42,587 nt of DNA. It comes from Candidatus Kaiserbacteria bacterium RIFCSPHIGHO2_01_FULL_46_22. Its GTDB lineage: Bacteria; Patescibacteriota; Minisyncoccia; Phycocordibacterales; UBA918. The translations under genes and the position numbers were made by a program. The stretch lies in assembly GCA_001779595.1 (NCBI GenBank), contig MFKO01000008.1, positions 5,618-48,204 of the forward strand, given 5' to 3'. Below the pieces are notes generated by a model that ran no database searches, had not been told where the DNA came from, and saw only the letters and a list, made by a program, of their open reading frames with translations. Below are positions 1 to 42,587 of the stretch, in pieces. Numbering within the stretch: position 1 is the first letter of the stretch; the number at the start of each line of letters is the position of its first letter.

Positions 1-639
1 GGTCATAGACGCGTCTTCACCCAATGTAGGCTCAGGAGTATATGAAATCAGAGACGTTGGCTTGGTTTCAGTAATTATAAAGGTCAGAGTAGCATCGCCA
101 GAAACAGCGGACTCACTACTTTCGCCCTGGACACTGTAGTCGTATTTAGACACTACGGCATCTTTCAGAACGTTGGCATTCTGAAGCAGCTCTTGCTGCC
201 AAATCACTTCGTTTAATTCTTCCGCTTGGCCAGTCAACGCCAACTCGAATTGACCGTTAGGTAAATACTTATATTCCATCGCAGAAAACCGAACATTGTC
301 TGCCACTACTGTTTCCAAATCTTCAAAGATTTTCGAAGGAGCGGCCGATTCATTGACGAGTTTTTCTGCATTTGTTAGACGAGCATCAAGCAACTTGATT
401 GATTCAATTTCTGAGGTACTGAAACGTGAACGCTCAGTAGTCAGCTGGTCTTTGACCGCCATCACTGATCGGTTAACGCTTGCTGCATAAAGAAAAACTC
501 CCGCTACCGCAAAAAGCGTGCCGAAAAAAACGATGTAACTGACATAGCTTAGGACATAAATCCTATGCGTACCGCGCGTCCGCACAGTTGACACGCGATT
601 GCTGTTTTTAGGAATGAAAGAAGATCCTTGGCCCTCCAT
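1..639 (-). CDS. PilN-like type IV pilus assembly membrane protein (partial, runs off window start)
   Basis: Not in the ORF track. ATG at 639 reads MEGQGSSFIPKNSNRV..., then a hydrophobic helix (IYVLSYVSYIVFFGTLFAVAGVFLY); the codons at 1-60 are open in the same frame. Lies downstream of pilM; TATAAT 7 nt upstream of the ATG. Confidence 0.6.
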   Translation of the reverse strand, partial: MEGQGSSFIPKNSNRVSTVRTRGTHRIYVLSYVSYIVFFGTLFAVAGVFLYAASVNRSVMAVKDQLTTERSRFSTSEIESIKLLDARLTNAEKLVNESAAPSKIFEDLETVVADNVRFSAMEYKYLPNGQFELALTGQAEELNEVIWQQELLQNANVLKDAVVSKYDYSVQGESSESAVSGDATLTFIITETKPTSLISYTPEPTLGEDASMT

Positions 640-699
640 AGATTTGATTATATGTTATCTAGTCATCTACCCCATCTTTTGCTGTGTGGACAAGTGAAC

Positions 700-784
700 G
701 AGCGAGGGTCGTAGCCAAGTCGTAACGAAGTGGAGATTTGGATATGACCGAGCGAGTGACCCTTGTATGAATGGCTCATACAAG
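700..784 (+). repeat. Structured intergenic element (GAGCGAG-flanked hairpin with ACGAAGT loop, plus second hairpin)
   Basis: GAGCGAG at 700-706 and 750-756 flank stems GGTCGTA/TATGACC and CCAAGTC/GATTTGG; CTTGTATGA/TCATACAAG at 762-784. Confidence 0.55.
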
Positions 785-813
785 TGAGTGTATAAGCTAA
801 GGTTGGTGCAAAA

Positions 814-945
814 AATAAAACTCCTAAAATCGGATGCAGTTGTGCCAGTTGGAGGAATTTTTACGAGAGAGCCTTAGATTGAACTAAGGTGACCGAGTAA
901 AAATTCCGAAACTGGTGCAAATGTGCTGATTTTGGGAGCTTTATT
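814..945 (+). repeat. Long imperfect hairpin element overlapping the pilM stop codon (related to 37042-37208)
   Basis: Nested stems CTCCTAAAATCGG/CTGATTTTGGGAG, TTGTGCCAGTT/AACTGGTGCAA, GGAATTTTTAC/GTAAAAATTCC and CCTTAG/CTAAGG; several G-T pairs on the + strand. Confidence 0.7.
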
Positions 946-2029
946 GGAACGCGCGGAGAGCGGCACCCAACGCCACCCCAAAAGAAGGCCCAATTTGACG
1001 CAGTGTGTCCTCTAGGAATGCCGGATACGCAACCTTCGAGAAAGGATTTGCCAATTCCACTGGTCTTCCCAAACGATCTTGTGCAAATTCGAGCATATAA
1101 GGTCCGGCAAAAACTCCGCCGCCTAAAACAATGCGTCCTAAAGGCGTATTGGAACGCGCCTCGTACTGCTCAATCAAACGACGAAATTCCGATAACGGAC
1201 TTTCTAACACGGTGGTAGTAACCTTATATATTTCTGCGCCTTTTTCTTCAGCTCGGTCGTAAGAACGCTTAATATCTTCCGCGGCTTCAAAAGGTATTCC
1301 GAGAGTTTGTGATACGCGTTTTGTTATCTCTTGACCACCCTGCCCCACACGATGCAGGCGTTCCAAGTTACCCTGACGAACTAGGTAAAGTTTAGCTCCG
1401 CGTGCACCGATATCGATGATAGCCAGCGTTGTATCACTCTGCCGCCAAGTCGAGCGGATCAAACTAAAAACTTCGATCTCGGCCGGTTGTGATGTCATAC
1501 CAATATTCATCAAGAGTGACCGGTATTCTTCTAGCGCGTTATTTTCAACCGCCGCTAACATTATCTCGTGCATATTATTAGCAGTTGGAGGAGCTGGAAT
1601 CTCTGTCCAGTCTAACGTCACTTCTGAAAGTGGTAGTGGTACGTATTTACGCGCTTCGACAGGAACCCTGGCAGCTAAACTGTCTGTTGTGTTCTGCATT
1701 ACCGGCAAAGTGATGACGGTGACAAAACTTGAAGAAAGCGGCATTGCCAGCGCACCACTACGTCCTTTAACACCTGCCTCACGCAGCACATCCGTCACAG
1801 CCTCTACTCTGTGTTGTTCAGTTAGAGTTATGATCTCACCCAGAGGTTTTCCTTCGTATGGACCCAACTGCAATTCTCCATAGGTGCGCAACGCTACAGC
1901 TCTTTCAATATCTTCCAACTCAACCACCTTCACTGAAGAACCGCCGATATCAATACCGACGGCCATAGATGACCGCGCAGGAGTAGTTTCACTTAATCCG
2001 GAAAAGATTTTTTTAAAAGAAAAGGCCAT
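941..2029 (-). CDS. pilM: Type IV pilus assembly protein PilM (actin-like ATPase)
   Basis: VGIDIGGSSVKVVEL phosphate-1 motif, IIDIGA, IVLGGG, ANPF and C-terminal VALGAALR, all typical of PilM. Confidence 0.9.
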   Translation of the reverse strand: MAFSFKKIFSGLSETTPARSSMAVGIDIGGSSVKVVELEDIERAVALRTYGELQLGPYEGKPLGEIITLTEQHRVEAVTDVLREAGVKGRSGALAMPLSSSFVTVITLPVMQNTTDSLAARVPVEARKYVPLPLSEVTLDWTEIPAPPTANNMHEIMLAAVENNALEEYRSLLMNIGMTSQPAEIEVFSLIRSTWRQSDTTLAIIDIGARGAKLYLVRQGNLERLHRVGQGGQEITKRVSQTLGIPFEAAEDIKRSYDRAEEKGAEIYKVTTTVLESPLSEFRRLIEQYEARSNTPLGRIVLGGGVFAGPYMLEFAQDRLGRPVELANPFSKVAYPAFLEDTLRQIGPSFGVALGAALRAFQ

Positions 2030-2105
2030 AGCAAGAACTCACACAACAAAAGTTCAGGTTACAATTTAATACACTGTAAGTCTGTTAAATTTTAACATAT
2101 CGATA

Positions 2106-2720
2106 ATGCTATCTCTGCTATCAAGATTGTGTGAGTACGTGTTCCCAGAAAGACACGACCACAAAATCGTGCGTCAACTTTCCAATAATGACTTACGCCT
2201 GCATCTTAATCCAACGCTTCATGAAGATTTTGTATCTTTACTGCCATTTAATGAGCCTTCAGTTCGTGCCACTGTTCATGAAGCAAAATTTTATGGTAAT
2301 GAAAAAGCCTGGCAGCTACTCGGAGAAGTATTGCATAGTTACCTGAAGCATTATCCTGAAGAATCAATCATCGTACCTATACCACTTTCGTCTGCCAGAC
2401 TTAAACAGCGTGGATTTAATCAGGTTGAAGAGATAGCGCGTACGGGGTTGAAATCCCGCCAGAACTTGTCACATTATAGAATCTGTTCAAATCTTCTCTA
2501 TCGCAAACGCGATACCGTTCCGCAAACATCGTTATCGAGACAAGAACGTCTAAAAAATGTCACGGACGCCTTCGGCGTCCGTGACACACCTGACATTCGC
2601 GACACTCACATCATTGTTCTTGACGATGTAGCTACCACTGGAGCGACAATGAAAGCGGCCGAAGCTTCGCTTCGGCCGCTCCACCCCGCCTCGATTACCC
2701 TTCTTGCACTTGCGCACTAG
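2106..2720 (+). CDS. comF: ComF family competence protein (PRTase fold)
   Basis: IVPIPLS..RLKQRGFNQ, PQTSLSRQERLKNV, IIVLDDVATTGATM. Confidence 0.9.
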   Translation: MLSLLSRLCEYVFPERHDHKIVRQLSNNDLRLHLNPTLHEDFVSLLPFNEPSVRATVHEAKFYGNEKAWQLLGEVLHSYLKHYPEESIIVPIPLSSARLKQRGFNQVEEIARTGLKSRQNLSHYRICSNLLYRKRDTVPQTSLSRQERLKNVTDAFGVRDTPDIRDTHIIVLDDVATTGATMKAAEASLRPLHPASITLLALAH

Positions 2721-3924
2721 CCAATCGATCGAGCGCAACCATAAATGCCGCCACCCGGAGTGGAATTTTTTTCTCAGTCGCTTTCTGCCAAATCAAATCC
2801 GCTTGCGGTACAAGTGTCTCTTTCAATTTCGCCAAAACTTTTCCTTCTTCCCATTGTTCGTTCGCCAAATTTTGTTCCCACTCCAAGGTTGAGACAATCA
2901 CACCACCAGCATTGGCCAAGATATCCGGGACGACAGCAATTCCACGCTGATGCAAAATTTCATCTGCTTCCGGTGTAGTTGGCCCGTTGGCAAGTTCCAA
3001 TATTAACTTAGCTGATACACGGGAGGCATTCTCGGCTGTAATTTGGTTCTCTAATGCCGCCGGCACCAACACATCGACTGACAACTCGAGCAGTTCTGCA
3101 TTACTGATTTCTTTAGCGTCAGGGAAACCAGCTAGTGAGCGATGTTCTTCCTTATACTTTTCCACCGCTTTTGGATCAAGGCCGTCTTCTTTGTAGATGC
3201 CCCCCTTAGAATCGGACATCGCTACTACTTTATAACCGTGAGCGGTAAATATTTCTGCAGCGTGTCCACCCACATTACCCATCCCTTGTATCGCGATGCT
3301 TGCACCTTCTTCAATACCTGCCCGCTCACGCACCGCATCAAACACGTAAAAACCGCCGAGACCAGTAGCAGTACCGCGTCCTTCTGAACCACCTTGGCCA
3401 ACTGGCTTTCCAGTGAAGGTCGCTCCTGTCTGATCGCCAGACAGTTTCGTATATTCATCGGACATCCAAGCCATTATCTCGGGAGTGGTGTTCACGTCTG
3501 GAGCAGGCACATCCACTTGTGGTCCAATGTCACGCCAAAGAGCCCGTACAAAACCGCGCGACAATCGTTCAAGCTCTGATGCCGACAAAGCCTTCGGATC
3601 AACAACCACCCCACCCTTACCGCCGCCCATAGGAATATTGGACACAGCAGTCTTCATCGTCATCCATAATGCCAAAGCTCGCACTTCGTCTATATCGGCA
3701 TCGGGATGAAAGCGAATACCGCCCTTGTATGGACCGCGCCAATTGCAGTGCTGCACCCGATAGCCTTCAAAAAAACGAAGGGTGCCATCGTCCATCCGAA
3801 CCGGAATAGTTACCGTTATCTCTTTTTCTGCTCGAGACAACTTCTCAATCAAGTCGCCTGGAAATTCCCCCACTCTGGCCGCTCCTTGCAATTGTCGAAG
3901 TGCGTTCTCAAATGGATTTGTCAT
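2695..3924 (-). CDS. gdhA: Glu/Leu/Phe/Val dehydrogenase (glutamate dehydrogenase)
   Basis: GPYKGGIRFHP, GGGKGG, DVPAPDVNT, QGMGNVG, ELANGPTT, PDILANAGGV. Confidence 0.93.
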   Translation of the reverse strand: MTNPFENALRQLQGAARVGEFPGDLIEKLSRAEKEITVTIPVRMDDGTLRFFEGYRVQHCNWRGPYKGGIRFHPDADIDEVRALALWMTMKTAVSNIPMGGGKGGVVVDPKALSASELERLSRGFVRALWRDIGPQVDVPAPDVNTTPEIMAWMSDEYTKLSGDQTGATFTGKPVGQGGSEGRGTATGLGGFYVFDAVRERAGIEEGASIAIQGMGNVGGHAAEIFTAHGYKVVAMSDSKGGIYKEDGLDPKAVEKYKEEHRSLAGFPDAKEISNAELLELSVDVLVPAALENQITAENASRVSAKLILELANGPTTPEADEILHQRGIAVVPDILANAGGVIVSTLEWEQNLANEQWEEGKVLAKLKETLVPQADLIWQKATEKKIPLRVAAFMVALDRLASAQVQEG

Positions 3925-4089
3925 ATATTTTATCAGTCCCTAAATCATACAATGCGCGGTGTTTCTGCCGAAATTTCCTGTTTTCGTTGATTTGACGATT
4001 CGTCATTAGTTATGCACAGTTTGTAAAAGGGTTGAAAAAATAGCCTTTTTCGATGATACACTATGGGCATAGCAATAATTTAAACCGAA

Positions 4090-4344
4090 ATGGCAAAAGC
4101 AAATTCCGCTTTTATGAAGCCGATGAATCTGAGCGAGGATCTTGAAGCAGTAGTTGGAAAGGGTCCAATGCCTCGATCAGAAGTGGTAAAAGCGCTGTGG
4201 GTATACATTAAGAAGCACGAATTGCAGGACGAGAAGAACAAGCGCAACATCAACGCTGATGCCAACTTGAAAAAGATATTTGACGGCAAGGGACAGGTTT
4301 CTATGTTTGAAATGACCAAGTTGGTCTCCAAGCACATCTCCTAA
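4090..4344 (+). CDS. Stand-alone SWIB/MDM2 domain protein
   Basis: LSEDLEAVVG..PMPRSEVVKALWVYIKKHELQD..NKRNINAD..L..IF...VSMFEMTKLVSKH. Confidence 0.9.
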   Translation: MAKANSAFMKPMNLSEDLEAVVGKGPMPRSEVVKALWVYIKKHELQDEKNKRNINADANLKKIFDGKGQVSMFEMTKLVSKHIS

Positions 4345-4363
4345 TCACTTCGCAGAAGTACAT

Positions 4364-4400
4364 AAAACCGCCGGCCAGTATTCTCTGGCCGGCGGTTTTT
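4364..4400. terminator. Bidirectional intrinsic terminator
   Basis: AAAACCGCCGGCCAG-N6-CTGGCCGGCGGTTTT between convergent genes. Confidence 0.8.
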
Positions 4401-4460
4401 GAACAAAAAGAAAACGCGGGCAAGATTGTCCGCGCTTCTGTTGTAAGGACTGGTAACTCT

Positions 4461-4730
4461 TCACACGACGTCGAAGTGGCAATCCGCATACCGTCTGGGC
4501 CGCAACTGCTTGGGATCTAGGTCGCCATTCATAACATCTTCGAAGAGAGCTGAGGAGTGATGTTCTCCGTCCCAGTCGTCCCGTTCGACATATTGGCCAA
4601 CGACTCTGTCAGACGGTCTAAACCGCCTATGCACTTCGTTGGTGAAGGCCTGAGTACCACGAGAAAATCCACTCGAACGAAGTATTTCCTCTATTTCAGT
4701 GATAGAAAAAGTTGGTGTTGCTACGTCCAT
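4461..4730 (-). CDS. Hypothetical protein (89 aa, MDVATPTF...)
   Basis: ATG at 4730 preceded by a GGAGGA SD; the longer ORF-track start runs through a terminator. Confidence 0.6.
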   Translation of the reverse strand: MDVATPTFSITEIEEILRSSGFSRGTQAFTNEVHRRFRPSDRVVGQYVERDDWDGEHHSSALFEDVMNGDLDPKQLRPRRYADCHFDVV

Positions 4731-4788
4731 TTTATCCTCCTGATATCTGGACTTGTTAAGAACTAAAGAACTACGCTTACTCCGAAGC

Positions 4789-4849
4789 AAAAACCGACCC
4801 ATCGTTGGGTCGGTTTTGATTCTTGAAACTATACTTATCAAACCGACCC
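4789..4849 (-). promoter_or_regulatory. Terminator/antiterminator (attenuator-like) leader
   Basis: Terminator AAAACCGACCCA-ACGA-TGGGTCGGTTTTT (4789-4817). A second GGGTCGGTTTGAT (4837-4849) can pair with the terminator 5' arm. Confidence 0.65.
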
Positions 4850-4930
4850 GCTTAATGATGCGAGAACCACTAGGAGCATAAAGAATCCCCAGATAGGGAT
4901 GCCCTGACTCTCAGCTGCGATTTGATACAT
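4838..4930 (-). CDS. Putative 30-aa hydrophobic leader peptide MYQIAAESQGIPIWGFFMLLVVLASLSGSV
   Basis: ATG 15 nt after a TTGACA-17-TATATT promoter; ends in tandem TGA TAA inside the antiterminator arm. Confidence 0.55.
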   Translation of the reverse strand: MYQIAAESQGIPIWGFFMLLVVLASLSGSV

Positions 4931-4945
4931 AGGTACCATCTTTAG

Positions 4946-4974
4946 AATATAGCTCTGTGTCTTTTTGATGTCAA
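4946..4974 (-). promoter_or_regulatory. Sigma70-type promoter
   Basis: TTGACA (4974-4969), 17-nt spacer, TATATT (4951-4946). Confidence 0.75.
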
Positions 4975-5014
4975 ATATTGCGTGGTGGAGATTTTACAAT
5001 TGTCCCTTTTCGCT

Positions 5015-5104
5015 TGGCGGAGAGAGCGAGATTCGAACTCGCGAACCCTGTTAAGGGTCGACAGTTTAGTAAACTGTTGGTTTCAGCCACTCACCCATCT
5101 CTCC
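5015..5104 (-). tRNA. tRNA-Ser(ACT)
   Basis: Cloverleaf GGAGAGA...TCTCTCC-G-CCA with long variable arm and G73; anticodon arm ACAGT-TT-ACT-AA-ACTGT; T loop TTCGAAT. Confidence 0.9.
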
Positions 5105-5141
5105 GTATGCACCAATATAGCAAATTTTTGTGAGGACCGAG

Positions 5142-5312
5142 CGGAGGGAGTTTCGCTCTTACAGAGCAGTATAGGTTGTCGATATTTTAGTTCGACTCTT
5201 GTCTCCTAAAATATCAGGCAACCTTTTCGAATCCCTCCGTCTCTCGCAAAAATATAGTCGCAGAACGCTTGCGCGTTATGCTCCTTATTTTGCGGAGACG
5301 GAGGGATTCGAA
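5142..5312. repeat. tRNA 3'-end mirror element
   Basis: 5226-5251 is the reverse complement of 5288-5312 (tRNA T arm, acceptor strand and trailer; 25 bp, 1 bulge); inner hairpin at 5173-5224; short CGGAGGGA copy at 5142-5149. Confidence 0.75.
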
Positions 5313-5379
5313 CCCTCGAGGCCGATTAAAGCCTGGCCCCTTAGCAAGGGGCTACGTTAGACCACTCTGACACGTCTCC
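5293..5379 (-). tRNA. tRNA-Ser(GCT), CCA not encoded
   Basis: GGAGACG acceptor, anticodon arm GCCCC-TT-GCT-AA-GGGGC, long variable arm, GAGGG-TTCGAAT-CCCTC. Confidence 0.95.
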
Positions 5380-5468
5380 AGCGGTTACTATATTGCCCTA
5401 TTTGTTGTGCCTTTTCAAATATTTGATTTGTTGCGATGATTTAGAGAGTGCAACCATGGAGAAAGCAG

Positions 5469-5600
5469 ATGGAAGCCAGAGAAATTGCCGGTGAAGAAAA
5501 CAACAACGATTCCAAAGAGGAATCTTCACCCCGAGACAGCAAGCCAGTTCACAAGGAAGAAGAACCTGTCCATACTGAAGGCGAATGGAACGGGGCGTAG
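5469..5600 (+). CDS. Small acidic hypothetical protein (43 aa, MEAREIAGEENNN...GEWNGA)
   Basis: GGAG SD 7 nt upstream; stop immediately followed by the terminator at 5601-5636. Below the ORF-track cutoff. Confidence 0.45.
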   Translation: MEAREIAGEENNNDSKEESSPRDSKPVHKEEEPVHTEGEWNGA

Positions 5601-5636
5601 AAAAAGGCCGTCGCGCGTAGCGCGACGGCCAATTTT
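5601..5636. terminator. Bidirectional terminator
   Basis: AAAAA-GGCCGTCGCGC-GTA-GCGCGACGGCC-AATTTT. Confidence 0.8.
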
Positions 5637-6810
5637 ATTTCTTAATCACACTCGCCACAGCCTTAGCTAAGCCTGGAGTCATTACGGAAGGTATCACATT
5701 TTCTGCAGATGGTTTTTTCACCAAGGAAGCAATCTTCTTAGCGGCCGCCAATTTCATTCCATCAGTAATATGAGTAACGTTGCGATCGAGCGCGCCTCGG
5801 AAGATACCCGGAAAAGCGAGAGCATTGTTAACCTGATTCGGATAATCGCTGCGGCCAGTTGCAACTACCATCGCGCCAGCTCGTTTGGCATCATCTGGAG
5901 TAATCTCAGGCACCGGATTGGCGAGCGCGAAGACCACCGCCTTTGGAGCCATCTTCTCGATATGATGTCGAGTGATAGAACCCGGACCAGAAACTCCAAC
6001 CAGCACATCCGCACCGACTACCGCGTCCATTACTTCACCACTAACGTCCCGAAGATTAGTGACTTTGGCTAATTCTTTCTTGTAGCCAGTAAGTCCAGAG
6101 CGACTCGCTCCAATGATGCCACTTCGATCAACCACTATCACATCCTCCACCTTAGCTTCACGGAGCAATAGCGCTACCGCTCGACCAGCCGCTCCGGCAC
6201 CCACAATCACCACTTTCATCTTTTCTAACTTCTTCCCCACTACCTTGGAAGCATTGATAAGACCAGCGAGTACCACAATGGCTGTACCGTGCTGATCATC
6301 GTGCATTACTGGGATTTTCAATTCCTTTTTCAGTTGCTCCTCGATCATAAAACACTGCGGCGCAGCAATATCTTCGAGATTGATACCGCCGAAGGTTGGA
6401 GCAATCGCCTTCACAATTTTTATAATCTCCTCCGGATCCTGCGTATCGAGCACGATCGGGAAAGCGTCAACACCAGCCATTGCTTTGAAGATGGCGCATT
6501 TTCCTTCCATTACCGGCAATGCACCTAAAGCGCCAAGATTACCGAGGCCGAGTACCGCCGAACCGTCCGACACTACAGCTACTGTATTGCGCTTGATCGT
6601 ATATTCACGCGCATCTTTAGGATGTTTGGCAAGATGCGAAGAAACCGCGCCGACACCAGGGGTGTACATAGTACTCCAGTCATCTTTAGTCTTGAGTTCG
6701 CCTTTTAAGACCACTTCGAGCTTGCCCTTCATCTTCTTGTGGCGCTCTAAGGCTAGCTTGTTATAGTCCTTCTTAAGAACGATGCGCCGTGGAATCTTTT
6801 TCTTAGCCAT
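5635..6810 (-). CDS. NAD(P)-dependent malic enzyme
   Basis: YTPGVG, VAVVSDGSAVLGLGNLG, PVMEGK, INLEDI, HDDQHGTA, GAGAAG, ATGRSDYPNQVNN. Confidence 0.95.
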   Translation of the reverse strand: MAKKKIPRRIVLKKDYNKLALERHKKMKGKLEVVLKGELKTKDDWSTMYTPGVGAVSSHLAKHPKDAREYTIKRNTVAVVSDGSAVLGLGNLGALGALPVMEGKCAIFKAMAGVDAFPIVLDTQDPEEIIKIVKAIAPTFGGINLEDIAAPQCFMIEEQLKKELKIPVMHDDQHGTAIVVLAGLINASKVVGKKLEKMKVVIVGAGAAGRAVALLLREAKVEDVIVVDRSGIIGASRSGLTGYKKELAKVTNLRDVSGEVMDAVVGADVLVGVSGPGSITRHHIEKMAPKAVVFALANPVPEITPDDAKRAGAMVVATGRSDYPNQVNNALAFPGIFRGALDRNVTHITDGMKLAAAKKIASLVKKPSAENVIPSVMTPGLAKAVASVIKK

Positions 6811-6873
6811 ACTGCGGTCTGATTAAATAACGGAGACAGTATAACATTGCCTTCAGTTTGCTATCATTGAGCA

Positions 6874-9057
6874 ATGCTGCCTTCTGACCCGCTTTCGAGA
6901 CACTTCCGAATTGATATTGCACATCAAAAAGCGCTTAAGCGACTCCACGTCGAGACCGTGGGCGAGCTGCTCTACCATTTGCCGGTACGTTACGAAGACG
7001 TAAGTGATATTCAGTCTGTACAAGGACTAGCCGTCGGCGGCGAGGCTGTAGTATATGGCCAACTTGGTGGACTCAAAGCGCGCAAAGCTTGGAAAAGTCG
7101 TCGCCCTATCGCCGAGGGATATCTAGAAGACGGCACAGCACGGATCAAGTTGATGTGGTTCAACCAGCCATATATCGCCAAGATGTATCGCGATGGACAA
7201 TACGTGAAGGCGGTAGGCAAAGTTACCGGCACGCCCGGCAAGGAATACATCGCCAATCCCGAACTCGAACCACTCGATCATTTGCCGATCGACCGTCACG
7301 ATTCAATTTTTAAAACCAGTAACAGCGAGGACACTATTTATCCTGTGTATCGTGAAAGCCAAGGTGTGACCAGCCGCTGGTTCTACCATACCGCAATTAA
7401 GTGCTTTGAATCCGGAGTACTCCAAAGTCTAAAGGACCCAATACCGGAAGAAATAAGAAAACGTTACAAGCTCTACCCCCTTGATACGGCACTCCGTTAT
7501 ATTCATTCACCAAAAAAACTCGAACACGCTGAAGGCGCCCGTAAACGTTTTGCTTTTGAAGAGGTTTTTCATATTCAAGTGGAAATGGCACGCCGTCGGG
7601 CAGCCATCAGCGCCGCAACAACCTACGAGATCAATTCAGGCGAGGATCACGTGCGTGAATTTGTTGAACGCTTTCCTTTCAAACTGACCACGGCGCAAAG
7701 CAAAGCCATCAAAGAAGTCCTGCAGGATTTCAAAAGACCACACGCTATGTCACGCTTACTGGAAGGTGATGTCGGTAGCGGCAAGACGGCAGTAGCGGCA
7801 ACGACCGCGTACGCTGTTGCTGTCAGTCGCCCGCCCGAAGGCAAGTCAGCTGGAGAACGTGGCGGTCTAGAGTACGGCAACCTACAAGTTGCTTATATGG
7901 CTCCGACAGAAATTCTGGCCAAACAACACTTTGAAAGTTTTATTCAATATTTTTCACACCTACCGGTCCAGATCGGACTAATTACCGGTAGCGGCTGTTA
8001 CAAATTTCCTTCTAAGTCGGACCCTCGAAAACCAACCAAAATATCCCGCACGCAACTCTTGAAGTGGGTAAAAAATGGAGAAATCCCAATTCTGATTGGT
8101 ACTCACGCTCTTATTTATAAGAGCGTGGAGTTCAAGCATTTAGCCTACGTCATAATTGACGAACAACATCGCTTTGGCACCAACCAGCGCAAAGCCCTCA
8201 CTAAAAAAGGCGCTCCCTTGCCACACCTTTTGTCGATGACAGCCACGCCGATCCCTCGCACTCTTTCATTGACCATTTATGGCGACCTAGATATCACATT
8301 GCTAGACCAAATGCCGGCTGGTCGCAAGGCAGTGATCACAAAGATTATTGGTCCTCAACAACAAGCGCCAATGTATGAGCATGTTAAGACCGAACTTAAG
8401 TCCGGTCGGCAAGCCTATGTTATTTGTCCTCGTATCAACGAGCCTGACCCAGAAAAAGAAAACGCCCTCAACTTAAAAAGCGTCGTCGCTGAAGCCGAGC
8501 GACTGCAGCGTGACATTTTTCCTAATACCAGAATCGACGTACTACACGGGAAAATGACCCCGACCGAAAAGGATAAGGTGATGGCCAGATTTTTGGCTCA
8601 TGAAAGCGACATCTTGGTAGCTACCTCGGTAGTGGAGGTCGGCGTTAACGTGCCAAACGCCACCAACATTATCATTGAAGGCGCCGAGCGGTTCGGCCTT
8701 TCTCAACTCCACCAATTGCGCGGTCGTGTCATTCGCGGCACCTACCAGCCGTACTGTTTTGCGGTCACAGAATCAAAAAGTGAAAAAACCCGCGACCGCT
8801 TAAAGGCTCTCATTACTGCTAAAAATGGTTTTGAACTTTCTGAATACGATTTACAATTCCGCGGCGCCGGCGAACTCTACGGCGGCAAACAGTCCGGTCT
8901 CTCCGATCTTGGAATGGAAGCGATTAAAAATCTGAAGCTGGTTGAAGCAGCTCGAAACGAAGCCCGTAACTTAGTGGAGAAAAACCCTGACCTATCCAAT
9001 CACCCACAAATCAAAGACCGTCTGGCCAAAATCGACCAGTCTCTACATATGGAATGA
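6874..9057 (+). CDS. recG: ATP-dependent DNA helicase RecG
   Basis: Wedge domain WFNQPY, GDVGSGKT, MAPTEILA, IIDEQHRFG, MTATPIPRT, AERFGLSQLHQLRGRV. Confidence 0.96.
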   Translation: MLPSDPLSRHFRIDIAHQKALKRLHVETVGELLYHLPVRYEDVSDIQSVQGLAVGGEAVVYGQLGGLKARKAWKSRRPIAEGYLEDGTARIKLMWFNQPYIAKMYRDGQYVKAVGKVTGTPGKEYIANPELEPLDHLPIDRHDSIFKTSNSEDTIYPVYRESQGVTSRWFYHTAIKCFESGVLQSLKDPIPEEIRKRYKLYPLDTALRYIHSPKKLEHAEGARKRFAFEEVFHIQVEMARRRAAISAATTYEINSGEDHVREFVERFPFKLTTAQSKAIKEVLQDFKRPHAMSRLLEGDVGSGKTAVAATTAYAVAVSRPPEGKSAGERGGLEYGNLQVAYMAPTEILAKQHFESFIQYFSHLPVQIGLITGSGCYKFPSKSDPRKPTKISRTQLLKWVKNGEIPILIGTHALIYKSVEFKHLAYVIIDEQHRFGTNQRKALTKKGAPLPHLLSMTATPIPRTLSLTIYGDLDITLLDQMPAGRKAVITKIIGPQQQAPMYEHVKTELKSGRQAYVICPRINEPDPEKENALNLKSVVAEAERLQRDIFPNTRIDVLHGKMTPTEKDKVMARFLAHESDILVATSVVEVGVNVPNATNIIIEGAERFGLSQLHQLRGRVIRGTYQPYCFAVTESKSEKTRDRLKALITAKNGFELSEYDLQFRGAGELYGGKQSGLSDLGMEAIKNLKLVEAARNEARNLVEKNPDLSNHPQIKDRLAKIDQSLHME

Positions 9058-9069
9058 TATAATTGGCCA

Positions 9070-9804
9070 ATGTTTGATGTAATTCTTCGTGCTTGTAGAC
9101 ATCCGATCTTATACAGCGGTGTCCGTCGTATCACCACCCTCACTTTTAAAGAAAAAATTCACGAAACGGGCGATATCTATTCATTTATATTTACTGCCGC
9201 CAACCTGCCGAGCTGGCAGGCCGGTCAACATTCTATTTTTACTATTCCTGCACGACCTGTTGAAGGGAAAACGTGGCGACCCTTCTCAGTAGCTTCGTCA
9301 CCACACGAAAATGAAATAAGAATCGGCACAATAGTCAGCGCCGAACCAAGCAGTTTTAAACATCATCTTTCAACCCTCAATCCTGGTGACAAGATTCGTA
9401 TGTTTGGTCCATATGGCGAGTTGTACATTACTAAAAAAATGCGCCACGTCGTTGGCGTAGCTGGTGGTATTGGCATCACGCCGTTTCGTTCTATCATCGC
9501 TGACTTGGCCAAAAATCCAACTGATACAAAACTTACCCTGATCTATTCCGCGCGCGAAGGACAACACGCCTATCGTGGAGACTTGGAAAAATGGCGGGAA
9601 CAAAATCCAAACATCGAAATCATCTACACTACTACTCCGGAAGAAGTAAACGCTGAACTAGCGAAGCAAGTTGAAGCATACAAGAATGATGCCCATTACC
9701 TACTTTCTGGTCCACCCAAGATGATTGAGGCGTTGTGCTCTAAGTTGTCTGAATCAGGAATCGCAAAAGATCATGTTCTGAATGATCCATTCAAGGGTTA
9801 CTAA
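9070..9804 (+). CDS. FAD/NAD(P)-binding ferredoxin reductase-family oxidoreductase
   Basis: RPFSVAS, GPYG, AGGIGITPF, LIYSAR, SGPPKM, C-terminal F.GY. Confidence 0.88.
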   Translation: MFDVILRACRHPILYSGVRRITTLTFKEKIHETGDIYSFIFTAANLPSWQAGQHSIFTIPARPVEGKTWRPFSVASSPHENEIRIGTIVSAEPSSFKHHLSTLNPGDKIRMFGPYGELYITKKMRHVVGVAGGIGITPFRSIIADLAKNPTDTKLTLIYSAREGQHAYRGDLEKWREQNPNIEIIYTTTPEEVNAELAKQVEAYKNDAHYLLSGPPKMIEALCSKLSESGIAKDHVLNDPFKGY

Positions 9805-9841
9805 AAAGAAAAGGCCAGACAGTATGTCTGGCCTTTTCTTT
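9805..9841. terminator. Bidirectional terminator
   Basis: AAAGAAAAGGCCAGACA-GTA-TGTCTGGCCTTTTCTTT. Confidence 0.8.
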
Positions 9842-9846
9842 ATCAG

Positions 9847-9920
9847 TCCGCCCTCTTGGACTCGAACCAAGGACCACAGAGGTATAAGCTCTGTGCTCTA
9901 ACCAACTGAGCTAAGGGCGG
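9847..9920 (-). tRNA. tRNA-Ile(TAT), CCA not encoded
   Basis: CCGCCCT/AGGGCGG acceptor, A73, D arm GCTC-AGTTGGTTA-GAGC, anticodon arm CAGAG-CT-TAT-AC-CTCTG, CTTGG-TTCGAGT-CCAAG. Confidence 0.9.
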
Positions 9921-10023
9921 ATCGCATAACTTTATAGCAAAGACGGTATCTGTGCAAAACTAAGCAGTAAAGCTCTAGAGACTGCTATGCTAATTAGTAA
10001 TATTAAAGGTTTAATTTAAATCA

Positions 10024-10437
10024 ATGAGTCAAAAAACTCTACGGGAAATAGCTAAGTTTGCGAGCGGACTGGTAGCAGCTGATTTGGCAACCACTATATG
10101 GTTTGCCTACAGTGGACTGCTACCTCTAACATCGTTTGGCATTACTTTTGATGAAGCGATGATCTGGCCAGCGATTATTTTTGATGCGGCCCTTCTCACT
10201 GTGCTAGTTCATTACAGCTGGCACATTGGTAAAATCCCAGCCCTTCGCGAACGCAGTTACTTGATGATTGCCGGCATAATCTTTGGCGTGATTGCCGCGG
10301 CGCACTTTGCCCGTATCCTCTTCCAAATCGACTTTGCTATTATGGACTGGACTGCACCGCACTGGCTATCATGGATCGCCGTCTTGGTAACAACCTATCT
10401 TTGCTATATGAGCTTCCGTTTGGCAGTAAGACGCTAA
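10024..10437 (+). CDS. Hypothetical membrane protein (about 4 TM)
   Basis: 137-aa ORF with four hydrophobic segments, followed by a terminator. Confidence 0.75.
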   Translation: MSQKTLREIAKFASGLVAADLATTIWFAYSGLLPLTSFGITFDEAMIWPAIIFDAALLTVLVHYSWHIGKIPALRERSYLMIAGIIFGVIAAAHFARILFQIDFAIMDWTAPHWLSWIAVLVTTYLCYMSFRLAVRR

Positions 10438-10451
10438 GAACTGGAAAATCT

Positions 10452-10493
10452 TAAACAAACGGCGCGGGCCAAAAGGCCCGCGCCGTTTGTTTA
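10452..10493. terminator. Terminator / GCGCGGGCC palindrome family
   Basis: 19-bp perfect stem with AAAA loop; the core recurs at 29279-29319 and 37004-37038. Confidence 0.75.
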
Positions 10494-10560
10494 TTGCGTT
10501 TGCCCAATAAGCCGCTATACTGCCCCGCGGACTGAAACAACACAAACAAGGAGACGTGTC

Positions 10561-11493
10561 GTGGATCTTTCAAAAATACAGAGAACAATAAAGGGCGTGA
10601 CCATCCCTTCGGTTATGGTCGGGGGCGGAGTTGCAAAAACTACCGAGCACCTAGACCAATATACTCAGACCGAAACGTTGGCAGAATGGGGCTCGTTTAC
10701 CAAAGAAGAAAAGGTTGGAAATGGTGGGCGCGACTACTACGCACACTATCGTGGTGGAGAATTGCAATTCGCCTTGAATTCGATCGGACTTACCAATCCT
10801 GGTATTGAATATGCCAAGAGAAATTCTCGAGAAATGATCAATCGGTACGCAGACCACGGAAAACCTCTGATCCTCAACATCTCCGGTGAAGGCGTTCAGG
10901 ATTCCTTGGAGTTGCTGCAGAAGGCAGTGGAGTACAGATTTCCTATAGTCACTGCGAATGCTGCTTGCCCCAATGTAGAAAGCGGTGGAAGTCGGCCGAT
11001 GCCGGTCATGTGCTTTGACATTGATGCTATGCAACAGTTCATCATCCGGGCCGATGCAAAGATAGGCAGCACCGACAATGTGATCATGCTCAAGGTTTCG
11101 ACCGGCCTACCTCTACTGACTTTGAAACAGATATGTGAAACACTTAAGGGTACCTCTGCTTTCTCGGGAATCATCACGGGCAACACCGTACCTGGTGGTT
11201 TCCACTATCTGGAAGACGGCCAGACGGCTATCAAGACCCGGACCGGTATCGAAGTTGGTGGCATGAGCGGGCCTGCCATCAAACCGTTGGCACTCTCACA
11301 GACCAAATTCGCCGCTGACTTTTTCGGCGCAAACAAGGAAGTGTGGCACTGCGGTGGCATCATGAATGCTGATGACTGCCATGACGCCTTTCGCGCAGGC
11401 GCATCGGCTGTCCAACTCGTGACCGGATTCATAGAAGCAGGTCAGAAGCCCGAGTTCATCCGGGACATACTTGTCGATCTCGCGAATGACTGA
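10561..11493 (+). CDS. pyrD: Dihydroorotate dehydrogenase (family 1-like, divergent)
   Basis: NSIGLTNPG, LILNISG, NAACPN (catalytic Cys), GNT, GGMSGPAIKPLAL, CGGI, GASAVQL; AAGGAG SD; adjacent to pyrC. Confidence 0.85.
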   Translation: MDLSKIQRTIKGVTIPSVMVGGGVAKTTEHLDQYTQTETLAEWGSFTKEEKVGNGGRDYYAHYRGGELQFALNSIGLTNPGIEYAKRNSREMINRYADHGKPLILNISGEGVQDSLELLQKAVEYRFPIVTANAACPNVESGGSRPMPVMCFDIDAMQQFIIRADAKIGSTDNVIMLKVSTGLPLLTLKQICETLKGTSAFSGIITGNTVPGGFHYLEDGQTAIKTRTGIEVGGMSGPAIKPLALSQTKFAADFFGANKEVWHCGGIMNADDCHDAFRAGASAVQLVTGFIEAGQKPEFIRDILVDLAND

Positions 11494-11607
11494 ACATATC
11501 GGTAGGGCGGCCTCCGGCCGCCCTACCCTCAAACCTACAACTTCCCATATGGGAGGTTTTTTGTTATGTTTGCCGCTGACTGCAATCTTGAAAGAAGGAG
11601 AACGACG

Positions 11608-12708
11608 ATGGAAGTAAAAAGATACACGAACAACACGATCGCCGAAATAGAATTGCCTAGGCCGTTCGACGGACACGGACACCCACGCAGAGACGAACTT
11701 CTCCGCTTGGTTGGACCAATGATGGCCAAACGCTTCGCCTCCGGCATCGTAATGCCGAATACCAAGCCGCCCATCACCAGTCGTCTGGTCGCGAGCGAGT
11801 ATCGTGACGACATTCTGCACAGCACTGATCACAGGTTTTCGCCGCTCATGACCCTGTATCTGACTGACACGCTCGACCCCGCTGAACTGAACGAGATGCG
11901 CACGTGGGGTATCTACGGGGTCAAGTACTATCCCAAAGGTCTCACGACCAACAGCGACAGTGGTGTTTTTAGCCCTTCGTCGTTGTGGACTCCTGGTACC
12001 AACGCCTTCAATGTCTTGCGCAAGCTGGCTGAAGAAGGCGGAGTCCTGTTGTTGCATGCCGCCGACGGTTTCGACAAGAACAACAATGAGCTGGATCCTT
12101 ATGACCAGGAACCCCACTTCATAAGGGAGTCGTTACCACGAGTCAAGGATGCACACCCTGACCTGAAAATCTCGGTGGAGCATCTATCTACGGCGGTCGG
12201 TGCTGAATTTATGTTCAAAAATGGTGGCTACAAACTCGGCTGCTCGATCACCCTCCACCACCTCACCAAGGATCGTCGCGACGTTTTTCGCGGCGGATTT
12301 CGTCCACACCTTATGTGGTGGCCGATCATCCAACCGGCCGAACACAAGGAAGCAATCCAAGCACTGGCAATTGCTGACAAACGGTTTGTCTGGCTCGGCA
12401 CGGACTCGGCACCCCACCCTGTCTCGAGCAAGCGGGCCGATTGCTGTATGGGTGGCGTGCTCACCCACCACATGGCCCTTGAAGGCTATGTGGAGGCATT
12501 CGAAGATCTCGGAGCTCTCGACGACCGCTTCGAACGGTTTGCCAGCATCAACGGCCCGAAGTTCTTTGGCTTTCCGCCCAGCATAAAAACTATCACGTTG
12601 GTCCGTGAAGACTGGACGGTCAAAAATTCATACCTGACCGAAGGTCTTCAAGAAGAAATCATTCCGTTTCGCTACGGCGAAACCATGCGCTGGAAGATCC
12701 AAGACTAA
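11608..12708 (+). CDS. pyrC: Dihydroorotase (type II, E. coli-like)
   Basis: DGHGHPR, VMPN, MTLYLT, VKYYPKGLTTNS, EHLST, LGTDSAPH, FASINGPKF; start placed at ATG 11608 after an AAGGAG SD. Confidence 0.9.
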   Translation: MEVKRYTNNTIAEIELPRPFDGHGHPRRDELLRLVGPMMAKRFASGIVMPNTKPPITSRLVASEYRDDILHSTDHRFSPLMTLYLTDTLDPAELNEMRTWGIYGVKYYPKGLTTNSDSGVFSPSSLWTPGTNAFNVLRKLAEEGGVLLLHAADGFDKNNNELDPYDQEPHFIRESLPRVKDAHPDLKISVEHLSTAVGAEFMFKNGGYKLGCSITLHHLTKDRRDVFRGGFRPHLMWWPIIQPAEHKEAIQALAIADKRFVWLGTDSAPHPVSSKRADCCMGGVLTHHMALEGYVEAFEDLGALDDRFERFASINGPKFFGFPPSIKTITLVREDWTVKNSYLTEGLQEEIIPFRYGETMRWKIQD

Positions 12709-12715
12709 ACGACGA

Positions 12716-12750
12716 AGGCCCCGGTGCGCAAGCGCACCGGGGCCTATTTT
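12716..12750. terminator. Terminator between convergent pyrC and ftsH
   Basis: AGGCCCCGGTGCGC-AA-GCGCACCGGGGCCT. Confidence 0.7.
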
Positions 12751-12769
12751 AATTTTGAATTCAACCTAA

Positions 12770-14779
12770 CTACTGAACCTCTTCGCTACCGCCAATCGCG
12801 ATACCTTTTGTTGGATCCGCCAAACCTTGTTCCTGAAGCCGAGCATCACGATAAACATCTTGAATCTCAACTCCTTCGGCTTTCAAGATACCTTCATACT
12901 CCTCACGCTCCAGTGTCTCCACTTCGATCAAGCGTTTAGAAATAGCATCGAGAGCAGCGCGGTGCTTTGTTAGAACCTCGCGAGCGGTTTCCATTCCAGT
13001 TGAAATCAAAAGTGATACTTCTTCATCAATTGCTTTTGCAACATCCGGAGAATAACCGCGATCCTCACCTACGCCACCACCAATCAAACGTCCGCCAGAA
13101 CCTTCGAGCGCCACTGGACCAAGCCGTTCACTCATACCGTACTTGGTGACCATATCGCGTGCCAAGTTGGCAACGACTTGTAGATCGTTCGACGGACCCG
13201 TGGTCAAGTCACTGAAAACCATCTGTTCTGCTACATAACCACCGAGTGTCATCGCAATATCATCGATGAACTCCTTTTTGGAATGCATCTTACGATCTTC
13301 GTCCGGCAATTTGAGAGTATAACCGGCCGCTCGTCCACGTGAGATGATCGAAATCTTCTGCACTGGGTCTGCATAAGGCAAAACCGAAGCGACCAAAGCG
13401 TGTCCAGCTTCGTGGTACGCAGTAACTTCTCTTTCTTTCTTAGACAACAAGTGACTCTTGCGTTCTGGACCAAGCATTACCTTCTCAATCGAACGGATGA
13501 TATCAAACTGCGCCACTGTCTTTCGCTCTTCGCGGGCAGCTAAGATAGCAGCTTCGTTCATTAGAGATTGCAGATCTGCTCCCGAGAAGCCAGGGGTGCG
13601 GGTAGCAATCACTTCTAGATTTACATCATCAGCTAAAGGCTTCTTGCGCGCGTGAATTCCGAGAATAGCTTGACGATCATCGCGATCAGGCAAGTCGATA
13701 GTAACGCGTCGGTCAAAACGGCCCGGGCGAACCAACGCCGGATCAAGCACGTCAGGTCGGTTGGTTGCCGCCATCACGATCACTTTCTCAGAAGGTTCAA
13801 AACCATCCATCTCAACCAAAATTTGGTTTAGAGTCTGTTCACGTTCGTCATTGCCGCCGCCGATACCAGTGCCGCGGATACGTCCAACAGCATCGATCTC
13901 GTCAACGAAAATAATAGCTGGTGCCGCTCGCTTTGCCATCTGGAAAAGATCACGCACACGCGAAGCACCGACTCCAACAAACATCTCAACGAATTCAGAA
14001 CCAGAGATCGAGAAGAAAGGCACGCCAGCCTCCCCTGCCACAGCACGAGCCAAAAGAGTTTTACCAGTACCAGCCGGACCCATTAGAAGCACGCCCTTCG
14101 GAATCTCTGCGCCGATATCAAGAAACTTTTTTGGATTCTTAAGGAAATCTACAATCTCTTCGAGTTCTTGCTTGGCTTCTTTAGCGCCAGCAACATCTTT
14201 AAAAGTCACCTTCTGTGACTGATCGGCTGGATCAATCACGCGTGCTTTAGACATTCCGAAGTTCAATGCCTGCATACCTGCGCCACGCACTGAGCGGGTG
14301 AAGAACCAAATAATGATTAGGAGAAAAAGAATCGGGAAAAGAAATGGAGCAAACGTGGCCAGATAGTACCCAAAGCCAGTTTCATTCTTTACATCTATTG
14401 AAACCGCAGCGAGTTCGTTGTGACCAACACCGAGATTAGTAAGAGTTTCAGTGACAGAAGAATCATTTTCCTTCTTTCCTTCTGCTTTGGATTTACTTTC
14501 GTCCTTATAACTAACCTCCAACTTGCTGCCACGCACGACAATTTCTTTGACCGAGCCAGCTTTCACGTCGGCCGCGATCTGCGAAAGCGAAATTTCCTGT
14601 ACTTCTTCCTTTTTCTCAGCAAAATACGAGTAGGCCGCGACCACTAGCATCAAGACCAATACGGTCGAGAGCATGTTGTTCCAAAAGTTACCCGGCCCGA
14701 CTGACATTTTCTTCATTAATCCGCTAGGACCACGTCCTCTGCTTTCTTTCTTCTTTCCTTTAATTTTTTTCTCGCTCAT
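12770..14779 (-). CDS. ftsH: ATP-dependent zinc metalloprotease FtsH
   Basis: Two TMs, [29 protein letters not shown]. Confidence 0.97.
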
Positions 14780-14827
14780 AGAACCGAATTATACAGAAAG
14801 ACCTTATTTTTGCTATATTTAGTGACA

Positions 14828-15274
14828 ATGACAGATTACGTCAGAAACAAAAAAGTCACTCTCAACTTTGAACTCCTGGACCTATTTGAGGCGGGAGCAG
14901 TTTTACTTGGTACAGAAGTTAAATCGATTCGCCAAGGGCAAGGTAAACTTGATGGTTCGCATGTGGTCGTGCGTGGTGGCGAAGTCTATCTAGTTGGCGC
15001 CTCAATTCCGCCATTTCAAAAAGCCAACGCCCCGACCGATTACGACAACGAACGTGTCCGCAAACTACTGCTTTCTAAGAAAGATATCCTCAAGCTTTAT
15101 AATGAAAGTGAGAAGAAGGGCTTGACAATAGTGCCAATTAGGTGGTACAATACTGGAAGCAAATTGAAGCTCGAAATAGCTGTTGCGAAGGGTAAAAAGA
15201 AACACGATAAACGTGATACCATCAAACAACGCGACACCAAACGCGAGATCGAGAGAACATTGAAAACTCAATAA
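14828..15274 (+). CDS. smpB: SsrA-binding protein SmpB
   Basis: NKK...FEAGAVLLGTEVKSIR, RKLLL, GLTIVP, GKKKHDKR; start ATG 14828 after TGCTATATT; tmRNA nearby. Confidence 0.95.
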   Translation: MTDYVRNKKVTLNFELLDLFEAGAVLLGTEVKSIRQGQGKLDGSHVVVRGGEVYLVGASIPPFQKANAPTDYDNERVRKLLLSKKDILKLYNESEKKGLTIVPIRWYNTGSKLKLEIAVAKGKKKHDKRDTIKQRDTKREIERTLKTQ

Positions 15275-15608
15275 ATTGACTATTCAAAGGTGTGATCATG
15301 GGGACCACATCAAACTGGAGGAATGAAATGCCTAACAAAGACGGGAAGTTAGTCGTTTTCGGAGATGAGTTCGACCCGGCGGTGATCGAGAATCACCCAC
15401 TGGCGTCAAAAAACAGGGTGCGCTTGGCCAAGAACCAGATCGATGCCATTATGGCAGATCTGAATCCTGACCAAATCGCCGAACTTCGCCAAGAGCTCCG
15501 CGACAAGGAGCTCAATGACTGGCTCGAGGTGATCATCACCGTTCACTGAAATGTTCTTCGGCGGACGCATTAGCTAATGCGTCCGCCTCACCTTTGAGTA
15601 GTCAATTT
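15273..15608 (+). other. Inverted-repeat-bracketed mini-cassette 1
   Basis: IR 15273-15292 / 15589-15608 (19/20, one G-T); encloses ORF 15328-15549 and a 28-bp perfect palindrome at 15560-15587. Confidence 0.7.
15328..15549 (+). CDS. Hypothetical protein (73 aa, MPNKDGKLVVFGDEF...)
   Basis: GGAGG SD before ATG 15328; hairpin after the stop. Confidence 0.6.
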   Translation: MPNKDGKLVVFGDEFDPAVIENHPLASKNRVRLAKNQIDAIMADLNPDQIAELRQELRDKELNDWLEVIITVH

Positions 15609-15612
15609 CAAA

Positions 15613-15863
15613 ATGGAAAAATGAAAGGTGTGTTAATGAGAACGCACAGGGAGGGTTGTGATGTCTGAAGATAAAAAAGACAACAACGAACAAGTTAGGT
15701 TTTTAGGTCGCTTAGTTGATCTAAAACAACTGGTTAGTGAAAACTTTTGGTTCATCCGAGTCAGCAACGCAAAAGGAGCGCCAAAAACGCTGATTAACCT
15801 CAAGTACCCAACCATTCGGCGGACAGATCCTTGATCTGTCCGCCATACCTTTCAGTTTTTCAT
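15613..15863 (+). other. Inverted-repeat-bracketed mini-cassette 2
   Basis: IR 15613-15632 / 15844-15863 (17 WC, 2 G-T, 1 mismatch); encloses ORF 15661-15834 and hairpin 15818-15844. Confidence 0.65.
15661..15834 (+). CDS. Hypothetical protein (57 aa, MSEDKKDNNEQVRFLGRLVDL...RRTDP)
   Basis: GGGAGG SD before ATG 15661; below the ORF-track cutoff; stop lies inside the GGCGGAC hairpin. Confidence 0.55.
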   Translation: MSEDKKDNNEQVRFLGRLVDLKQLVSENFWFIRVSNAKGAPKTLINLKYPTIRRTDP

Positions 15864-15908
15864 CCTCTGCACTTCCCCGAATACTTTCAAGCTACTTGAA
15901 AGTATTCG

Positions 15909-16295
15909 GGGGATGACAGGCATCGACGGTTTGCCCGGTTCATCTGCGCAATGCCGAAGTTGAATGGGACTTCGCTAAAACTCATTCATCTGTACGTGCA
16001 AACAAAAGCGTACCAAGCCCGTTTGCATACGGGTTCGCCTTCGCTCGAGCTTAAATTTTAGCTCGCGACTGGCGACGCCGCGTTACCTGACGTTTGATAA
16101 GGTAATGTCGGTGGAATAGCCATCGAACTCTAGATAATTGGTTTGTTCCTCCAATTATCCAAAATGTTAGGAACTGCTCGTCTGAAGGTTTTGCCTACTT
16201 TTCCACTTCAGACGCTAAGATCTAAACTAGGCTATGCATTGTAGACTCAGCTGGATCGACATTCTCGGACGGCGGTTCAATTCCGCCCATCTCCA
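15909..16295 (+). ncRNA. ssrA: tmRNA; predicted tag (A)ANKSVPSPFAYGFAFARA
   Basis: 5' GGGGATG pairs with 3' CATCTCC-A including G3-U; GGCATCGAC D-loop analogue; GGACGGCGGTTCAATTCCGCC T arm; tag frame GCA(15998)...TAA(16054); close to smpB. Confidence 0.93.
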
Positions 16296-16555
16296 CGAGT
16301 ACAAAAATCCGCTCACACATTTGTGTGGGCGATTTTTGTTCGTGGAGATGGAGAAAGCAAACTGCTTTGCTTTCGTGCGGAGTTGAACAGGCGGAGCTAT
16401 GTTTTTCTTCCCTTCCTAGAAGAAAAACGAGCGAGCCGGGCCGGCAAGTACTTATGAACGCAGTGAATTAGTAACTTGGTATGTCAACTCCGCCCATCTC
16501 CACGAGTACAAAAATCCACACGTTACGTGTGGATTTTTTGTTCGTGGAGATGGAG
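16277..16555 (+). repeat. Duplicated and mirrored tmRNA 3' end
   Basis: 34-nt direct repeat 16277-16310 / 16484-16517 (1 mismatch); each copy is followed by a short hairpin and then an antisense copy (16331-16353, 16532-16555). Confidence 0.85.
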
Positions 16556-16585
16556 TGATTTATTCTTTCCTACCCGTTTCTAGAT

Positions 16586-17458
16586 CTATGGATTACAAAC
16601 AAAAACTGCTTCTGCCGTAAAGCTACCGTCGGGATTTGGTCCTCCTACTAACGTTACTCTGTCCCCTGTTTTCAAATCTGATACAGAAGCAGGACCGGCA
16701 GGAGTGTCGATGGTTGCCTGTCTGGCGAGATTAACGGTCAGGTTCTGATTGTCATTTCTCTCAATAGTAAATGAGTCGTTCCCCACACTAACAATCTCTC
16801 CTACGCCGCCAGTACCGCCACAAAGATCTTCTCCTTGCGGAACTTCACCCTCTTGCTCATTATCTAAACGCTCAGACTGCATACCACCAGCGCCACCTCT
16901 TGGATTAATCACCGGCTGATGACTGATTGGATAAACAACCAACCCATAAAATGCCGCCGCTGCAACAACACTCACAACTGCTGCAATGATTATATTTTTG
17001 TAGTTCTTGGCGCGGACCCACTTGTCGAGAATCACAAACACAAAGTAGCCGATCATGAAACCGAGCGCATTCAATATCACATCATCAATATCAAATATGC
17101 CTACCTTGAGCACTACCTGCATTGTCTCGATAGCTAGACCGGTAGCAGTGGCTAGGGCGAGAGTTTTTTTCCACGTGATGTTCTGATACACAAAAGGCAC
17201 AAGGAATCCGATTGGCACTAGCAACACGATATTTCCAACCAGATTAATGCCCGCAATAATCAGCCCTTTATAGCCGAACAAATAAGGCAAAATGGTCTTG
17301 AATGGCACGAAGTTTGGGGCATGTCCCGCATCAGTTCCGCCAAAATTCAGCATCAGTTGACCCACTCTGATCATTGGTATGTCTTTAAACACCATCACTT
17401 TGACCAGAAGGGCACTAAAGGCAACAAGAATTACAGCTGGGATTAAACGCTTCCACAT
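16586..17458 (-). CDS. VanZ family membrane protein with C-terminal DUF5666-like OB domain
   Basis: NFVPFKTI, NLVGNIVLLVPIGF, IETMQ...GIFDIDDVILNALG; C-terminal GEIVSV...DLKTGDRVTLVG..DGSFTAEAV. Confidence 0.8.
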   Translation of the reverse strand: MWKRLIPAVILVAFSALLVKVMVFKDIPMIRVGQLMLNFGGTDAGHAPNFVPFKTILPYLFGYKGLIIAGINLVGNIVLLVPIGFLVPFVYQNITWKKTLALATATGLAIETMQVVLKVGIFDIDDVILNALGFMIGYFVFVILDKWVRAKNYKNIIIAAVVSVVAAAAFYGLVVYPISHQPVINPRGGAGGMQSERLDNEQEGEVPQGEDLCGGTGGVGEIVSVGNDSFTIERNDNQNLTVNLARQATIDTPAGPASVSDLKTGDRVTLVGGPNPDGSFTAEAVFVCNP

Positions 17459-17486
17459 AACTTTATAATACCAGTTTTTGCAGGAC

Positions 17487-17924
17487 CTATCCGCGACGCG
17501 CGTGATGCGGAAGTGGGTCTTTTTTTACCGCCGCGTATTGAGCACCATAGACAGACAAGAGAAGGAGTCCTGTTGCTTGCACCACGCAGCTCATAAAGTG
17601 TCCGAGTGTCATCTGCTCACCGATGTTGCGATAGAAGAAGAATGCGATCGCCATTACGAACGCTGCCAACACCAACGCAAATCTACGAGTCTGCCAGCCG
17701 ATAACTAACGCTACGCCAGAAACAACCTCCAAAACGAACGCCAGTATGACCGCTACAAAAGGAAGCGGCACGCCGACTGCACCCGACATTTCGACCTGCA
17801 TTGTGAAACTCTCTGTTCCAGGAATTTTAAAAAGTGCACTCATCAAAAAAACGAGGCCAAAGACAACCCGAGCGATCGTGGCTGCCCAATTTTCGTAAGT
17901 TGATGAAAAAATAAACCTTGTCAT
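17487..17924 (-). CDS. DoxX family membrane protein
   Basis: IARVVFGLVFLMSALFK, LEVVSGVALVIGWQTR, C-terminal YGAQYAAV. Confidence 0.85.
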   Translation of the reverse strand: MTRFIFSSTYENWAATIARVVFGLVFLMSALFKIPGTESFTMQVEMSGAVGVPLPFVAVILAFVLEVVSGVALVIGWQTRRFALVLAAFVMAIAFFFYRNIGEQMTLGHFMSCVVQATGLLLLSVYGAQYAAVKKDPLPHHARRG

Positions 17925-18061
17925 AAATAGTTTTGACTAATGGTTAATAACCTTCTGAATATTATATACCCAAGGATTAACGTCCAATTGACGAACCTTA
18001 TTGTAAATGGTTTTATTGCCCGCAATGCCCACTGAGGGGCAGCGCTCTATGGAGGATTTAG

Positions 18062-18769
18062 ATGACTACCGCTAACTGCTACCGGTTCTCACCGGATTCC
18101 GACAACACAATGCAGGTTATTTCCGGACTTCCGGCCAAAAAAACCTACAGGAATGGACAGGCGGAGTACTTTGTCCAAGTTGCTGCAGAACACTCCAACC
18201 ATGAAGTGTTCGCTGCTAACGACATAGTCGTGACCAAGGGCGAAGATATGTATCGTGTATATCGTGCAAACCTTGTCGAAACGGAACGTACCGAAAAAAC
18301 ACCGGCTACGAACTACGAACTGGTCCGATATTCGGGCACTTACAACACCACGCTTCTTCTTGTGATGTCCCGACCTGACGTGGCAAGTAACACTGGTACG
18401 TCTAGGCCACACTTCGAAAAGGTAGTCACTTGGATCGGTGCCGACGGAACTGGCCTAACGCTACAGGCCGGACGACACCAATCGCATTCCAAGGCACAGC
18501 TGTTCAAATTGCGTGAAAGTGAATCCATTCTGTTCATCGACTCGAAGAAGGAGGTGACCAAAATCACCGCCAACAAGTTCAAGGAAAGGCCTACCTGCAC
18601 CCGTGCTAGCAACGGCGAAGTTGCCGACTACGTGATCGGAGAAGCCAGGAAACGAGGTAACAATCCAAGTACCCGTGCGTGGTGCTTCTACGCACTTCAA
18701 GAACTCGGATGCCAGAAACAACTCGATGAATTCAGTCGTATATTTCCCGGCTTCCGGCCGAAGAGCTAA
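18062..18769 (+). CDS. Hypothetical protein (235 aa)
   Basis: GGAGGA SD, TTGACG -35 upstream, own terminator; no family recognised. Confidence 0.75.
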   Translation: MTTANCYRFSPDSDNTMQVISGLPAKKTYRNGQAEYFVQVAAEHSNHEVFAANDIVVTKGEDMYRVYRANLVETERTEKTPATNYELVRYSGTYNTTLLLVMSRPDVASNTGTSRPHFEKVVTWIGADGTGLTLQAGRHQSHSKAQLFKLRESESILFIDSKKEVTKITANKFKERPTCTRASNGEVADYVIGEARKRGNNPSTRAWCFYALQELGCQKQLDEFSRIFPGFRPKS

Positions 18770-18787
18770 CGACTGACTGTCGACACA

Positions 18788-18827
18788 AGTAAAGCCCGCC
18801 AATAATCATTGGCGGGCTACTTTTTTT
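18788..18827. terminator. Bidirectional terminator (AGCCCGCC family, also 23292-23332)
   Basis: AGCCCGCCAAT-AATC-ATTGGCGGGCT followed by a T tract. Confidence 0.75.
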
Positions 18828-18839
18828 ATAAGAAACGTC

Positions 18840-19250
18840 TTAGTTTCCGTACCAAGATTTCTGCCAGTCCTGCATTTGTTTAATTTCTGTTGTCTGGGCC
18901 GAAATAATTGCGTTGGCCATAGTTTTGATTTCTTCGTGTTTGCCATTTTCGAGAGCGGCTTTGGCCATCTCGACTGCTCCTTCGTGATGCATAACCATTT
19001 CTGCAAGGAAGGCCTGATCAAACTCGTCGCCAGTCTTTCCCTCTAGTCCTCGCATCATTCCATCCATAGCGCCGCCCATATTGCGGTTCATACTAACGTT
19101 CATTTCGTCAGACTCGTTACGCATCATCTGGCCACCACCCATCATATGTTCACCTGCCTCAGGCGTTTCTTTATTGCTAGCTACTGCATATCCGCCTCCT
19201 GCACCAATAACCAGAGCGGCTAAAGCAACCAGAATAATCTTTGTGTCCAT
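18840..19250 (-). CDS. DUF305 (CopM-like, Met-rich) exported protein
   Basis: N-terminal signal/TM, Met-rich linker, FDQAFLAEMVMHHEGAVEMA...AQTTEIKQMQDW. Confidence 0.85.
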   Translation of the reverse strand: MDTKIILVALAALVIGAGGGYAVASNKETPEAGEHMMGGGQMMRNESDEMNVSMNRNMGGAMDGMMRGLEGKTGDEFDQAFLAEMVMHHEGAVEMAKAALENGKHEEIKTMANAIISAQTTEIKQMQDWQKSWYGN

Positions 19251-19360
19251 AGTGATCTAAAGTTAAATGTTTTAAAGGGTCTCAAGGCTTTTAACTCACA
19301 TAATATTATGCACGCTTAAATGAATAAACCCTGGACACAAGAGTAGTATTCTTAATACGT

Positions 19361-19813
19361 ATGAATCATCATCAAAATTACAATCGTTTATTCGCTATGT
19401 TTGTACTCCATTTCATTGCCATGTACATACTTATGTACGCGATGGTGGATACATTTGGAAATATACACCCCAACCACAACCAGTTTTATATGGCTGCCCT
19501 GATGGCGGCGCCAATGGTGATACTGGAGCTTCTTATCATGGGTTCGATGTACCCAAAGAAAAGGCTGAATCTAGGCATCATCGCTGCTGGATTGGTGGTG
19601 CTTGCTTGCTCATTCTTTTTTATCCGAGAGCAAGTTGCGATTGACGACGAACAATTTCTTAAGTCCATGATCCCACACCATGCGGGAGCCATCCTGATGT
19701 GTAGTAAAGCGAAGCTGATCGATCCGGAAATACTGGAGCTTTGTGAAAATATAAATTCAGGACAGCAATCGGAAATTGACTGGATGAACGGGAAACTCGA
19801 CTCTGTGAAGTAA
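19361..19813 (+). CDS. DUF305 domain membrane protein
   Basis: Three TMs, then DEQFLKSMIPHHAGAILMC...QQSEIDWM. Confidence 0.85.
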   Translation: MNHHQNYNRLFAMFVLHFIAMYILMYAMVDTFGNIHPNHNQFYMAALMAAPMVILELLIMGSMYPKKRLNLGIIAAGLVVLACSFFFIREQVAIDDEQFLKSMIPHHAGAILMCSKAKLIDPEILELCENINSGQQSEIDWMNGKLDSVK

Positions 19814-19840
19814 TGCCTCTGCGGTGGCCGAAACTCTATA

Positions 19841-19877
19841 AAACAAAACCGCCACGTCAGACGTGGCGGTTTTGTTT
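19841..19877. terminator. Bidirectional terminator
   Basis: 18-bp perfect inverted repeat with a 1-nt centre. Confidence 0.75.
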
Positions 19878-19898
19878 ATTTTAAGTAAGTAGCGACTC

Positions 19899-20732
19899 TT
19901 ACAAGCTTATTCCAGAACGGATAGGTGCATCAGTCTCAACATCAACGTCAGTTACGCCAGTATCGAGTCCACCATCAACGCTGGTGTCGACTTCGATCGA
20001 GGAGCTAGCATTGTCATCGTCGGTGCTGGTGTCTGATTGTGTATTAGTTTCATTTCTAACCTCTGCATCGGTATCGGAACCAATGTTCAAATCAAGGACT
20101 CCGTTACCGCCAGACACGTTGAGGTTGATGTCATTCAGAACATTGGCATGAGCACGGAGAGATCCTTCAAGCGAAGATCGCACAGTTGTCGATGCTTCCT
20201 GATTTCCATCGGCGGCGGCCTCGGCACTCAATTCCTTAGCCTCATCATAGTGAGCTTTGATACGCAAGCCAAGATAGGCAGCGTGTTCAGTAGTAAGTTC
20301 ACCGCGCGCGGACAACTCCTCAGCTTCCTCTAATCTTTCTTCTGCGAGGCGAGCCTGTAGTTTGGCCTCAGCTTCGTTAGAAATTGCAAAGGCACTTCTG
20401 ATATTCTCATTCACTTCGATCTTTACTGGATAGAGAACATCTCCAGGCACAGCTGCTTCTGCGGCGTATGATGTTCCTCCTCCGGCCAACAATACGATAA
20501 CCATTATTGCAGCAGTCATAGATTTTGGTTGTTTAAATAGGTTAAATAATGAAGTACTCTGTGGTACTTGCCCTATAGAACGACTATCCGCTCCTACTCT
20601 TACACCATCCTTTACACTGTGAAAACGAGCATACTCAAGAAGATCCGCTTGCATCCGGGCGCGCGAAGATTCTGACAACTTCATGCCTTTCAATTTACTT
20701 AGATATTCAATTGTTTTATCGTTCGGGTTCAT
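19899..20732 (-). CDS. Putative anti-sigma factor with DUF5667-like domain
   Basis: TM, then AAEAAVPGDVLYPVK..NE...AEERLEEA; 4-nt overlap with the ECF sigma gene. Confidence 0.75.
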   Translation of the reverse strand: MNPNDKTIEYLSKLKGMKLSESSRARMQADLLEYARFHSVKDGVRVGADSRSIGQVPQSTSLFNLFKQPKSMTAAIMVIVLLAGGGTSYAAEAAVPGDVLYPVKIEVNENIRSAFAISNEAEAKLQARLAEERLEEAEELSARGELTTEHAAYLGLRIKAHYDEAKELSAEAAADGNQEASTTVRSSLEGSLRAHANVLNDINLNVSGGNGVLDLNIGSDTDAEVRNETNTQSDTSTDDDNASSSIEVDTSVDGGLDTGVTDVDVETDAPIRSGISL

Positions 20733-21226
20733 ATATGTAATTTTTGCTGTAGTCGTTTGGTTGCCCGACTGAGTCGTACCGATATCACATTCGCTGTCTC
20801 CTCAAGAATTTCAGCAATATCTTTTGGATCAAGTCCCTCAACGTATTTCAAAAGCAGTACCTCCTTATCCTTTTCTTCCATATCATCAATAGTATCGAGG
20901 ATCTCGTAGTAGCCAGCCGTCGTCTCCGGACTAGCGTTTTTGTCCGCTGGCACACGGCCGGATTCCATCTGATCATCGAGCGAAACCGCCCGCTTCTTCT
21001 TATACCAGTCTTTGGCTAGGTTATTGGCAATCGTGTAAAGGAGCGAGCGGGTATTGCTCATTTCTTTGCCGTTGCGCAAATACTGCCAATATCTCGTAAA
21101 CACCTCCTGAGTCATATCTTCTGCCTGTTCGACATTAGATACTTTCATCATACAAAAACGAAAAATTGCGTCTCCGTATTCAGAGAAAGTTTTTACGAAT
21201 ACTTTTTCCAAATCCTCCTGATTCAT
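20729..21226 (-). CDS. ECF RNA polymerase sigma factor
   Basis: AEDMTQEVF, LYTIANNLAKDWYKK, LKYVEGL..KDIAEIL...VISVRLSRA. Confidence 0.92.
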   Translation of the reverse strand: MNQEDLEKVFVKTFSEYGDAIFRFCMMKVSNVEQAEDMTQEVFTRYWQYLRNGKEMSNTRSLLYTIANNLAKDWYKKKRAVSLDDQMESGRVPADKNASPETTAGYYEILDTIDDMEEKDKEVLLLKYVEGLDPKDIAEILEETANVISVRLSRATKRLQQKLHI

Positions 21227-21367
21227 ATAACGACTGTATATACATAACTCTTACACGCAAAGCGGACCAAATCAAATGTTACTTTCCTTAAAGGTCCGCT
21301 CCGCTTGATTTTAAACGACCAAATACCGTATAGTGCACATTAGCAACTTTGTTCCGAGGAGGAAGTC

Positions 21368-21772
21368 ATGAACAAGACTCATGAGAGCGATACCAGTGGC
21401 AATCGTCCGCTGTCTAAGTATGCCCAGAAAAAACTGGAGCAAGCCTTGGGGATTAGACCTTTCTTTGAATTCGTAGAGAGGGGGTCGACCGCCCTTTGGT
21501 TGGCTAATCTGGCCGAGCCAGTCGAACGCACTATGTCGATCGAGGTCACTACCAGGACCCTCACAGCCACGGTCATCAAGAGGACTACAGGAAACATTTT
21601 CCTTCACACTAAAGAAGGTGAGCTCATCTACCTGAGTTTCAACCGAATCAGGAAGAGTGTATTCCGAAAGCAAATAAAGGTTGGTACCGTACTCAAATGC
21701 CTAGTGGTTCCCCACCCTGACGGTGGCAAGGACCCTCGAGTGAAAGAAGTGTTATCCATCATCAGCGTGTAA
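21368..21772 (+). CDS. Hypothetical protein, possible cold-shock-like OB fold at the C-terminus
   Basis: GAGGAGG SD; the pattern GNIFL..GELIYL..IKVGTVLKC..PRVKEV resembles a CSD/OB fold. Confidence 0.6.
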   Translation: MNKTHESDTSGNRPLSKYAQKKLEQALGIRPFFEFVERGSTALWLANLAEPVERTMSIEVTTRTLTATVIKRTTGNIFLHTKEGELIYLSFNRIRKSVFRKQIKVGTVLKCLVVPHPDGGKDPRVKEVLSIISV

Positions 21773-21889
21773 CACTAGATGAAGCGAATAGGCGCCCTGC
21801 CAATTGCGGGGCGTTTTCTTTTGTGGAGCAGCTTGATATTGCGTAGTCAATGTCGTATTGTTCGCGCAGCGGCAACATAGGAGAGTGTC

Positions 21890-22243
21890 ATGCTTTTAGC
21901 GATCGACGTGATGAATCGGTTTGAGAGAGGACAATTGGTTTTCGCTGACGAGGCCAAAGGGCATACACTTTGCGGCAAAATTGAAAGCATCGCCGTGGAG
22001 TGGGGATTTCTTATCGAAATGAAGCTGTCCTGCTTGGTCTTCTGGGCAGGAACGCAGGTGTGGATCAGTCACGACAACTACTCACTAGCAATCGATACGG
22101 AGTTTTCTTTTATCGAAGAAGGCGATGGAGAGTCGATTGGTATATGGAATCTGTACAACCGCCAGTCGTTCATGTTTACCCTTCCCAAAACCATCGAAAT
22201 GGATTGGGCAACAGTCAAAGAACTAGAACTTAAGGCCATGTGA
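21890..22243 (+). CDS. Hypothetical protein (117 aa)
   Basis: AGGAG SD, TTGATA-17-TATTGT promoter, terminator at 22273-22306. Confidence 0.65.
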   Translation: MLLAIDVMNRFERGQLVFADEAKGHTLCGKIESIAVEWGFLIEMKLSCLVFWAGTQVWISHDNYSLAIDTEFSFIEEGDGESIGIWNLYNRQSFMFTLPKTIEMDWATVKELELKAM

Positions 22244-22404
22244 CCAAGACGACCTAGAGCCATCCTAAAATTAGGAGCCTGCGATTAATTTCGCGAGGCT
22301 CCTTTTGTTATTGCCATTTCCGTTGGTTTTAGGTAGTGTGGGCGCAGAAAAGACCCGCGCCGCGGGTCTTAATTCGTACATCGACAACCCAGGAGGAATG
22401 AACA

Positions 22405-23268
22405 ATGCGTAATTTCCGCAAAATGCTCGAAAGCCAATGGTCGCGAGGACATTTCGTCTGTGTCGGACTCGACACAGATCCGCGAAAAGTCCCCCGATCG
22501 GCAAGAAAAGCGTCGCCTGTGATGGAAGCGGATTATGATCATGTCGAGACAATGGTGGCTTTCAACAAAGCAAACATTGACGCGACACACGATCTTGTGT
22601 GCGCCTACAAGCCCAACATTGCCTTTTACGAGGCGTACGGTGCTGAAGGATTATCGGGGCTTAGTCGAACAATCAATCATGTCCGCAGAGTCGCTCCGGA
22701 CGTACCGGTAATTCTCGACGCCAAACGCGCCGACATTGGCAATACCAATGAAGGCTACACGACGATGGCGTTCGACTTGATGCAAGCCGACGCCATCACC
22801 GTCAATCCCTATCTCGGCAGCGAGGCCTTGCGGCCTTTTCTCGAACGGGCAGACAAGGGCATCTTCGTACTTTGCCGCACTTCCAACCCAGGTGCCGGCG
22901 AGTTCCAAGACCTACCTGTCCATGTGGCCGGGTATAAGACTAAGCCGTTATATGAAGTAGTGGCAGACAACATCGCCAGGGACTGGAACAAGAATAAAAA
23001 CTGCGGCTTGGTTGTGGGTGCCACAAATCCCGAACAACTGCGGAGCGTCCGCAGACTAATCGGTGATATGCCGATCCTGATTCCAGGTATCGGGGAGCAA
23101 GGCGGCAGTCTTGAGAAAAGTGTCGCGGCCGGCAAAGACAGCCGCGGTGAAGGTATGATAATCAACGCTTCGCGCAGCATTATCTACGCGTCGACCGGTT
23201 CCGACTTCGCCGAAGCTGCCCGGGAAGAAACGAAACGCATGAGCGATCTCATCAACCAATATCGCTAG
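22405..23268 (+). CDS. pyrF: Orotidine-5'-phosphate decarboxylase
   Basis: CVGLD, AYKPNIAFYE, ILDAKRADIGNT, TVNPYLG, CRTSNPG, VVGAT, LIPGIGEQGG, NASRSII. Confidence 0.96.
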   Translation: MRNFRKMLESQWSRGHFVCVGLDTDPRKVPRSARKASPVMEADYDHVETMVAFNKANIDATHDLVCAYKPNIAFYEAYGAEGLSGLSRTINHVRRVAPDVPVILDAKRADIGNTNEGYTTMAFDLMQADAITVNPYLGSEALRPFLERADKGIFVLCRTSNPGAGEFQDLPVHVAGYKTKPLYEVVADNIARDWNKNKNCGLVVGATNPEQLRSVRRLIGDMPILIPGIGEQGGSLEKSVAAGKDSRGEGMIINASRSIIYASTGSDFAEAAREETKRMSDLINQYR

Positions 23269-23346
23269 CCTTGCAATATCAAGGTATAAAAAGTAAAAGC
23301 CCGCCGAAATCATTCGGCGGGCTAAATTTTTTACATCAACTAGATG

Positions 23347-24051
23347 TTATCCCATGATGGCCATCAGGCGTGACCAGTTTTTCTTCACTTCCCATTCGAT
23401 CAGGCCGGCGGCGATGTCGTACGAGACAGCCGGGTCGTCCTGTTCGTACTCCGGATAGGCTTCACGGATGGAGGCGACGACTGGCAGACTTTTATAGGTC
23501 TTATCGTGGAGCGGTGAGCGATTGAGTGCGCCCACAAGCAGCACTACCTTTGCGCCGGTCCCAGAGATCTCGGCCAGAGTGTTGTCGGTGTTTTGGAAGT
23601 TGTTGAAGACATCTTCGGCTACTGCAACACGTTCTCCCGGCTTGAAGTCGAACTGGGACAGATCCCATTCGTATTCTTGCTTCTTCCCGGCCTCAGTAGG
23701 TTTCGGCTTCTTGTCCGCATACACGAACCGTTTGTCGGCAATGAGCGCGAGCATCTGACCGAACGTTCGACCACCCTGCGGAATGCCGCAGACTGTATCG
23801 AACGAATCGAAAAGACCTTGTTGATCGAGCTTTTCGCAAACTACCTCAGTAAAGGTTTGGACAATTTTCGGATGTGACTCGATGCGCCGAAAATTGAAGT
23901 AAATATCTCCGACCAAGTTTCTTCCTTGACTGTCCTTTCCTGCGTACGCGACCAACGGCCCTCTGCGAACCCCATCATCTTTGGGGCAGACATACACTGC
24001 ATTGCATTGTTTTCCAAGCCTCAGAAGAGCATCGTTTTGAATAATTACCAC
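23347..24051 (-). CDS. pyrE: Orotate phosphoribosyltransferase-like protein (divergent)
   Basis: PRTase fold: IYFNF, VCGIPQGG, FVYADK, GERVAVAEDVFNN, ALNRS; convergent with pyrF; GTG start after GGAGG. Confidence 0.7.
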   Translation of the reverse strand: MVIIQNDALLRLGKQCNAVYVCPKDDGVRRGPLVAYAGKDSQGRNLVGDIYFNFRRIESHPKIVQTFTEVVCEKLDQQGLFDSFDTVCGIPQGGRTFGQMLALIADKRFVYADKKPKPTEAGKKQEYEWDLSQFDFKPGERVAVAEDVFNNFQNTDNTLAEISGTGAKVVLLVGALNRSPLHDKTYKSLPVVASIREAYPEYEQDDPAVSYDIAAGLIEWEVKKNWSRLMAIMG

Positions 24052-24082
24052 AGCACACCTCCATTTCAATTCAATGTGCAAA

Positions 24083-24110
24083 CCTAAGCTTTAGGGCAGC
24101 TTATTTGCCC
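24083..24110 (-). promoter_or_regulatory. H-type pseudoknot in the pyrE leader
   Basis: GGGCA-AA-TAAGC-TGCCC-TAAA-GCTTA on the - strand. Confidence 0.45.
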
Positions 24111-24232
24111 GATCGGTCCTTTTCGGTCCTGCGCACCACCATATATAAAACAGTCCCTAAAAGCAATCTAAAATCTACACCTTTCCCTCCCAGACACGGC
24201 CTCTCTTTCTTTTGTATATAATATAGATACCT

Positions 24233-24841
24233 ATGCAGACGACCGGAAAGAAAGTGATCGCACTAGACTTTGATGACGTGGTCGCTCACTTCAACGCCCA
24301 CTTTGTTGTCTTTCACAACAAACGTTATGGTACTGACCTTGCCTACGAAAACCTTTATCTCTACGACAACTGGGAACTTATGTACGGGTGCGATAGAGAA
24401 ACGATGGCGCTACGTGCACATGAGTTTTATAACTCCAGAGAACACCAAGAAATCAAACCAGTGCCAGGCGCATTGGAAGCAATCACTCACCTCTCACAAA
24501 ATTATTCACTTCAAATCGTCACGAGTAGGCCAGAACATATCCGTGATGTCACTTTGAATTGGATCAATGAATTTTTTCCTGTCCACTTTGAAAAAATACA
24601 CTTTACCAACGGCTTCATGGGGGCTGCCGGATCAATAATCAAAAAGAAGTCCGAGGTGTGCCGAGAAATTGGCGCTACGGTAATAATTGATGACGCAATC
24701 AAACATGTTAAAGATGTGGCAGCCAGTGGACTACCTGCCCTGCTTTTTGATCGGCCCTGGAACCGTGAGGAAATTCCCTCTGGTATCCATCGAATGCACT
24801 CATGGCAAGAAATAGTAGACTGGATAAAAATGAACGCTTAA
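24233..24841 (+). CDS. HAD-superfamily 5'(3')-deoxyribonucleotidase-like protein
   Basis: IALDFDDVV, PVPGALEAI, IVTSR, KSEVC, IIDDA, RPWN. Confidence 0.85.
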   Translation: MQTTGKKVIALDFDDVVAHFNAHFVVFHNKRYGTDLAYENLYLYDNWELMYGCDRETMALRAHEFYNSREHQEIKPVPGALEAITHLSQNYSLQIVTSRPEHIRDVTLNWINEFFPVHFEKIHFTNGFMGAAGSIIKKKSEVCREIGATVIIDDAIKHVKDVAASGLPALLFDRPWNREEIPSGIHRMHSWQEIVDWIKMNA

Positions 24842-24905
24842 ATATCACTTCTCAAACATTGAGTTTGGATAATTTTCCCTCGCCCGTGATACAATCACGC
24901 GCATT

Positions 24906-25313
24906 ATGGCAATCGCAAAGAAAGATTTTAAAGTGTTTAAGAGTAGCGCCGGATTCGGACTAAGGACTCTGAAGGATATCAAGAAGGGTGAATTAGTGAT
25001 TGAGTACACAGGACGCAAAACCACCAACGAAGCCGCCGAACGTCACCCGAATCGTTACCAATTTGATCTGGACGAAAAGTGGACTATAGACGGTTCTCCG
25101 CGCAGCAATACCGCACGTTACATTAATCACTCCTGCCGCCCAAATTGTGAAGCTGTGTACTATACAGACACCAATGAAATAGGGATAGAATCCATTCGTA
25201 ATATTAAAGCAGGCGAAGAATTAACTTACGACTACGGCAAGGAATACTTCAACGAATATATCAGGCCGGTTGGGTGTAAGTGCGAAAAGTGTACCGCAGC
25301 CCGCTCCCGCTAG
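24906..25313 (+). CDS. SET domain protein-lysine methyltransferase
   Basis: GFGL...IKKGELVIEYTG, ARYINHSCRPNC, GEELTYDY, post-SET CKCEKC. Confidence 0.93.
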   Translation: MAIAKKDFKVFKSSAGFGLRTLKDIKKGELVIEYTGRKTTNEAAERHPNRYQFDLDEKWTIDGSPRSNTARYINHSCRPNCEAVYYTDTNEIGIESIRNIKAGEELTYDYGKEYFNEYIRPVGCKCEKCTAARSR

Positions 25314-25387
25314 AATTTTCTGGTAATTGTGGTATATTGCGTCTCATCAATTAGAGACGTCTGCTCTGAACTTATAAATTAAGCGAA

Positions 25388-26065
25388 ATTGATCTGAACA
25401 ACTTCCGACCATCTTACAATCCAAAAGACCGCACCCGTATCAACACCGCTATTCGCGCGAAGGAACTTCGTGTAATTGGTGCTAAAGGCGAAAATCTAGG
25501 CGTATTACTGCTTAATGATGCCCTCAAAGCCGCTGACGAAGCCGGGGTGGATCTTATCGAGATCTCACCAAATGCTAACCCCCCTGTCGCAAAAATAATG
25601 GACTTCGGCCAGTACCGTTATGAAACCAAGCGCAAGGCGAGCGAAGTGAAGGCCAAATCACACGTCACCGAAACCAAATCAGTGCAGGTTAAGGTAATCA
25701 CCGGCGAACACGATAAACAACAAAAATCCCGCCGCGCCGCTGAGTGGCTCTCGGAAGGACACCGCGTGAAAGTGGACCTATTCCTCTCCGGCCGCTACAA
25801 ATACATGGAGGAAGCCTTTTTGAAGGAACGTCTGGAACGATTCTTAAAAATCATCCCGATCGAGTACAAAATTGCCGATCCGATCAAAAAAAGCCCCAAA
25901 GGCTACACTGTTACCCTAGAGCGTGAGGGTAAGGCTAAATTTGAAAAAAGCAAAGAAGTGGTAGAAGAAAAGCCAGTAAAGAAGGCGGCTGAAGACTCTG
26001 ACTCCTCAGAGACTAAGTCCAAAAAGAAGTCCTTAGACGAATTGCTTGAGGGAGGCTTGATTTAA
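25388..26065 (+). CDS. infC: Translation initiation factor IF-3 (non-AUG start, ATT 25388 or CTG 25394)
   Basis: The frame upstream of the ORF-track start encodes RINTAIRAKELRVIG..GENLG (IF3 N-domain); no ATG/GTG/TTG between the in-frame TGA at 25367 and position 25547. Confidence 0.9.
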   Translation: MDLNNFRPSYNPKDRTRINTAIRAKELRVIGAKGENLGVLLLNDALKAADEAGVDLIEISPNANPPVAKIMDFGQYRYETKRKASEVKAKSHVTETKSVQVKVITGEHDKQQKSRRAAEWLSEGHRVKVDLFLSGRYKYMEEAFLKERLERFLKIIPIEYKIADPIKKSPKGYTVTLEREGKAKFEKSKEVVEEKPVKKAAEDSDSSETKSKKKSLDELLEGGLI

Positions 26066-26137
26066 AGCCCGTTTTGCGGTATATTCTTACCACTTTTGCT
26101 ACTTCTCTGGCAGAATACCCCGAATAGAAATAACGTT

Positions 26138-26329
26138 ATGAAAACCAATAAGTCGTACACCAAGCGCATTAAAGTTACCAAAAACGGTAAGCTGGTTGCT
26201 CGTAAGCCAGGCCAAAACCACTTTAATGCCCGCCAGACTGGCCAACAGCGTCTACGCCGTAAGCGTACTCAACTACTCAATATGAGTAAGCGCATTACTC
26301 GCCGTTTCCTACCAGCCACTGGTGCCTAA
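26138..26329 (+). CDS. rpmI: 50S ribosomal protein L35
   Basis: MKTNKSYTKRIKVTKNGK...HFN; lies between infC and rplT. Confidence 0.92.
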   Translation: MKTNKSYTKRIKVTKNGKLVARKPGQNHFNARQTGQQRLRRKRTQLLNMSKRITRRFLPATGA

Positions 26330-26349
26330 TTCTGTTTTAATCTTAATTT

Positions 26350-26694
26350 ATGTCACGTGTTAAAGGAGGATTGATGGCGCAAAAGCGCCGTCGTAATATC
26401 CTCGAACAAGTAAAAGGCTATCGTTTCGGCCGTTCTAAGAAGACCAAGCAGGCCATTGAGGCGATCCATCACGCCAAGAACTACTCATTCGCTCACCGTA
26501 AGGATAAGAAGAATGATTTCCGTCAACTTTGGATCGTTCGCATCAATGCTGCCCTGATGGCTCACGGCATCAAGTACAGTCGCTTCATCAAGGCCCTCAA
26601 GGACAAAGGTATAGCAATTGATCGTAAGATCCTCGCTTCCTTTGCCAAGGACCGACCAGAAGTCTTCAATCGTATTGTCGACCAAGTAAAATAA
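26350..26694 (+). CDS. rplT: 50S ribosomal protein L20
   Basis: MSRVKGG, KGYRFGRS, FRQLWIVRINAA, YSRFI, IDRKILA. Confidence 0.97.
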   Translation: MSRVKGGLMAQKRRRNILEQVKGYRFGRSKKTKQAIEAIHHAKNYSFAHRKDKKNDFRQLWIVRINAALMAHGIKYSRFIKALKDKGIAIDRKILASFAKDRPEVFNRIVDQVK

Positions 26695-26735
26695 ATAAAA
26701 TCCCCGACTCTAGAGTCGGGGATTTTATTTATTTT
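26688..26735. terminator. 48-bp perfect palindrome, bidirectional terminator
   Basis: AAAATAAATAAAATCCCCGACTCT/AGAGTCGGGGATTTTATTTATTTT. Confidence 0.85.
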
Positions 26736-26736
26736 G

Positions 26737-27282
26737 TCACCAACAACCAGAGGCCGACGAGCTAAATACGGAGTAAGTATTGGCACGGACAGTTACACAA
26801 TTGGGATAAGTTCCACCCCAACCTAAATCGAACATAGTATGACTGGCATTGGCATTCTCAATAGCGTTCCAAGCTAAAAGCTTGTAGTCTGTGCCGGTTG
26901 ATAGATATAAAAAGCACCGGTTGACCGCGACATTCTCTACTTCCGGCAAAACAGAAATGTAGGTAGGGGCCAAATTTGGTATATAACCAGTAGCGCCGGA
27001 GTAGGAATTTCCCGCACCATAGGTGCCGTGGCAGGCAGTAGTGCCCGATCGCCAATTGCCAGTAACTGGATACTGACCGTAATCGACAAAGTACATCTCG
27101 AGAGCTGTCCGAACCTGCTCCAACGATTGAACCAACTCCGCGTCGCGAGCTTTAGCGCGGGCGGAACTCAATGATGCCACGACCACGGATGCCAAAATGC
27201 CAATTATTGCTATGACAACCAACAGTTCTATAAGAGTGAAGCCTCCCTGAGGTTTGCTTTCACCAAACAAAGTTCGTTTCAT
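26737..27282 (-). CDS. Type IV pilin / GspG-like prepilin
   Basis: GFTLIELLVVIAIIGILASVV class III signal; ARAKARDA...ALEMYFVDYGQYP; four Cys. Confidence 0.9.
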   Translation of the reverse strand: MKRTLFGESKPQGGFTLIELLVVIAIIGILASVVVASLSSARAKARDAELVQSLEQVRTALEMYFVDYGQYPVTGNWRSGTTACHGTYGAGNSYSGATGYIPNLAPTYISVLPEVENVAVNRCFLYLSTGTDYKLLAWNAIENANASHTMFDLGWGGTYPNCVTVRANTYSVFSSSASGCW

Positions 27283-28643
27283 AAATCCAAATCTATCACA
27301 TCACCCTCCGCTGGGGCGACAGCATTAGTCCCCAGATAATCCCGCAAACGTTGGACGAGAAACAAAGCCGATCGTTCCTCCCCCATCGTAACAAACACTC
27401 TTTCTATTTTCTCCCCGCCTTTTGCTACAAAGTCGATCAGTTGTTCTCGGTCAGCGTGGCCGGACCAACCATGAATGGTTGCGACCTTGGCTCGTACTTT
27501 TACATCTTGATTATCAATACGAACACGCTTAGCTCCGTCTTGGAGGCGACGGCCCAGACTGCCAACCGACTGATAACCAACCAGGAGCAAGGTTGTATTA
27601 ATGTCTTCTAAAAAGTGTTTTTCGTGACCTTGAATACGACCGCCGTGAGACATTCCACTTCCCGCAATAATGATCTTCGGCCCATGCACTTTGGCAATAG
27701 CACGAGAATCGGCTACCGTGCGCGTAAACTTTAGCTTCGGAAAATCAAAAATATCATCCCCTGACTCAATCTGCCTCCTGATCTCCTCCCTCAAATGTTT
27801 GGTCCGCTCGCGATAAATATCAGTCACCGCTATCGCCAATGGTGAATCCAAAAAAACCGAAACCGGCTGTATCTTGCCTCGTTCTACTAAGTTATTGATC
27901 TCTAGGAGCAAGATTTGCGTGCGCTCCAGGGAAAAAGCCGGGATTATTAAGGTTCCGTTTTTAACAATCGTTTGTTCGATATGGTGAAGCAACAAGTCGC
28001 TGCGTTCCTCTACTTCTTCGTGAGAGCGGTCACCATAGACGCTTTCCATAACTAAATAGTGATAGCCCGCAGGCACATCAGGTGCACTCATTAAGGGCTG
28101 TGGATTGTTTCCAATATCCCCCGAAAAGACGAGCTTGCGACCGTCGCGCTCGATCGCAATGAAAGCCGAGCCCAAAATATGACCCGCGTTACTTAGGGTA
28201 ACAACGACGTCGTCAGACAGCATTAATCGTTCTCCATATTCGACCGTCTGCCACATAGACAAGGCGGTTTCGATATCCCTCATTTCGTAGAGACGCGGCG
28301 TGCCAAAACGTTGTTCCTCAAAAATCATCACGCTTAGGGCATCCTCAAGCATCACTGCCGCCAAGGCGCGGGTTGGTTCGGTCGAATATATCTTCCCTTT
28401 GAAACCATCTTTAACTAACTTCGGAATACGCCCAATATGATCACTATGTGCGTGAGTTACAAGCAAAACATCTATGATCGCTGGGTCGTACGGAAACTCT
28501 TTACTGTTGATAGTCTCCGCGAACCGGTCTCCCTGCACCATGCCACAGTCAACTAAAAATTTTGCGCCGCCGGAGTCGAAAAGAAAGTTAGCACCAGTCA
28601 CGCTTCCTACTCCGCCATAGAAACCGATTTTGGAGTGTCTCAT
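27279..28643 (-). CDS. MBL-fold beta-CASP ribonuclease
   Basis: VTGANFL, DCG, THAHSDHIG, AGHILGS, FSGDIG, MESVYG, PAFSLERTQ, GSGMSHGGRI, SGHAD. Confidence 0.92.
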   Translation of the reverse strand: MRHSKIGFYGGVGSVTGANFLFDSGGAKFLVDCGMVQGDRFAETINSKEFPYDPAIIDVLLVTHAHSDHIGRIPKLVKDGFKGKIYSTEPTRALAAVMLEDALSVMIFEEQRFGTPRLYEMRDIETALSMWQTVEYGERLMLSDDVVVTLSNAGHILGSAFIAIERDGRKLVFSGDIGNNPQPLMSAPDVPAGYHYLVMESVYGDRSHEEVEERSDLLLHHIEQTIVKNGTLIIPAFSLERTQILLLEINNLVERGKIQPVSVFLDSPLAIAVTDIYRERTKHLREEIRRQIESGDDIFDFPKLKFTRTVADSRAIAKVHGPKIIIAGSGMSHGGRIQGHEKHFLEDINTTLLLVGYQSVGSLGRRLQDGAKRVRIDNQDVKVRAKVATIHGWSGHADREQLIDFVAKGGEKIERVFVTMGEERSALFLVQRLRDYLGTNAVAPAEGDVIDLDL

Positions 28644-29023
28644 AGGTTATCGTGCAAACGTTTGGCCATTAAGTAACCGATGAAACCCCCACCAAGACCA
28701 AACACCAAATCACCGATTGTATCTGATAGAAAATCCGGATTGTTTTGCGAAATGCCTGAGACTGCTTCAAAAACTTCCCACAATAAGGCTATGAAAAAAA
28801 CAAAAGACAATGTCGGCACAAGAGAGAGCCATTCCACTCGCAAACGCGGCAAGAAATCTCGTAGAGTAAACCAACCAAGCGCTACAGCGGCACCACCCCA
28901 AGCGTGCATCAAAAGATCAAACCACGGGTAAAGCCAATATAGGTGAAATTGCAGAGAAAGATAGTGCATCACAGCCAAAACTGCGATGGTTATTGTAAAT
29001 ATAACGGTGGTAATTTTAATCAC
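28640..29023 (-). CDS. Hypothetical membrane protein (DLLMH...LLWEVFE...DT.GDL)
   Basis: Four TMs with conserved-looking D/H/E residues; GTG start 6 nt after TGTTATACT; 4-nt overlap with the MBL gene. Confidence 0.75.
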   Translation of the reverse strand: MIKITTVIFTITIAVLAVMHYLSLQFHLYWLYPWFDLLMHAWGGAAVALGWFTLRDFLPRLRVEWLSLVPTLSFVFFIALLWEVFEAVSGISQNNPDFLSDTIGDLVFGLGGGFIGYLMAKRLHDNL

Positions 29024-29070
29024 AGAAACAGTATAACAAAAAGAACCCGCCTCCTCTTTTGCAACGATCA

Positions 29071-29250
29071 TCAGATCACAACAAAAGTGGAGACGAGTTC
29101 TTGGAACCACTTGTATGTCCCCGGCGCATGCCAGGTGGGCATCCTTTCCAAATTCCGCTGAAATCCCTGTCTACCCGAGGGCAGAATGAAGGTTCTCATT
29201 GGTCTTTGCGACTTAAGACAGCCCTGAAAAAGCTTTTTAACTCGGAACAT
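29071..29250 (-). CDS. Possible small protein (59 aa, MFRVKKLFQGC...STFVVI)
   Basis: Fills the gap between the ndk terminator and the next promoter; TGCTAAAAT upstream; no family support. Confidence 0.25.
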   Translation of the reverse strand: MFRVKKLFQGCLKSQRPMRTFILPSGRQGFQRNLERMPTWHAPGTYKWFQELVSTFVVI

Positions 29251-29278
29251 ACAAAGCGGTTCTGTTTGATTTTAGCAT

Positions 29279-29319
29279 AAAAAAAGCAGCGCGGGCCTTT
29301 GGCCCGCGCTGCTTTTTTT
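29279..29319. terminator. Terminator (GCGCGGGCC family)
   Basis: A tract-GCAGCGCGGGCC-TTT-GGCCCGCGCTGC-T tract, downstream of ndk. Confidence 0.8.
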
Positions 29320-29326
29320 CTATCCC

Positions 29327-29932
29327 CTATTCCTTTACGCTATCGAAATTCACGTCATACATTATGCGCTCCTGTGCAGTCGCATAGTTCATTATCTCCT
29401 CATCCTTGAACCAAAGCTTGATTTCGCGCTCAGCTTCTTCAGGAGATTCAGACTGATGAACTAAGTTGCGCACGCCACGATTCTCAACAGTAGCGTGTGA
29501 GTAGGAATCGACTGTGTAGTCGCCACGGATCGTTCCCACATCAGAGGTAGCCGGCTCAGTACCACCTACGAGCTTAGACACCACCGCTACAGCCTGATTA
29601 CCTTCAATAACTATCGCCACCACCGGTGCAGCCATCATATAACGAGCCAGGTTGCGGATAATATCTTTGCCGTATTCGATAGGCTCCTTCTCGACTTTCA
29701 TATTGTTCGCTTCCATATCCTTGACCACTCCCTCTCCTTTTCTAAGGAACCAAGCGTCGTCCTTGTTGTAGTGAGCAAATAGCTGTTCTTCGGTCGCCAT
29801 CACCATCTTCATAGCACTGAGCTTTAGGCCGACGCGCTCAAAACGAGCAATGACTTCGCCTACGAGTGAACGCTGCAAAGTGTCTGGTTTTAGGAGTACA
29901 AGTGAACGCTCCTGGTGTGGCAATCGGTTCAT
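29327..29932 (-). CDS. ndk: Nucleoside diphosphate kinase
   Basis: ERSLVLLKPD, VGEVIARFE, GTIRGDY, RNLVHQSES (catalytic His), EREIKLWF. Confidence 0.93.
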   Translation of the reverse strand: MNRLPHQERSLVLLKPDTLQRSLVGEVIARFERVGLKLSAMKMVMATEEQLFAHYNKDDAWFLRKGEGVVKDMEANNMKVEKEPIEYGKDIIRNLARYMMAAPVVAIVIEGNQAVAVVSKLVGGTEPATSDVGTIRGDYTVDSYSHATVENRGVRNLVHQSESPEEAEREIKLWFKDEEIMNYATAQERIMYDVNFDSVKE

Positions 29933-29999
29933 AAATAAGTGGTCAAATTAATGCTTAAAAGTGTCGAGAGTATACAAGAAAAACGGCAAATTACCAATC

Positions 30000-30788
30000 T
30001 TATCTTGCCACCTGGCTAGGGGTAAGAATTTCACTGCCAGACTCGGTTATTAGTACCGTGTGTTCCATATGAGCCGTGAGGCCTCCGTCCTTCGAACGCA
30101 CGGTATAACCGTCTTCGGTATCAAAGACAACATCCTTACTCCCTTGTACGATCATTGGTTCAATCGCCAGCACCATTCCAGGTCGAAGTACCGGCCCTGG
30201 GTTGCCTTTCTGTACGTAGTTTGGCACCTGAGGCTCTTCGTGGAGGGAATAACCGACACCATGACCACACAAGTCTTCGACAATGCCATAACCCTTAGGA
30301 ACGACGGCTTCTTCGGCTGCTCCAATAGCTGATACCTTGACGCCTGGCTTGACTGCTTTTATTGCAGCGTAAAGAGCGTTCTTTGTTACGCTTAGCAACT
30401 CTTTTGCTTTCTCGCTACCTTGACCAGCAATGACGGTGCGGGCGGAGTCTAGAACCATACCCTGATAGCCGATCACTAAGTCTATTGAGACTACGTCGCC
30501 ATCCTTGAAGGTGACAGGTTCCTCATTTGGAATTCCGTGAACCACGACATCGTTGACGGACACACAAGTCACCGCAGGATAAGGGCGTGGCGCAAAAGAA
30601 GGCTGGTAACCAAGTATCATTGGTTCCAATTCGTGCTCTTCTAAAAGTTCGGCCGCCCGATCATCAACATCAAGCGAAGTGGCTCCCGGTGTTACCTCTT
30701 TCTCTAATTCATCTAATATCATACCCAAAAGACGCCCGCCTTCTCGCAGCTTTTGAATATCTTCTTCGGTTTTGATTGTAATTCCCAT
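30000..30788 (-). CDS. map: Methionine aminopeptidase type I
   Basis: CVSVNDVVVHGIP, DVVSID, DSART, GHGVG..LHEEP, AIEPM, AHMEHTV. Confidence 0.96.
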   Translation of the reverse strand: MGITIKTEEDIQKLREGGRLLGMILDELEKEVTPGATSLDVDDRAAELLEEHELEPMILGYQPSFAPRPYPAVTCVSVNDVVVHGIPNEEPVTFKDGDVVSIDLVIGYQGMVLDSARTVIAGQGSEKAKELLSVTKNALYAAIKAVKPGVKVSAIGAAEEAVVPKGYGIVEDLCGHGVGYSLHEEPQVPNYVQKGNPGPVLRPGMVLAIEPMIVQGSKDVVFDTEDGYTVRSKDGGLTAHMEHTVLITESGSEILTPSQVAR

Positions 30789-30794
30789 TATTTT

Positions 30795-31400
30795 TTACAA
30801 ACCAAGTGCCTTTACGATGGCTCGATGCACATCGTCTATCGAAGCTGTACCATCTATATCGTGTACTTTTGTGTTCGGTCGAGTTCGATAGTATTCGACA
30901 ACTGGGGATGTTTCTTCACGATACCATCGTAAACGCTCCTCGATCGACTCCAAAGTATCGTCTGGTCGAGCCCGCGAAACCATTCGCTCGCGCACTACAC
31001 TCTCTGGAGCTTGCAAGTGAATGATATCGACAGCTTGCCGTTCGTAGAAAGTGAACGCTGACTCGAGCACTCTAGCCTCATCAACTATACGAGGAAAACC
31101 GTCAATCAACAGGTGACAATCGGTGTCTAGATGAGTACGCATCGCGTCGCCCCACAGCACCGTAGAAAGAAATAACGGCTGAAGCACTCCGGTATTTAAA
31201 GTATCCTGAATATGCTTCTCGGTATAGCCTTCTCCTGAAGCGGCCATCGCGCGAAAGCGACGACCGGTCTGGATGTCGACCACACGGCGGGCCGGATCCT
31301 GTTCATGCAAAATGCGATCAAGCCGCTCAATCTGAGTACCTTTACCGCTGCCTTGCGGACCAATAAAGACCACCGTCCTAGGTTTTTCTAAAAATGTCAT
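30795..31400 (-). CDS. adk: Adenylate kinase family protein (short LID)
   Basis: GPQGSGKGTQ, IDGFPR, RARPDDT, RL.WY; upstream of map. Confidence 0.85.
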   Translation of the reverse strand: MTFLEKPRTVVFIGPQGSGKGTQIERLDRILHEQDPARRVVDIQTGRRFRAMAASGEGYTEKHIQDTLNTGVLQPLFLSTVLWGDAMRTHLDTDCHLLIDGFPRIVDEARVLESAFTFYERQAVDIIHLQAPESVVRERMVSRARPDDTLESIEERLRWYREETSPVVEYYRTRPNTKVHDIDGTASIDDVHRAIVKALGL

Positions 31401-31461
31401 GCAGGGCCAGTGTACTCCAAGAAAAGCTAAAATTCAAAGCAAAATATGCTATGTTATCGCG

Positions 31462-32031
31462 ATGGATAAGAAAAGCATCATTACACTAGCCGGCAAGCCT
31501 GGGAGCGGCAAATCTACCACCTCTAAGAAACTAGCCGAGCGACTTGGCTTTGAGCGATTCTCTTCTGGTGACCTATTCAGGGCAATAGCCAAAGAACGAG
31601 CTGTTGATGTATTAACAATAAACCAGACGGCCGAGACAGAAAAAGCCATAGACCTTGAGGTTGACGAAAAATTGCGCCAGATCGGCGCAACCAAAAACAA
31701 CCTAGTTATAGACTCCAGAATGGCCTGGCACTGGATGCCATACTCCTTCAAAGTCTACCTAGATCTTGATATTTTGGTTGCAGCAAGACGGATCACTGCT
31801 GGTATGGACCTAGAAAGAATGGAAGCGGAGCATATTCCATCGGATCCAAATCAATACGCTGTGCAACTACAAGAACGTCTGAACAGTGAAACTAGGCGTT
31901 ATGAAAGTCTCTACCAACAAAATCCGTACGATACGGAAAACTACGATCTGATAGTAGACACGTCAAAACACAATCCGGAAGAAGTAGTCAACATCATTCT
32001 TGAAGCCTACGATTTGTGGATAAAAAGATAA
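31462..32031 (+). CDS. cmk: Cytidylate kinase (archaeal-type) family protein
   Basis: ITLAGKPGSGKST, SSGDLFR, IDSRMAW, FKVYL, RRYESLY, YDLIVDTS; ATG 31462 after TGCTATGTT. Confidence 0.82.
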   Translation: MDKKSIITLAGKPGSGKSTTSKKLAERLGFERFSSGDLFRAIAKERAVDVLTINQTAETEKAIDLEVDEKLRQIGATKNNLVIDSRMAWHWMPYSFKVYLDLDILVAARRITAGMDLERMEAEHIPSDPNQYAVQLQERLNSETRRYESLYQQNPYDTENYDLIVDTSKHNPEEVVNIILEAYDLWIKR

Positions 32032-32039
32032 GGTGATCA

Positions 32040-32072
32040 ATAAAGCCCCGCGGCTACGCCGCGGGGCTTTAT
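32040..32072. terminator. Bidirectional terminator
   Basis: ATAAAGCCCCGCGGC-TAC-GCCGCGGGGCTTTAT. Confidence 0.75.
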
Positions 32073-32090
32073 GATATATATTTCCTAATC

Positions 32091-33362
32091 CTAATACTCC
32101 CTCATAGAGACCTGCGCATCTAGTCGACGCAACAGATCCAATACCACGTTCACAACGATCAGAATGGCAGTACCACCGATAGCAAGGGCGGCGATACCAG
32201 TTGTCATCTGAAGCACCAATGGCAAGACTGCGATCAGACCAAGAAATACTGCGCCGACTAGCGTGAGTCTGGTGATCAAACCAGCCAAATATTCGCTAGT
32301 TGCTGTTCCTGGTCGAAGACCTGGAATGAAAGCACCACTGCGTTGCAGATTCTTAGACACTGATTCTGGATCAAAAGTAACGGCTGTGTAGAAGAACGCG
32401 AACAGAATCACTAAGGTGAAGTAGGTAACTGCGTACAGGGGCTGATTATTCAAGAATCCAAGGACTACATCAGACACCCGATCAAGGCCGCTGATGTTGA
32501 AACTAGACAAGACATTTAAGAGCATCTGCGGAAAGAGTAAGATCGACATCGCAAAGATGATCGGAATCACACCAGCCTGATTAAGTCGCAACGGCAAATA
32601 TGAAGACGTGCCGCCGTAAGTTGTACCGCCACGACTTTGTTTGGCATAAGTGATAGACACTGGACGTTCTGCTTCAGTCATCACAACTACAGCGTACAGG
32701 GCCAATAGAGCAACGAAACCAAAACCGAGGTAGAGCGGCAATTGCGCTGGGCTGTAAGAGAAAGCGAGCTGGCTGACTGTAGCAGGCAAGCCGGCGACGA
32801 TACCAGCAAAGATGATGATCGATACACCATTACCGATACCATACTCAGTGACCAACTCACCAATCCACATAAGAAGGATTGAACCGGCCACGATCAAAAT
32901 GATATTGACCACGAAAGCAAAGGTGGTCAATCCTGAAATCACACCCTGACTCTGGAGTAGTGAAAGGAAGCCAAAGCCCTGCAAGATCGCAAGCGGAAGA
33001 GTTAGTAGACGTGAGTATTGGGTAAATTTGGCACGGCCTGCCTCACCTTCTTCTGTATACAGGCTCTTCATTTGCGGCGACATCACAGTCAAAAGCTGCA
33101 TGATGATCGAGGCTGTAATGAATGGCCCAACACCAAGCATGATAATAGACAGGTTGGCCAAACCGCCGCCCGAAAAGATGTTCAACAATCCAAGAAATTG
33201 GTTGTTCTCAAAAAATTGAGAAAGCACCGCCTGGTCCACTCCGGGAATCGGGATAGTTGAAAGCGCCCGGAAGACGAACAATGCACCAATAATGAAAAGT
33301 AACCGGTTGCGAATCGATTTGTCGGAAAAGATTATCTTCAGCTTGTGTAGGAATTTTGACAT
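32091..33362 (-). CDS. secY: Preprotein translocase SecY
   Basis: IPIPGVD, LGVGPFITASIIMQLL, GIGNGVSIIIFAGI, NQAGVIPIIFA, FIPGLRPG; start placed at MSKFLH. Confidence 0.97.
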   Translation of the reverse strand: MSKFLHKLKIIFSDKSIRNRLLFIIGALFVFRALSTIPIPGVDQAVLSQFFENNQFLGLLNIFSGGGLANLSIIMLGVGPFITASIIMQLLTVMSPQMKSLYTEEGEAGRAKFTQYSRLLTLPLAILQGFGFLSLLQSQGVISGLTTFAFVVNIILIVAGSILLMWIGELVTEYGIGNGVSIIIFAGIVAGLPATVSQLAFSYSPAQLPLYLGFGFVALLALYAVVVMTEAERPVSITYAKQSRGGTTYGGTSSYLPLRLNQAGVIPIIFAMSILLFPQMLLNVLSSFNISGLDRVSDVVLGFLNNQPLYAVTYFTLVILFAFFYTAVTFDPESVSKNLQRSGAFIPGLRPGTATSEYLAGLITRLTLVGAVFLGLIAVLPLVLQMTTGIAALAIGGTAILIVVNVVLDLLRRLDAQVSMREY

Positions 33363-33428
33363 AAACGAGTGAACTTTTAGCGTCTGCGTAAGCGGGCGGA
33401 TGCTTTGCATCCGCCCGCATTATAACCC

Positions 33429-33878
33429 TTATTTAACTTCGCCGCCTGCCTTTTCCAACTTGGCTTTGGCCGAAGCGGAGACAGTACAATCTACTACACT
33501 GAATTTCTTGGTTACCTCCCCAGTACCGAGGATCTTCACGAGTGGCAAGCGACCACGCTTGGTGCTGATCACTCCTGCTGCAACCAATGTCTTAGGACTA
33601 ACGATAGCTCCGGCTTCAAATTTAGTTTCTAGTGCCTTAAGGTTGACTACCACAGGAAGCACACGCTCAGCATTAACCGCTTCAGAGCGATTAATACCGT
33701 GACCACGAAGCTTAGGCAATTTCTTGATCTGCTCACGCATTTCCGGACGAGTAGAGTTACCCGCACGAGCGGTTTGACCCTTATGTCCGCGACCAGACAT
33801 CTTACCGCGCTTACCACCACGACCTATACGGCGGGCTGTTTTACGAGGCGCTGTCGGTTTTAGTTGATGTAACTGCAT
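33429..33878 (-). CDS. rplO: 50S ribosomal protein L15
   Basis: RIGRGGKRGKMSGRGHKGQ, LPKLRG, VKILGTG, KLEKAGG. Confidence 0.96.
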   Translation of the reverse strand: MQLHQLKPTAPRKTARRIGRGGKRGKMSGRGHKGQTARAGNSTRPEMREQIKKLPKLRGHGINRSEAVNAERVLPVVVNLKALETKFEAGAIVSPKTLVAAGVISTKRGRLPLVKILGTGEVTKKFSVVDCTVSASAKAKLEKAGGEVK

Positions 33879-33887
33879 AATTAAAAG

Positions 33888-34523
33888 TTAGGCCTTCAAA
33901 AGCTTGAGCGCTTCGATAGTGGCACGCGCGTTGTTAAGTTTATTCTTGGTTCGGGAAAGAAGTTTGGCTGTAACATCCTTTACTCCAGCCAGCTCTAGTA
34001 CGGTACGAACCGAACTACCAGCCACGAGACCGCGACCAGCTGCTGGGATGATCATAACTTCACTGGAAGAGAGCTTAGTCTGCACATCGTGTGCGATCTG
34101 GCTATGTTGATTCATTGGTACAGTGATCATATGCTTTTTGGCATCTCGCACTGCTTTTTCAATCGCTAGCTGTGTGTCACCAGCCTTGCCGATACCAACT
34201 CCAACCCGACCCTTCTTATCACCTATCACCATTGCAACAGAGAAAGAGAATCGACGACCACCAGCCATAACACGAGTAACGCGGCGGATCGAAATGATTT
34301 TTTGATCAAACTCTGGGCGAACACGTTCGCGACCACCTTCATTACGACGAGGGCGACGCGGATTACGGTCACGACCTCCTCGTTCAGTACGGCCACCACG
34401 ACCACGTGCTGCTCCTCGATCCCCCTGACCGGCATTTCCAGCCTCAGTCACAGGTGCATCGGCGACCGCTCCATTGGCGGTCTCATTTGCCGTCTCGGCA
34501 ATTTTAGCTTCCTGTTTTTCCAT
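33888..34523 (-). CDS. rpsE: 30S ribosomal protein S5
   Basis: IRRVTRVMAGGRRFSF, GRVGVGIGKA, GRGLVAG, VLELAGVKD. Confidence 0.97.
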   Translation of the reverse strand: MEKQEAKIAETANETANGAVADAPVTEAGNAGQGDRGAARGRGGRTERGGRDRNPRRPRRNEGGRERVRPEFDQKIISIRRVTRVMAGGRRFSFSVAMVIGDKKGRVGVGIGKAGDTQLAIEKAVRDAKKHMITVPMNQHSQIAHDVQTKLSSSEVMIIPAAGRGLVAGSSVRTVLELAGVKDVTAKLLSRTKNKLNNARATIEALKLLKA

Positions 34524-34543
34524 AATTGGTTAACTTGAATTGA

Positions 34544-34894
34544 TTAAAACTTCAGACCGCCAGCACGTGCAGCATCGGCCAAGGCAGCAATAGCTCCCTG
34601 ATAAAGGAAACCGCCACGATCGAAAACAATAGTTTCGATACCTTGCTTCTTTGCTTCTGCGGCAATTTTCTCACCGAGAACTTTGGCACGTTCTAGCTGA
34701 ACACCCTTTTCCTTGCGGGTGTCTGCAGCAAAAAGAGTGCGGTTAGCGCCGTCATCGATCAACTGGGCATAGAGAGCGAGATTGCTCTTGAAGACAGCAA
34801 GACGAGGTTTTACGGCTGTACCGATAACACGAGCGCGGATGCGTCGATGGCGCATAGTGCGGCGTTCGGTTTTGATTTGAGTTTTAGTTTTCAT
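34544..34894 (-). CDS. rplR: 50S ribosomal protein L18
   Basis: RHRRIR, PRLAVFKSN, YAQLIDD, VFDRGGFLY, AARAGGLKF. Confidence 0.97.
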   Translation of the reverse strand: MKTKTQIKTERRTMRHRRIRARVIGTAVKPRLAVFKSNLALYAQLIDDGANRTLFAADTRKEKGVQLERAKVLGEKIAAEAKKQGIETIVFDRGGFLYQGAIAALADAARAGGLKF

Positions 34895-34912
34895 ACTCTA
34901 ATTATTACCGGC

Positions 34913-35440
34913 TTAAACCGCCTTCTTACCTTGCTTGCGAATAATGTACTCGCCACGATAACGAATACCTTTGCCTTTATAGGGCTCTGGCTTTTTCACC
35001 TTTCGGACATTCGCGGCAAATTGTCCGACCGATTCCTTGTCAGTGCCACTGATCGTAACAACGTTCTTCTCTACCAAGACTGTAAGACCTTCCGGTATAG
35101 CTAGCTCGACAGGGTGTGAAAAGCCCATCATAAGAGCAAGCTTGTTACCTTTAAGCTCGGCACGATAACCGACTCCTTCGATTTCAAGAATCTTCTTGAA
35201 ACCTTCAGTAACACCAGCGATCATATTGCGACAGTGTGCAGCATAAGTGCCCCACAAAGCAGGTGCTTCTCCGTTTTCTGGAGTAAGAACGATGCTTCCA
35301 TCTTCTATCTTGACCGATACGATCGGCTTAATTTCGCGCGATAGAACAGCGTTGCCTTTTTTCACGGTGAGTACACCATCTGTGAAGATGGCTTCTACGC
35401 CCGCAGGCAATTTAATTGGTTGTTTTGCTAGACGACTCAT
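34913..35440 (-). CDS. rplF: 50S ribosomal protein L6
   Basis: MSRLAKQPI, EGVGYRA, GFSHPV, PEPYKGKGIRY. Confidence 0.97.
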   Translation of the reverse strand: MSRLAKQPIKLPAGVEAIFTDGVLTVKKGNAVLSREIKPIVSVKIEDGSIVLTPENGEAPALWGTYAAHCRNMIAGVTEGFKKILEIEGVGYRAELKGNKLALMMGFSHPVELAIPEGLTVLVEKNVVTISGTDKESVGQFAANVRKVKKPEPYKGKGIRYRGEYIIRKQGKKAV

Positions 35441-35445
35441 AAGCC

Positions 35446-35832
35446 TTACCAAATCTTAAACAACTGCTCTCCACCGACCTTGCTCTCGCGCGCTTCGCGG
35501 TCGGTTAGGATGCCCTTCGGCGTCGATAGGATCAAATGACCCTTGCCGAATTTGACCGGATAAATTTCTTCGACCTTAGCGTACAGACGACGACCCGGCT
35601 TCGATACTCGAGCCACATCGTTGATAATATGCTTACCTCCTTCGTACTTAAGACCCACAATAAGGGTCTGCTTTACGCCCTTACCTTCTACTTCTACTGA
35701 AGTAACATAGCCAGCATCACGCAGCTTGTTAGCAACCGCCTCTTTTAGGCGAGAATGCGGTAAAGACACTGTTTGGTGTCCGACCGCTCCGGCGTTCTTA
35801 AGCCGGATGATGAAATCTCCTATCGTATCCAT
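35446..35832 (-). CDS. rpsH: 30S ribosomal protein S8
   Basis: DTIGDFIIRLKNA, RVSKPGRRLY, ILSTPKGILT, VGGEQL..IW. Confidence 0.97.
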   Translation of the reverse strand: MDTIGDFIIRLKNAGAVGHQTVSLPHSRLKEAVANKLRDAGYVTSVEVEGKGVKQTLIVGLKYEGGKHIINDVARVSKPGRRLYAKVEEIYPVKFGKGHLILSTPKGILTDREARESKVGGEQLFKIW

Positions 35833-35842
35833 AACTTAAGAA

Positions 35843-36028
35843 TTACCAGCTCGACTTTTTAACACCAGGAATGAAACCTTCGTGTGCATGTTCACGGAAA
35901 CAAATACGGCAGAGATCGAAATCTCGCATAAAGCCGTGTTTACGTCCGCACTGCGCACAACGGCGCACTACTCTACTCTTGTACTTTGGAGTACGCGTCG
36001 CGCGTACTTTAACTGATGTTCGAGCCAT
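35843..36028 (-). CDS. rpsN: 30S ribosomal protein S14 (zinc-binding type Z)
   Basis: RCAQCGR...[19 protein letters not shown]. Confidence 0.97.
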
Positions 36029-36045
36029 TTATTGTAGCTAGAATT

Positions 36046-36138
36046 CGAGGCGGTATCAGCTAGATGCGCTGACCTACCTCGCTAATAAATCTTTATGAGA
36101 ACCACCCGTTGGGGCATCTATCGGTCCTTCACAACGGG
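36046..36138 (-). promoter_or_regulatory. Candidate S8-binding ribosomal leader RNA
   Basis: CGAGG-UA-GGUCAGC-GCAUCUA-GCUGAUACC-G-CCUCG mimics 16S h21; the upstream hairpin CCCGUUG/CAACGGG carries UAGAUGC, complementary to the second loop. Confidence 0.8.
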
Positions 36139-36170
36139 GCTTAGATTACCAGAATTTATCAGAAAGTAAA

Positions 36171-36215
36171 GCCCCCGACTCCTTGATGACTAGACGTCAT
36201 CAAGGAGTCGGGGGC
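36171..36215. terminator. 20-bp perfect hairpin (CCCCGACTC family)
   Basis: GCCCCCGACTCCTTGATGAC-TAGAC-GTCATCAAGGAGTCGGGGGC, followed by TTTACTTT on the - strand. Confidence 0.75.
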
Positions 36216-36239
36216 AGTATAATCATCAGGTCTTCCGAG

Positions 36240-36881
36240 TCATTCGGCTAACATAAATAACCGGCGTTTGTGGGTTGTCTTATCTCCCTGCCATCTGATC
36301 TTATCCCGTTCCCAAGAAAGGATACGCCACTGGTGAACTTCTTTTCTCCAGAAGACGCCCAGAGCGTTCTGGCTGGTGAAAAACAAGTTGGGGTGGCCGG
36401 TATTGAGCAAAATGCCAGACTTACCGTTTCGTTGCCGACTGATCAGTTTGATCAGCAAGGCGCATGCAGCAATTTCATCCAACATACGCAAAGGGCCCAA
36501 GGAACCTTCCATTTCCTCATCAGTAGCGCCCCCTGACCCTTCTGCTTGGTACAACGACATGGAATAGACGGAGCCAGCTTCGCACTTTTTTGTATCAGAC
36601 ACGATCTTCTTGACCTGGTCGTCGATCCATAGACCCTCAGGCTTGCCGAAGCGTGGATTAAAGAATTCTCGCGGCGATTGTGGATCAGATACTACAACGC
36701 GAATCCTGTGCAGAAACGCGAATGTGCTTTGTGTCATTTTGGTGTATTTGTCCAAGACGACGCTTACCTCATCGGCAATTACATCACCCTTTCTCTGAAG
36801 GGTATTCTCCGACAGACCTCGATCGCGCAGATATGAACCAAGAAGGTTTTGTAAAAGCATGTTCGATGCAGTCGTGTCCAT
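36240..36881 (-). CDS. Hypothetical protein (resembles an expanded Parcubacteria family)
   Basis: GAGGAG SD; LISRQRNGKSGILLNTGHPNLFF...VFW...W...W...RRLF resembles proteins I recall from Parcubacteria genomes (recollection, not a search). Confidence 0.7.
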   Translation of the reverse strand: MDTTASNMLLQNLLGSYLRDRGLSENTLQRKGDVIADEVSVVLDKYTKMTQSTFAFLHRIRVVVSDPQSPREFFNPRFGKPEGLWIDDQVKKIVSDTKKCEAGSVYSMSLYQAEGSGGATDEEMEGSLGPLRMLDEIAACALLIKLISRQRNGKSGILLNTGHPNLFFTSQNALGVFWRKEVHQWRILSWERDKIRWQGDKTTHKRRLFMLAE

Positions 36882-37003
36882 GGTTGTTCTCCTCTTACTA
36901 TTGTGAAAAGATCCGAGAAGAAAACGGTCCCGCCCGCTTTCTGTCTACTGTCTGGATTAGAACAAATTTTGAATAAAATTACAATTTTTAAGTTAGAGAA
37001 ATA

Positions 37004-37038
37004 CAAAAAAGCGCGGGCCTTCGGCTCGCGCTTTTTTG
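37004..37038. terminator. Terminator (GCGCGGGCC family)
   Basis: CAAAAAAGCGCGGGCC-TTC-GGCTCGCGCTTTTTTG. Confidence 0.75.
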
Positions 37039-37041
37039 CTT

Positions 37042-37208
37042 TAAACTTTCTAAATTGGAGGAAATTCGACGGACTGGAAGAATTTTGTAGACCAAACGAA
37101 GAAGTCCGGGGGACTTGCTTCGAATGTCCGTCTTAGGACATTTTTATGCCATACGGTGCGGGAGACAAAATTCCGAAGTCCTAGAATTTGGCCAATTTTG
37201 GGAGTTTA
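37042..37208 (+). repeat. Long multibranch hairpin element overlapping the SIMPL stop codon (related to 814-945)
   Basis: TAAACTTTC/GGGAGTTTA, AAATTGG/CCAATTT, GGACT/AGTCC, GAATTTTGT/ACAAAATTC; inner hairpins AAGTCC/GGACTT and AATGTCC/GGACATT. Confidence 0.7.
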
Positions 37209-38006
37209 CTGAATCTCGTAGGTAATGTTGACGATAGACCGGATAGTGTTTTCTCCCATTGGAAGATCCGGTGACGTAGCCTTTTCTTCACGAGCCATCA
37301 TTGCGTCGCCACCCATACCGTAGTCATAGTATGGAGTTGGGTAACTTTCTTCTTCGTAATAACCCATGGTGCGAACAATCTCGACACCAAGGTCATCCGC
37401 CAACTTCTCAGCCTTCTCCTTAGCATCAGCGATTGCCGCAGTGCGAGCTTCAGCCTTCAAGTTTGACTCGTCGTCGATAGTGAACTGAAGTTGACTCAAG
37501 TTAGTCGCGCCACGTTCACCAGCACCAGTGATGAGGTCACCAGCTTTATCTAGATCACGGACTTTTACTTCAATCGTCTGAGTCACTTCGTAGCCGTCTA
37601 TGACTGGGTCGCTAGGTGGACAATACATTCCAGACGCGCAAACCACTGTATCGTAACGATATTTCGGATTCAGATAATAATCACGATTCTTAATGTCTTT
37701 TTCTTCAACACCAGATTCTTTGAGGAAAGATAGAATGGCATTGATCTTTTCGGCTGAGTCATTTTGTGCAGTTGCAGCATCAGGACCTTCGGCAGTTACT
37801 GAAAAACTAAATGAACCAATGTCTGGTGTGGCATTCACTTCGCCTTCGCCACGTACATTGATAGAGGTCATTCCATACTGACCATACTTTGCTTCACGAA
37901 GTGTCAGTTTAGTGTAAGCGGAGAGTGACAAAACAACTCCAATCAGTGCAACGACTAAAAGTACACGCACGTACCAGAGTGATAAAAATGGTTGATTTGT
38001 ATCCAT
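37206..38006 (-). CDS. SIMPL (DUF541) domain protein
   Basis: TM, INVRGEGEVNATPD, GVEEKDIK, EARTAAIADAKEKAEKLA, GENTIRSIVNITYEI. Confidence 0.9.
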   Translation of the reverse strand: MDTNQPFLSLWYVRVLLVVALIGVVLSLSAYTKLTLREAKYGQYGMTSINVRGEGEVNATPDIGSFSFSVTAEGPDAATAQNDSAEKINAILSFLKESGVEEKDIKNRDYYLNPKYRYDTVVCASGMYCPPSDPVIDGYEVTQTIEVKVRDLDKAGDLITGAGERGATNLSQLQFTIDDESNLKAEARTAAIADAKEKAEKLADDLGVEIVRTMGYYEEESYPTPYYDYGMGGDAMMAREEKATSPDLPMGENTIRSIVNITYEIQ

Positions 38007-38021
38007 ATCTATAGTGATCTA

Positions 38022-38984
38022 TTAATTAATAAGAGTATTGTACAGCATCCTAGGTATAGCCAGCAATCTGCCTACAACACCTTGTTCGCACGCACTCGTA
38101 AAGCCTGCAAGATCCTCATCTGTCAAAGCTGGCGGGCTTGTCTGACCTCCCATCAGGTAATACATAATAGAGGAAGGGTTTTCAACATGACTGATGGCCA
38201 ACGAGTGACCTAGTTCATGTGCCAGCACCAACACCAAATCGCGGTGATCGGTAAAAGTGTAAACATTGATCTGGCGCGATCGGTAGTCTCCTTGGGTATA
38301 TTCTTCATCGTGTACAAAAGTATCGTTAAATTGACGTACCCGCTCGTTATATTCACCAATCAACTCATTTCCTTTCTCTCCTATTTCATTTATTCGCTCT
38401 GACAAATCGTTAAGTTTGTCACCGAGATCGTTTAGTTCAATTCGTTCTGTCTCAAGCTGAACCCGCTTCTTTTCCAAATCCTTGTATACATCAGGTGGAG
38501 CGCCACCTTCTTGGTTGTACCGTTCTACCTCAGCGTTATAGGCATCAAGACTATTTTCGTAGGCGACACGTCTTTCTTCGTAAGACACTTCATTGGAGTG
38601 GTATTCGGCTACTAACTGACGATGAAGCTCAACCAATACAGTATTGGCTTCCTCTCTAGTCTCCAGACTATCTCTGGCTCGCTCTGTCTCTTCAGCCTGC
38701 CGTTGCCGCTCGTCATAAATGAAGTTCACCTGGAGCTTGGCGTCTTCTTTGTATGTAAACAAATCGTCACGACCGAGTGATTCCTCCCAAACCGCTTCAG
38801 CTTCCGCAAGCGCCAGACGGGCTTCTGTCTCACTAATTCCAAAACGTTCATCAAACTGACCCACCGTATAGTAAACCGGTAATTTACATGCCAAACCGAA
38901 TGCACCAGCCCACCAGTTACCTGCAAAAAGAAACAGGATAACGATAAATGAAACGTAAATGATGCGCATCAAAAAATTATACAT
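38022..38984 (-). CDS. Matrixin (M10)-family zinc metalloprotease with coiled-coil insert
   Basis: HELGHSLAISH plus SIMY Met-turn; N-terminal TM; long coiled coil. Confidence 0.85.
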   Translation of the reverse strand: MYNFLMRIIYVSFIVILFLFAGNWWAGAFGLACKLPVYYTVGQFDERFGISETEARLALAEAEAVWEESLGRDDLFTYKEDAKLQVNFIYDERQRQAEETERARDSLETREEANTVLVELHRQLVAEYHSNEVSYEERRVAYENSLDAYNAEVERYNQEGGAPPDVYKDLEKKRVQLETERIELNDLGDKLNDLSERINEIGEKGNELIGEYNERVRQFNDTFVHDEEYTQGDYRSRQINVYTFTDHRDLVLVLAHELGHSLAISHVENPSSIMYYLMGGQTSPPALTDEDLAGFTSACEQGVVGRLLAIPRMLYNTLIN

Positions 38985-38991
38985 TAGTTAC

Positions 38992-39034
38992 ATAACGAAA
39001 CAGCCGGCCTCGAAGAGGCCGGCTGTTTCGTTAT
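38992..39034. terminator. 20-bp perfect hairpin
   Basis: ATAACGAAACAGCCGGCCTC-GAA-GAGGCCGGCTGTTTCGTTAT. Confidence 0.7.
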
Positions 39035-39043
39035 AAACAAAAT

Positions 39044-39430
39044 TTAGATTAATTGTTTCCCGGCATTACTAGGAGCCAAATCAAACACTCGTTCAGGTGT
39101 AAGCACCAGCACGCCGCGCAAAGTGCGGTCGGGATGTTTTCCTTTAAGCCAGATCACGTAACGGTCAAAATACTCTCCGTCTGTCTCATAAGAAATATGT
39201 CCTTTGATTTGCACCCCAACGAAACCTTTCCAAAAAGCGAGTGCTGCGCGATGATCCACTGACAAGTTGCTAGCAGTTCTCCCCATAAAACAGTCACAAA
39301 CAACGATCTTATCCTCATCGACAACCACCATAGACAACGGAACGACGTTTGGGCCATCTTCTCCTACAGTTGCGATCACGCGGCTATCAGCGTTTGCGAT
39401 CAATGTTAATACTTCAGCAGATAATTGCAT
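39044..39430 (-). CDS. Pyridoxamine 5'-phosphate oxidase-family (split-barrel flavin-binding) protein
   Basis: IATVGEDGPNVVP, FMGRTASNL, GVQIKG. Confidence 0.85.
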   Translation of the reverse strand: MQLSAEVLTLIANADSRVIATVGEDGPNVVPLSMVVVDEDKIVVCDCFMGRTASNLSVDHRAALAFWKGFVGVQIKGHISYETDGEYFDRYVIWLKGKHPDRTLRGVLVLTPERVFDLAPSNAGKQLI

Positions 39431-39442
39431 ATTGAGATGTTA

Positions 39443-39488
39443 ATATAGATAAACATCTATATATTAATACATCGACAGATATCTATGC
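39443..39488. promoter_or_regulatory. Putative ArsR/SmtB operator (two boxes) in a divergent promoter
   Basis: ATATAGAT-AAAC-ATCTATAT (39443-39462) and CATCGAC-AGAT-ATCTATG (39470-39487) overlapping the arsR ATG. Confidence 0.6.
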
Positions 39489-39805
39489 AACACGACACAG
39501 AGAAAACCCACAAGCGTCCAAAATGGGTCAAAAGCGGCGAAGAAGAACTTTGCCCAGAATGCTTCAAGGCAGTTGGTGATAAAAACCGCTACAAGCTGAT
39601 CTGCCTGCTCGGCAAAGCTAAAGGGGGGTTAAATGTATCAGCACTTACCAAACAGCTTAAACTTACCCAGCCGACTGTCACCCACCACCTCAACATATTG
39701 CGCGAAGTAAACGCTGTTGACCACGAGACACGCGGTCGCGAACATATCTATCGCCTCAACCGCAGTGCACACTGTTTTGAAGACTGCCAGATTCCTTATA
39801 ATTAA
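39485..39805 (+). CDS. ArsR/SmtB family transcriptional regulator (Cys-rich)
   Basis: FKAVGDKNRYKLI, LTQPTVTHHLNILRE, RGREHIYRL. Confidence 0.92.
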   Translation: MQHDTEKTHKRPKWVKSGEEELCPECFKAVGDKNRYKLICLLGKAKGGLNVSALTKQLKLTQPTVTHHLNILREVNAVDHETRGREHIYRLNRSAHCFEDCQIPYN

Positions 39806-39813
39806 GCCTATTT

Positions 39814-41043
39814 ATGCAAACCACCTTATCGCTTTTTTCCTACTTACTGACGCAAGGCTTCGGCTTTATCATTCTGGCAATTGCCCTCACTCTCCTCATT
39901 GTCTGGAGCATCAATGATCTCTACTCCAAAAAAACTCTACTGTTATTTGTATTGATTGTTCTGGGCTGGGTTTTTGTCAGCGTCTTACCACTTGGCAACA
40001 TCAGTCTGAAAGGCTACCCCTTCTCTCTTACAACTTACGGCCCCGGCGAAGGACCGATTCTGCCACTTAGTAATATGTTGTCCTTCTTTCGTCATGCCAA
40101 CCAGTTGCCGCGCGTAGAAGACATCGCTCGCGACCCTCGTGATGTGCCACCGCCGCTAAACCGCAACGAACCAGCGGTAGTTGATTTGAAATTAACCGCT
40201 CTGGAAGTGGTGGCAGAAATGGCACCGGGTGTGGTTTTCAATTACTGGACTTTTGATGGTCAAGTACCCGGACCAATGTTGCGGGTCCGTGTTGGTGACA
40301 CGGTCCGACTGACCCTCACTAACGATGCAACAAACCTGCATCATCACAACATCGACCTTCATGCAGTGACCGGCCCAGGGGGTGGTGCGGTGGTAACAGA
40401 CGTCGATCCGGGTGAATCTAAAGTGCTTACTTTCAAAGCAATGAATCCTGGACTTTTTGTTTATCACTGCGCTTACCCGAATATGGCCAATCATATGGCA
40501 CACGGAATGTATGGACTCATACTGGTTGAACCAGAGGAAGGACTACCTCCTGTAGACAAGGAATTCTATGTTATGCAGGGAGAGTTCTACAGCAAAGGTG
40601 GTTTGGGCAAGCGTGGCCTTCAGGTTTTTGACGCTGTCGCGATGCTTGAAAGTCGCCCCACTTACGTGGTCTTCAACGGACGAGTTGGTGGCATCAATGA
40701 CAAAATAACTGCGGAAACAGGTGAAACAGTGCGAACGTTTGTCGGTAACGGCGGTGTAAACCTTATCTCTTCCTTCCATTTGGTAGGTGAGATATTTGAT
40801 CGTGTTTACGGAGAAGGAGCGGTTGGCAGTGAACCCCACCAAAACGTACAAACTACCCTGGTGCCAGCTGGTGGTTCCACCATTGTCGAATTTGGTCTTG
40901 ATATACCCGGACGGTATACATTCGTTGATCACGCCTTGAGCCGCGTAGATCGAGGTGCCTGGGGTACAATCAGCGTGAACGGAATGGCCAGCTCTACGAT
41001 CTTCGACGGTGACTTTAGCAATTCATCAAAACACGGACATTGA
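39814..41043 (+). CDS. nirK: Copper-containing nitrite reductase, membrane-anchored
   Basis: WTFDGQVPGP, HNIDLH, YHC...HMAHGM, SSFHLVGEIFD, FVDH: type-1 and type-2 Cu ligands plus catalytic Asp/His; two N-terminal TMs. Confidence 0.92.
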   Translation: MQTTLSLFSYLLTQGFGFIILAIALTLLIVWSINDLYSKKTLLLFVLIVLGWVFVSVLPLGNISLKGYPFSLTTYGPGEGPILPLSNMLSFFRHANQLPRVEDIARDPRDVPPPLNRNEPAVVDLKLTALEVVAEMAPGVVFNYWTFDGQVPGPMLRVRVGDTVRLTLTNDATNLHHHNIDLHAVTGPGGGAVVTDVDPGESKVLTFKAMNPGLFVYHCAYPNMANHMAHGMYGLILVEPEEGLPPVDKEFYVMQGEFYSKGGLGKRGLQVFDAVAMLESRPTYVVFNGRVGGINDKITAETGETVRTFVGNGGVNLISSFHLVGEIFDRVYGEGAVGSEPHQNVQTTLVPAGGSTIVEFGLDIPGRYTFVDHALSRVDRGAWGTISVNGMASSTIFDGDFSNSSKHGH

Positions 41044-41044
41044 T

Positions 41045-42007
41045 ATGAAAATTTTTGTAACCAGAGCAATTCCAGAAGTGGGCTTGGAAAAACTTCGGAC
41101 CACTGGCCATGAGGTAATTGTGACCGGCACGGAAGTACTGCCCCACGACACTTTAATCACACGCCTGCGGGCAGAGAACCCAGACGCTGTACTTTGCCTA
41201 CTGACTGACAAGATTGATCAGACCGTGTTTGCTGCAGCACCAAACGCCAAGATTTTCGCCAATTACGCAGTTGGTTTTGATAACATCGATTTAGAAGCCG
41301 CCAAGCAGCACGATGTAGTGATCACCAATACTCCCGAAGTACTAACTGAAGCAGTGGCCGAACACACAGTCGCTCTTATCGTTTCATCCGCCAGACGGAT
41401 AGTAGAGGCCGACCGTTTTTTGCGCGACGGTAAGTACGAAGCTTGGGATCCCCTACTCCTGCTTGGAATGGAGCTGAAGGAAAAAATACTTGGCGTTGTT
41501 GGTGGCGGCCGAATTGGTAAAAGAGTAGCCGAAATAATGCGCAACGGTTTCGGAATGAACATTGTTTATCATGATCGGCAAAAAAATGACGCGTTTGATA
41601 ACGAACTTGGTGCAAAGTATCTGCCAGAACTTGATGATTTATTATCACAATCCGACGTGGTCAGCATTCATTTGCCACTTACTGCGGACACCCGTCATCT
41701 ATTCAACTCTGATCGTCTAGCTAAAATGAAACCAGGTTCGCTTCTTATCAATACCGCCAGAGGAGCCATCGTTGACGAAGCGGCTCTAGTAGAAGCATTG
41801 CGGTCAGGCCATATCGTCGGTGCCGCCCTCGATGTGTTCGAGAATGAACCATCTGTACATCCCGAACTTTTAGCCTTGAACAATGTAGTTTTAACGCCGC
41901 ATATTGCTTCCGCCACCCGTGAAGCGCGCGATCAAATGAGCGTTGTGGCGGCTAATAACATTATTGCAGTACTAAACGGACAGCCGCCACAGAATCCCGT
42001 AGTGTGA
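41045..42007 (+). CDS. D-glycerate/glyoxylate reductase (2-hydroxyacid dehydrogenase)
   Basis: AVGFDNID, TNTPEVLTEAVAE, GGGRIG, INTARG, LDVFENEP, TPHIASA. Confidence 0.93.
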   Translation: MKIFVTRAIPEVGLEKLRTTGHEVIVTGTEVLPHDTLITRLRAENPDAVLCLLTDKIDQTVFAAAPNAKIFANYAVGFDNIDLEAAKQHDVVITNTPEVLTEAVAEHTVALIVSSARRIVEADRFLRDGKYEAWDPLLLLGMELKEKILGVVGGGRIGKRVAEIMRNGFGMNIVYHDRQKNDAFDNELGAKYLPELDDLLSQSDVVSIHLPLTADTRHLFNSDRLAKMKPGSLLINTARGAIVDEAALVEALRSGHIVGAALDVFENEPSVHPELLALNNVVLTPHIASATREARDQMSVVAANNIIAVLNGQPPQNPVV

Positions 42008-42019
42008 TACATTGTCGCT

Positions 42020-42553
42020 ATGAAGGAATTATCTCCAATTGAAAAACGAGCTCGGTCCCTTACTAATTGGGTTGGGTCGCCTATTTCCGTAGCTGTTCAT
42101 ACGGTCATATTCATAGCGGCTTTTCTACTTTCTGTCTTAGGTCTTGTGGAATTTGATCGAATGCTATTAGTGCTGACGACTATAGTGTCTTTGGAAGCGA
42201 TCTATCTCGCCATCTTCATCCAAATGAGTGTGAACTTCCAACGCGAAGCTCTTCAGGAAGTTGAGCAAGATTTGGAAGAGATTCATGAGGACGTTGGCGA
42301 GATTCAGGAGGACATTGAAGGCATCCAGGAAGACGTTGAAGAGATTGGAGAGGATATGGAGGAGTTGCAGGAAGACCTTGGCGAGATTCAGGAGGACGTC
42401 GAAGAAATCAGTGAAGACTTGGAAGAATTGGATGAGTCTGCCGAAGAGGAGGCGGCTGAAGAAAAACGTAAGAACGAACAGAAAGAACAGCTGCAGAACA
42501 TCTACGACACTATCCAACGTTTATCGGTAGATATAGAAAAATTGAAGAAGTAG
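42020..42553 (+). CDS. DUF1003 membrane protein with acidic coiled-coil tail
   Basis: WVGS..SVAVH, LLVLTTIVSLEAIYLAIFIQMSVN, then EIQEDxE heptads. Confidence 0.85.
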   Translation: MKELSPIEKRARSLTNWVGSPISVAVHTVIFIAAFLLSVLGLVEFDRMLLVLTTIVSLEAIYLAIFIQMSVNFQREALQEVEQDLEEIHEDVGEIQEDIEGIQEDVEEIGEDMEELQEDLGEIQEDVEEISEDLEELDESAEEEAAEEKRKNEQKEQLQNIYDTIQRLSVDIEKLKK

Positions 42554-42587
42554 GACTAGTTACAAAGTTGCATCGTTGCATTACAAA

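What the first reader, a model, noticed from the sequence alone, without database searches (positions are those of the whole stretch)
814..945. Family of long hairpins that start in a TAA stop codon and fold on the antisense strand (copy 1, pilM)
Seen: 814-945 and 37042-37208 share outer ends (TAAA..CT(C/T)..TAAA.. / ..ATTTTGGGAG(C)TTTA), an internal GGA(G/A)GAATTTT...AAAATTCCGAA element and a variable centre. Both overlap the TAA of a minus-strand gene. In copy 1 about six pairs are G-T on the + strand and would be A-C on the mRNA, so the fold is favoured on the non-coding strand. Known: integron attC sites also begin near stop codons and act as bottom-strand ssDNA hairpins, but the RYYYAAC/GTTRRRY consensus is absent here. 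Inference: an uncharacterised dispersed element, either an antisense RNA or a ssDNA recognition site.
Basis: partly seen in the sequence, partly recalled or inferred. Interest (0 to 1): 0.7.

Follow-up and report, generated by a model that had tools for sequence, protein, structure and literature searches.

The report
Gene-end hairpin repeats in Kaiserbacteria
The two hairpins belong to a large, old and apparently undescribed family of about 130-base palindromic repeats that sit at the ends of housekeeping genes in these tiny-genome bacteria, always pointing the same way relative to the gene.

Summary
The two hairpins are 2 of 17 copies in this 647-kb genome, whose closest named relative is a Candidatus Kaiserbacteria MAG. 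A covariance model finds the family in 109 of 128 genomes of the genus, 11 of 150 others in the class and 3 of 150 in the phylum.

In 75 of 92 copies examined, a gene on the opposite strand stops within -14 to +10 nt of the hairpin base (12% expected for random non-coding intervals). Two more copies follow 23S rRNA. Only 1 of 92 is reversed. Polarity follows the gene, not the replichore.

Upstream genes are housekeeping: ribosomal proteins, NusG, GroEL, SSB, GyrA, PilM. Canonical terminators, where present, lie beyond the element, so it is co-transcribed in sense, and an independent antisense RNA is unlikely.

The structure is strongly conserved (31 of 47 pairs with compensatory changes). The strand antisense to the gene always folds better, which remains unexplained.

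Best reading (0.45): a REP/REPIN-like palindromic repeat fixed as a transcribed 3'-end or intercistronic hairpin. Main rival: an attC-like bottom-strand ssDNA site. No integron integrase, reverse transcriptase, Y1 transposase or Rho was found in this genome.

The parts
814..945 (+). Hairpin repeat copy A1. The '+' strand is the better-folding ('family') strand, and the element lies antisense to pilM.
   Evidence: Fold energies. Covariance model R1 match at window 810-949, 135.6 bits (genome C8:6427-6566).
941..2029 (-). pilM (362 aa). Its TAA stop (941-943) lies inside the outermost base pairs of copy A1.
   Evidence: ORF list. Pfam PilM_2 E 2.8e-34. The C-terminus ...GAALRxFQ* is unchanged in relatives with or without the element.
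832..855 (+). Conserved core motifs of the 5' arm: GGATG (832-836, bulged A plus a conserved T.G wobble) and TGGAGG (850-855, a purine-rich internal loop opposite GA).
   Evidence: Nearly invariant columns in alignment A1. T.G in 47 of 56 relatives' copies. Retained in class- and phylum-level copies.
1..639 (-). Next co-directional ORF (213 aa seen; it runs off the window), 177 nt beyond copy A1. It has no Pfam match, so 'pilN' is not verified.
   Evidence: 0 families.
37042..37208 (+). Hairpin repeat copy B1 (a different subfamily), with an apical insertion of about 45 nt at roughly 37104-37149.
   Evidence: Fold energies. R1 match at window 37035-37215, 96.2 bits. Alignment.
37206..38006 (-). 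SIMPL/DUF541 gene (266 aa). Its TAA (37206-37208) lies in the base of copy B1.
   Evidence: Pfam SIMPL E 4.3e-51. The same gene carries an element in G068, G011 and G058.
37005..37037 (.). Canonical GC-rich hairpin flanked by an A run and a T run (bidirectional terminator-like). It lies directly beyond copy B1 as seen from the SIMPL gene.
   Evidence: Sequence, repeat D8/I1, terminator scan.

Best explanation
The hairpins are members of an ancient family of palindromic repeats of about 125-140 bp in Kaiserbacteria and related CPR bacteria. I class it as REP/REPIN-like: interspersed extragenic palindromes kept by compensatory change.

Shown: each copy starts at the stop codon of a gene (or just after 23S rRNA). 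It lies before the canonical terminator or the next cistron, so it sits within the upstream gene's transcription unit. Its polarity is locked to the direction of that gene, not to replication.

Inferred: in the transcript it forms a hairpin of about -35 to -55 kcal/mol that punctuates highly expressed mRNAs and operons. By analogy with REP elements, this would act as a barrier to 3'-to-5' decay and perhaps as an RNase III processing site. Selection on the RNA would keep the weaker-folding strand in the transcript, which would fix the polarity.

Inferred, weakly: copies turn over between sites by an unknown copying or conversion process that lands on the TA of TAA/TAG stops and regenerates the stop.

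Unexplained: why the strand antisense to the gene is the better-structured one.
For: Family size and age: 17 loci in this genome. 109 of 128 genus genomes match at E<=1e-6, as do 11 of 150 other genomes in the class and 3 of 150 in the phylum. Two of those three phylum copies obey the gene-end rule.

Structure: 31 of 47 consensus pairs show compensatory changes. Among changes private to one copy, 82 are double changes that keep a Watson-Crick pair, against 98 single-sided changes.

Position: 75 of 92 copies have an opposite-strand ORF of at least 60 aa stopping -14 to +10 nt from the hairpin base. The expectation is 6.4% for random positions and 12.0% for random non-coding 125-nt intervals. 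Two more copies follow the 23S rRNA 3' end inside rRNA operons. One of 92 (L081) is reversed.

Placement within the transcription unit: a terminator-like hairpin plus T run lies within about 80 nt beyond the element in 32 of 92 copies by a lenient scan. Because the stop abuts the hairpin base in 75 of 92 copies, there is no room for one between gene and element in those. Own-genome copies lie 15-30 nt upstream of the next co-directional ORF at X1, X3, Y1, Y2 and B3.

Polarity follows the gene: own copy Y4 follows a lagging-strand gene. In G004 contig C4, 40-200 kb has uniformly negative GC skew, yet the copies after L35 and L20 (+ strand genes) are inverted relative to the other copies seen on that stretch.

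Upstream genes: PilM, NusG, GroEL, SIMPL, SSB, ATP synthase c, YceG, RNR, DnaN, M48 peptidase, DksA-like, ParB, M23 peptidase and GyrA. In relatives: L14, L35, L20, L6, L10, L21, S7 (two genomes), S13 (two genomes), SecY, PilC (two genomes), PilM, aldolase and others.

Turnover: 9 sites are shared with the closest genome G068, 3-4 are G068-only and up to 8 are found only here. Different subfamilies occupy the same site in different genomes, and tandem or half copies occur. RNase III is present in the genome.

Literature: REPINs are described as hairpin-forming extragenic repeats with common compensatory changes (PMC3116915, passages read).
Against: The strand that would be in the mRNA is the worse folder in every copy: 72 of 72 with RNA parameters and 91 of 92 with DNA parameters. 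G.T pairs on the antisense strand outnumber A.C pairs by 179 to 39. That strand also carries purine-rich loops compatible with tandem G.A pairs, which is my reading of the sequences. These are the marks of a structure selected on the other strand.

Background composition does not explain this. At four-fold sites the coding strand has T/C 1.58 against A/G 1.35, which would favour G.U in the mRNA strand.

The asymmetry is spread over the whole stem rather than concentrated near the stop codon. So 'weakened so that the ribosome can melt it' gets no specific support.

No expression data could be obtained. No mobilising enzyme is identified, and no target-site duplication could be proven because the spacers are not alignable between filled and empty sites. 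Any mRNA-stabilising or processing effect is inferred, not shown. REPINs are reported as randomly distributed in extragenic space, unlike this family.
Confidence: 0.45

Rival explanations
1. The element is a bottom-strand ssDNA site. The strand antisense to the gene folds as single-stranded DNA and is recognised by a recombinase or HUH nuclease, as with integron attC bottom strands or REP/REPIN hairpins cut by RAYT. The hairpin would be the substrate for copying or recombination, and its presence in transcripts would be incidental.
For: The antisense strand is the better folder in 91 of 92 copies with DNA parameters. G.T outnumbers A.C 179 to 39, with wobbles at conserved positions, and the loops are purine-rich on that strand. 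The position right after an ORF, the fixed polarity and the favoured bottom strand are the attC triad (abstracts of PMC2727003 and PMC5027507 seen in the listing). AAC...GTT sits at the hairpin base in genus-level copies. Tandem and half copies and subfamily replacement at the same site suggest insertion next to existing copies. Y1 (IS200/RAYT-type) genes occur in 80 of 128 genus genomes.
Against: Polarity follows transcription, not replication, and no known process exposes the template strand as ssDNA in a way coupled to transcription. This genome has no Y1 transposase and no reverse transcriptase, and its only tyrosine recombinase is Xer-like (integron-integrase model 71 bits against a cut-off of 265). 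The RAYT-like genes of relatives are flanked by their own, unrelated short palindromes, and an R1 match within 1.5 kb was found for only 2 of the 4 RAYT-like loci and none of the 4 IS200-type loci checked. Genomes without a Y1 gene (G000, G068, G045, G058, G078) still carry 9-23 copies. The upstream genes are core housekeeping genes, not cassettes. Deeper-branching copies have GAC/GTC rather than AAC/GTT at the base.
Confidence: 0.2
2. The element is a dedicated cis-regulatory RNA motif rather than a mobile repeat. A protein would recognise the hairpin in the sense transcript and co-regulate a growth-related regulon (ribosomal proteins, chaperone, replication and pilus genes). Possible effects are on stability, 3'-end formation in a genome where Rho was not found, or translation of neighbouring cistrons.
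For: The core sequence and architecture are retained at phylum level. Polarity is locked to transcription. The element sits at the same orthologous junctions in several genomes: nusG in 6, pilM in 4, ssb in 4, gyrA in 4, rplN in 3. 10 of the 24 proteins scanned (22 ORFs upstream of relatives' copies, the L10 gene of L124 and one window ORF) are ribosomal proteins. The loop motifs are conserved. No Rho RNA-binding domain was found in a genome that is 97.5% complete.
Against: In the sense RNA the conserved loops are pyrimidine-rich and the conserved wobbles become C.A mismatches. Site occupancy differs even between the two closest genomes. The pilM site is empty in G011 and lacks a recognisable element in G004. 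Different subfamilies occupy the same site, and copies within one genome resemble each other across sites, for example 84-86% identity between different sites in G004. This is the behaviour of repeats. No binding protein is known.
Confidence: 0.15
3. The element is an antisense-specific device. It would be either an independently transcribed antisense small RNA, or a one-way block that folds only in RNA made by polymerases entering the gene from its 3' end. The second version would protect highly expressed genes in a genome where Rho was not found.
For: It explains both the polarity and the better fold of the antisense strand. Genus-level copies end in TTTT(A) after the hairpin on that strand. 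Rho was not found.
Against: A canonical bidirectional terminator-like hairpin lies directly upstream of the antisense 5' end in about a quarter to a third of copies. That leaves no room for a promoter and would already stop incoming polymerases. In operons the next cistron starts 15-30 nt away. No -10 box at a fixed distance was seen by eye in 70 upstream flanks (not tested statistically). The stem base is A/U-rich, and the T run is missing in class- and phylum-level copies.
Confidence: 0.08
4. The elements are simply unusually long intrinsic terminators of the upstream genes.
For: They are hairpins flanked by A and T runs at gene ends.
Against: Many lie inside operons and rRNA operons, before the next cistron or tRNA. 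Separate canonical terminators follow many copies. The sequence core is shared across copies and phyla, which independent terminators would not show. The T run is not conserved in deep copies.
Confidence: 0.03

Closest known systems
REP / REPIN elements with RAYT transposases (Pseudomonas, Enterobacteria)
   Same: Both are interspersed extragenic palindromes of about 100 nt that can fold as long hairpins in ssDNA or mRNA. Both show frequent compensatory changes, persist vertically for long periods and form occasional tandem clusters (PMC3116915, passages read; abstracts in the listing). From memory, not checked: REPs at 3' ends stabilise upstream mRNA, bind gyrase, and attenuate translation when within about 15 nt of a stop codon. 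My search for that last paper found nothing.
   Different: This element is a single continuous hairpin, not a doublet of short REP palindromes. It is not randomly placed in extragenic space: 75 of 92 copies abut a stop codon, with fixed polarity. No cognate RAYT is adjacent, and this genome has no Y1 gene. I did not test it for the GTAG head motif that I recall as typical of REPs.
Integron attC sites
   Same: Both are imperfect palindromes of 60-140 nt placed directly after an ORF, with polarity fixed relative to the ORF and a favoured bottom strand. Structure is better conserved than sequence (abstracts of PMC2727003, PMC5027507 and PMC5371416 seen in the listing; the rest is established knowledge).
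   Different: There are no arrays and no integron integrase. The upstream genes are core housekeeping genes and rRNA. There is no RYYYAAC/GTTRRRY box. The first bulge lies about 17 bp from the base, not in an R-box / unpaired-spacer / L-box layout. A conserved sequence core exists.
Bacterial MITEs that are transcribed as hairpins (Correia/NEMIS, ERIC, Bacillus cereus bcr1). Recalled from memory; no paper read here.
   Same: Both are non-autonomous repeats of about 100-160 bp, foldable over their whole length and co-transcribed with neighbouring genes. Some use TA targets. For bcr1, G-U pairs were used to argue for an RNA-level structure.
   Different: No terminal inverted repeat is conserved as such, since the outer stem varies and can include the last codons of the gene. 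No proven duplication exists. IS630-type DDE_3 transposases occur in only 4 of 128 genus genomes. Polarity is strict and the better-folding strand is the non-transcribed one.
IS200/IS605-derived palindrome-associated elements
   Same: Both have strand-specific hairpins, no target duplication, and insertion next to a short target that resembles the element's own end. That last feature would explain tandem copies.
   Different: Those elements orient with the lagging-strand template. Here polarity follows the gene, even for lagging-strand genes. There are no subterminal hairpins separated by other sequence, and no TnpA in this genome.

Membership tests
REP/REPIN-RAYT | A single-copy RAYT (Y1 HUH transposase) gene flanked by the repeats it mobilises | tested here: not met
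   No Y1_Tnp match in this genome. In relatives the RAYT-like ORFs of 220-260 aa are flanked by other, unrelated short palindromes. R1 matches within 1.5 kb occur at 2 of the 4 RAYT-like loci and none of the 4 IS200-type loci checked, and they are not flanking.
REP/REPIN-RAYT | Two inverted short REP palindromes separated by a spacer, together forming a hairpin | tested here: inconclusive
   The whole unit forms one long hairpin with compensatory changes. Whether each arm is itself a REP-like palindrome was judged by eye only (apparently not) and was not computed.
REP/REPIN-RAYT | Random distribution in extragenic space | tested here: not met
   75 of 92 copies abut a stop codon in one polarity, against 12% expected. 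The REPIN claim comes from PMC3116915.
Integron attC | An integron integrase and cassette arrays | tested here: not met
   The only tyrosine recombinase is best matched by XerC/XerD. The integron-integrase model scores 71 bits against a cut-off of 265. Copies are dispersed after housekeeping genes.
Integron attC | R''/R' boxes RYYYAAC...GTTRRRY, with an unpaired central spacer and extrahelical bases | tested here: not met
   The ends read TA(A/G)(A/G)ACTT...AAGT(T/C)(T/C)TA. The outer stem is about 17 bp and uninterrupted before the first bulge.
Integron attC | The bottom strand is the folded, active strand, placed after the ORF in fixed polarity | tested here: met
   The bottom strand is more stable in 91 of 92 copies with DNA parameters. 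Position and polarity are shown. Activity itself cannot be tested here.
MITE of a DDE transposon (for example IS630/Tc1-type, TA target) | Conserved terminal inverted repeats, a target-site duplication and a related autonomous element | tested here: inconclusive
   The palindrome often extends through TA at both ends: the distal dinucleotide is TA in 27 of 67 copies, and the next base is a purine in 19 of those 27. Filled and empty sites are not alignable. DDE_3 occurs in 4 of 128 genomes. No long version carrying an ORF was searched for systematically.
Intrinsic terminator | A short GC-rich stem directly followed by a U run at the end of a transcription unit | tested here: not met
   The stem base is A/U-rich. 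Many copies are internal to operons. Separate canonical terminators follow. The T run is absent in deep copies.
Any Rfam 15 family | A match at the gathering score | tested here: not met
   Nothing at the element at gathering thresholds. With E up to 10 there are only chance matches to plant and animal miRNA hairpins, far below their cut-offs.

The most novel reading that the evidence does not exclude
The family is a new class of signal found across Patescibacteria. It would be a hairpin locked to the direction of transcription, whose selected form is the bottom (template) strand or its complement in RNA. It would be recognised by a still unknown factor to mark the 3' ends of highly expressed genes and operon segments. 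Examples of such a role are factor-dependent 3'-end formation or termination in bacteria where Rho was not found, or a transcription-coupled ssDNA recombination or copying system that lands on stop codons and regenerates them.
Probability: 0.2. Interest if true: 0.85.

Novelty: new variant of a known kind. Interest (0 to 1): 0.66.

Why it matters
CPR/Patescibacteria genomes are tiny and streamlined, and repeats are not expected to persist in them. Yet here a structured repeat of about 130 bp is kept at the ends of ribosomal-protein, chaperone, replication and pilus genes and inside rRNA operons. It occurs across a genus and, sporadically, across the phylum.

Three properties are each testable and together are unusual. 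The hairpin base abuts the stop codon. The polarity is strictly locked to the gene. The better-folding strand is the one that is not transcribed. Together they match no described repeat family.

If the hairpin shapes mRNA decay or processing, it is a general expression device of uncultured bacteria in which I found no Rho. If instead it acts as bottom-strand ssDNA, it would be an attC-like principle operating outside integrons. Either way, the covariance model gives annotators a marker for several hundred currently unannotated intergenic segments.

Tried and rejected
- **Rfam.** Nothing at gathering thresholds, and only chance miRNA-precursor matches at permissive thresholds.
- **Expression data.** No RNA holder was listed for window 1-9000, so strandedness could not be tested and read laying was not used.
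- **Replichore hypothesis.** On this genome's contigs, orientation at first looked replichore-linked. It was rejected because own copy Y4 and three G004 copies follow lagging-strand ORFs.
- **RAYT/IS200 link.** Y1 genes are common in the genus (80 of 128). They are absent here and in other genomes with many copies, and they have their own unrelated flanking palindromes.
- **IS630-type transposase.** DDE_3 occurs in 4 of 128 genomes.
- **Reverse transcriptase.** None in this genome. The genus was not searched.
- **Integron integrase.** Not present.
- **Target-site duplication from filled versus empty sites.** Three pairs between G068 and this genome were tried. The spacers are unalignable.
- **Mutation bias as the cause of the strand asymmetry.** Composition at four-fold sites points the other way.
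- **Ribosome-proximal weakening of the stem.** The asymmetry is even along the stem.
- **Phage carriage.** 48 pattern matches in viral contigs, of which 0 are real by the covariance model. Only one subfamily pattern was scanned.
- **Small ORF behind the GGAGG motif.** No conserved start codon, by eye.
- **Antisense promoter.** No -10 box at a fixed distance, by eye; not tested statistically.
- **Literature.** Searches on Parcubacteria plus 'miniature inverted-repeat', Patescibacteria plus hairpin/stop codon/repeat, Kaiserbacteria plus repeat/intergenic, and REP plus termination codon plus tmRNA found nothing relevant.
Full report
**1. What is at the coordinates**

Window 814-945 and 37042-37208 each fold into one long imperfect hairpin.

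| Copy | + strand | Reverse complement |
|---|---|---|
| 814-945 | -64.0 kcal/mol, 54 pairs, 7 G-U | -45.9, 48 pairs, 2 G-U |
| 37042-37208 | -61.6 kcal/mol, 59 pairs, 3 G-U | -52.4 |

Against dinucleotide shuffles the z-scores are -10.8 and -9.8 for copy 1 and -5.35 and -6.26 for copy 2.

The TTA at 941-943 is the TAA of a 362-aa minus-strand PilM gene. The TTA at 37206-37208 is the TAA of a 266-aa SIMPL-domain gene. Copy 2 carries an apical insertion of about 45 nt. A canonical terminator-like hairpin at 37005-37037 directly follows it as seen from the gene.

**2. It is a family**

The window is C8:5618-48204 of a 646,917-base, 8-contig genome that is 97.5% complete. Three searches built up the copy count.
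- BLAST found six copies in two subtypes.
- An HMM built from those six found ten loci at E<=0.0012 and an eleventh at 0.022.
- A covariance model (R1: 140 positions, 47 pairs, built from those eleven) returned 24 matches. These are 17 loci plus 7 weaker rematches on the other strand.

Of the 47 consensus pairs, 31 have at least one copy in which both sides changed and the pair is kept. All 17 copies fold 9-29 kcal/mol better on the same ('family') strand.

**3. Distribution**

The closest genome (G068, PilM 85% identical) carries the title of a Candidatus Kaiserbacteria MAG.

| Sample | Genomes with an R1 match | Threshold |
|---|---|---|
| Genus | 109 of 128 (79 of 97 high-quality) | E<=1e-6 |
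| Class, other genomes | 11 of 150 | E<=1e-5 |
| Phylum, other genomes | 3 of 150 | E<=1e-5 |

Two of the three phylum copies have the same core and sit at a gene end; the third has no adjacent ORF. Only the listed, mostly best-scoring matches were studied. A further 634 genus matches were not.

**4. The gene-end rule**

I assembled 92 copies: 17 from this genome, 25 from G004 and 50 from 38 other genomes. Duplicated loci were removed, and two copies cut by locus ends were dropped.
- In 75 of 92 copies, an ORF of at least 60 aa on the strand opposite to the family strand stops -14 to +10 nt from the first paired base. The mode is -3, so the AA or AG of the stop codon is part of the stem.
- Three more copies miss the window by one base.
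- Random placement in this genome gives 6.4%, and random non-coding 125-nt intervals give 12.0%.
- The stops are TAA 62, TAG 10 and TGA 3. In this genome, ORFs of at least 200 aa use TAA in 222 of 397 cases.
- Two copies lie 7 nt or so after the 3' end of 23S rRNA, ahead of tRNAs and 5S. One lies between 16S and tRNAs.
- One copy (L081, from another family of the class) is reversed relative to a 500-aa ORF.
- About ten copies have stop codons at both feet, between convergent genes.

In some nusG copies the stem includes the last four codons. The distal arm has changed to match them. This suggests the palindrome is actively kept or extended.

**5. It is transcribed with the gene**

A GC-rich hairpin plus T run lies within about 80 nt beyond the element in 32 of 92 copies by a lenient scan. 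About 24 of these look canonical by eye. Since the stop abuts the stem in 75 copies, such a terminator cannot lie between gene and element in those. In this genome the next co-directional ORF starts 15-29 nt after the element at five sites.

In relatives the element lies directly after the L14, L35, L6, S13, S7, L10 and L21 genes. By the usual order of ribosomal-protein operons these would be intercistronic junctions; the downstream genes were not tested, except that the ORF after one L14 copy begins MKIKKGD, which I read by eye as L24. It also lies between nusG and a 141-aa ORF that I take to be rplK.

So the sense transcript contains the weaker strand. An antisense transcript has no room for a promoter in many copies.

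**6. Polarity follows the gene**

GC skew puts an origin-like minimum at about 88 kb of C8. Most copies agree with either a gene rule or a replichore rule. Copy Y4, however, follows a minus-strand M23 peptidase gene in the right replichore.

In G004, contig C4 has negative skew in every 10-kb window from 40 to 200 kb. The copies after the plus-strand L35 and L20 genes, and one more, are inverted relative to the other copies seen there. The gene rule holds in these discriminating cases and the replichore rule does not.

**7. Which genes**

- In this genome: PilM, NusG, GroEL, SIMPL, SSB, ATP synthase c, YceG, ribonucleotide reductase, DnaN, an M48 peptidase, a DksA-like protein, ParB, an M23/LysM peptidase, GyrA, and three ORFs without a Pfam match.
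- One search scanned 24 proteins: 22 ORFs upstream of relatives' copies, the L10 gene of L124 and one window ORF. Ten are ribosomal proteins. The others include PilC (two), PilM, SecY, aldolase, MnmA and cyclophilin.
- Sites shared across genomes include nusG (6 genomes), pilM (4), ssb (4), the SIMPL gene (4), gyrA (4), pilC (3) and rplN (3).

**8. Turnover**

Against G068, nine sites are shared, three or four are G068-only and up to eight are found only here. At pilM this genome has one subtype, G068 another plus a half copy, and G045 a third with an insertion. G004 has none and G011 has a TGA stop and a 13-nt spacer. The PilM C-terminus is the same in all.

| Comparison | Mean identity |
|---|---|
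| Same site, different genomes | 62% |
| Same genome, different sites | 55% |
| Neither | 51% |

Some orthologous copies reach 87-91% identity, and some copies within one genome reach 84-92%. This points to long residence at a site plus occasional copying or conversion.

The exact insertion boundaries could not be read because the spacers do not align. The palindrome often runs through TA at both ends: 27 of 67 copies, with a purine next in 19 of those 27. This fits insertion into the TA of TAA or TAG with regeneration of the stop, but it is weak evidence.

**9. The strand puzzle**

At paired columns of 56 relatives' copies the counts are 2202 Watson-Crick, 179 G.T, 39 A.C and 119 other on the family strand. 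Of the G.T pairs, 111 come from four positions. The alignment was fitted to the model, which biases this somewhat.

Among changes private to single copies, 38 are G.T against 23 A.C, with 82 double compensatory changes. The recent bias is therefore modest, and most of the asymmetry is inherited architecture.

On the family strand the internal loops are purine-rich (GGA/GA; GAGAGAG opposite TGACCGA in copy 1) and could form tandem G.A pairs. That is my reading. In the mRNA these loops are pyrimidine-rich.

Coding-strand composition at four-fold sites would favour G.U in the mRNA strand, not the observed direction. The asymmetry is even along the stem. With DNA parameters the family strand wins in 91 of 92 copies, by 5.7 kcal/mol on average.

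**10. Candidate partners**

This genome has no RVT_1 match, no Y1_Tnp match and no Rho RNA-binding domain. It has one RNase III and one tyrosine recombinase, which is Xer-like rather than an integron integrase.

In the genus, Y1_Tnp is found in 80 of 128 genomes. Some are multi-copy IS200-type genes of about 150 aa. Others are single RAYT-like genes of 220-260 aa (NCBIfam REP_Tyr_transpos, 33 bits, below its cut-off of 80). The latter are flanked by their own short palindromes, which are unrelated to this family. DDE_3 is found in 4 of 128 genomes. No copy was found in viral contigs with one subfamily pattern.

**11. Reading**

Position before terminators and cistrons, a polarity tied to transcription, and the choice of highly expressed genes all point to the sense transcript as the level at which polarity is selected. 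The repeat-like population behaviour points to a REP/REPIN-like element.

I therefore read it as a co-transcribed palindromic repeat that acts as a 3'-end or intercistronic hairpin (confidence 0.45). Its stabilising or processing role is inferred from REP precedent. The better-structured bottom strand is left unexplained. That feature keeps an attC/REPIN-like ssDNA mechanism alive (0.2). A dedicated protein-bound RNA motif (0.15) and an antisense-specific device (0.08) are the other rivals.

**12. Novelty**

There is no Rfam family, and the four literature searches aimed at such an element returned nothing relevant. The kind, extragenic palindromic repeats, is known. New within it is the combination of four properties:
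- abutment on the stop codon;
- a strict polarity lock;
- a favoured non-transcribed strand;
- spread across a CPR phylum.

Noticed in passing
window 15909-16555: The last 34 nt of the tmRNA gene (16277-16310) recur 207 nt downstream (16484-16517, 97% identical). A 21-nt exact repeat lies at 16333 and 16535. This is a duplication of about 200 nt at the tmRNA 3' end, as left by integrating elements or a tandem duplication.
   Followed up: no
window 42245-42433: There are at least six head-to-tail 21-nt (7-codon) repeats rich in GAAGA/GAGGA, presumably a coding repeat of acidic heptads.
   Followed up: no
window 26688-26735: A perfect 48-nt palindrome with no spacer (24-nt arms): an AT-rich run followed by CCCCGACTCT. 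Other perfect 20-nt inverted repeats lie at 36171-36215 and 38992-39034. They are probably bidirectional terminators.
   Followed up: no
whole genome G000: No Rho RNA-binding domain was found in a genome that is 97.5% complete. RNase III is present at C2:170799-171194.
   Followed up: partly
L125:1156-1210 and 1940-1994; L126:1202-1243 and 2133-2186: RAYT-like Y1 genes (220-300 aa) in relatives G070 and G011 are bracketed by pairs of 20-23-nt perfect palindromes. This is the classic RAYT-REP layout, and these palindromes are unrelated to the hairpin family studied here.
   Followed up: partly
G066 and G093: There are multi-copy, identical IS200-type TnpA genes (17 and 10 matches). IS200/IS605 elements therefore appear active in some genomes of this CPR genus.
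   Followed up: no
G000:C8:197636-197676 (outside the window): A solitary 3'-terminal piece of the element, about 25-40 nt long, sits next to a GC-rich terminator and a gene end. It is probably a deletion remnant.
   Followed up: no
L075 (G059), 1-1500: The 23S rRNA match ends at locus position 482, although the flank next to the element at 1501 resembles the 23S 3' end seen in L079. The 23S gene may be interrupted by an insertion or intron.
   Followed up: no

What the first reader, a model, noticed from the sequence alone, without database searches (positions are those of the whole stretch)
15273..15863. Two tandem mini-ORF cassettes between smpB and tmRNA, each bracketed by its own ~20-bp inverted repeat
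Seen: both units follow the plan left arm ending AAAGGTGTG, GGAGG SD, small ORF (73 and 57 aa, no evident similarity), TTCGGCGGAC-x-GTCCGCC hairpin, right arm containing ACCTTT. Unit 1 arms are AAATTGACTATTCAAAGGTG (15273-92) / CACCTTTGAGTAGTCAATTT (15589-608). Unit 2 arms are ATGGAAAAATGAAAGGTGTG (15613-32) / CATACCTTTCAGTTTTTCAT (15844-63). The outer arm sequences differ between units yet each pair stays complementary, mostly through G-T on the + strand. The hairpin interiors also differ while remaining paired. The units abut the smpB stop and each other (4-nt gap). Inference: a modular cassette array (captured or excisable units, or long-range RNA stems cut from an smpB-ssrA transcript), or fold-back mRNAs like those of type I toxins. 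No recombinase is in the window.
Basis: partly seen in the sequence, partly recalled or inferred. Interest (0 to 1): 0.8.

Follow-up and report, generated by a model that had tools for sequence, protein, structure and literature searches.

The report
Helix-closed small genes before tmRNA
Between the two genes of the ribosome-rescue system of a tiny groundwater bacterium lie two small protein genes, each sitting in the loop of a long RNA stem that related species keep intact through matching mutations on both sides, so the stems most likely mark where this transcript is cut or held shut.

Summary
The window comes from a 647-kb Candidatus Kaiserbacteria-like genome. In 30 of 40 genus members with smpB and tmRNA on one stretch, a helix of at least 16 pairs starts within 30 nt of the smpB stop (0-2 of 40 in shuffles). 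In 27 of them it encloses 176-456 nt with a small ORF and a GC hairpin that abuts the 3' arm. The helix covaries strongly (88.6% paired against 65% shuffled; 25 of 26 pairs changed on both sides). It tolerates G.U but not A.C on the + strand, so it is an RNA structure of the smpB-ssrA transcript. The ORFs are orphan, fast-evolving and under purifying selection. They are not hydrophobic. The motif is not dispersed, and the only integrase-family match lies on another contig. Other families have spacers of 2-145 nt, so the modules are a derived, repeatedly gained and lost insertion. Best reading: modules like rRNA intervening sequences, in the loop of an RNase III-type processing stem. Cleavage itself is inferred, not shown. 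This is a new variant of a known kind, of moderate to high interest.

The parts
14828..15274 (+). smpB (148 aa from ATG 14828; the ORF is also open from TTG 14810). Its stop codon TAA 15272-15274 overlaps the first bases of the unit-1 5' arm.
   Evidence: Pfam SmpB E 6.4e-47; ORF list; sequence
15122..15151 (+). Promoter-like site inside smpB (TTGACA-18-TACAAT with TG). A possible start of a transcript that runs through the modules into tmRNA; a lead only.
   Evidence: 11 of 12. Present in 39 of 40 genus and 10 of 11 order loci. Also in 19 of 33 wider loci without tmRNA downstream against 28 of 38 with it, so it is not specific.
15273..15292 (+). Unit 1, 5' arm of closing helix P1 (extends to 15296 with mismatches)
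   Evidence: covariation
15298..15549 (+). ORF1. The upstream in-frame AUG at 15298 gives 83 aa. The AUG at 15328, preceded by GGAGG 15317-15321, gives 73 aa. Acidic, orphan, coding.
   Evidence: In-frame indels and 20 invariant residues in 4 sequences. dN/dS 0.19-0.35. The 30/33/33-nt upstream extension stays in frame in three species.
15560..15587 (+). Unit 1 terminal GC hairpin, 1 nt before the 3' arm. It is preceded by a pyrimidine tract (15552-15559) that pairs with GGAGGAA in the MFE fold.
   Evidence: compensatory changes against G068; an abutting hairpin in 33 of 34 units
15589..15608 (+). Unit 1, 3' arm of P1
15613..15632 (+). Unit 2, 5' arm of P1
   Evidence: compensatory G>A / C>U change against G068
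15636..15668 (+). 10-codon upstream ORF whose stop overlaps the ORF2 start (ATGTCTGA)
   Evidence: Read. The G068 counterpart has 12 codons. Similar leaders are seen in L027 and L058.
15661..15834 (+). ORF2 (57 aa, basic, orphan, coding). Its stop lies at the border of loop and 3' arm of the hairpin.
   Evidence: 48% identity to G068, one 1-residue gap; dN/dS 0.25; no other relative found
15818..15844 (+). Unit 2 terminal GC hairpin; its last base is also the first base of the 3' arm
   Evidence: two compensatory changes against G068
15844..15863 (+). Unit 2, 3' arm of P1
15875..15911 (+). pre-tmRNA leader hairpin (17 bp); its 3' arm ends in the first G residues of tmRNA
   Evidence: 100% complementary; compensatory changes against G068; the same design is seen in other families of the order
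15909..16298 (+). tmRNA (ssrA), standard one-piece form
   Evidence: ARAGORN; Rfam RF00023, 104 bits, E 1e-39

Best explanation
The two units are RNA-level modules of one smpB-(modules)-ssrA transcription unit. In this genus a helix of about 20-29 bp (P1) begins at the smpB stop codon. In most species a small protein gene with its own purine-rich leader and a terminal GC hairpin sits in the loop of that helix. In the window the module is present twice in tandem. P1 has the size and near-perfection of the processing stem that flanks this lineage's own 16S rRNA, and of the terminal stem of 23S rRNA intervening sequences. It is therefore most likely a double-strand cleavage site for RNase III. 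Cutting it would set the 3' end of the smpB message a few bases past its stop codon. It would release each small mRNA with paired, protected ends, and it would free the pre-tmRNA with its leader hairpin for RNase P. Shown: the helix is real, homologous across the genus and selected on the + strand RNA; the ORFs are coding; the modules are confined to this spacer and vary in number. Inferred: co-transcription, RNase III cleavage and its consequences. The function of the two proteins is unknown.
For: Helix: 31 of 40 genus spacers have a long-range stem of at least 19 pairs, against 0-3 of 40 in 20 shuffles. With the 5' arm required to start within 30 nt of the stop, 30 of 40 qualify against 0-2 of 40 in 30 shuffles. 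On 34 units, 88.6% of cells pair against 65.0% shuffled (0 of 500 shuffles reach it). 25 of 26 pairs changed on both sides, 174 such cells against 56. The covariation score is 0.572 against 0.191, and slid registers pair at 40-44% (own count). Non-Watson-Crick cells in helix cores are G.U 40, A.C 6, other 10. P1 forms in the MFE fold of all 33 units folded, at 72% or more of its pairs, and in a 1241-nt fold of the whole region. Pairwise compensatory changes between G000 and G068 occur in the unit-2 P1 and in both hairpins. Transcript context: no promoter-like site lies between the smpB stop and tmRNA. In related families the spacer is 2-145 nt (9 of 11; 29 of 38), which leaves little room for a separate ssrA promoter. 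RNase III: the gene is present. The 16S rRNA of four genus members is flanked by stems of 22/24 to 32/34 pairs. The Coxiella 23S intervening sequence is 428 nt, has a 28-bp terminal stem and an internal ORF, and is cut mid-stem by RNase III (PMC4990558, passages read). Coding: dN/dS is 0.19-0.35 (ORF1) and 0.25 (ORF2) against 0.035 for smpB, and ORF1 has in-frame indels. ORF-less helices at the same place (L009, L014, L024) show that the helix stands without the gene.
Against: No RNA ends or expression data exist. The only RNA contigs laid cover tmRNA of a relative, not the modules. When helix ends are extended permissively, G.U against A.C is 52 to 44; the bias appears only in the best-scoring cores, and the units were first found with G.U counted as a pair. 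The promoter-like site inside smpB is not tied to a downstream tmRNA. The promoter scan is a simple consensus scan and could miss a promoter inside a module. A perfect helix could equally act without being cut. The sequence motif kept inside P1 (..AGAAAGGTGGT / ACCACCTTTCT..) hints at a sequence-specific partner that RNase III does not need. 9-10 of 40 genus spacers lack such a helix by either criterion.
Confidence: 0.5

Rival explanations
1. P1 is not cut. It is a closing helix that insulates each inserted gene so that the leader of pre-tmRNA and the 3' end of smpB still fold. It may also act as a switch coupled to ribosome traffic. A ribosome stopping at the smpB stop, which lies inside or next to the 5' arm, or at the ORF2 stop, 9 nt before the 3' arm, must melt P1. 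The helix would then form only on untranslated RNA and would control stability or translation of the small ORF.
For: The 5' arm starts within 6 nt of the first base of the stop codon in 19 of 30 genomes. An AUG with AAGGTG 5 nt upstream lies at the inner end of both window P1 helices. The region before the chosen start is at least half paired in 21 of 33 units. All structured domains are independent and abut one another.
Against: Pairing of the ribosome-binding region with a distal 3' partner is seen in only 14 of 33 units. A near-perfect duplex of 20-29 bp is unlikely to escape RNase III where the enzyme is present (established substrate preference, recalled). Neither point is decisive.
Confidence: 0.25
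2. ORF2, and perhaps other module proteins, is an accessory or backup factor of ribosome rescue whose synthesis is controlled by trans-translation, as for arfA and brfA. The hairpin that holds its stop codon gives a message without a stop codon after cleavage or termination. The protein would then accumulate only when tmRNA-SmpB is limiting.
For: The ORF2 stop codon lies at the loop/3'-arm border of the hairpin in both G000 and G068. The gene lies between smpB and ssrA. The protein is small and basic (57 aa, pI 9.9). The genome shows only two RF-1-domain genes, RF1 and RF2, and no third ArfB-like one. arfA and brfA both have a stem-loop or terminator ahead of the stop codon and are controlled by trans-translation (PMC8012679, passages read).
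Against: No similarity to any family. ORF2 was found only in G000 and G068. Most module ORFs are acidic and stop 25-85 nt before the 3' arm. A 12-bp hairpin is short for RNase III.
Confidence: 0.07
3. DNA-level mobile cassettes: an integron-like array, or miniature transposons with terminal inverted repeats that carry a gene.
For: The number and content of modules differ between species; at least 10 label changes are needed on a 40-tip SmpB tree. The ORF bodies are unalignable between most species while the flanks are homologous. A module of the same build occurs in one other family (L086).
Against: No other copy was found in the genome. 20 of 21 off-locus motif matches in 61 genus genomes were fetched and none has a partner arm (best 14/16). 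The one PF00589 match is on another contig. No target-site duplication is visible (read). Contigs show no empty site. The covariation and the G.U bias point to selection on RNA.
Confidence: 0.04
4. Type I toxin-antitoxin-like loci: fold-back mRNAs that keep a toxic peptide silent until processed.
For: There is 5'-3' long-distance pairing, a local alternative hairpin after the 5' arm, and tandem copies. One second-position unit in another species (L017, 47 aa) is hydrophobic and has its start region inside P1. aapA1 mRNA is silenced by its fold and activated by 3' processing (PMC5416894, abstract read).
Against: ORF1 and ORF2 have no hydrophobic stretch (maximum 19-residue Kyte-Doolittle mean 0.51 and 0.63). 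Only 1 of 33 ORFs looks membrane-spanning. The only minus-strand terminator-like site (15791-15777) is not conserved in G068. The ORFs are longer than typical type I toxins.
Confidence: 0.04

Closest known systems
Intervening sequences (IVS) of 23S rRNA genes, e.g. the 428-nt Coxiella element (PMC4990558, passages read)
   Same: An element of a few hundred nt is inserted in a transcribed stable-RNA unit. It is closed by a 20-28-bp helix made of its terminal inverted repeats, has a small ORF in the loop and occurs sporadically among relatives. The helix is the RNase III site.
   Different: The element lies in the spacer between smpB and ssrA, not inside an rRNA helix. Its ORFs are not of the S23p family (0 of 33 over a Pfam cut-off) and are under purifying selection. 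The modules occur in tandem. RNase III cutting is untested.
RNase III processing stems that flank 16S and 23S rRNA (abstract of PMC6582327 seen in the listing; the stems of this genus)
   Same: Long-range pairing of the 5' and 3' flanks encloses a functional RNA. The stems have the same length class (22-32 bp in this genus).
   Different: What is enclosed is a small mRNA rather than an rRNA. No sequence likeness to the 16S stems was seen.
Fold-back mRNAs of type I toxins (hok/Sok recalled; aapA1/IsoA1, PMC5416894, abstract read)
   Same: Pairing of the 5' and 3' ends of a small-ORF mRNA, a possible metastable 5' hairpin, and dependence on processing.
   Different: The proteins are not hydrophobic, no antisense gene was found, the location is fixed, and hiding of the ribosome-binding site is not general.
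arfA / brfA: rescue-factor genes with a hairpin or terminator ahead of the stop codon (PMC8012679, passages read)
   Same: For ORF2 only: a small gene whose stop codon is buried in a hairpin, with a link by position to trans-translation.
   Different: No sequence likeness, no evidence of truncation, and a very narrow distribution (two species).
Known tmRNA gene forms: standard, group I intron in the T-loop, permuted two-piece with an intervening segment (PMC11915505, passages read)
   Same: Extra sequence that must be removed from a tmRNA precursor.
   Different: Here tmRNA itself is standard. The extra modules lie upstream in the leader and encode proteins.

Membership tests
rRNA intervening sequence (IVS) | Inserted within a 23S (or 16S) rRNA gene helix | tested here: not met
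   The modules lie between the smpB stop (15274) and tmRNA (15909)
rRNA intervening sequence (IVS) | Terminal inverted repeats form a helix of about 20-28 bp that closes the element | tested here: met
   20-29 bp helices, with covariation
rRNA intervening sequence (IVS) | Excised from the precursor by RNase III | not testable with these tools
   The RNase III gene is present; no RNA-end data
rRNA intervening sequence (IVS) | The ORF, when present, belongs to the S23p family | tested here: not met
   Pfam scan: 0 of 33 module ORFs reach any curated cut-off
Type I toxin-antitoxin (hok-like, aapA-like) | Small hydrophobic, membrane-active peptide | tested here: not met
   Maximum 19-residue hydropathy is 0.51 (ORF1) and 0.63 (ORF2); 1 of 33 ORFs exceeds 1.6
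Type I toxin-antitoxin (hok-like, aapA-like) | Antisense RNA gene that overlaps or flanks the toxin mRNA | tested here: inconclusive
   No minus-strand promoter-like site inside the units. One minus-strand terminator-like site is not conserved in G068. The consensus scan is weak.
Type I toxin-antitoxin (hok-like, aapA-like) | A 5'-3' long-distance interaction hides the ribosome-binding site | tested here: inconclusive
   P1 is present in all units. A distal partner for the region before the start is seen in 14 of 33 MFE folds.
Integron gene cassette | attC site at the 3' end of each cassette and an adjacent IntI integrase | tested here: not met
   The repeats bracket the ORF instead. The only PF00589 match is on contig C2.
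Miniature inverted-repeat transposable element | Many dispersed copies with target-site duplications | tested here: not met
   No other copy in the genome. 20 of 21 off-locus motif matches in the genus were fetched and none has a partner arm. No duplication at the ends.
ArfA/BrfA-type rescue factor (ORF2 only) | Stem-loop or terminator at or before the stop codon that gives a message without a stop | tested here: inconclusive
   The stop codon lies at the loop/3'-arm border of the hairpin in two species; truncation was not observed
ArfA/BrfA-type rescue factor (ORF2 only) | Sequence membership in a known rescue-factor family | tested here: not met
   No Pfam family at E up to 1; no meaningful solved relative

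The most novel reading that the evidence does not exclude
The helix at the smpB stop codon is a landing pad in the leader of pre-tmRNA where new small genes are born, duplicated and lost. That would make it an intervening-sequence-like element class outside rRNA that rides one of the cell's most strongly expressed stable-RNA units. Its products would be lineage-specific partners or backups of ribosome rescue. ORF2, with its stop codon buried in the terminal hairpin, would be an alternative rescue factor controlled by tmRNA, in a genome where no ArfB-type gene was found.
Probability: 0.1. Interest if true: 0.85.

Novelty: new variant of a known kind. Interest (0 to 1): 0.6.

Why it matters
It adds a clear, comparative-genomics-grade case of a long-range RNA helix that encloses protein-coding modules inside a stable-RNA operon of the Candidate Phyla Radiation. 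These organisms cannot yet be grown alone, and their RNA processing is almost unknown. If the helix is an RNase III site, intervening-sequence-type elements are not limited to rRNA genes, and tmRNA maturation in this lineage includes the removal of whole mRNAs. The modules also carry purine-rich ribosome-binding-like motifs in a genome that otherwise looks leaderless and whose relatives' 16S tail lacks the CCUCC core. They are therefore a handle on how internal ORFs are translated there. The fast-evolving orphan proteins placed between smpB and ssrA are obvious candidates for lineage-specific factors of ribosome rescue.

Tried and rejected
(1) I first thought the 3' arm mimics the 16S 3' tail and hides a Shine-Dalgarno-like 5' arm. 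I dropped this because the 16S tail in 4 of the 5 genus members examined reads ..GGATTAATTCCAAT without CCUCC, and most ORFs start 35-60 nt after the arm.
(2) Promoter inside smpB as the dedicated ssrA promoter: the motif is nearly universal in the genus but is not linked to a downstream tmRNA in a wider set. It is kept only as a lead.
(3) Expression and empty-site evidence: the run search gave contigs only. Laying four runs showed no joint across a module and no RNA cover of the modules. This is no evidence either way.
(4) Protein function. Pfam: 0 of 33 over a cut-off. PADLOC: one ORF with weak hits only. Word-index search: ORF1 has one relative at 78% and ORF2 has none. Profile search of 1.84 billion representatives: 3 hits, all close. 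The protein atlas gave none and solved structures gave none of meaning. The AlphaFold2 model of ORF1 has pLDDT 54.9, so no fold search was made.
(5) Hidden homology of the module ORFs: 10 of 33 end in His, but the ten do not align convincingly. All-against-all BLASTP links only close kin (5 pairs below 1e-5).
It was replaced by a one-arm pattern read on both strands.
(7) The complex prediction of ORF2 with RF2 could not be queued, so there is no verdict.
(8) A DNA search with the whole spacer found only G004 among 40 relatives, because the ORF bodies diverge too fast. A protein-pattern scan with ORF1 found nothing in the genome collection.
(9) Earlier findings of this scan were not open.
Full report
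WHAT IS THERE. The window holds smpB (14828-15274, Pfam SmpB E 6.4e-47) and, 634 nt downstream on the same strand, a standard tmRNA gene (15909-16296/8). There are two tandem units, each with a 20-nt 5' arm, a purine-rich motif, a small ORF, a perfect GC hairpin and a 20-nt 3' arm. The hairpin pattern occurs twice in the window and never in 100 shuffles. Each unit folds with its long-range stem in the minimum-energy structure, with z-scores of -6.97 and -5.19. Both stems, both hairpins and a 17-bp tmRNA leader hairpin survive in a fold of the whole 1241-nt region. The genome is 647 kb in 8 contigs with 46% G+C. Its nearest named relatives are Candidatus Kaiserbacteria and Patescibacteria assemblies (record titles). 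Groundwater and soil metagenome runs hold the stretch.

IT IS A GENUS-WIDE, COVARYING RNA HELIX.
- SmpB was found in 52 of 61 genus genomes. In 40 of the 51 genomes whose locus I read, tmRNA lies downstream on the same strand within the stretch held, at 67 to 1278 nt.
- 31 of these 40 spacers hold a long-range stem of at least 19 pairs (G.U allowed, at most 2 mismatches), against 0-3 of 40 in 20 shuffles. Leaving out stems that touch tmRNA gives 34 units in 30 genomes.
- With the 5' arm required to start within 30 nt of the smpB stop, 30 of 40 spacers qualify against 0-2 of 40 in 30 shuffles. 27 of them enclose 176-456 nt and 3 are plain hairpins without an ORF (L009, L014, L024).
- The arms are homologous (consensus about ATTTGGWTACAGAAAGGTGGT / ACCACCTTTCTGTAWCCAAAT) yet differ in nearly every column while staying paired.
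- On the 34-unit alignment, 88.6% of cells pair against 65.0% after shuffling (0 of 500 shuffles reach it). 25 of 26 pairs changed on both sides, with 174 such cells against 56. The covariation score is 0.572 against 0.191, and all slid registers pair at 40-44% (my own count).
- In the best-scoring helix cores the non-Watson-Crick cells are G.U 40, A.C 6 and other 10. That is what selection on the + strand RNA predicts, and not what decay of a DNA repeat predicts. With ends extended permissively the counts are 52 against 44, so the bias holds for the cores only. The units were first detected with G.U allowed.
- Between G000 and its closest relative G068 (SmpB 93% identical; synonymous sites near saturation), the unit-2 helix, both terminal hairpins and the tmRNA leader hairpin show pairwise compensatory changes.

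ANATOMY OF A MODULE (34 units).
- The 5' arm starts within 6 nt of the first base of the stop codon in 19 of 30 genomes, and within 24 nt in 26.
- The ORFs have 38-117 aa, and 33 of 34 units have an ATG-started one.
- A stable hairpin abuts the 3' arm in 33 of 34 units.
- P1 forms in the MFE fold of all 33 units folded, with at least 72% of its pairs.
- Hiding of the region before the start codon is not general: it is at least half paired in 21 of 33 units, and paired with a distal 3' partner in 14 of 33.

THE ORFS. ORF1 has orthologues in G068 and G004 and one metagenomic relative, with in-frame indels. A profile search of 1.84 billion representatives found only 3 proteins. ORF2 has an orthologue only in G068. 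dN/dS is 0.19-0.35 for ORF1 and 0.25 for ORF2 against 0.035 for smpB. Both are therefore coding but evolve about ten times faster than SmpB at the protein level. Among the 33 module ORFs only close kin are alike, and none reaches a Pfam cut-off. 25 are net acidic and one looks membrane-spanning. The AlphaFold2 model of ORF1 is unreliable (pLDDT 54.9).

WHERE IT OCCURS AND WHERE NOT. In G000 the pattern is unique. A 12-nt arm motif gave 31 matches in 61 genus genomes against 12 for the reversed control. 10 of the matches lie in smpB-ssrA spacers. Of the 21 others I fetched 20, and none has a partner arm (best 14/16). The one PF00589 match is on another contig. In other families of the order the spacer is 7-98 nt in 9 of 11 computed cases. 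One other family (L086) has a full module and one (L093) has a long spacer without a stem. In a wider set, 29 of 38 spacers are 2-145 nt, and stems were found only in the two genus members and in one AT-rich Bdellovibrionales spacer. On a SmpB tree of the 40 genomes, the label none/one/two modules needs at least 10 changes. That tree rests on 144 columns, and 'none' includes L040, whose helix is 18/19 pairs, and the ORF-less L009. The helix is thus old in the genus, and its cargo is repeatedly gained, duplicated and lost.

HOW IT MOST LIKELY WORKS. No promoter-like site lies between the smpB stop and tmRNA. In relatives the spacer is too short for one. The leader hairpin that ends in the first G residues of tmRNA is conserved order-wide. 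I therefore take smpB, the modules and ssrA as one transcription unit (inferred). A promoter-like site inside smpB (15122-15151) may add transcripts, but it is not specific to loci with a downstream tmRNA. The genome encodes RNase III. The 16S rRNA of four genus members is flanked by stems of 22/24 to 32/34 pairs, the classical RNase III sites (abstract of PMC6582327 seen in the listing). P1 has the same dimensions. The closest described element is the 23S rRNA intervening sequence. The Coxiella one is 428 nt, has a 28-bp terminal stem and an internal ORF, and is cut mid-stem by RNase III (PMC4990558, passages read). I therefore propose that P1 is cut by RNase III. This would trim the smpB message close to its stop codon, release each small mRNA with paired ends, and leave pre-tmRNA with its leader hairpin for RNase P. 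My estimates: the helix is a selected RNA structure, about 0.95; the ORFs are translated genes, about 0.85; the helix is an RNase III site, about 0.5-0.6. The main rival (0.25) is a helix that is not cut but insulates the insert, or couples its folding to ribosomes that stop at the smpB and ORF2 stop codons. DNA-level cassettes and type I toxin loci are each unlikely (0.04).

WHAT REMAINS ODD.
- Module ORFs carry GGAG-type motifs (GGAG in 14 of 33; any of three tetramers in 23 of 33). Only 31 of 489 long ORFs of G000 do, against about 20 expected by chance. Many G000 genes instead have a -10-like hexamer 4-9 nt before the ATG. The 16S tail of relatives lacks the CCUCC core (the canonical core is recalled).
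- The ORF2 stop codon lies in its hairpin in both species. This recalls arfA and brfA (PMC8012679, passages read). G000 shows only RF1 and RF2 and no third RF-1-domain gene.
- Ten of 33 ORFs end in His without alignable bodies.

NOVELTY. Searches of the held library listed no paper on protein-coding modules closed by long-range stems between smpB and ssrA. The 2025 tmRNA database paper names three gene forms (standard, intron, permuted) and no upstream modules (PMC11915505, passages read). Insertions in rRNA genes of the Candidate Phyla Radiation are described as mostly group-I-intron-like with homing endonucleases (PMC11270868, abstract read). Subscription journals and supplements were not searched. 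I rate it a new variant of a known kind: intervening-sequence or processing-stem logic in a new place, with coding cargo under selection.

Noticed in passing
L062-L065 (16S rRNA loci of G019, G054, G068, G004); whole G000: The 16S 3' tail reads ..GGATTAATTCCAAT, without the CCUCC anti-Shine-Dalgarno core (4 of 5 loci; L066 differs). In G000, GGAG lies before only 31 of 489 long ORFs, while -10-like hexamers end 4-9 nt before many ATGs. The lineage therefore looks largely leaderless and free of Shine-Dalgarno sites.
   Followed up: partly
window 15122-15151: A near-consensus promoter-like site (TTGACA-18-TACAAT with TG) lies inside smpB, built on the Leu-Thr and Tyr-Asn codons. It is present in 39 of 40 genus loci, and also in many Patescibacteria without a downstream tmRNA.
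   Followed up: yes
window 15875-15911; L069, L079, L083, L094, L033, L049: A 15-20-bp hairpin in the pre-tmRNA leader has a 3' arm that ends in the first G residues of tmRNA, so the 5' acceptor strand is hidden. It shows compensatory changes between G000 and G068 and recurs across the order.
   Followed up: partly
window 16275-16298, 16340-16351, 16377-16388, 16484-16500: The tmRNA 3' trailer holds an intrinsic terminator (16310-16331). It also holds a split inverted copy of the last 24 nt of tmRNA, which tracks the tmRNA sequence in G004, and a partial direct copy about 190 nt downstream. This could be a processing stem or the remnant of an integration site.
   Followed up: partly
L062-L065: 16S rRNA of the genus is flanked by a long-range stem of 22/24 to 32/34 pairs (..CTTTTGTCTTATCCTTT.. 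/ ..AAAGGATAAGACAAAAG..), the expected RNase III processing stem.
   Followed up: yes
L120-L195 and L069-L094: In many Patescibacteria tmRNA starts only 2-25 nt after the smpB stop codon. RNase P cleavage of a co-transcript would then leave smpB mRNA almost without a 3' UTR, which could be a feedback loop through trans-translation.
   Followed up: no
L017:2565-2777 (G073, second unit): A second-position unit encodes a 47-aa peptide with one hydrophobic helix, and its start region lies inside the closing helix. This one does resemble a type I toxin mRNA.
   Followed up: no
L009 (G045), L014 (G072), L024 (G024), first 70 nt after the smpB stop: Helices of 19-24 bp without an ORF stand at the place where other species have the module helix. 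L009 keeps the arm motif and a mini-hairpin in its loop, like an emptied module.
   Followed up: partly
L197 (G000:C2, RF1 gene): The RF1 reading frame holds a short masked stretch (XXXX in the translation). RF2 (C1) is unbroken and carries the SPF motif.
   Followed up: no

Follow-up and report, generated by a model that had tools for sequence, protein, structure and literature searches.

A 207-nt gene-less unit behind a Kaiserbacteria tmRNA gene belongs to a family of folded modules at tRNA and tmRNA 3′ ends

Known systems and the layout of the tmRNA locus

The described systems closest to the 207-nt unit studied here are the tRNA and tmRNA islands of tyrosine integrases, together with the integrase-less derivatives of such islands. 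They share with the unit, and with the modules related to it, an apparent insertion at the 3′ end of the gene, a tail repeat that starts in the T-loop, the restoration of the gene by a tail that the element carries and the possibility of repeated insertions. The modules, however, measure ~200 nt and are gene-less, with no kilobase cargo and no integrase in the unit, and they possess an antisense copy of the target, a fold backed by covariation and a second form without any duplication.

Elements of the CTX-phi type (IMEX) have a hairpin layout, which after integration reads sense – X – antisense – loop – sense. Like the modules, these elements have no recombinase of their own, and their sense and antisense target copies, located on one strand, fold into a duplex site; the target is regenerated and tandem insertions are possible. 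In IMEX integration, the host's Xer performs an ssDNA–dsDNA single-strand exchange (PMC3442271). The modules differ in that their targets are varying tRNA and tmRNA tails instead of dif, and in that they amount to 0.2 kb instead of a phage genome; they are also not known to pass through a single-stranded replicative form.

At the ends of IS200/IS605 elements and of their non-autonomous derivatives, a hairpin and adjacent guide bases read the flank by base pairing. The resemblance to the modules consists in strand-specific folded ends, in a hairpin placed beside bases complementary to the 5′ flank and, for the module form termed register 2 below, in the absence of a target duplication. In contrast, the module guides span 11–20 nt as opposed to about 4, the register-1 form has an 18-nt target copy, this genome has no Y1 transposase, and the hairpins of the IS200-like element found in one relative (G036) are unrelated.

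The bridge RNA of IS110 and crRNA-like guides combine a constant handle with variable target-complementary segments, and the modules similarly show a constant hairpin handle with variable arms matched to different targets. However, neither a DEDD recombinase nor TnpB was found in any of five genomes searched, no gene for such a protein adjoins the modules, and their 3′ target copy has no counterpart there. The module is ordinary in its integration-type footprint at a tRNA-like gene. What sets it apart is that it is so small and gene-less, keeps a conserved fold and bears an antisense copy of its target. Full-text searches of one literature library returned no description of such modules, and the family is apparently undescribed so far.

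The window (the whole 42,587-nt stretch of DNA that was analysed) contains, behind its tmRNA gene, one complete unit and the stump of a probably older one (Table 1). The tmRNA gene comes after both smpB (14810–15274) and a divergent ftsH. Its discriminator is A16295 and the next bases are CGA, meaning that CCA is not encoded, as the initial annotation had stated; a gene of the CCA-adding enzyme family is present, and no special device is therefore required to make up for its absence.

The same annotation had described a duplicated tmRNA tail at 16277 and 16484, each copy being followed by a different hairpin and by an antisense copy, the first of which would be split by a further hairpin and resume at 16377–16386. 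Every part of this description was borne out. The repeat finder returned a 34-nt direct repeat (16277–16310 and 16484–16517; spacing 207 nt, one mismatch), composed of the final 19 nt of the tmRNA gene and 15 nt of trailer. A second direct repeat, TTTTTGTTCGTGGAGATGGAG, is identical over 21 nt (16333–16353 and 16535–16555), and both its copies are antisense to the sense copy preceding each (inverted pairs I3 and I5). The inserted hairpin, GAAAGCAAA-CTGC-TTTGCTTTC, maps to 16353–16374, and the segment GCGGAGTTGA at 16377–16386 is complementary to 16484–16493 at ten out of ten positions (inverted pair I13).

Among the listed ORFs, the 207-nt unit has none of protein size that is its own; the only one listed there, of 50 aa (16234–16386), starts within the tmRNA gene. 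The second, truncated unit shows the same trailer with a different hairpin (arms 16510–16523 and 16525–16538) and an antisense copy at 16542–16553, after which neither hpA nor core is found. It appears to be what is left of an older unit, moved downstream by a later insertion. Behind tRNA-Ser(GCU), the window's other module shows an uninterrupted 18-nt antisense of the tail at +49 together with a decayed sense copy.

Folding of the 311-nt stretch gave –148.5 kcal/mol, compared with –84.9 ± 5.5 kcal/mol in shuffles (z = –11.5; equalled by none of 100 shuffles), and in the predicted structure the arms sequester the tmRNA acceptor and T-arm. The isolated unit 16338–16505 gave –73.7 kcal/mol (z = –7.25), with none of 200 shuffles being as good. 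In its predicted fold, 12 and 10 bp join P1as and P2as to S2, hpA stands at the junction and the core forms the loop.

Table 1. Coordinates of the tmRNA gene and of module parts in the window
Feature	Position	Strand	Basis
tmRNA gene, tag ANKSVPSPFAYGFAFARA	15909–16296	+	ARAGORN; Rfam RF00023, 104 bits
S1, sense copy 1 of the target, T-loop to discriminator, TCAATTCCGCCCATCTCCA	16277–16295	+	direct repeat D1
Element-type trailer (CGAGTACAAAAA...), terminator-like hairpin 1 (core 16310–16331) and T run	16296–16339	+	terminator-like site
P1as, antisense of acceptor 3′ strand and CGA, TCGTGGAGATGG	16340–16351	+	I5, I6; pairs with S2 in the fold
hpA, 9-bp hairpin with CUGC loop, and GT	16353–16376	+	8 of 9 pairs covary
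P2as, antisense of T-loop and T-stem 3′ strand, GCGGAGTTGAAC	16377–16388	+	I13; guide register –19 to –9
Structured core	16389–16483	+	alignment A1, RNAalifold, pair counts
Core helix P3	16390–16392 with 16435–16437	+	alignment A1, RNAalifold
Core hairpin B	16396–16406 with 16423–16432	+	alignment A1, RNAalifold
Core hairpin C	16446–16452 with 16470–16477; mini-stem 16458–9/16463–4	+	alignment A1, RNAalifold
S2, sense copy 2, TCAACTCCGCCCATCTCCA	16484–16502	+	D1, I13
Truncated second unit, probably older	16503–16553	+	D2, I3, I7
Another module, behind tRNA-Ser(GCU), with a core of a different family	5105–5291	–	tail survey

Modules behind tRNA genes in this and other genomes

When the locus was searched by blastn against 60 relatives, the part between the two sense copies gave many matches per genome, beyond the tmRNA locus alone. 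The copies in relatives lie directly behind tRNA-Val, tRNA-Tyr, tRNA-Trp, tRNA-Arg and tmRNA genes, gene and copy sharing a strand in every case, and the element-type trailer recurs behind tRNA-Arg, tRNA-Tyr and tmRNA genes. Full modules have a common order, namely S1, trailer with terminator-like hairpin, P1as, hpA, GU and P2as, a three-helix core and S2, the last being a copy of the final ~18 nt of the tRNA. Their median size is 191 nt, with a range of about 115–365 nt.

This 647-kb genome holds ten copies according to iterative nhmmer, and eleven according to a covariance model. Eight of the ten nhmmer copies lie 36–70 nt 3′ of a tRNA or tmRNA gene of the same strand, and the tRNA ahead of a ninth is partly masked; the tRNA-Ser(GGA) locus carries the same kind of module. 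We also carried out a survey that relies on no model, recording for 39 tRNA and tmRNA genes any exact antisense of the gene's own tail (at least 9 nt) within 400 nt. Such antisense copies were found downstream of 15 genes, as compared to 3 upstream; sense copies of the own tail were found downstream of 12 genes, against 2 upstream. Both kinds occurred together at nine of the 39 genes, with the antisense copy first and the sense copy second. Roughly one third of the tRNA genes in this genome carry a module. The modules sit at essential RNA genes, meaning that size-reduced genomes tolerate, or use, hundreds of structured non-coding bases there.

The distribution of the family is uneven. Across 41 congeners the number of modules ranges from 0 to 35 per genome: three of the 41, which are 94–99% complete, have none, and another has 35. 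In a sample of 151 genomes from across the phylum, seven match the family-A model. Tandem as well as decayed copies are common. Such a patchy copy number fits a dispensable element, mobile or formerly mobile, and not a universal RNA.

An exact match to the 24-nt hpA was found at 121 loci or more in other genomes. The record titles, among the matches listed, name Kaiser-, Nomura-, Kerfeld-, Campbell- and Yanofskybacteria and Paceibacteria, as well as many Saccharibacteria, Elusimicrobiaceae and some Sulfurovum-type bins. A same-strand tRNA ends at most 400 nt upstream in 84 of 127 hpA instances among the matches listed, and nearly all isoacceptor types are represented among the tRNAs upstream of these listed instances. 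We inspected 20 listed loci where ARAGORN reports no tRNA, finding a tmRNA upstream in two and a tRNA with a group I intron in two others. One copy (locus L052) occupies the 3′ end of a gene for a protein and follows the same logic.

These data show that the family exists and that its position and orientation behind tRNA genes are fixed. The 207-nt unit belongs to it: a large family of modules at tRNA and tmRNA 3′ ends, and occasionally at other genes, in Kaiserbacteria-like and other CPR bacteria. A look at the tRNA and tmRNA 3′ flanks of this and related genomes, which the initial annotation had proposed, finds the sense–antisense–sense layout again. On either of the two main readings discussed below, insertion module or RNA, the modules account for many "duplicated tRNA tail" signals in CPR genomes.

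Fold, target matching and empty sites

The fold was examined for covariation in an alignment of 32 module copies (A1) with 33 consensus pairs. Compensatory changes occur in 27 of these pairs, and 94.0% of the cells are paired, compared to 33–47% when the partners are slid. The covariation score was 0.50, a value that none of 500 shuffles reached, versus 0.06–0.11. At the level of the alignment, therefore, the module fold is backed by covariation. G-U cells (46) outnumber A-C cells (8), indicating that the fold belongs to the tRNA-sense strand, be it RNA or ssDNA, and these pairing statistics point to that strand acting as a single strand.

Some motifs are of an RNA type, namely the GUAA loops of the second core family and the UGA...GAA flanks around a covarying mini-stem. 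When 16250–16650 was compared with Rfam, whose families include self-cleaving ribozymes, group I introns and tRNA-like RNAs, only the tmRNA was significant, other rows being far below their gathering scores; no family beyond tmRNA matched at its gathering score or at E values up to 10. The 'CUUAUGAG...CGAA' of hairpin C resembles the core of a hammerhead, but all copies lack the essential G and no ribozyme model matches. Hairpin B could be read as a mini-ORF (ATG TTT TTC TTC CCT TCC TAG), which other copies do not keep.

The bases following hpA pair with the tail of the module's own tRNA over a median of 11.5 nt, as opposed to 6 nt with tRNAs of other types. The pairing falls into two registers. 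In register 1 the guide is complementary to positions –19 to –9; 30 of 57 loci belong here, and S2 is present at 21 of the 30. In register 2 (11 of 57 loci) the guide pairs with positions –3 to +8, i.e., the acceptor end and the trailer, and S2 is present at none of the 11. The remaining 16 loci show a pairing that is shorter or elsewhere. Where a block is duplicated, it mostly starts at –17, a block of 18 nt being typical at other loci. At several loci P2as fits the real tRNA better than it fits S2, and at orthologous tRNA-Val loci the trailer and the guide covary. We considered CCA as a marker of polarity; it follows S1 at only 5 of 74 loci and S2 at 5 of 41, too rarely to be of use outside the tmRNA locus.

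Related species have empty tmRNA sites. The unit is absent from the tmRNA loci of four relatives (G011, G029, G003 and G007), while three others (G004, G009 and G016) show the same layout as here. The comparison is most direct for the sisters G029 and G004, whose tmRNAs are 93.3% identical to one another and, respectively, 83.5% and 85.2% identical to that of the present genome. The G004 locus has the element-type CGAGTACAAAAA after S1, and the native tmRNA end of G029, '...CATCTCCA CCA AATCTGAAGCAAAACGAGCC', sits behind S2. The native tail and trailer have thus been displaced by the module: at occupied sites, the native CCA trailer has moved to behind S2.

Loss of the stretch between S1 and S2, which are direct repeats, could alternatively account for the empty site of G029. 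In the four read runs examined, no joint skipped the unit. The RNA run X10 covered a relative's tmRNA and no part of the module. The unit is 86.5% identical between this genome and G004, the tmRNA being 85.2% identical, and conservation to the same degree as the tmRNA would also fit a function kept in place.

A proposed insertion module and its alternatives

We favour the view, at a probability of roughly 0.55, that the 207-nt unit is a non-autonomous, gene-less insertion module for tRNA tails, whose sense and antisense arms set the site. The initial annotation had offered two readings, a non-autonomous mini-element targeting tRNA genes or an RNA switch. The former is supported, as it fits the dispersed family, the empty tmRNA sites and the CCA trailer found behind the second sense copy; the latter, as a general function, is not.

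An insertion could proceed as follows. The module would bring a replacement trailer with its terminator-like hairpin, P1as and P2as around the nearly invariant hpA, the conserved core and an S2 of ~18 nt, and it would enter when its copy of the target recombines with the tRNA tail in the chromosome. In the single-stranded state, either ssDNA or RNA, the antisense arms may pair with the sense copy, yielding a duplex that mirrors the target and is broken by hpA. An enzyme acting in trans could recognise this site by hpA together with the pairing next to it. Integrated modules read sense – trailer – antisense – loop – sense, as would be predicted if such a folded site underwent single-strand exchange with the chromosomal tail, along the lines of CTX-phi. 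S2 matches P2as perfectly, including C16488, and S1, like the native T-loop, has a T at that position; one would expect this difference if the element had brought along the left part of S2. After insertion, the tmRNA would use the tail borne by the element and rely on the CCA-adding enzyme.

The enzyme itself was sought in five genomes. Each of the five has one Xer-like tyrosine recombinase; in this genome the single PF00589 match lies on another contig. IS110-type DEDD recombinases (PF01548) and TnpB gave no match in any of the five, and a reverse transcriptase was found in one. Y1/HUH transposases (PF01797) gave no match in this genome; among the five, an intact Y1 gene occurs only in G036, with weak partial matches in G004 and G016. 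The G036 copies lie near modules, one of them between tRNA-Leu and its module and another elsewhere, but the element that they form part of is IS200-like and its hairpins are unrelated, and we rejected them as partner. The helper genes for which the initial annotation had suggested looking, a tyrosine recombinase or a HUH gene, were not found to accompany the modules.

Large serine recombinases do not track the modules either. Among the 41 congeners, G026 has seven matches and no module, while G002, G003, G021 and G034 have no match and 16, 5, 16 and 22 modules, respectively. The exact hpA 24-mer had no match in viral_contigs, nor did the unit match phage and plasmid records by blastn. No free, circular or cargo-bearing form of the module was seen. 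At hpA loci lacking a near S2, no second tail copy was found within 1.5 kb. A parent IS, as a MITE would have, was not found, and the inverted arms are copies of the target that differ between loci. The unit does not itself code for a recombinase, and none of those examined follows its occurrence.

Because the targets vary between modules, a sequence-specific recombinase cannot read them. A folded attachment site, as sketched above, does not extend to the register-2 modules, since these have no sense copy, and the loci where P2as fits the real tRNA better than S2 also count against it. By analogy with IS200/IS605 ends, bridge RNA or crRNA, a reading as hairpin plus guide would cover both registers, albeit without an enzyme. 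The modules might then be programmable insertion elements, in which the hpA handle and a guide of 11–20 nt read the sequence just upstream of the insertion; we put this forward tentatively, as a possibility with the odds against it. Given other arms, any conserved 3′ end (of a tRNA, a tmRNA or a protein gene) could become a target, and the reaction would be carried out by a host or phage enzyme on the single-stranded form, or by the folded RNA itself. Should the site really be set by the arms, the modules would amount to a reprogrammable system of insertion of very small size, with a catalyst worth finding.

The alternative that survives best, though we regard it as unlikely, is that the unit is a resident functional RNA. 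It would be co-transcribed by read-through, its arms pairing with the 3′ half of the tRNA or with S2 as a decoy, and as a switch or processing platform it would control 3′ maturation, CCA addition or turnover, the spread of the modules being secondary. Strong covariation in a fold of the tRNA-sense strand, the GUAA loops and UGA...GAA flanks, the sequestered acceptor and T-arm in the 311-nt fold, the covarying trailer and guide at tRNA-Val loci and a divergence from G004 no faster than that of the tmRNA all speak for it, and an RNA-level role for the tRNA-sense strand is compatible with the covariation data. If the module does act as an RNA, it would be a widespread, undescribed partner of tRNA 3′ ends.

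The unit is dispensable, however, as seen from the congeners without any copy next to one with 35, and from the four relatives whose tmRNA works without it; matches in so few genomes across the phylum, the many decayed copies and the copy at the end of a protein gene also count against this reading. A terminator-like hairpin and a T run precede the unit, and no promoter-like site was found. The switch for tmRNA maturation envisaged in the initial annotation fails on two counts, dispensability and a position behind a terminator-like hairpin, and the RNA-switch reading is weakly supported.

One might ask whether each unit is simply what is left, as attL and attR, of a conventional island that an integrase had placed in a tRNA or tmRNA gene and that lost its cargo, and whether the unit could be mobilised in cis by the integrase of a related island. 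The direct repeat of a tRNA 3′ fragment from the T-loop onwards is the classic footprint of such events, and relatives show pairs of modules spaced by kilobases of cargo. This genome itself has an 8.4-kb low-GC island between tRNA-Asn and an hpA module with a tRNA-Asn S2, carrying genes for a large serine recombinase, an Mrr-like nuclease and a SocA/Panacea-domain protein. That island, however, seems to have entered at the junction of a module that was already there, and a partial remnant of the tail precedes the module's hairpin. In addition, the modules are tiny and uniform in size, with boundaries alike in dozens of loci, and no distant second tail copy turns up (within 1.5 kb) where the near one is missing. 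Scars would need neither the conserved fold nor the antisense arms; tyrosine integrases are absent from the five genomes searched apart from the one Xer-like gene in each, and the serine recombinase counts do not follow those of the modules. We therefore consider an att scar rather improbable. Whether as insertion modules or as RNAs, the modules mark hot spots for the landing of larger islands.

A spread by DNA uptake and homology seems very improbable to us. The module would here be a knock-in cassette, with the tRNA gene as left arm and the 18-nt S2 as right arm, incorporated by host recombination, and its hairpins would serve for termination and stability. Competence has been described in CPR bacteria. 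The modules have no linked recombinase, their targets (tRNA and tmRNA tails) are conserved across species, and the identical 24-nt hairpin in records titled as several CPR classes fits horizontal transfer. On the other hand, an arm of 18 nt is short for RecA-type recombination, the register-2 modules have no right arm at all, and the antisense arms, the invariant hairpin and the two discrete registers are left unexplained.

Finally, a mis-joined repeat in this assembly is practically out of the question: short-read graphs do break at these repeats, and the contigs of run X2 that tile the stretch end at 16294, 16379 and 16351, but an 844-nt contig from a separate study (run X3, record 18) crosses 16267–16686 without a difference, and the layout, which the initial annotation had allowed might be an artefact or unique to this locus, is seen again at the tmRNA loci of G004, G009 and G016.

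Elements at tRNA–module junctions

As listed in the table, a low-GC island interrupts the genome to which the window belongs between a tRNA gene and a module carrying hpA, the near-invariant hairpin with a CUGC loop. Both this module and its accompanying tail copy match tRNA-Asn, and the tRNA-Asn/module junction seems to be the landing point of the island. It encodes a large serine recombinase, whose 329-aa frame may be frameshifted, and an Mrr-like nuclease protein of 612 aa; a further gene has a SocA/Panacea domain.

At four loci of relatives (L009, L011, L013 and L014), cargo stretches, one of them with a pilin-like gene, lie directly before the module trailer. These stretches share a terminal motif, GTTCTAACRTCG..., which suggests a family of islands that uses the tRNA–module junction as its landing site. 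In the relative G036, one copy of an IS200-like element encoding a 151-aa Y1 transposase is inserted exactly between a tRNA-Leu gene and the module belonging to it.

Features located in the window and in other records
Feature	Location	Strand	Context
Module of a different core family	window 5105-5291	-	between tRNA-Ser(GCU), 5292-5379, and tRNA-Ser(ACU)
tRNA-Ser, anticodon ACU (ARAGORN)	window 5015-5104	-	neighbour of tRNA-Ser(GCU)
tRNA-Ile, anticodon UAU (ARAGORN)	window 9846-9920	-	
Perfect inverted repeat, 17 nt, 3-nt loop; arms CCCCGAATACTTTCAAG / CTTGAAAGTATTCGGGG	window 15875-15911		immediately 5' of the tmRNA gene
Low-GC island, 8.4 kb, 0.33-0.39 GC	G000:C2:210854-219130 (L154; the window's own genome)		flanked by tRNA-Asn / hpA module
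IS200-like element, ~650 bp, three near-identical copies	L155 (G036:C2:58300-62600), L156, L157		
hpA module in a protein-coding gene, 3' end	L052, around 1365-1560	-	record titled Candidatus Kaiserbacteria

hpA in other settings

At L052, the guide (the bases after hpA) matches the coding sequence immediately upstream of the module. The module provides the host protein gene with a short new C-terminus and a stop, the original end of the gene being shifted to behind it.

The exact hpA 24-mer, with related downstream sequence, was also found in three records titled Sulfurovum (L047, L061 and L100), where neither ARAGORN nor Rfam placed a tRNA near it. These contigs may be mis-binned, or the module may have another target there.

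Further features of the window

The second module of the window is without hpA and has a hairpin with a GUAA cap. It contains a perfect, unbroken 18-nt antisense of the tRNA-Ser(GCU) tail, along with a decayed sense copy. The same GCU/ACU pair of tRNA-Ser genes, with a module in between, occurs at another locus, L035. By the ARAGORN calls, ACU (tRNA-Ser) and UAU (tRNA-Ile) are two unusual anticodons in the window. The inverted repeat before the tmRNA gene runs three bases into the gene with its 3' arm.

Follow-up and report, generated by a model that had tools for sequence, protein, structure and literature searches.

The control of the spc operon by ribosomal protein S8 is a textbook example of feedback, known only from Escherichia coli and its close relatives. 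In Candidatus Kaiserbacteria bacterium RIFCSPHIGHO2_01_FULL_46_22, a hairpin that closely resembles the S8 site in helix 21 of 16S rRNA precedes the rpsN and rpsH genes, and the locus raises the question of whether an S8 operator could have arisen a second time, at another gene and in another phylum. The window analyzed here is the whole stretch of 42,587 nucleotides taken from contig MFKO01000008.1; the assembly to which it belongs amounts to 647 kb in 8 contigs and is 97.5% complete.

Organization of the rpsN-rpsH transcription unit

The features of the locus, all of which are located on the minus strand, are given below in the order of transcription, with the basis of each assignment in parentheses.

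36240-36881, minus strand: upstream ORF of 213 aa (ORF)
36171-36215, minus strand: intrinsic terminator of the 213-aa ORF (terminator scan and fold)
36143-36170, minus strand: promoter of the rpsN unit (sequence and conservation in relatives)
36096-36131, minus strand: upstream helix, the counterpart of hairpin B of the relatives (MFE folds and closest relatives)
36114-36120, minus strand: UAGAUGC, exact complement of the loop GCAUCUA and candidate tertiary partner, subfamily-specific (complement statistics)
36082-36091, minus strand: conserved single-stranded linker GAUUUAUUAG, which reads GGAUUUAUNA in most relatives (alignments)
36046-36081, minus strand: S8-site mimic hairpin of 36 nt (sequence, fold, covariation, 16S comparison and family-model match)
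36029-36045, minus strand: A-rich unstructured spacer of 17 nt with no Shine-Dalgarno sequence, the presumed ribosome landing site (composition of 118 leaders)
35843-36028, minus strand: rpsN, encoding a zinc-type S14 of 61 aa, first gene of the unit (ORF and loci of relatives)
35446-35832, minus strand: rpsH, encoding S8 of 128 aa, second gene and presumed repressor (ORF)

The terminator of the preceding ORF consists of a perfect 20-bp stem, followed by TTTACTTTCT, and its fold has an energy of -44.5 kcal/mol (z = -11.3). The promoter comprises a -35 element, TTTACT (36170-36165), and, at a spacing of 16 nt, an extended -10 element, TG-G-TAATCT. The first-pass annotation had placed an extended -10 element directly upstream of the leader; its presence was confirmed at 36151-36143, and the block is conserved across the genus as TTGCnn-N-TTCTGGTATTGT, with TTGC in the -35 element. 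Of 46 leaders examined, 41 contain a promoter-like motif. In the window the promoter was missed by a simple promoter scan, since its -10 element matches at just 3 of 6 positions. Transcription would start near 36136, which would give a 5' UTR of ~108 nt. A second promoter-like site, CTGATA-17-TACAAT at 36059-36031, was treated as a chance occurrence, since it would start transcription inside rpsN.

Only 10 nt separate rpsN from rpsH, after which come the tightly spaced genes rplF, rplR, rpsE, rplO and secY; no L30 gene was found between rpsE and rplO in the window. As had been claimed from the sequence at the outset, rplE is not adjacent, being located ~128 kb away on the same contig. The related claim, that the element stands at the front of a split operon, holds in so far as the S8-site mimic heads an independently transcribed rpsN-rpsH unit, but the distant location of rplE is peculiar to this genome. 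Many relatives have rplE 190-900 nt upstream, and the interval between rplE and rpsN contains a new promoter, together with a terminator-like hairpin in several of them.

Structure of the S8-site hairpin

Read on the minus strand from 36081 to 36046, the hairpin takes the form CGAGG-UA-GGUCAGC-GCAUCUA-GCUGAUACC-G-CCUCG, and all of the coordinates and strings given for it in the first-pass annotation are correct. Stem P1 is formed by CGAGGU/GCCUCG and stem P2 by AGC/GCU, and the loop GCAUCUA occupies positions 36067-36061. When the core is numbered according to 16S rRNA, its 5' strand contains A595 (36075), G596 (36074), G597 (36073), U598 (36072) and C599 (36071), and its 3' strand contains G639 (36057), A640 (36056), U641 (36055), A642 (36054), C643 (36053) and C644 (36052). 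The core pairs are G596-C644, G597-C643 and C599-G639. The ATG codon of rpsN (36028) follows 17 nt 3' of the end of the hairpin.

Folded alone, the S8-like hairpin has a z-score of -3.05, and 1 of 200 shuffled sequences was as stable. In a scan of the 42.6-kb window with the family model, the hairpin was the single strong match, at 50.6 bits (a score that includes the effect of the window copy being part of the training set of the model), and the runner-up scored 12.6 bits. The suggestion that the leader is new was borne out in so far as no Rfam family matched it at the gathering threshold on the window, or at E ≤ 10 on positions 35800-36300. With Rfam 15, neither the leader nor the E. coli rplE start, which served as a control, gave a relevant match. 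The Rfam library thus appears to hold no usable S8 model, and Rfam therefore cannot decide whether the leader belongs to the gammaproteobacterial S8 operator family.

Conservation, covariation and distribution

The rpsN loci of 30 relatives were taken, and the motif was found upstream of rpsN in 26 of these, which were aligned with MAFFT. For the structure P1, A595, the 596-644 and 597-643 pairs, U598, P2 and loop, 88.1% of the cells in this alignment were paired, versus 31.7-42.6% in slid controls, in which the 3' partners were shifted along the alignment. Nine of the 12 pairs were changed on both sides, and none of 500 column shuffles reached the observed score; the pairs of P2 alternate among CG, GC, UA and AU. 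When 41 distinct hairpins were aligned with MAFFT, 85.2% of the cells were paired versus 30.7-50.8% slid. The covariation that the first-pass annotation had proposed to look for was accordingly found in the stems of the S8 hairpin and in the 596-644 pair (85-90% paired versus 31-51% slid).

Conservation in relatives, the other check proposed at the time, was equally evident. A covariance model (R1) matched 116 of 128 genomes of the genus, with one copy per genome; one genome had two matches, both at contig ends. Among the 12 genus genomes that R1 did not match, five had no rpsN that was found with the query used, one had the locus at a contig edge, and six carried divergent copies, five of which were recovered by an unfiltered hairpin-only model (R2) at 12-32 bits and one by eye. 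The leader set therefore comprises 121 sequences (116 R1 matches and the 5 divergent copies recovered by the model), of which 119 were parsed. In 118 of the 119 parsed leaders an rpsN start is located 14-208 nt downstream of the hairpin. That the hairpin is a conserved structured RNA is near certain.

Beyond the genus, none of 149 genomes belonging to the order's other families was matched by R1, a result that, like those of the other searches outside the genus, comes from samples and genus-trained models and is to be read as "not found" rather than "absent". With the same reading, a pattern scan of the 400 nt upstream of rpsN in 23 regions from other families of the order revealed no compact S8-like hairpin; its two loose matches had loops of 29 and 35 nt and were located far upstream. 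R2 was applied to 150 other genomes of the phylum and produced no match beside S14, S8 or L5 genes. Weak matches (E of 0.013-0.48) occurred in 8 of the 150, and one of these was helix 21 of 16S rRNA itself. This model matches neither the genus's own helix 21 nor the E. coli operator; its best match in the E. coli rplE locus, at 8.9 bits, falls outside the rplE start region. Since the element was not found in the sampled genomes of other families or of the wider phylum, it seems to have arisen within a single large genus.

Comparison with helix 21 and natural variation of the core

In E. coli 16S rRNA, positions 594-601 read UAAGUCAG (U594-A-A-G-U-C-A-G601) and positions 637-645 read CUGAUACUG (C637-U-G-A-U-A-C-U-G645), and their counterparts in the leader are UAGGUCAG and CUGAUACCG. 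The description of the leader as a close mimic of the E. coli site is upheld by this comparison: 15 of the 17 positions are identical, and the two that differ, 596 (G) and 644 (C), pair with one another and represent a compensatory change. The leader and the rRNA site share an identical asymmetric internal loop, containing G597-C643 with 641, U598, A640 and A642, and an unpaired A that adjoins the Watson-Crick 596-644 pair. In contrast to the rRNA, the leader replaces distal helix 21 by 3-4 further pairs and a loop of 5-8 nt, and is devoid of the three-way-junction context.

The 16S rRNA of the window's own genome is missing from the assembly, and 15 16S sequences of the genus were used in its place. 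All 15 carry a variant site, UUAGUC/GAAACGG, with U595, A596, G644 and GAAAC; in most leaders, by contrast, position 595 is A, the 596-644 pair is Watson-Crick and the 3' strand contains GAUAC. A GUC/GAnAC core with one unpaired A beside a pair is common to the window leader and the 16S rRNA of its genus. Since the 16S site of the genus is a variant and the leader is in the E. coli-type register, the window leader resembles the canonical site more closely than it does the rRNA of its own genus.

In the available part of PMC4176348, the S8 signature is described as a (G597-C643)-U641 triple together with an A595-(A596-U644) triple, for which Thermus has G595-(C596-G644); A642, which is invariant, is described as stacking on S8. 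Within the alignment of 41 leaders, G597, U598, C599, G639, A640, A642 and C643 were invariant in all 41, and these are the signature residues named in that part of PMC4176348. The columns of A642, U598 and A640 were invariant in the alignments of both 26 and 41 leaders, and the 597-643 pair was G-C in 26 of 26 and 41 of 41. The 119 parsed leaders fall into the following classes of core sequence (positions 597-599 / 639-643), a distribution that is no test of the invariant residues, which were built into the parsing pattern.

GUC / GAUAC: 78 of 119 leaders
GUU / AAUAC (U-A in place of C599-G639): 15 of 119 leaders
GUC / GAAAC: 13 of 119 leaders
GUC / GAGAC: 10 of 119 leaders
Other: 3 of 119 leaders

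Among the 119 leaders, 94 have U at position 641 and 14 have A; the 11 with G comprise ten with GAGAC and one with AAGAC. The 596-644 pair, as counted in 26 leaders, is AU in 12, CG in 9, GC in 4 and other in 1. Residue 644 pairs with either 596 or 595 in 114 of 119 leaders, and the remaining base is mostly A. In 17 leaders a pair is obtained in the 595-644 register alone, with the A beside G597, as in the 16S rRNA of the genus itself. The hairpin loop is also conserved, TCT being present in 87 of 119 leaders. S8 recognition as it has been described does not explain the conservation of the loop, and the hairpin may therefore be the target of an additional factor as well.

Spacer and translation context

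Measured from the base of P1, the start codon lies at a distance of 14-29 nt in 85 of 118 leaders, and the other 33 have spacers of 44-208 nt. The last 14 nt before the start codon consist of 58% A and 4% G over the 118 leaders, and none of these leaders carries a Shine-Dalgarno-like motif (GGAG, GAGG or AGGA) in this segment. The start codons are equally divided between ATG (59) and GTG (59). Among the crude ORFs of the window a Shine-Dalgarno-like motif was detected in just 9 of 47, so that initiation is mostly Shine-Dalgarno-independent.

The long spacers were examined in 12 cases from the first 46 leaders. In each of them a single exterior stem takes up the additional sequence, and this stem is very stable in 10 of the 12 (z = -3 to -10); 16-28 nt are left unpaired, and A predominates in the last 11-22 nt, in keeping with the short leaders. 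The unpaired length of the long spacers was similar to that of shuffled sequences and did not separate the two, so that the argument rests on the stability of the inserts and on their single-domain shape. Occlusion of the start site in the 33 of 118 leaders with long spacers would depend on the folds predicted for these 12.

Upstream hairpins, linker and a candidate loop contact

In many of the relatives, the leader is composed of a hairpin (A), a GAA linker, a second hairpin (B) and then the S8 mimic, and the GGAUUUAUNA linker comes after hairpin B. RNAalifold predicted both A and B from 10 leaders, with compensatory changes in 10 of 16 pairs. Hairpin A is missing in the window's clade. The upstream helix of the window has UGAAGGACC/GGUUCUCA as its outer stem and GCCC-CAAC-GGGU as its inner hairpin, with GAUAGAU bulged on the 5' side; pairing across the six closest relatives reaches 80.5% of its cells versus 43-51% slid, with compensatory changes in 4 of 13 pairs. 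A clamp, in which the 5' linker would pair with the spacer and start codon, was considered and rejected (mean longest complement of 4.5 versus 4.29 shuffled; p ≤ 0.05 in 1 of 38); a 7-nt match between the linker and the start region, AAUAAAU/AUUUAUU, occurs in the window only.

The first-pass annotation had drawn a different upstream hairpin, CCCGUUG/CAACGGG, and had proposed a kissing contact between its loop and that of the S8 mimic. Both strands of this hairpin are indeed present on the minus strand, at 36138-36132 and 36111-36105. Folded alone, however, the hairpin has a z-score of only -0.21, with 76 of 200 shuffles as stable, and the minimum free energy structure of the whole leader uses another fold. 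In the six closest relatives 47.6% of its cells are paired versus 28.6-50% slid, and the hairpin as drawn is not conserved. Of the kissing-loop proposal, the exact 7-nt complementarity between UAGAUGC and GCAUCUA stands, but the hairpin does not, and the pairing is not family-wide. Since the conserved fold places GAUAGAU in the 5' bulge of the other helix, any contact in the window would be of a loop with a bulge, and not of two loops.

Whether a loop-loop contact with the upstream hairpin could be integral to a regulatory switch, as originally suggested, is doubtful. A complement of 7 nt, as found in the window, arises in 0.7-1.4% of cases when the 110 nt upstream are shuffled, and complements of 6-7 nt are present in 11 other leaders. 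The upstream motif UAG(A/G)UG is found in 14 of the 21 leaders with a CAUCUA loop versus 3 of the 97 with other loops (none of the 11 in which CAUCU forms a closed pentaloop, and 3 of the 86 remaining). The partner occurs at two non-homologous places, the bulge of helix B in the window's clade and the loop of hairpin A in others, and where it has changed from A to G to give UAGGUG (leaders L022 and L142) a G-U wobble is kept; in two other leaders UAGAUGU stands opposite ACAUCUA, with 7 pairs. Against these observations, the mean longest complement over all 118 leaders is 4.33 versus 4.22 in shuffles (110 nt upstream), and a complement at p ≤ 0.05 occurs in 7 of 118 leaders, where 5.9 are expected. 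None of the 37 leaders with an AUUCU loop has AGAAU upstream, and the partner is absent in a leader (L069, of genome G128) that is a close relative by both S14 sequence and the rpsN tree. On that tree the joint trait requires 4 changes, 2 of which are forced by well-supported branches, and the 3 independent pairs are too few for a test. The tree itself (186 nt, FastTree) is weakly resolved and covers 102 of 119 leaders, those left off being without a full-length rpsN or without 90 nt upstream in the fetched stretch.

The association of UAG(A/G)UG with CAUCUA therefore represents only about 2-4 independent lineages. A loop contact is not a defining feature of the family; that a real one exists within the CAUCUA subfamily can be entertained only tentatively. 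Rather unlikely, in our estimation, is a more elaborate architecture, in which the rpsN leader would be a multi-domain riboregulator comprising two 5' hairpins, the GGAUUUAUNA linker and the S8 mimic. In the subfamily the CAUCUA loop would then dock onto an upstream UAG(A/G)UG that arose at two non-homologous positions, thereby setting the affinity for S8 or coupling a second input, such as another protein of the operon bound to hairpins A and B.

Proposed mechanism and alternative explanations

The hairpin is best read as an S8 autoregulatory operator that evolved independently and sits 14-29 nt 5' of a start codon devoid of a Shine-Dalgarno sequence. Mimicry of the rRNA site and gene context both point to S8 binding, and the hairpin is probably an mRNA operator for this protein. 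From its own promoter, the unit would be transcribed with a 5' UTR of ~108 nt, which carries the S8-mimic hairpin at its 3' end, before rpsN-rpsH-rplF-rplR-rpsE-rplO-secY. S8 in excess of free 16S rRNA would bind the hairpin. The bound protein, located 14-29 nt 5' of the start codon at the edge of the A-rich tract, would block loading of the 30S subunit and leave rpsN untranslated, and expression of the downstream genes, including rpsH, would fall as well by translational coupling, as the spacing of the genes suggests. The constrained distance between hairpin and start codon argues for repression by steric occlusion, and, if S8 binds, we consider this mechanism somewhat more plausible than not.

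Several observations weigh against the operator reading. The window leader is not a copy of the cognate rRNA site, and the leader of many relatives also contains two further conserved hairpins besides the conserved linker. The conservation of the hairpin loop and, in 33 of 118 leaders, the long distance to the start codon count against it as well, as does the unpaired length, which fails to set real long spacers apart from shuffled ones. The fitness for S8 of the leaders with G641, a minority variant, may be a further point against it. One could accordingly envisage a conserved 5'-UTR element with another job, such as mRNA stabilization, RNase processing or binding of another protein of the operon (S14, L6, L18, S5 or L15), its likeness to the S8 site being coincidental. 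The conservation of the NNUCU loop and of the 5' linker GGAUUUAUNA, neither of which is needed by S8 recognition as described, would fit such a role, as would the two conserved hairpins that precede the mimic and the divergence of the own-genus 16S site at 595/596/644. Yet the invariant residues of the leaders are those of the S8 signature, and the variable ones change as S8 tolerates, according to the available part of PMC4176348; a generic stabilizer needs neither a fixed asymmetric GU / AUA loop nor a fixed distance to the start codon. We thus regard a coincidental likeness as improbable.

Still less probable is that S8 acts on transcription, by attenuation, or on mRNA decay, in place of translation initiation. 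Ribosomal protein leaders of Gram-positive bacteria can use attenuation, as does that of L20 in Bacillus subtilis (PMC1865079, in the part available), and in E. coli S8 destabilizes the mRNA and thereby also reduces expression of the upstream cistrons, as stated in the available part of PMC10931766. In the window, however, no U-run is present 3' of the hairpin, where the next bases are GAAUUCUAGC and the spacer is A-rich rather than U-rich, and interpretation of the hairpin as a terminator or attenuator was rejected on this account. The only terminator that the scan does find is located upstream of the promoter, and the constrained start-codon distance points to initiation.

Implications of a probable S8 operator upstream of rpsN

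If the S8 operator interpretation is true, a single mode of S8-RNA recognition would have been recruited a second time, at a different gene and in a different topology. It would have arisen in a phylum with reduced genomes, in a group with no cultured members, and would work in a translation system largely devoid of Shine-Dalgarno sequences. The multi-domain version, if true, would give the Patescibacteria their first described feedback RNA for a ribosomal protein and would extend S8 operators beyond the Gammaproteobacteria for the first time, on mRNAs without Shine-Dalgarno sequences. The 119 natural variants provide a ready-made mutational scan of S8 tolerance, which covers U, A or G at 641, C-G or U-A at 599-639, and either register of the unpaired A. 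The small size of the hairpin (36-38 nt) makes binding, structure and reporter tests straightforward.

Comparison with known regulatory leaders

The structure of the S8 operator of the E. coli spc operon was reportedly described by Merianos et al. in 2004. In the searched main texts of openly accessible papers, no S8 leader located before rpsN and no ribosomal-protein leader in Patescibacteria was found; within the same scope, and in Rfam, no S8 leader was found outside the Gammaproteobacteria. The S8-interacting RNA is described as confined to the Gammaproteobacteria (Fu et al. 2013, PMC3616713, in the part available), and a 2024 review, in the available section 2.6, states that spc regulation in other species "remains unknown" (PMC10931766). 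The 20 ribosomal-protein leader candidates of Eckert & Weinberg 2020 (PMC7247131), as described in the part available, resemble the rpsN leader in being conserved structured 5' UTRs before ribosomal protein genes that were discovered by comparative analysis, and also in their narrow taxonomic range and in the inference of autoregulation from mimicry. The available main text of that paper contains no rpsN, rpsH or uS8, and "protein S8" appears in its reference list only.

The closest known counterpart is the S8 operator of the E. coli spc operon. Both are mRNA mimics of the S8 site in helix 21 that lie inside the spc gene cluster, and the same logic is presumed for both, excess S8 blocking initiation and the downstream cistrons being coupled. 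They differ in placement: the E. coli operator overlaps the rplE start and runs ~80 nt into the coding region (PMC3616713, available part of section 15), whereas the window hairpin is a compact element of 36 nt, wholly contained in the 5' UTR before rpsN and after its own promoter. They also differ in topology. In the E. coli operator, numbered A+80-(A+81-U+11) in the available part of PMC4176348, the GAUUAC-type strand comes first and the AAGUC strand follows ~70 nt 3' of it, the reverse of the rRNA order, and a long distal stem lies in the coding sequence. In the window leader the strands follow the rRNA order and are 13 nt apart. The window element, moreover, belongs to another phylum, and its range is limited to one genus. 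Since neither its placement nor its topology agrees with that of the gammaproteobacterial operator family, the window element lies outside this family, and an origin independent of the E. coli operator is the simplest reading. It thus likely shares the recognition, and probably also the regulatory logic, of the E. coli operator without being a member of its family.

Conserved elements of the rpsN leader

Besides a conserved linker, GGAUUUAUNA, which is single-stranded, two more conserved hairpins (A and B) are located on the 5' side of the S8 mimic, the hairpin upstream of rpsN that resembles the S8 site of 16S helix 21.

36082-36136 of the window, and the leaders of relatives: hairpins A and B and linker, 5' of the S8 mimic

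The base of hairpin B reads GGCGAG/CGAGCC in several species, such that tandem G-A pairs are possible. In 33 of the 118 leaders of the genus that have rpsN downstream, the spacer that separates the S8 hairpin from the start of rpsN measures 44-208 nt (L003-L006, L013, L017, L023, L029, L076 and others among the sequences fetched from relatives). The extra sequence comprised one long hairpin in all 12 of the long spacers folded, with z-scores of -3 to -10, and hence high stability, in 10 cases. In the nearest relatives of the window this extra sequence contains CCCUAAACCCU repeats. The inserts may represent mobile palindromic elements.

Sequences upstream of rpsN were also read in the order's other families, where the leader is short and differs from that of the genus (L014, L026, L030, L114, L121, L123, L125-L128 and L130-L132). 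Here, a small hairpin, in many cases AAGCUU-loop-AAGCUU, lies downstream of a promoter of the type TTGACn-17-TAGTAT, and a U-run immediately precedes the rpsN start codon; the arrangement resembles either an attenuator or a 5' hairpin.

Elsewhere in the class, a neat S8-like hairpin, GGGGCAAGUCGGC-ACA-GCCGAAACUGCC, was detected in one genome, with no S14, S8 or L5 genes nearby.

L080:1501-1534 (+): S8-like hairpin

Its score (21.4 bits, E = 0.02 per genome) is at chance level for 150 genomes.

Neighboring genes and translation starts

33888-34523 (-): rpsE (S5), 211 aa
33429-33888 (-): rplO, 9 nt after rpsE
36240-36881 (-): 213-aa ORF, upstream of the rpsN unit
15909-16298 (+): tmRNA gene (Rfam, 104 bits)
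5018-5104, 5293-5379 and 9847-9920 (-): three tRNA genes (Rfam)

The S5 protein carries a low-complexity N-terminal extension of ~70 aa in which Arg, Gly and Glu are abundant. No L30 gene lies between rpsE and rplO, in agreement with reports that Patescibacteria lack L30. The 213-aa ORF, which occupies the position held by rplE in many relatives, has a Shine-Dalgarno sequence (AGGAG) and a strong terminator of its own.

Throughout the window, only 9 of 47 crude ORFs showed a Shine-Dalgarno-like motif, and several had a -10-like box (TATAAT, TGGTATTAT) 6-9 nt 5' of the ATG.

14779 (-), 17458 (-), 9070 (+) and 24233 (+): example starts from this survey

The location of such boxes so close to the ATG suggests leaderless mRNAs.

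The helix-21 site of 16S rRNA

The S8 site in helix 21 of the genus 16S rRNA is unusual, reading UUAGUC...GAAACGG in 15 of 15 sequences (L032-L046). In E. coli numbering, a U595-G644 wobble pair is possible, and an unpaired A adjoins G597; the register of the site differs from that of E. coli helix 21.
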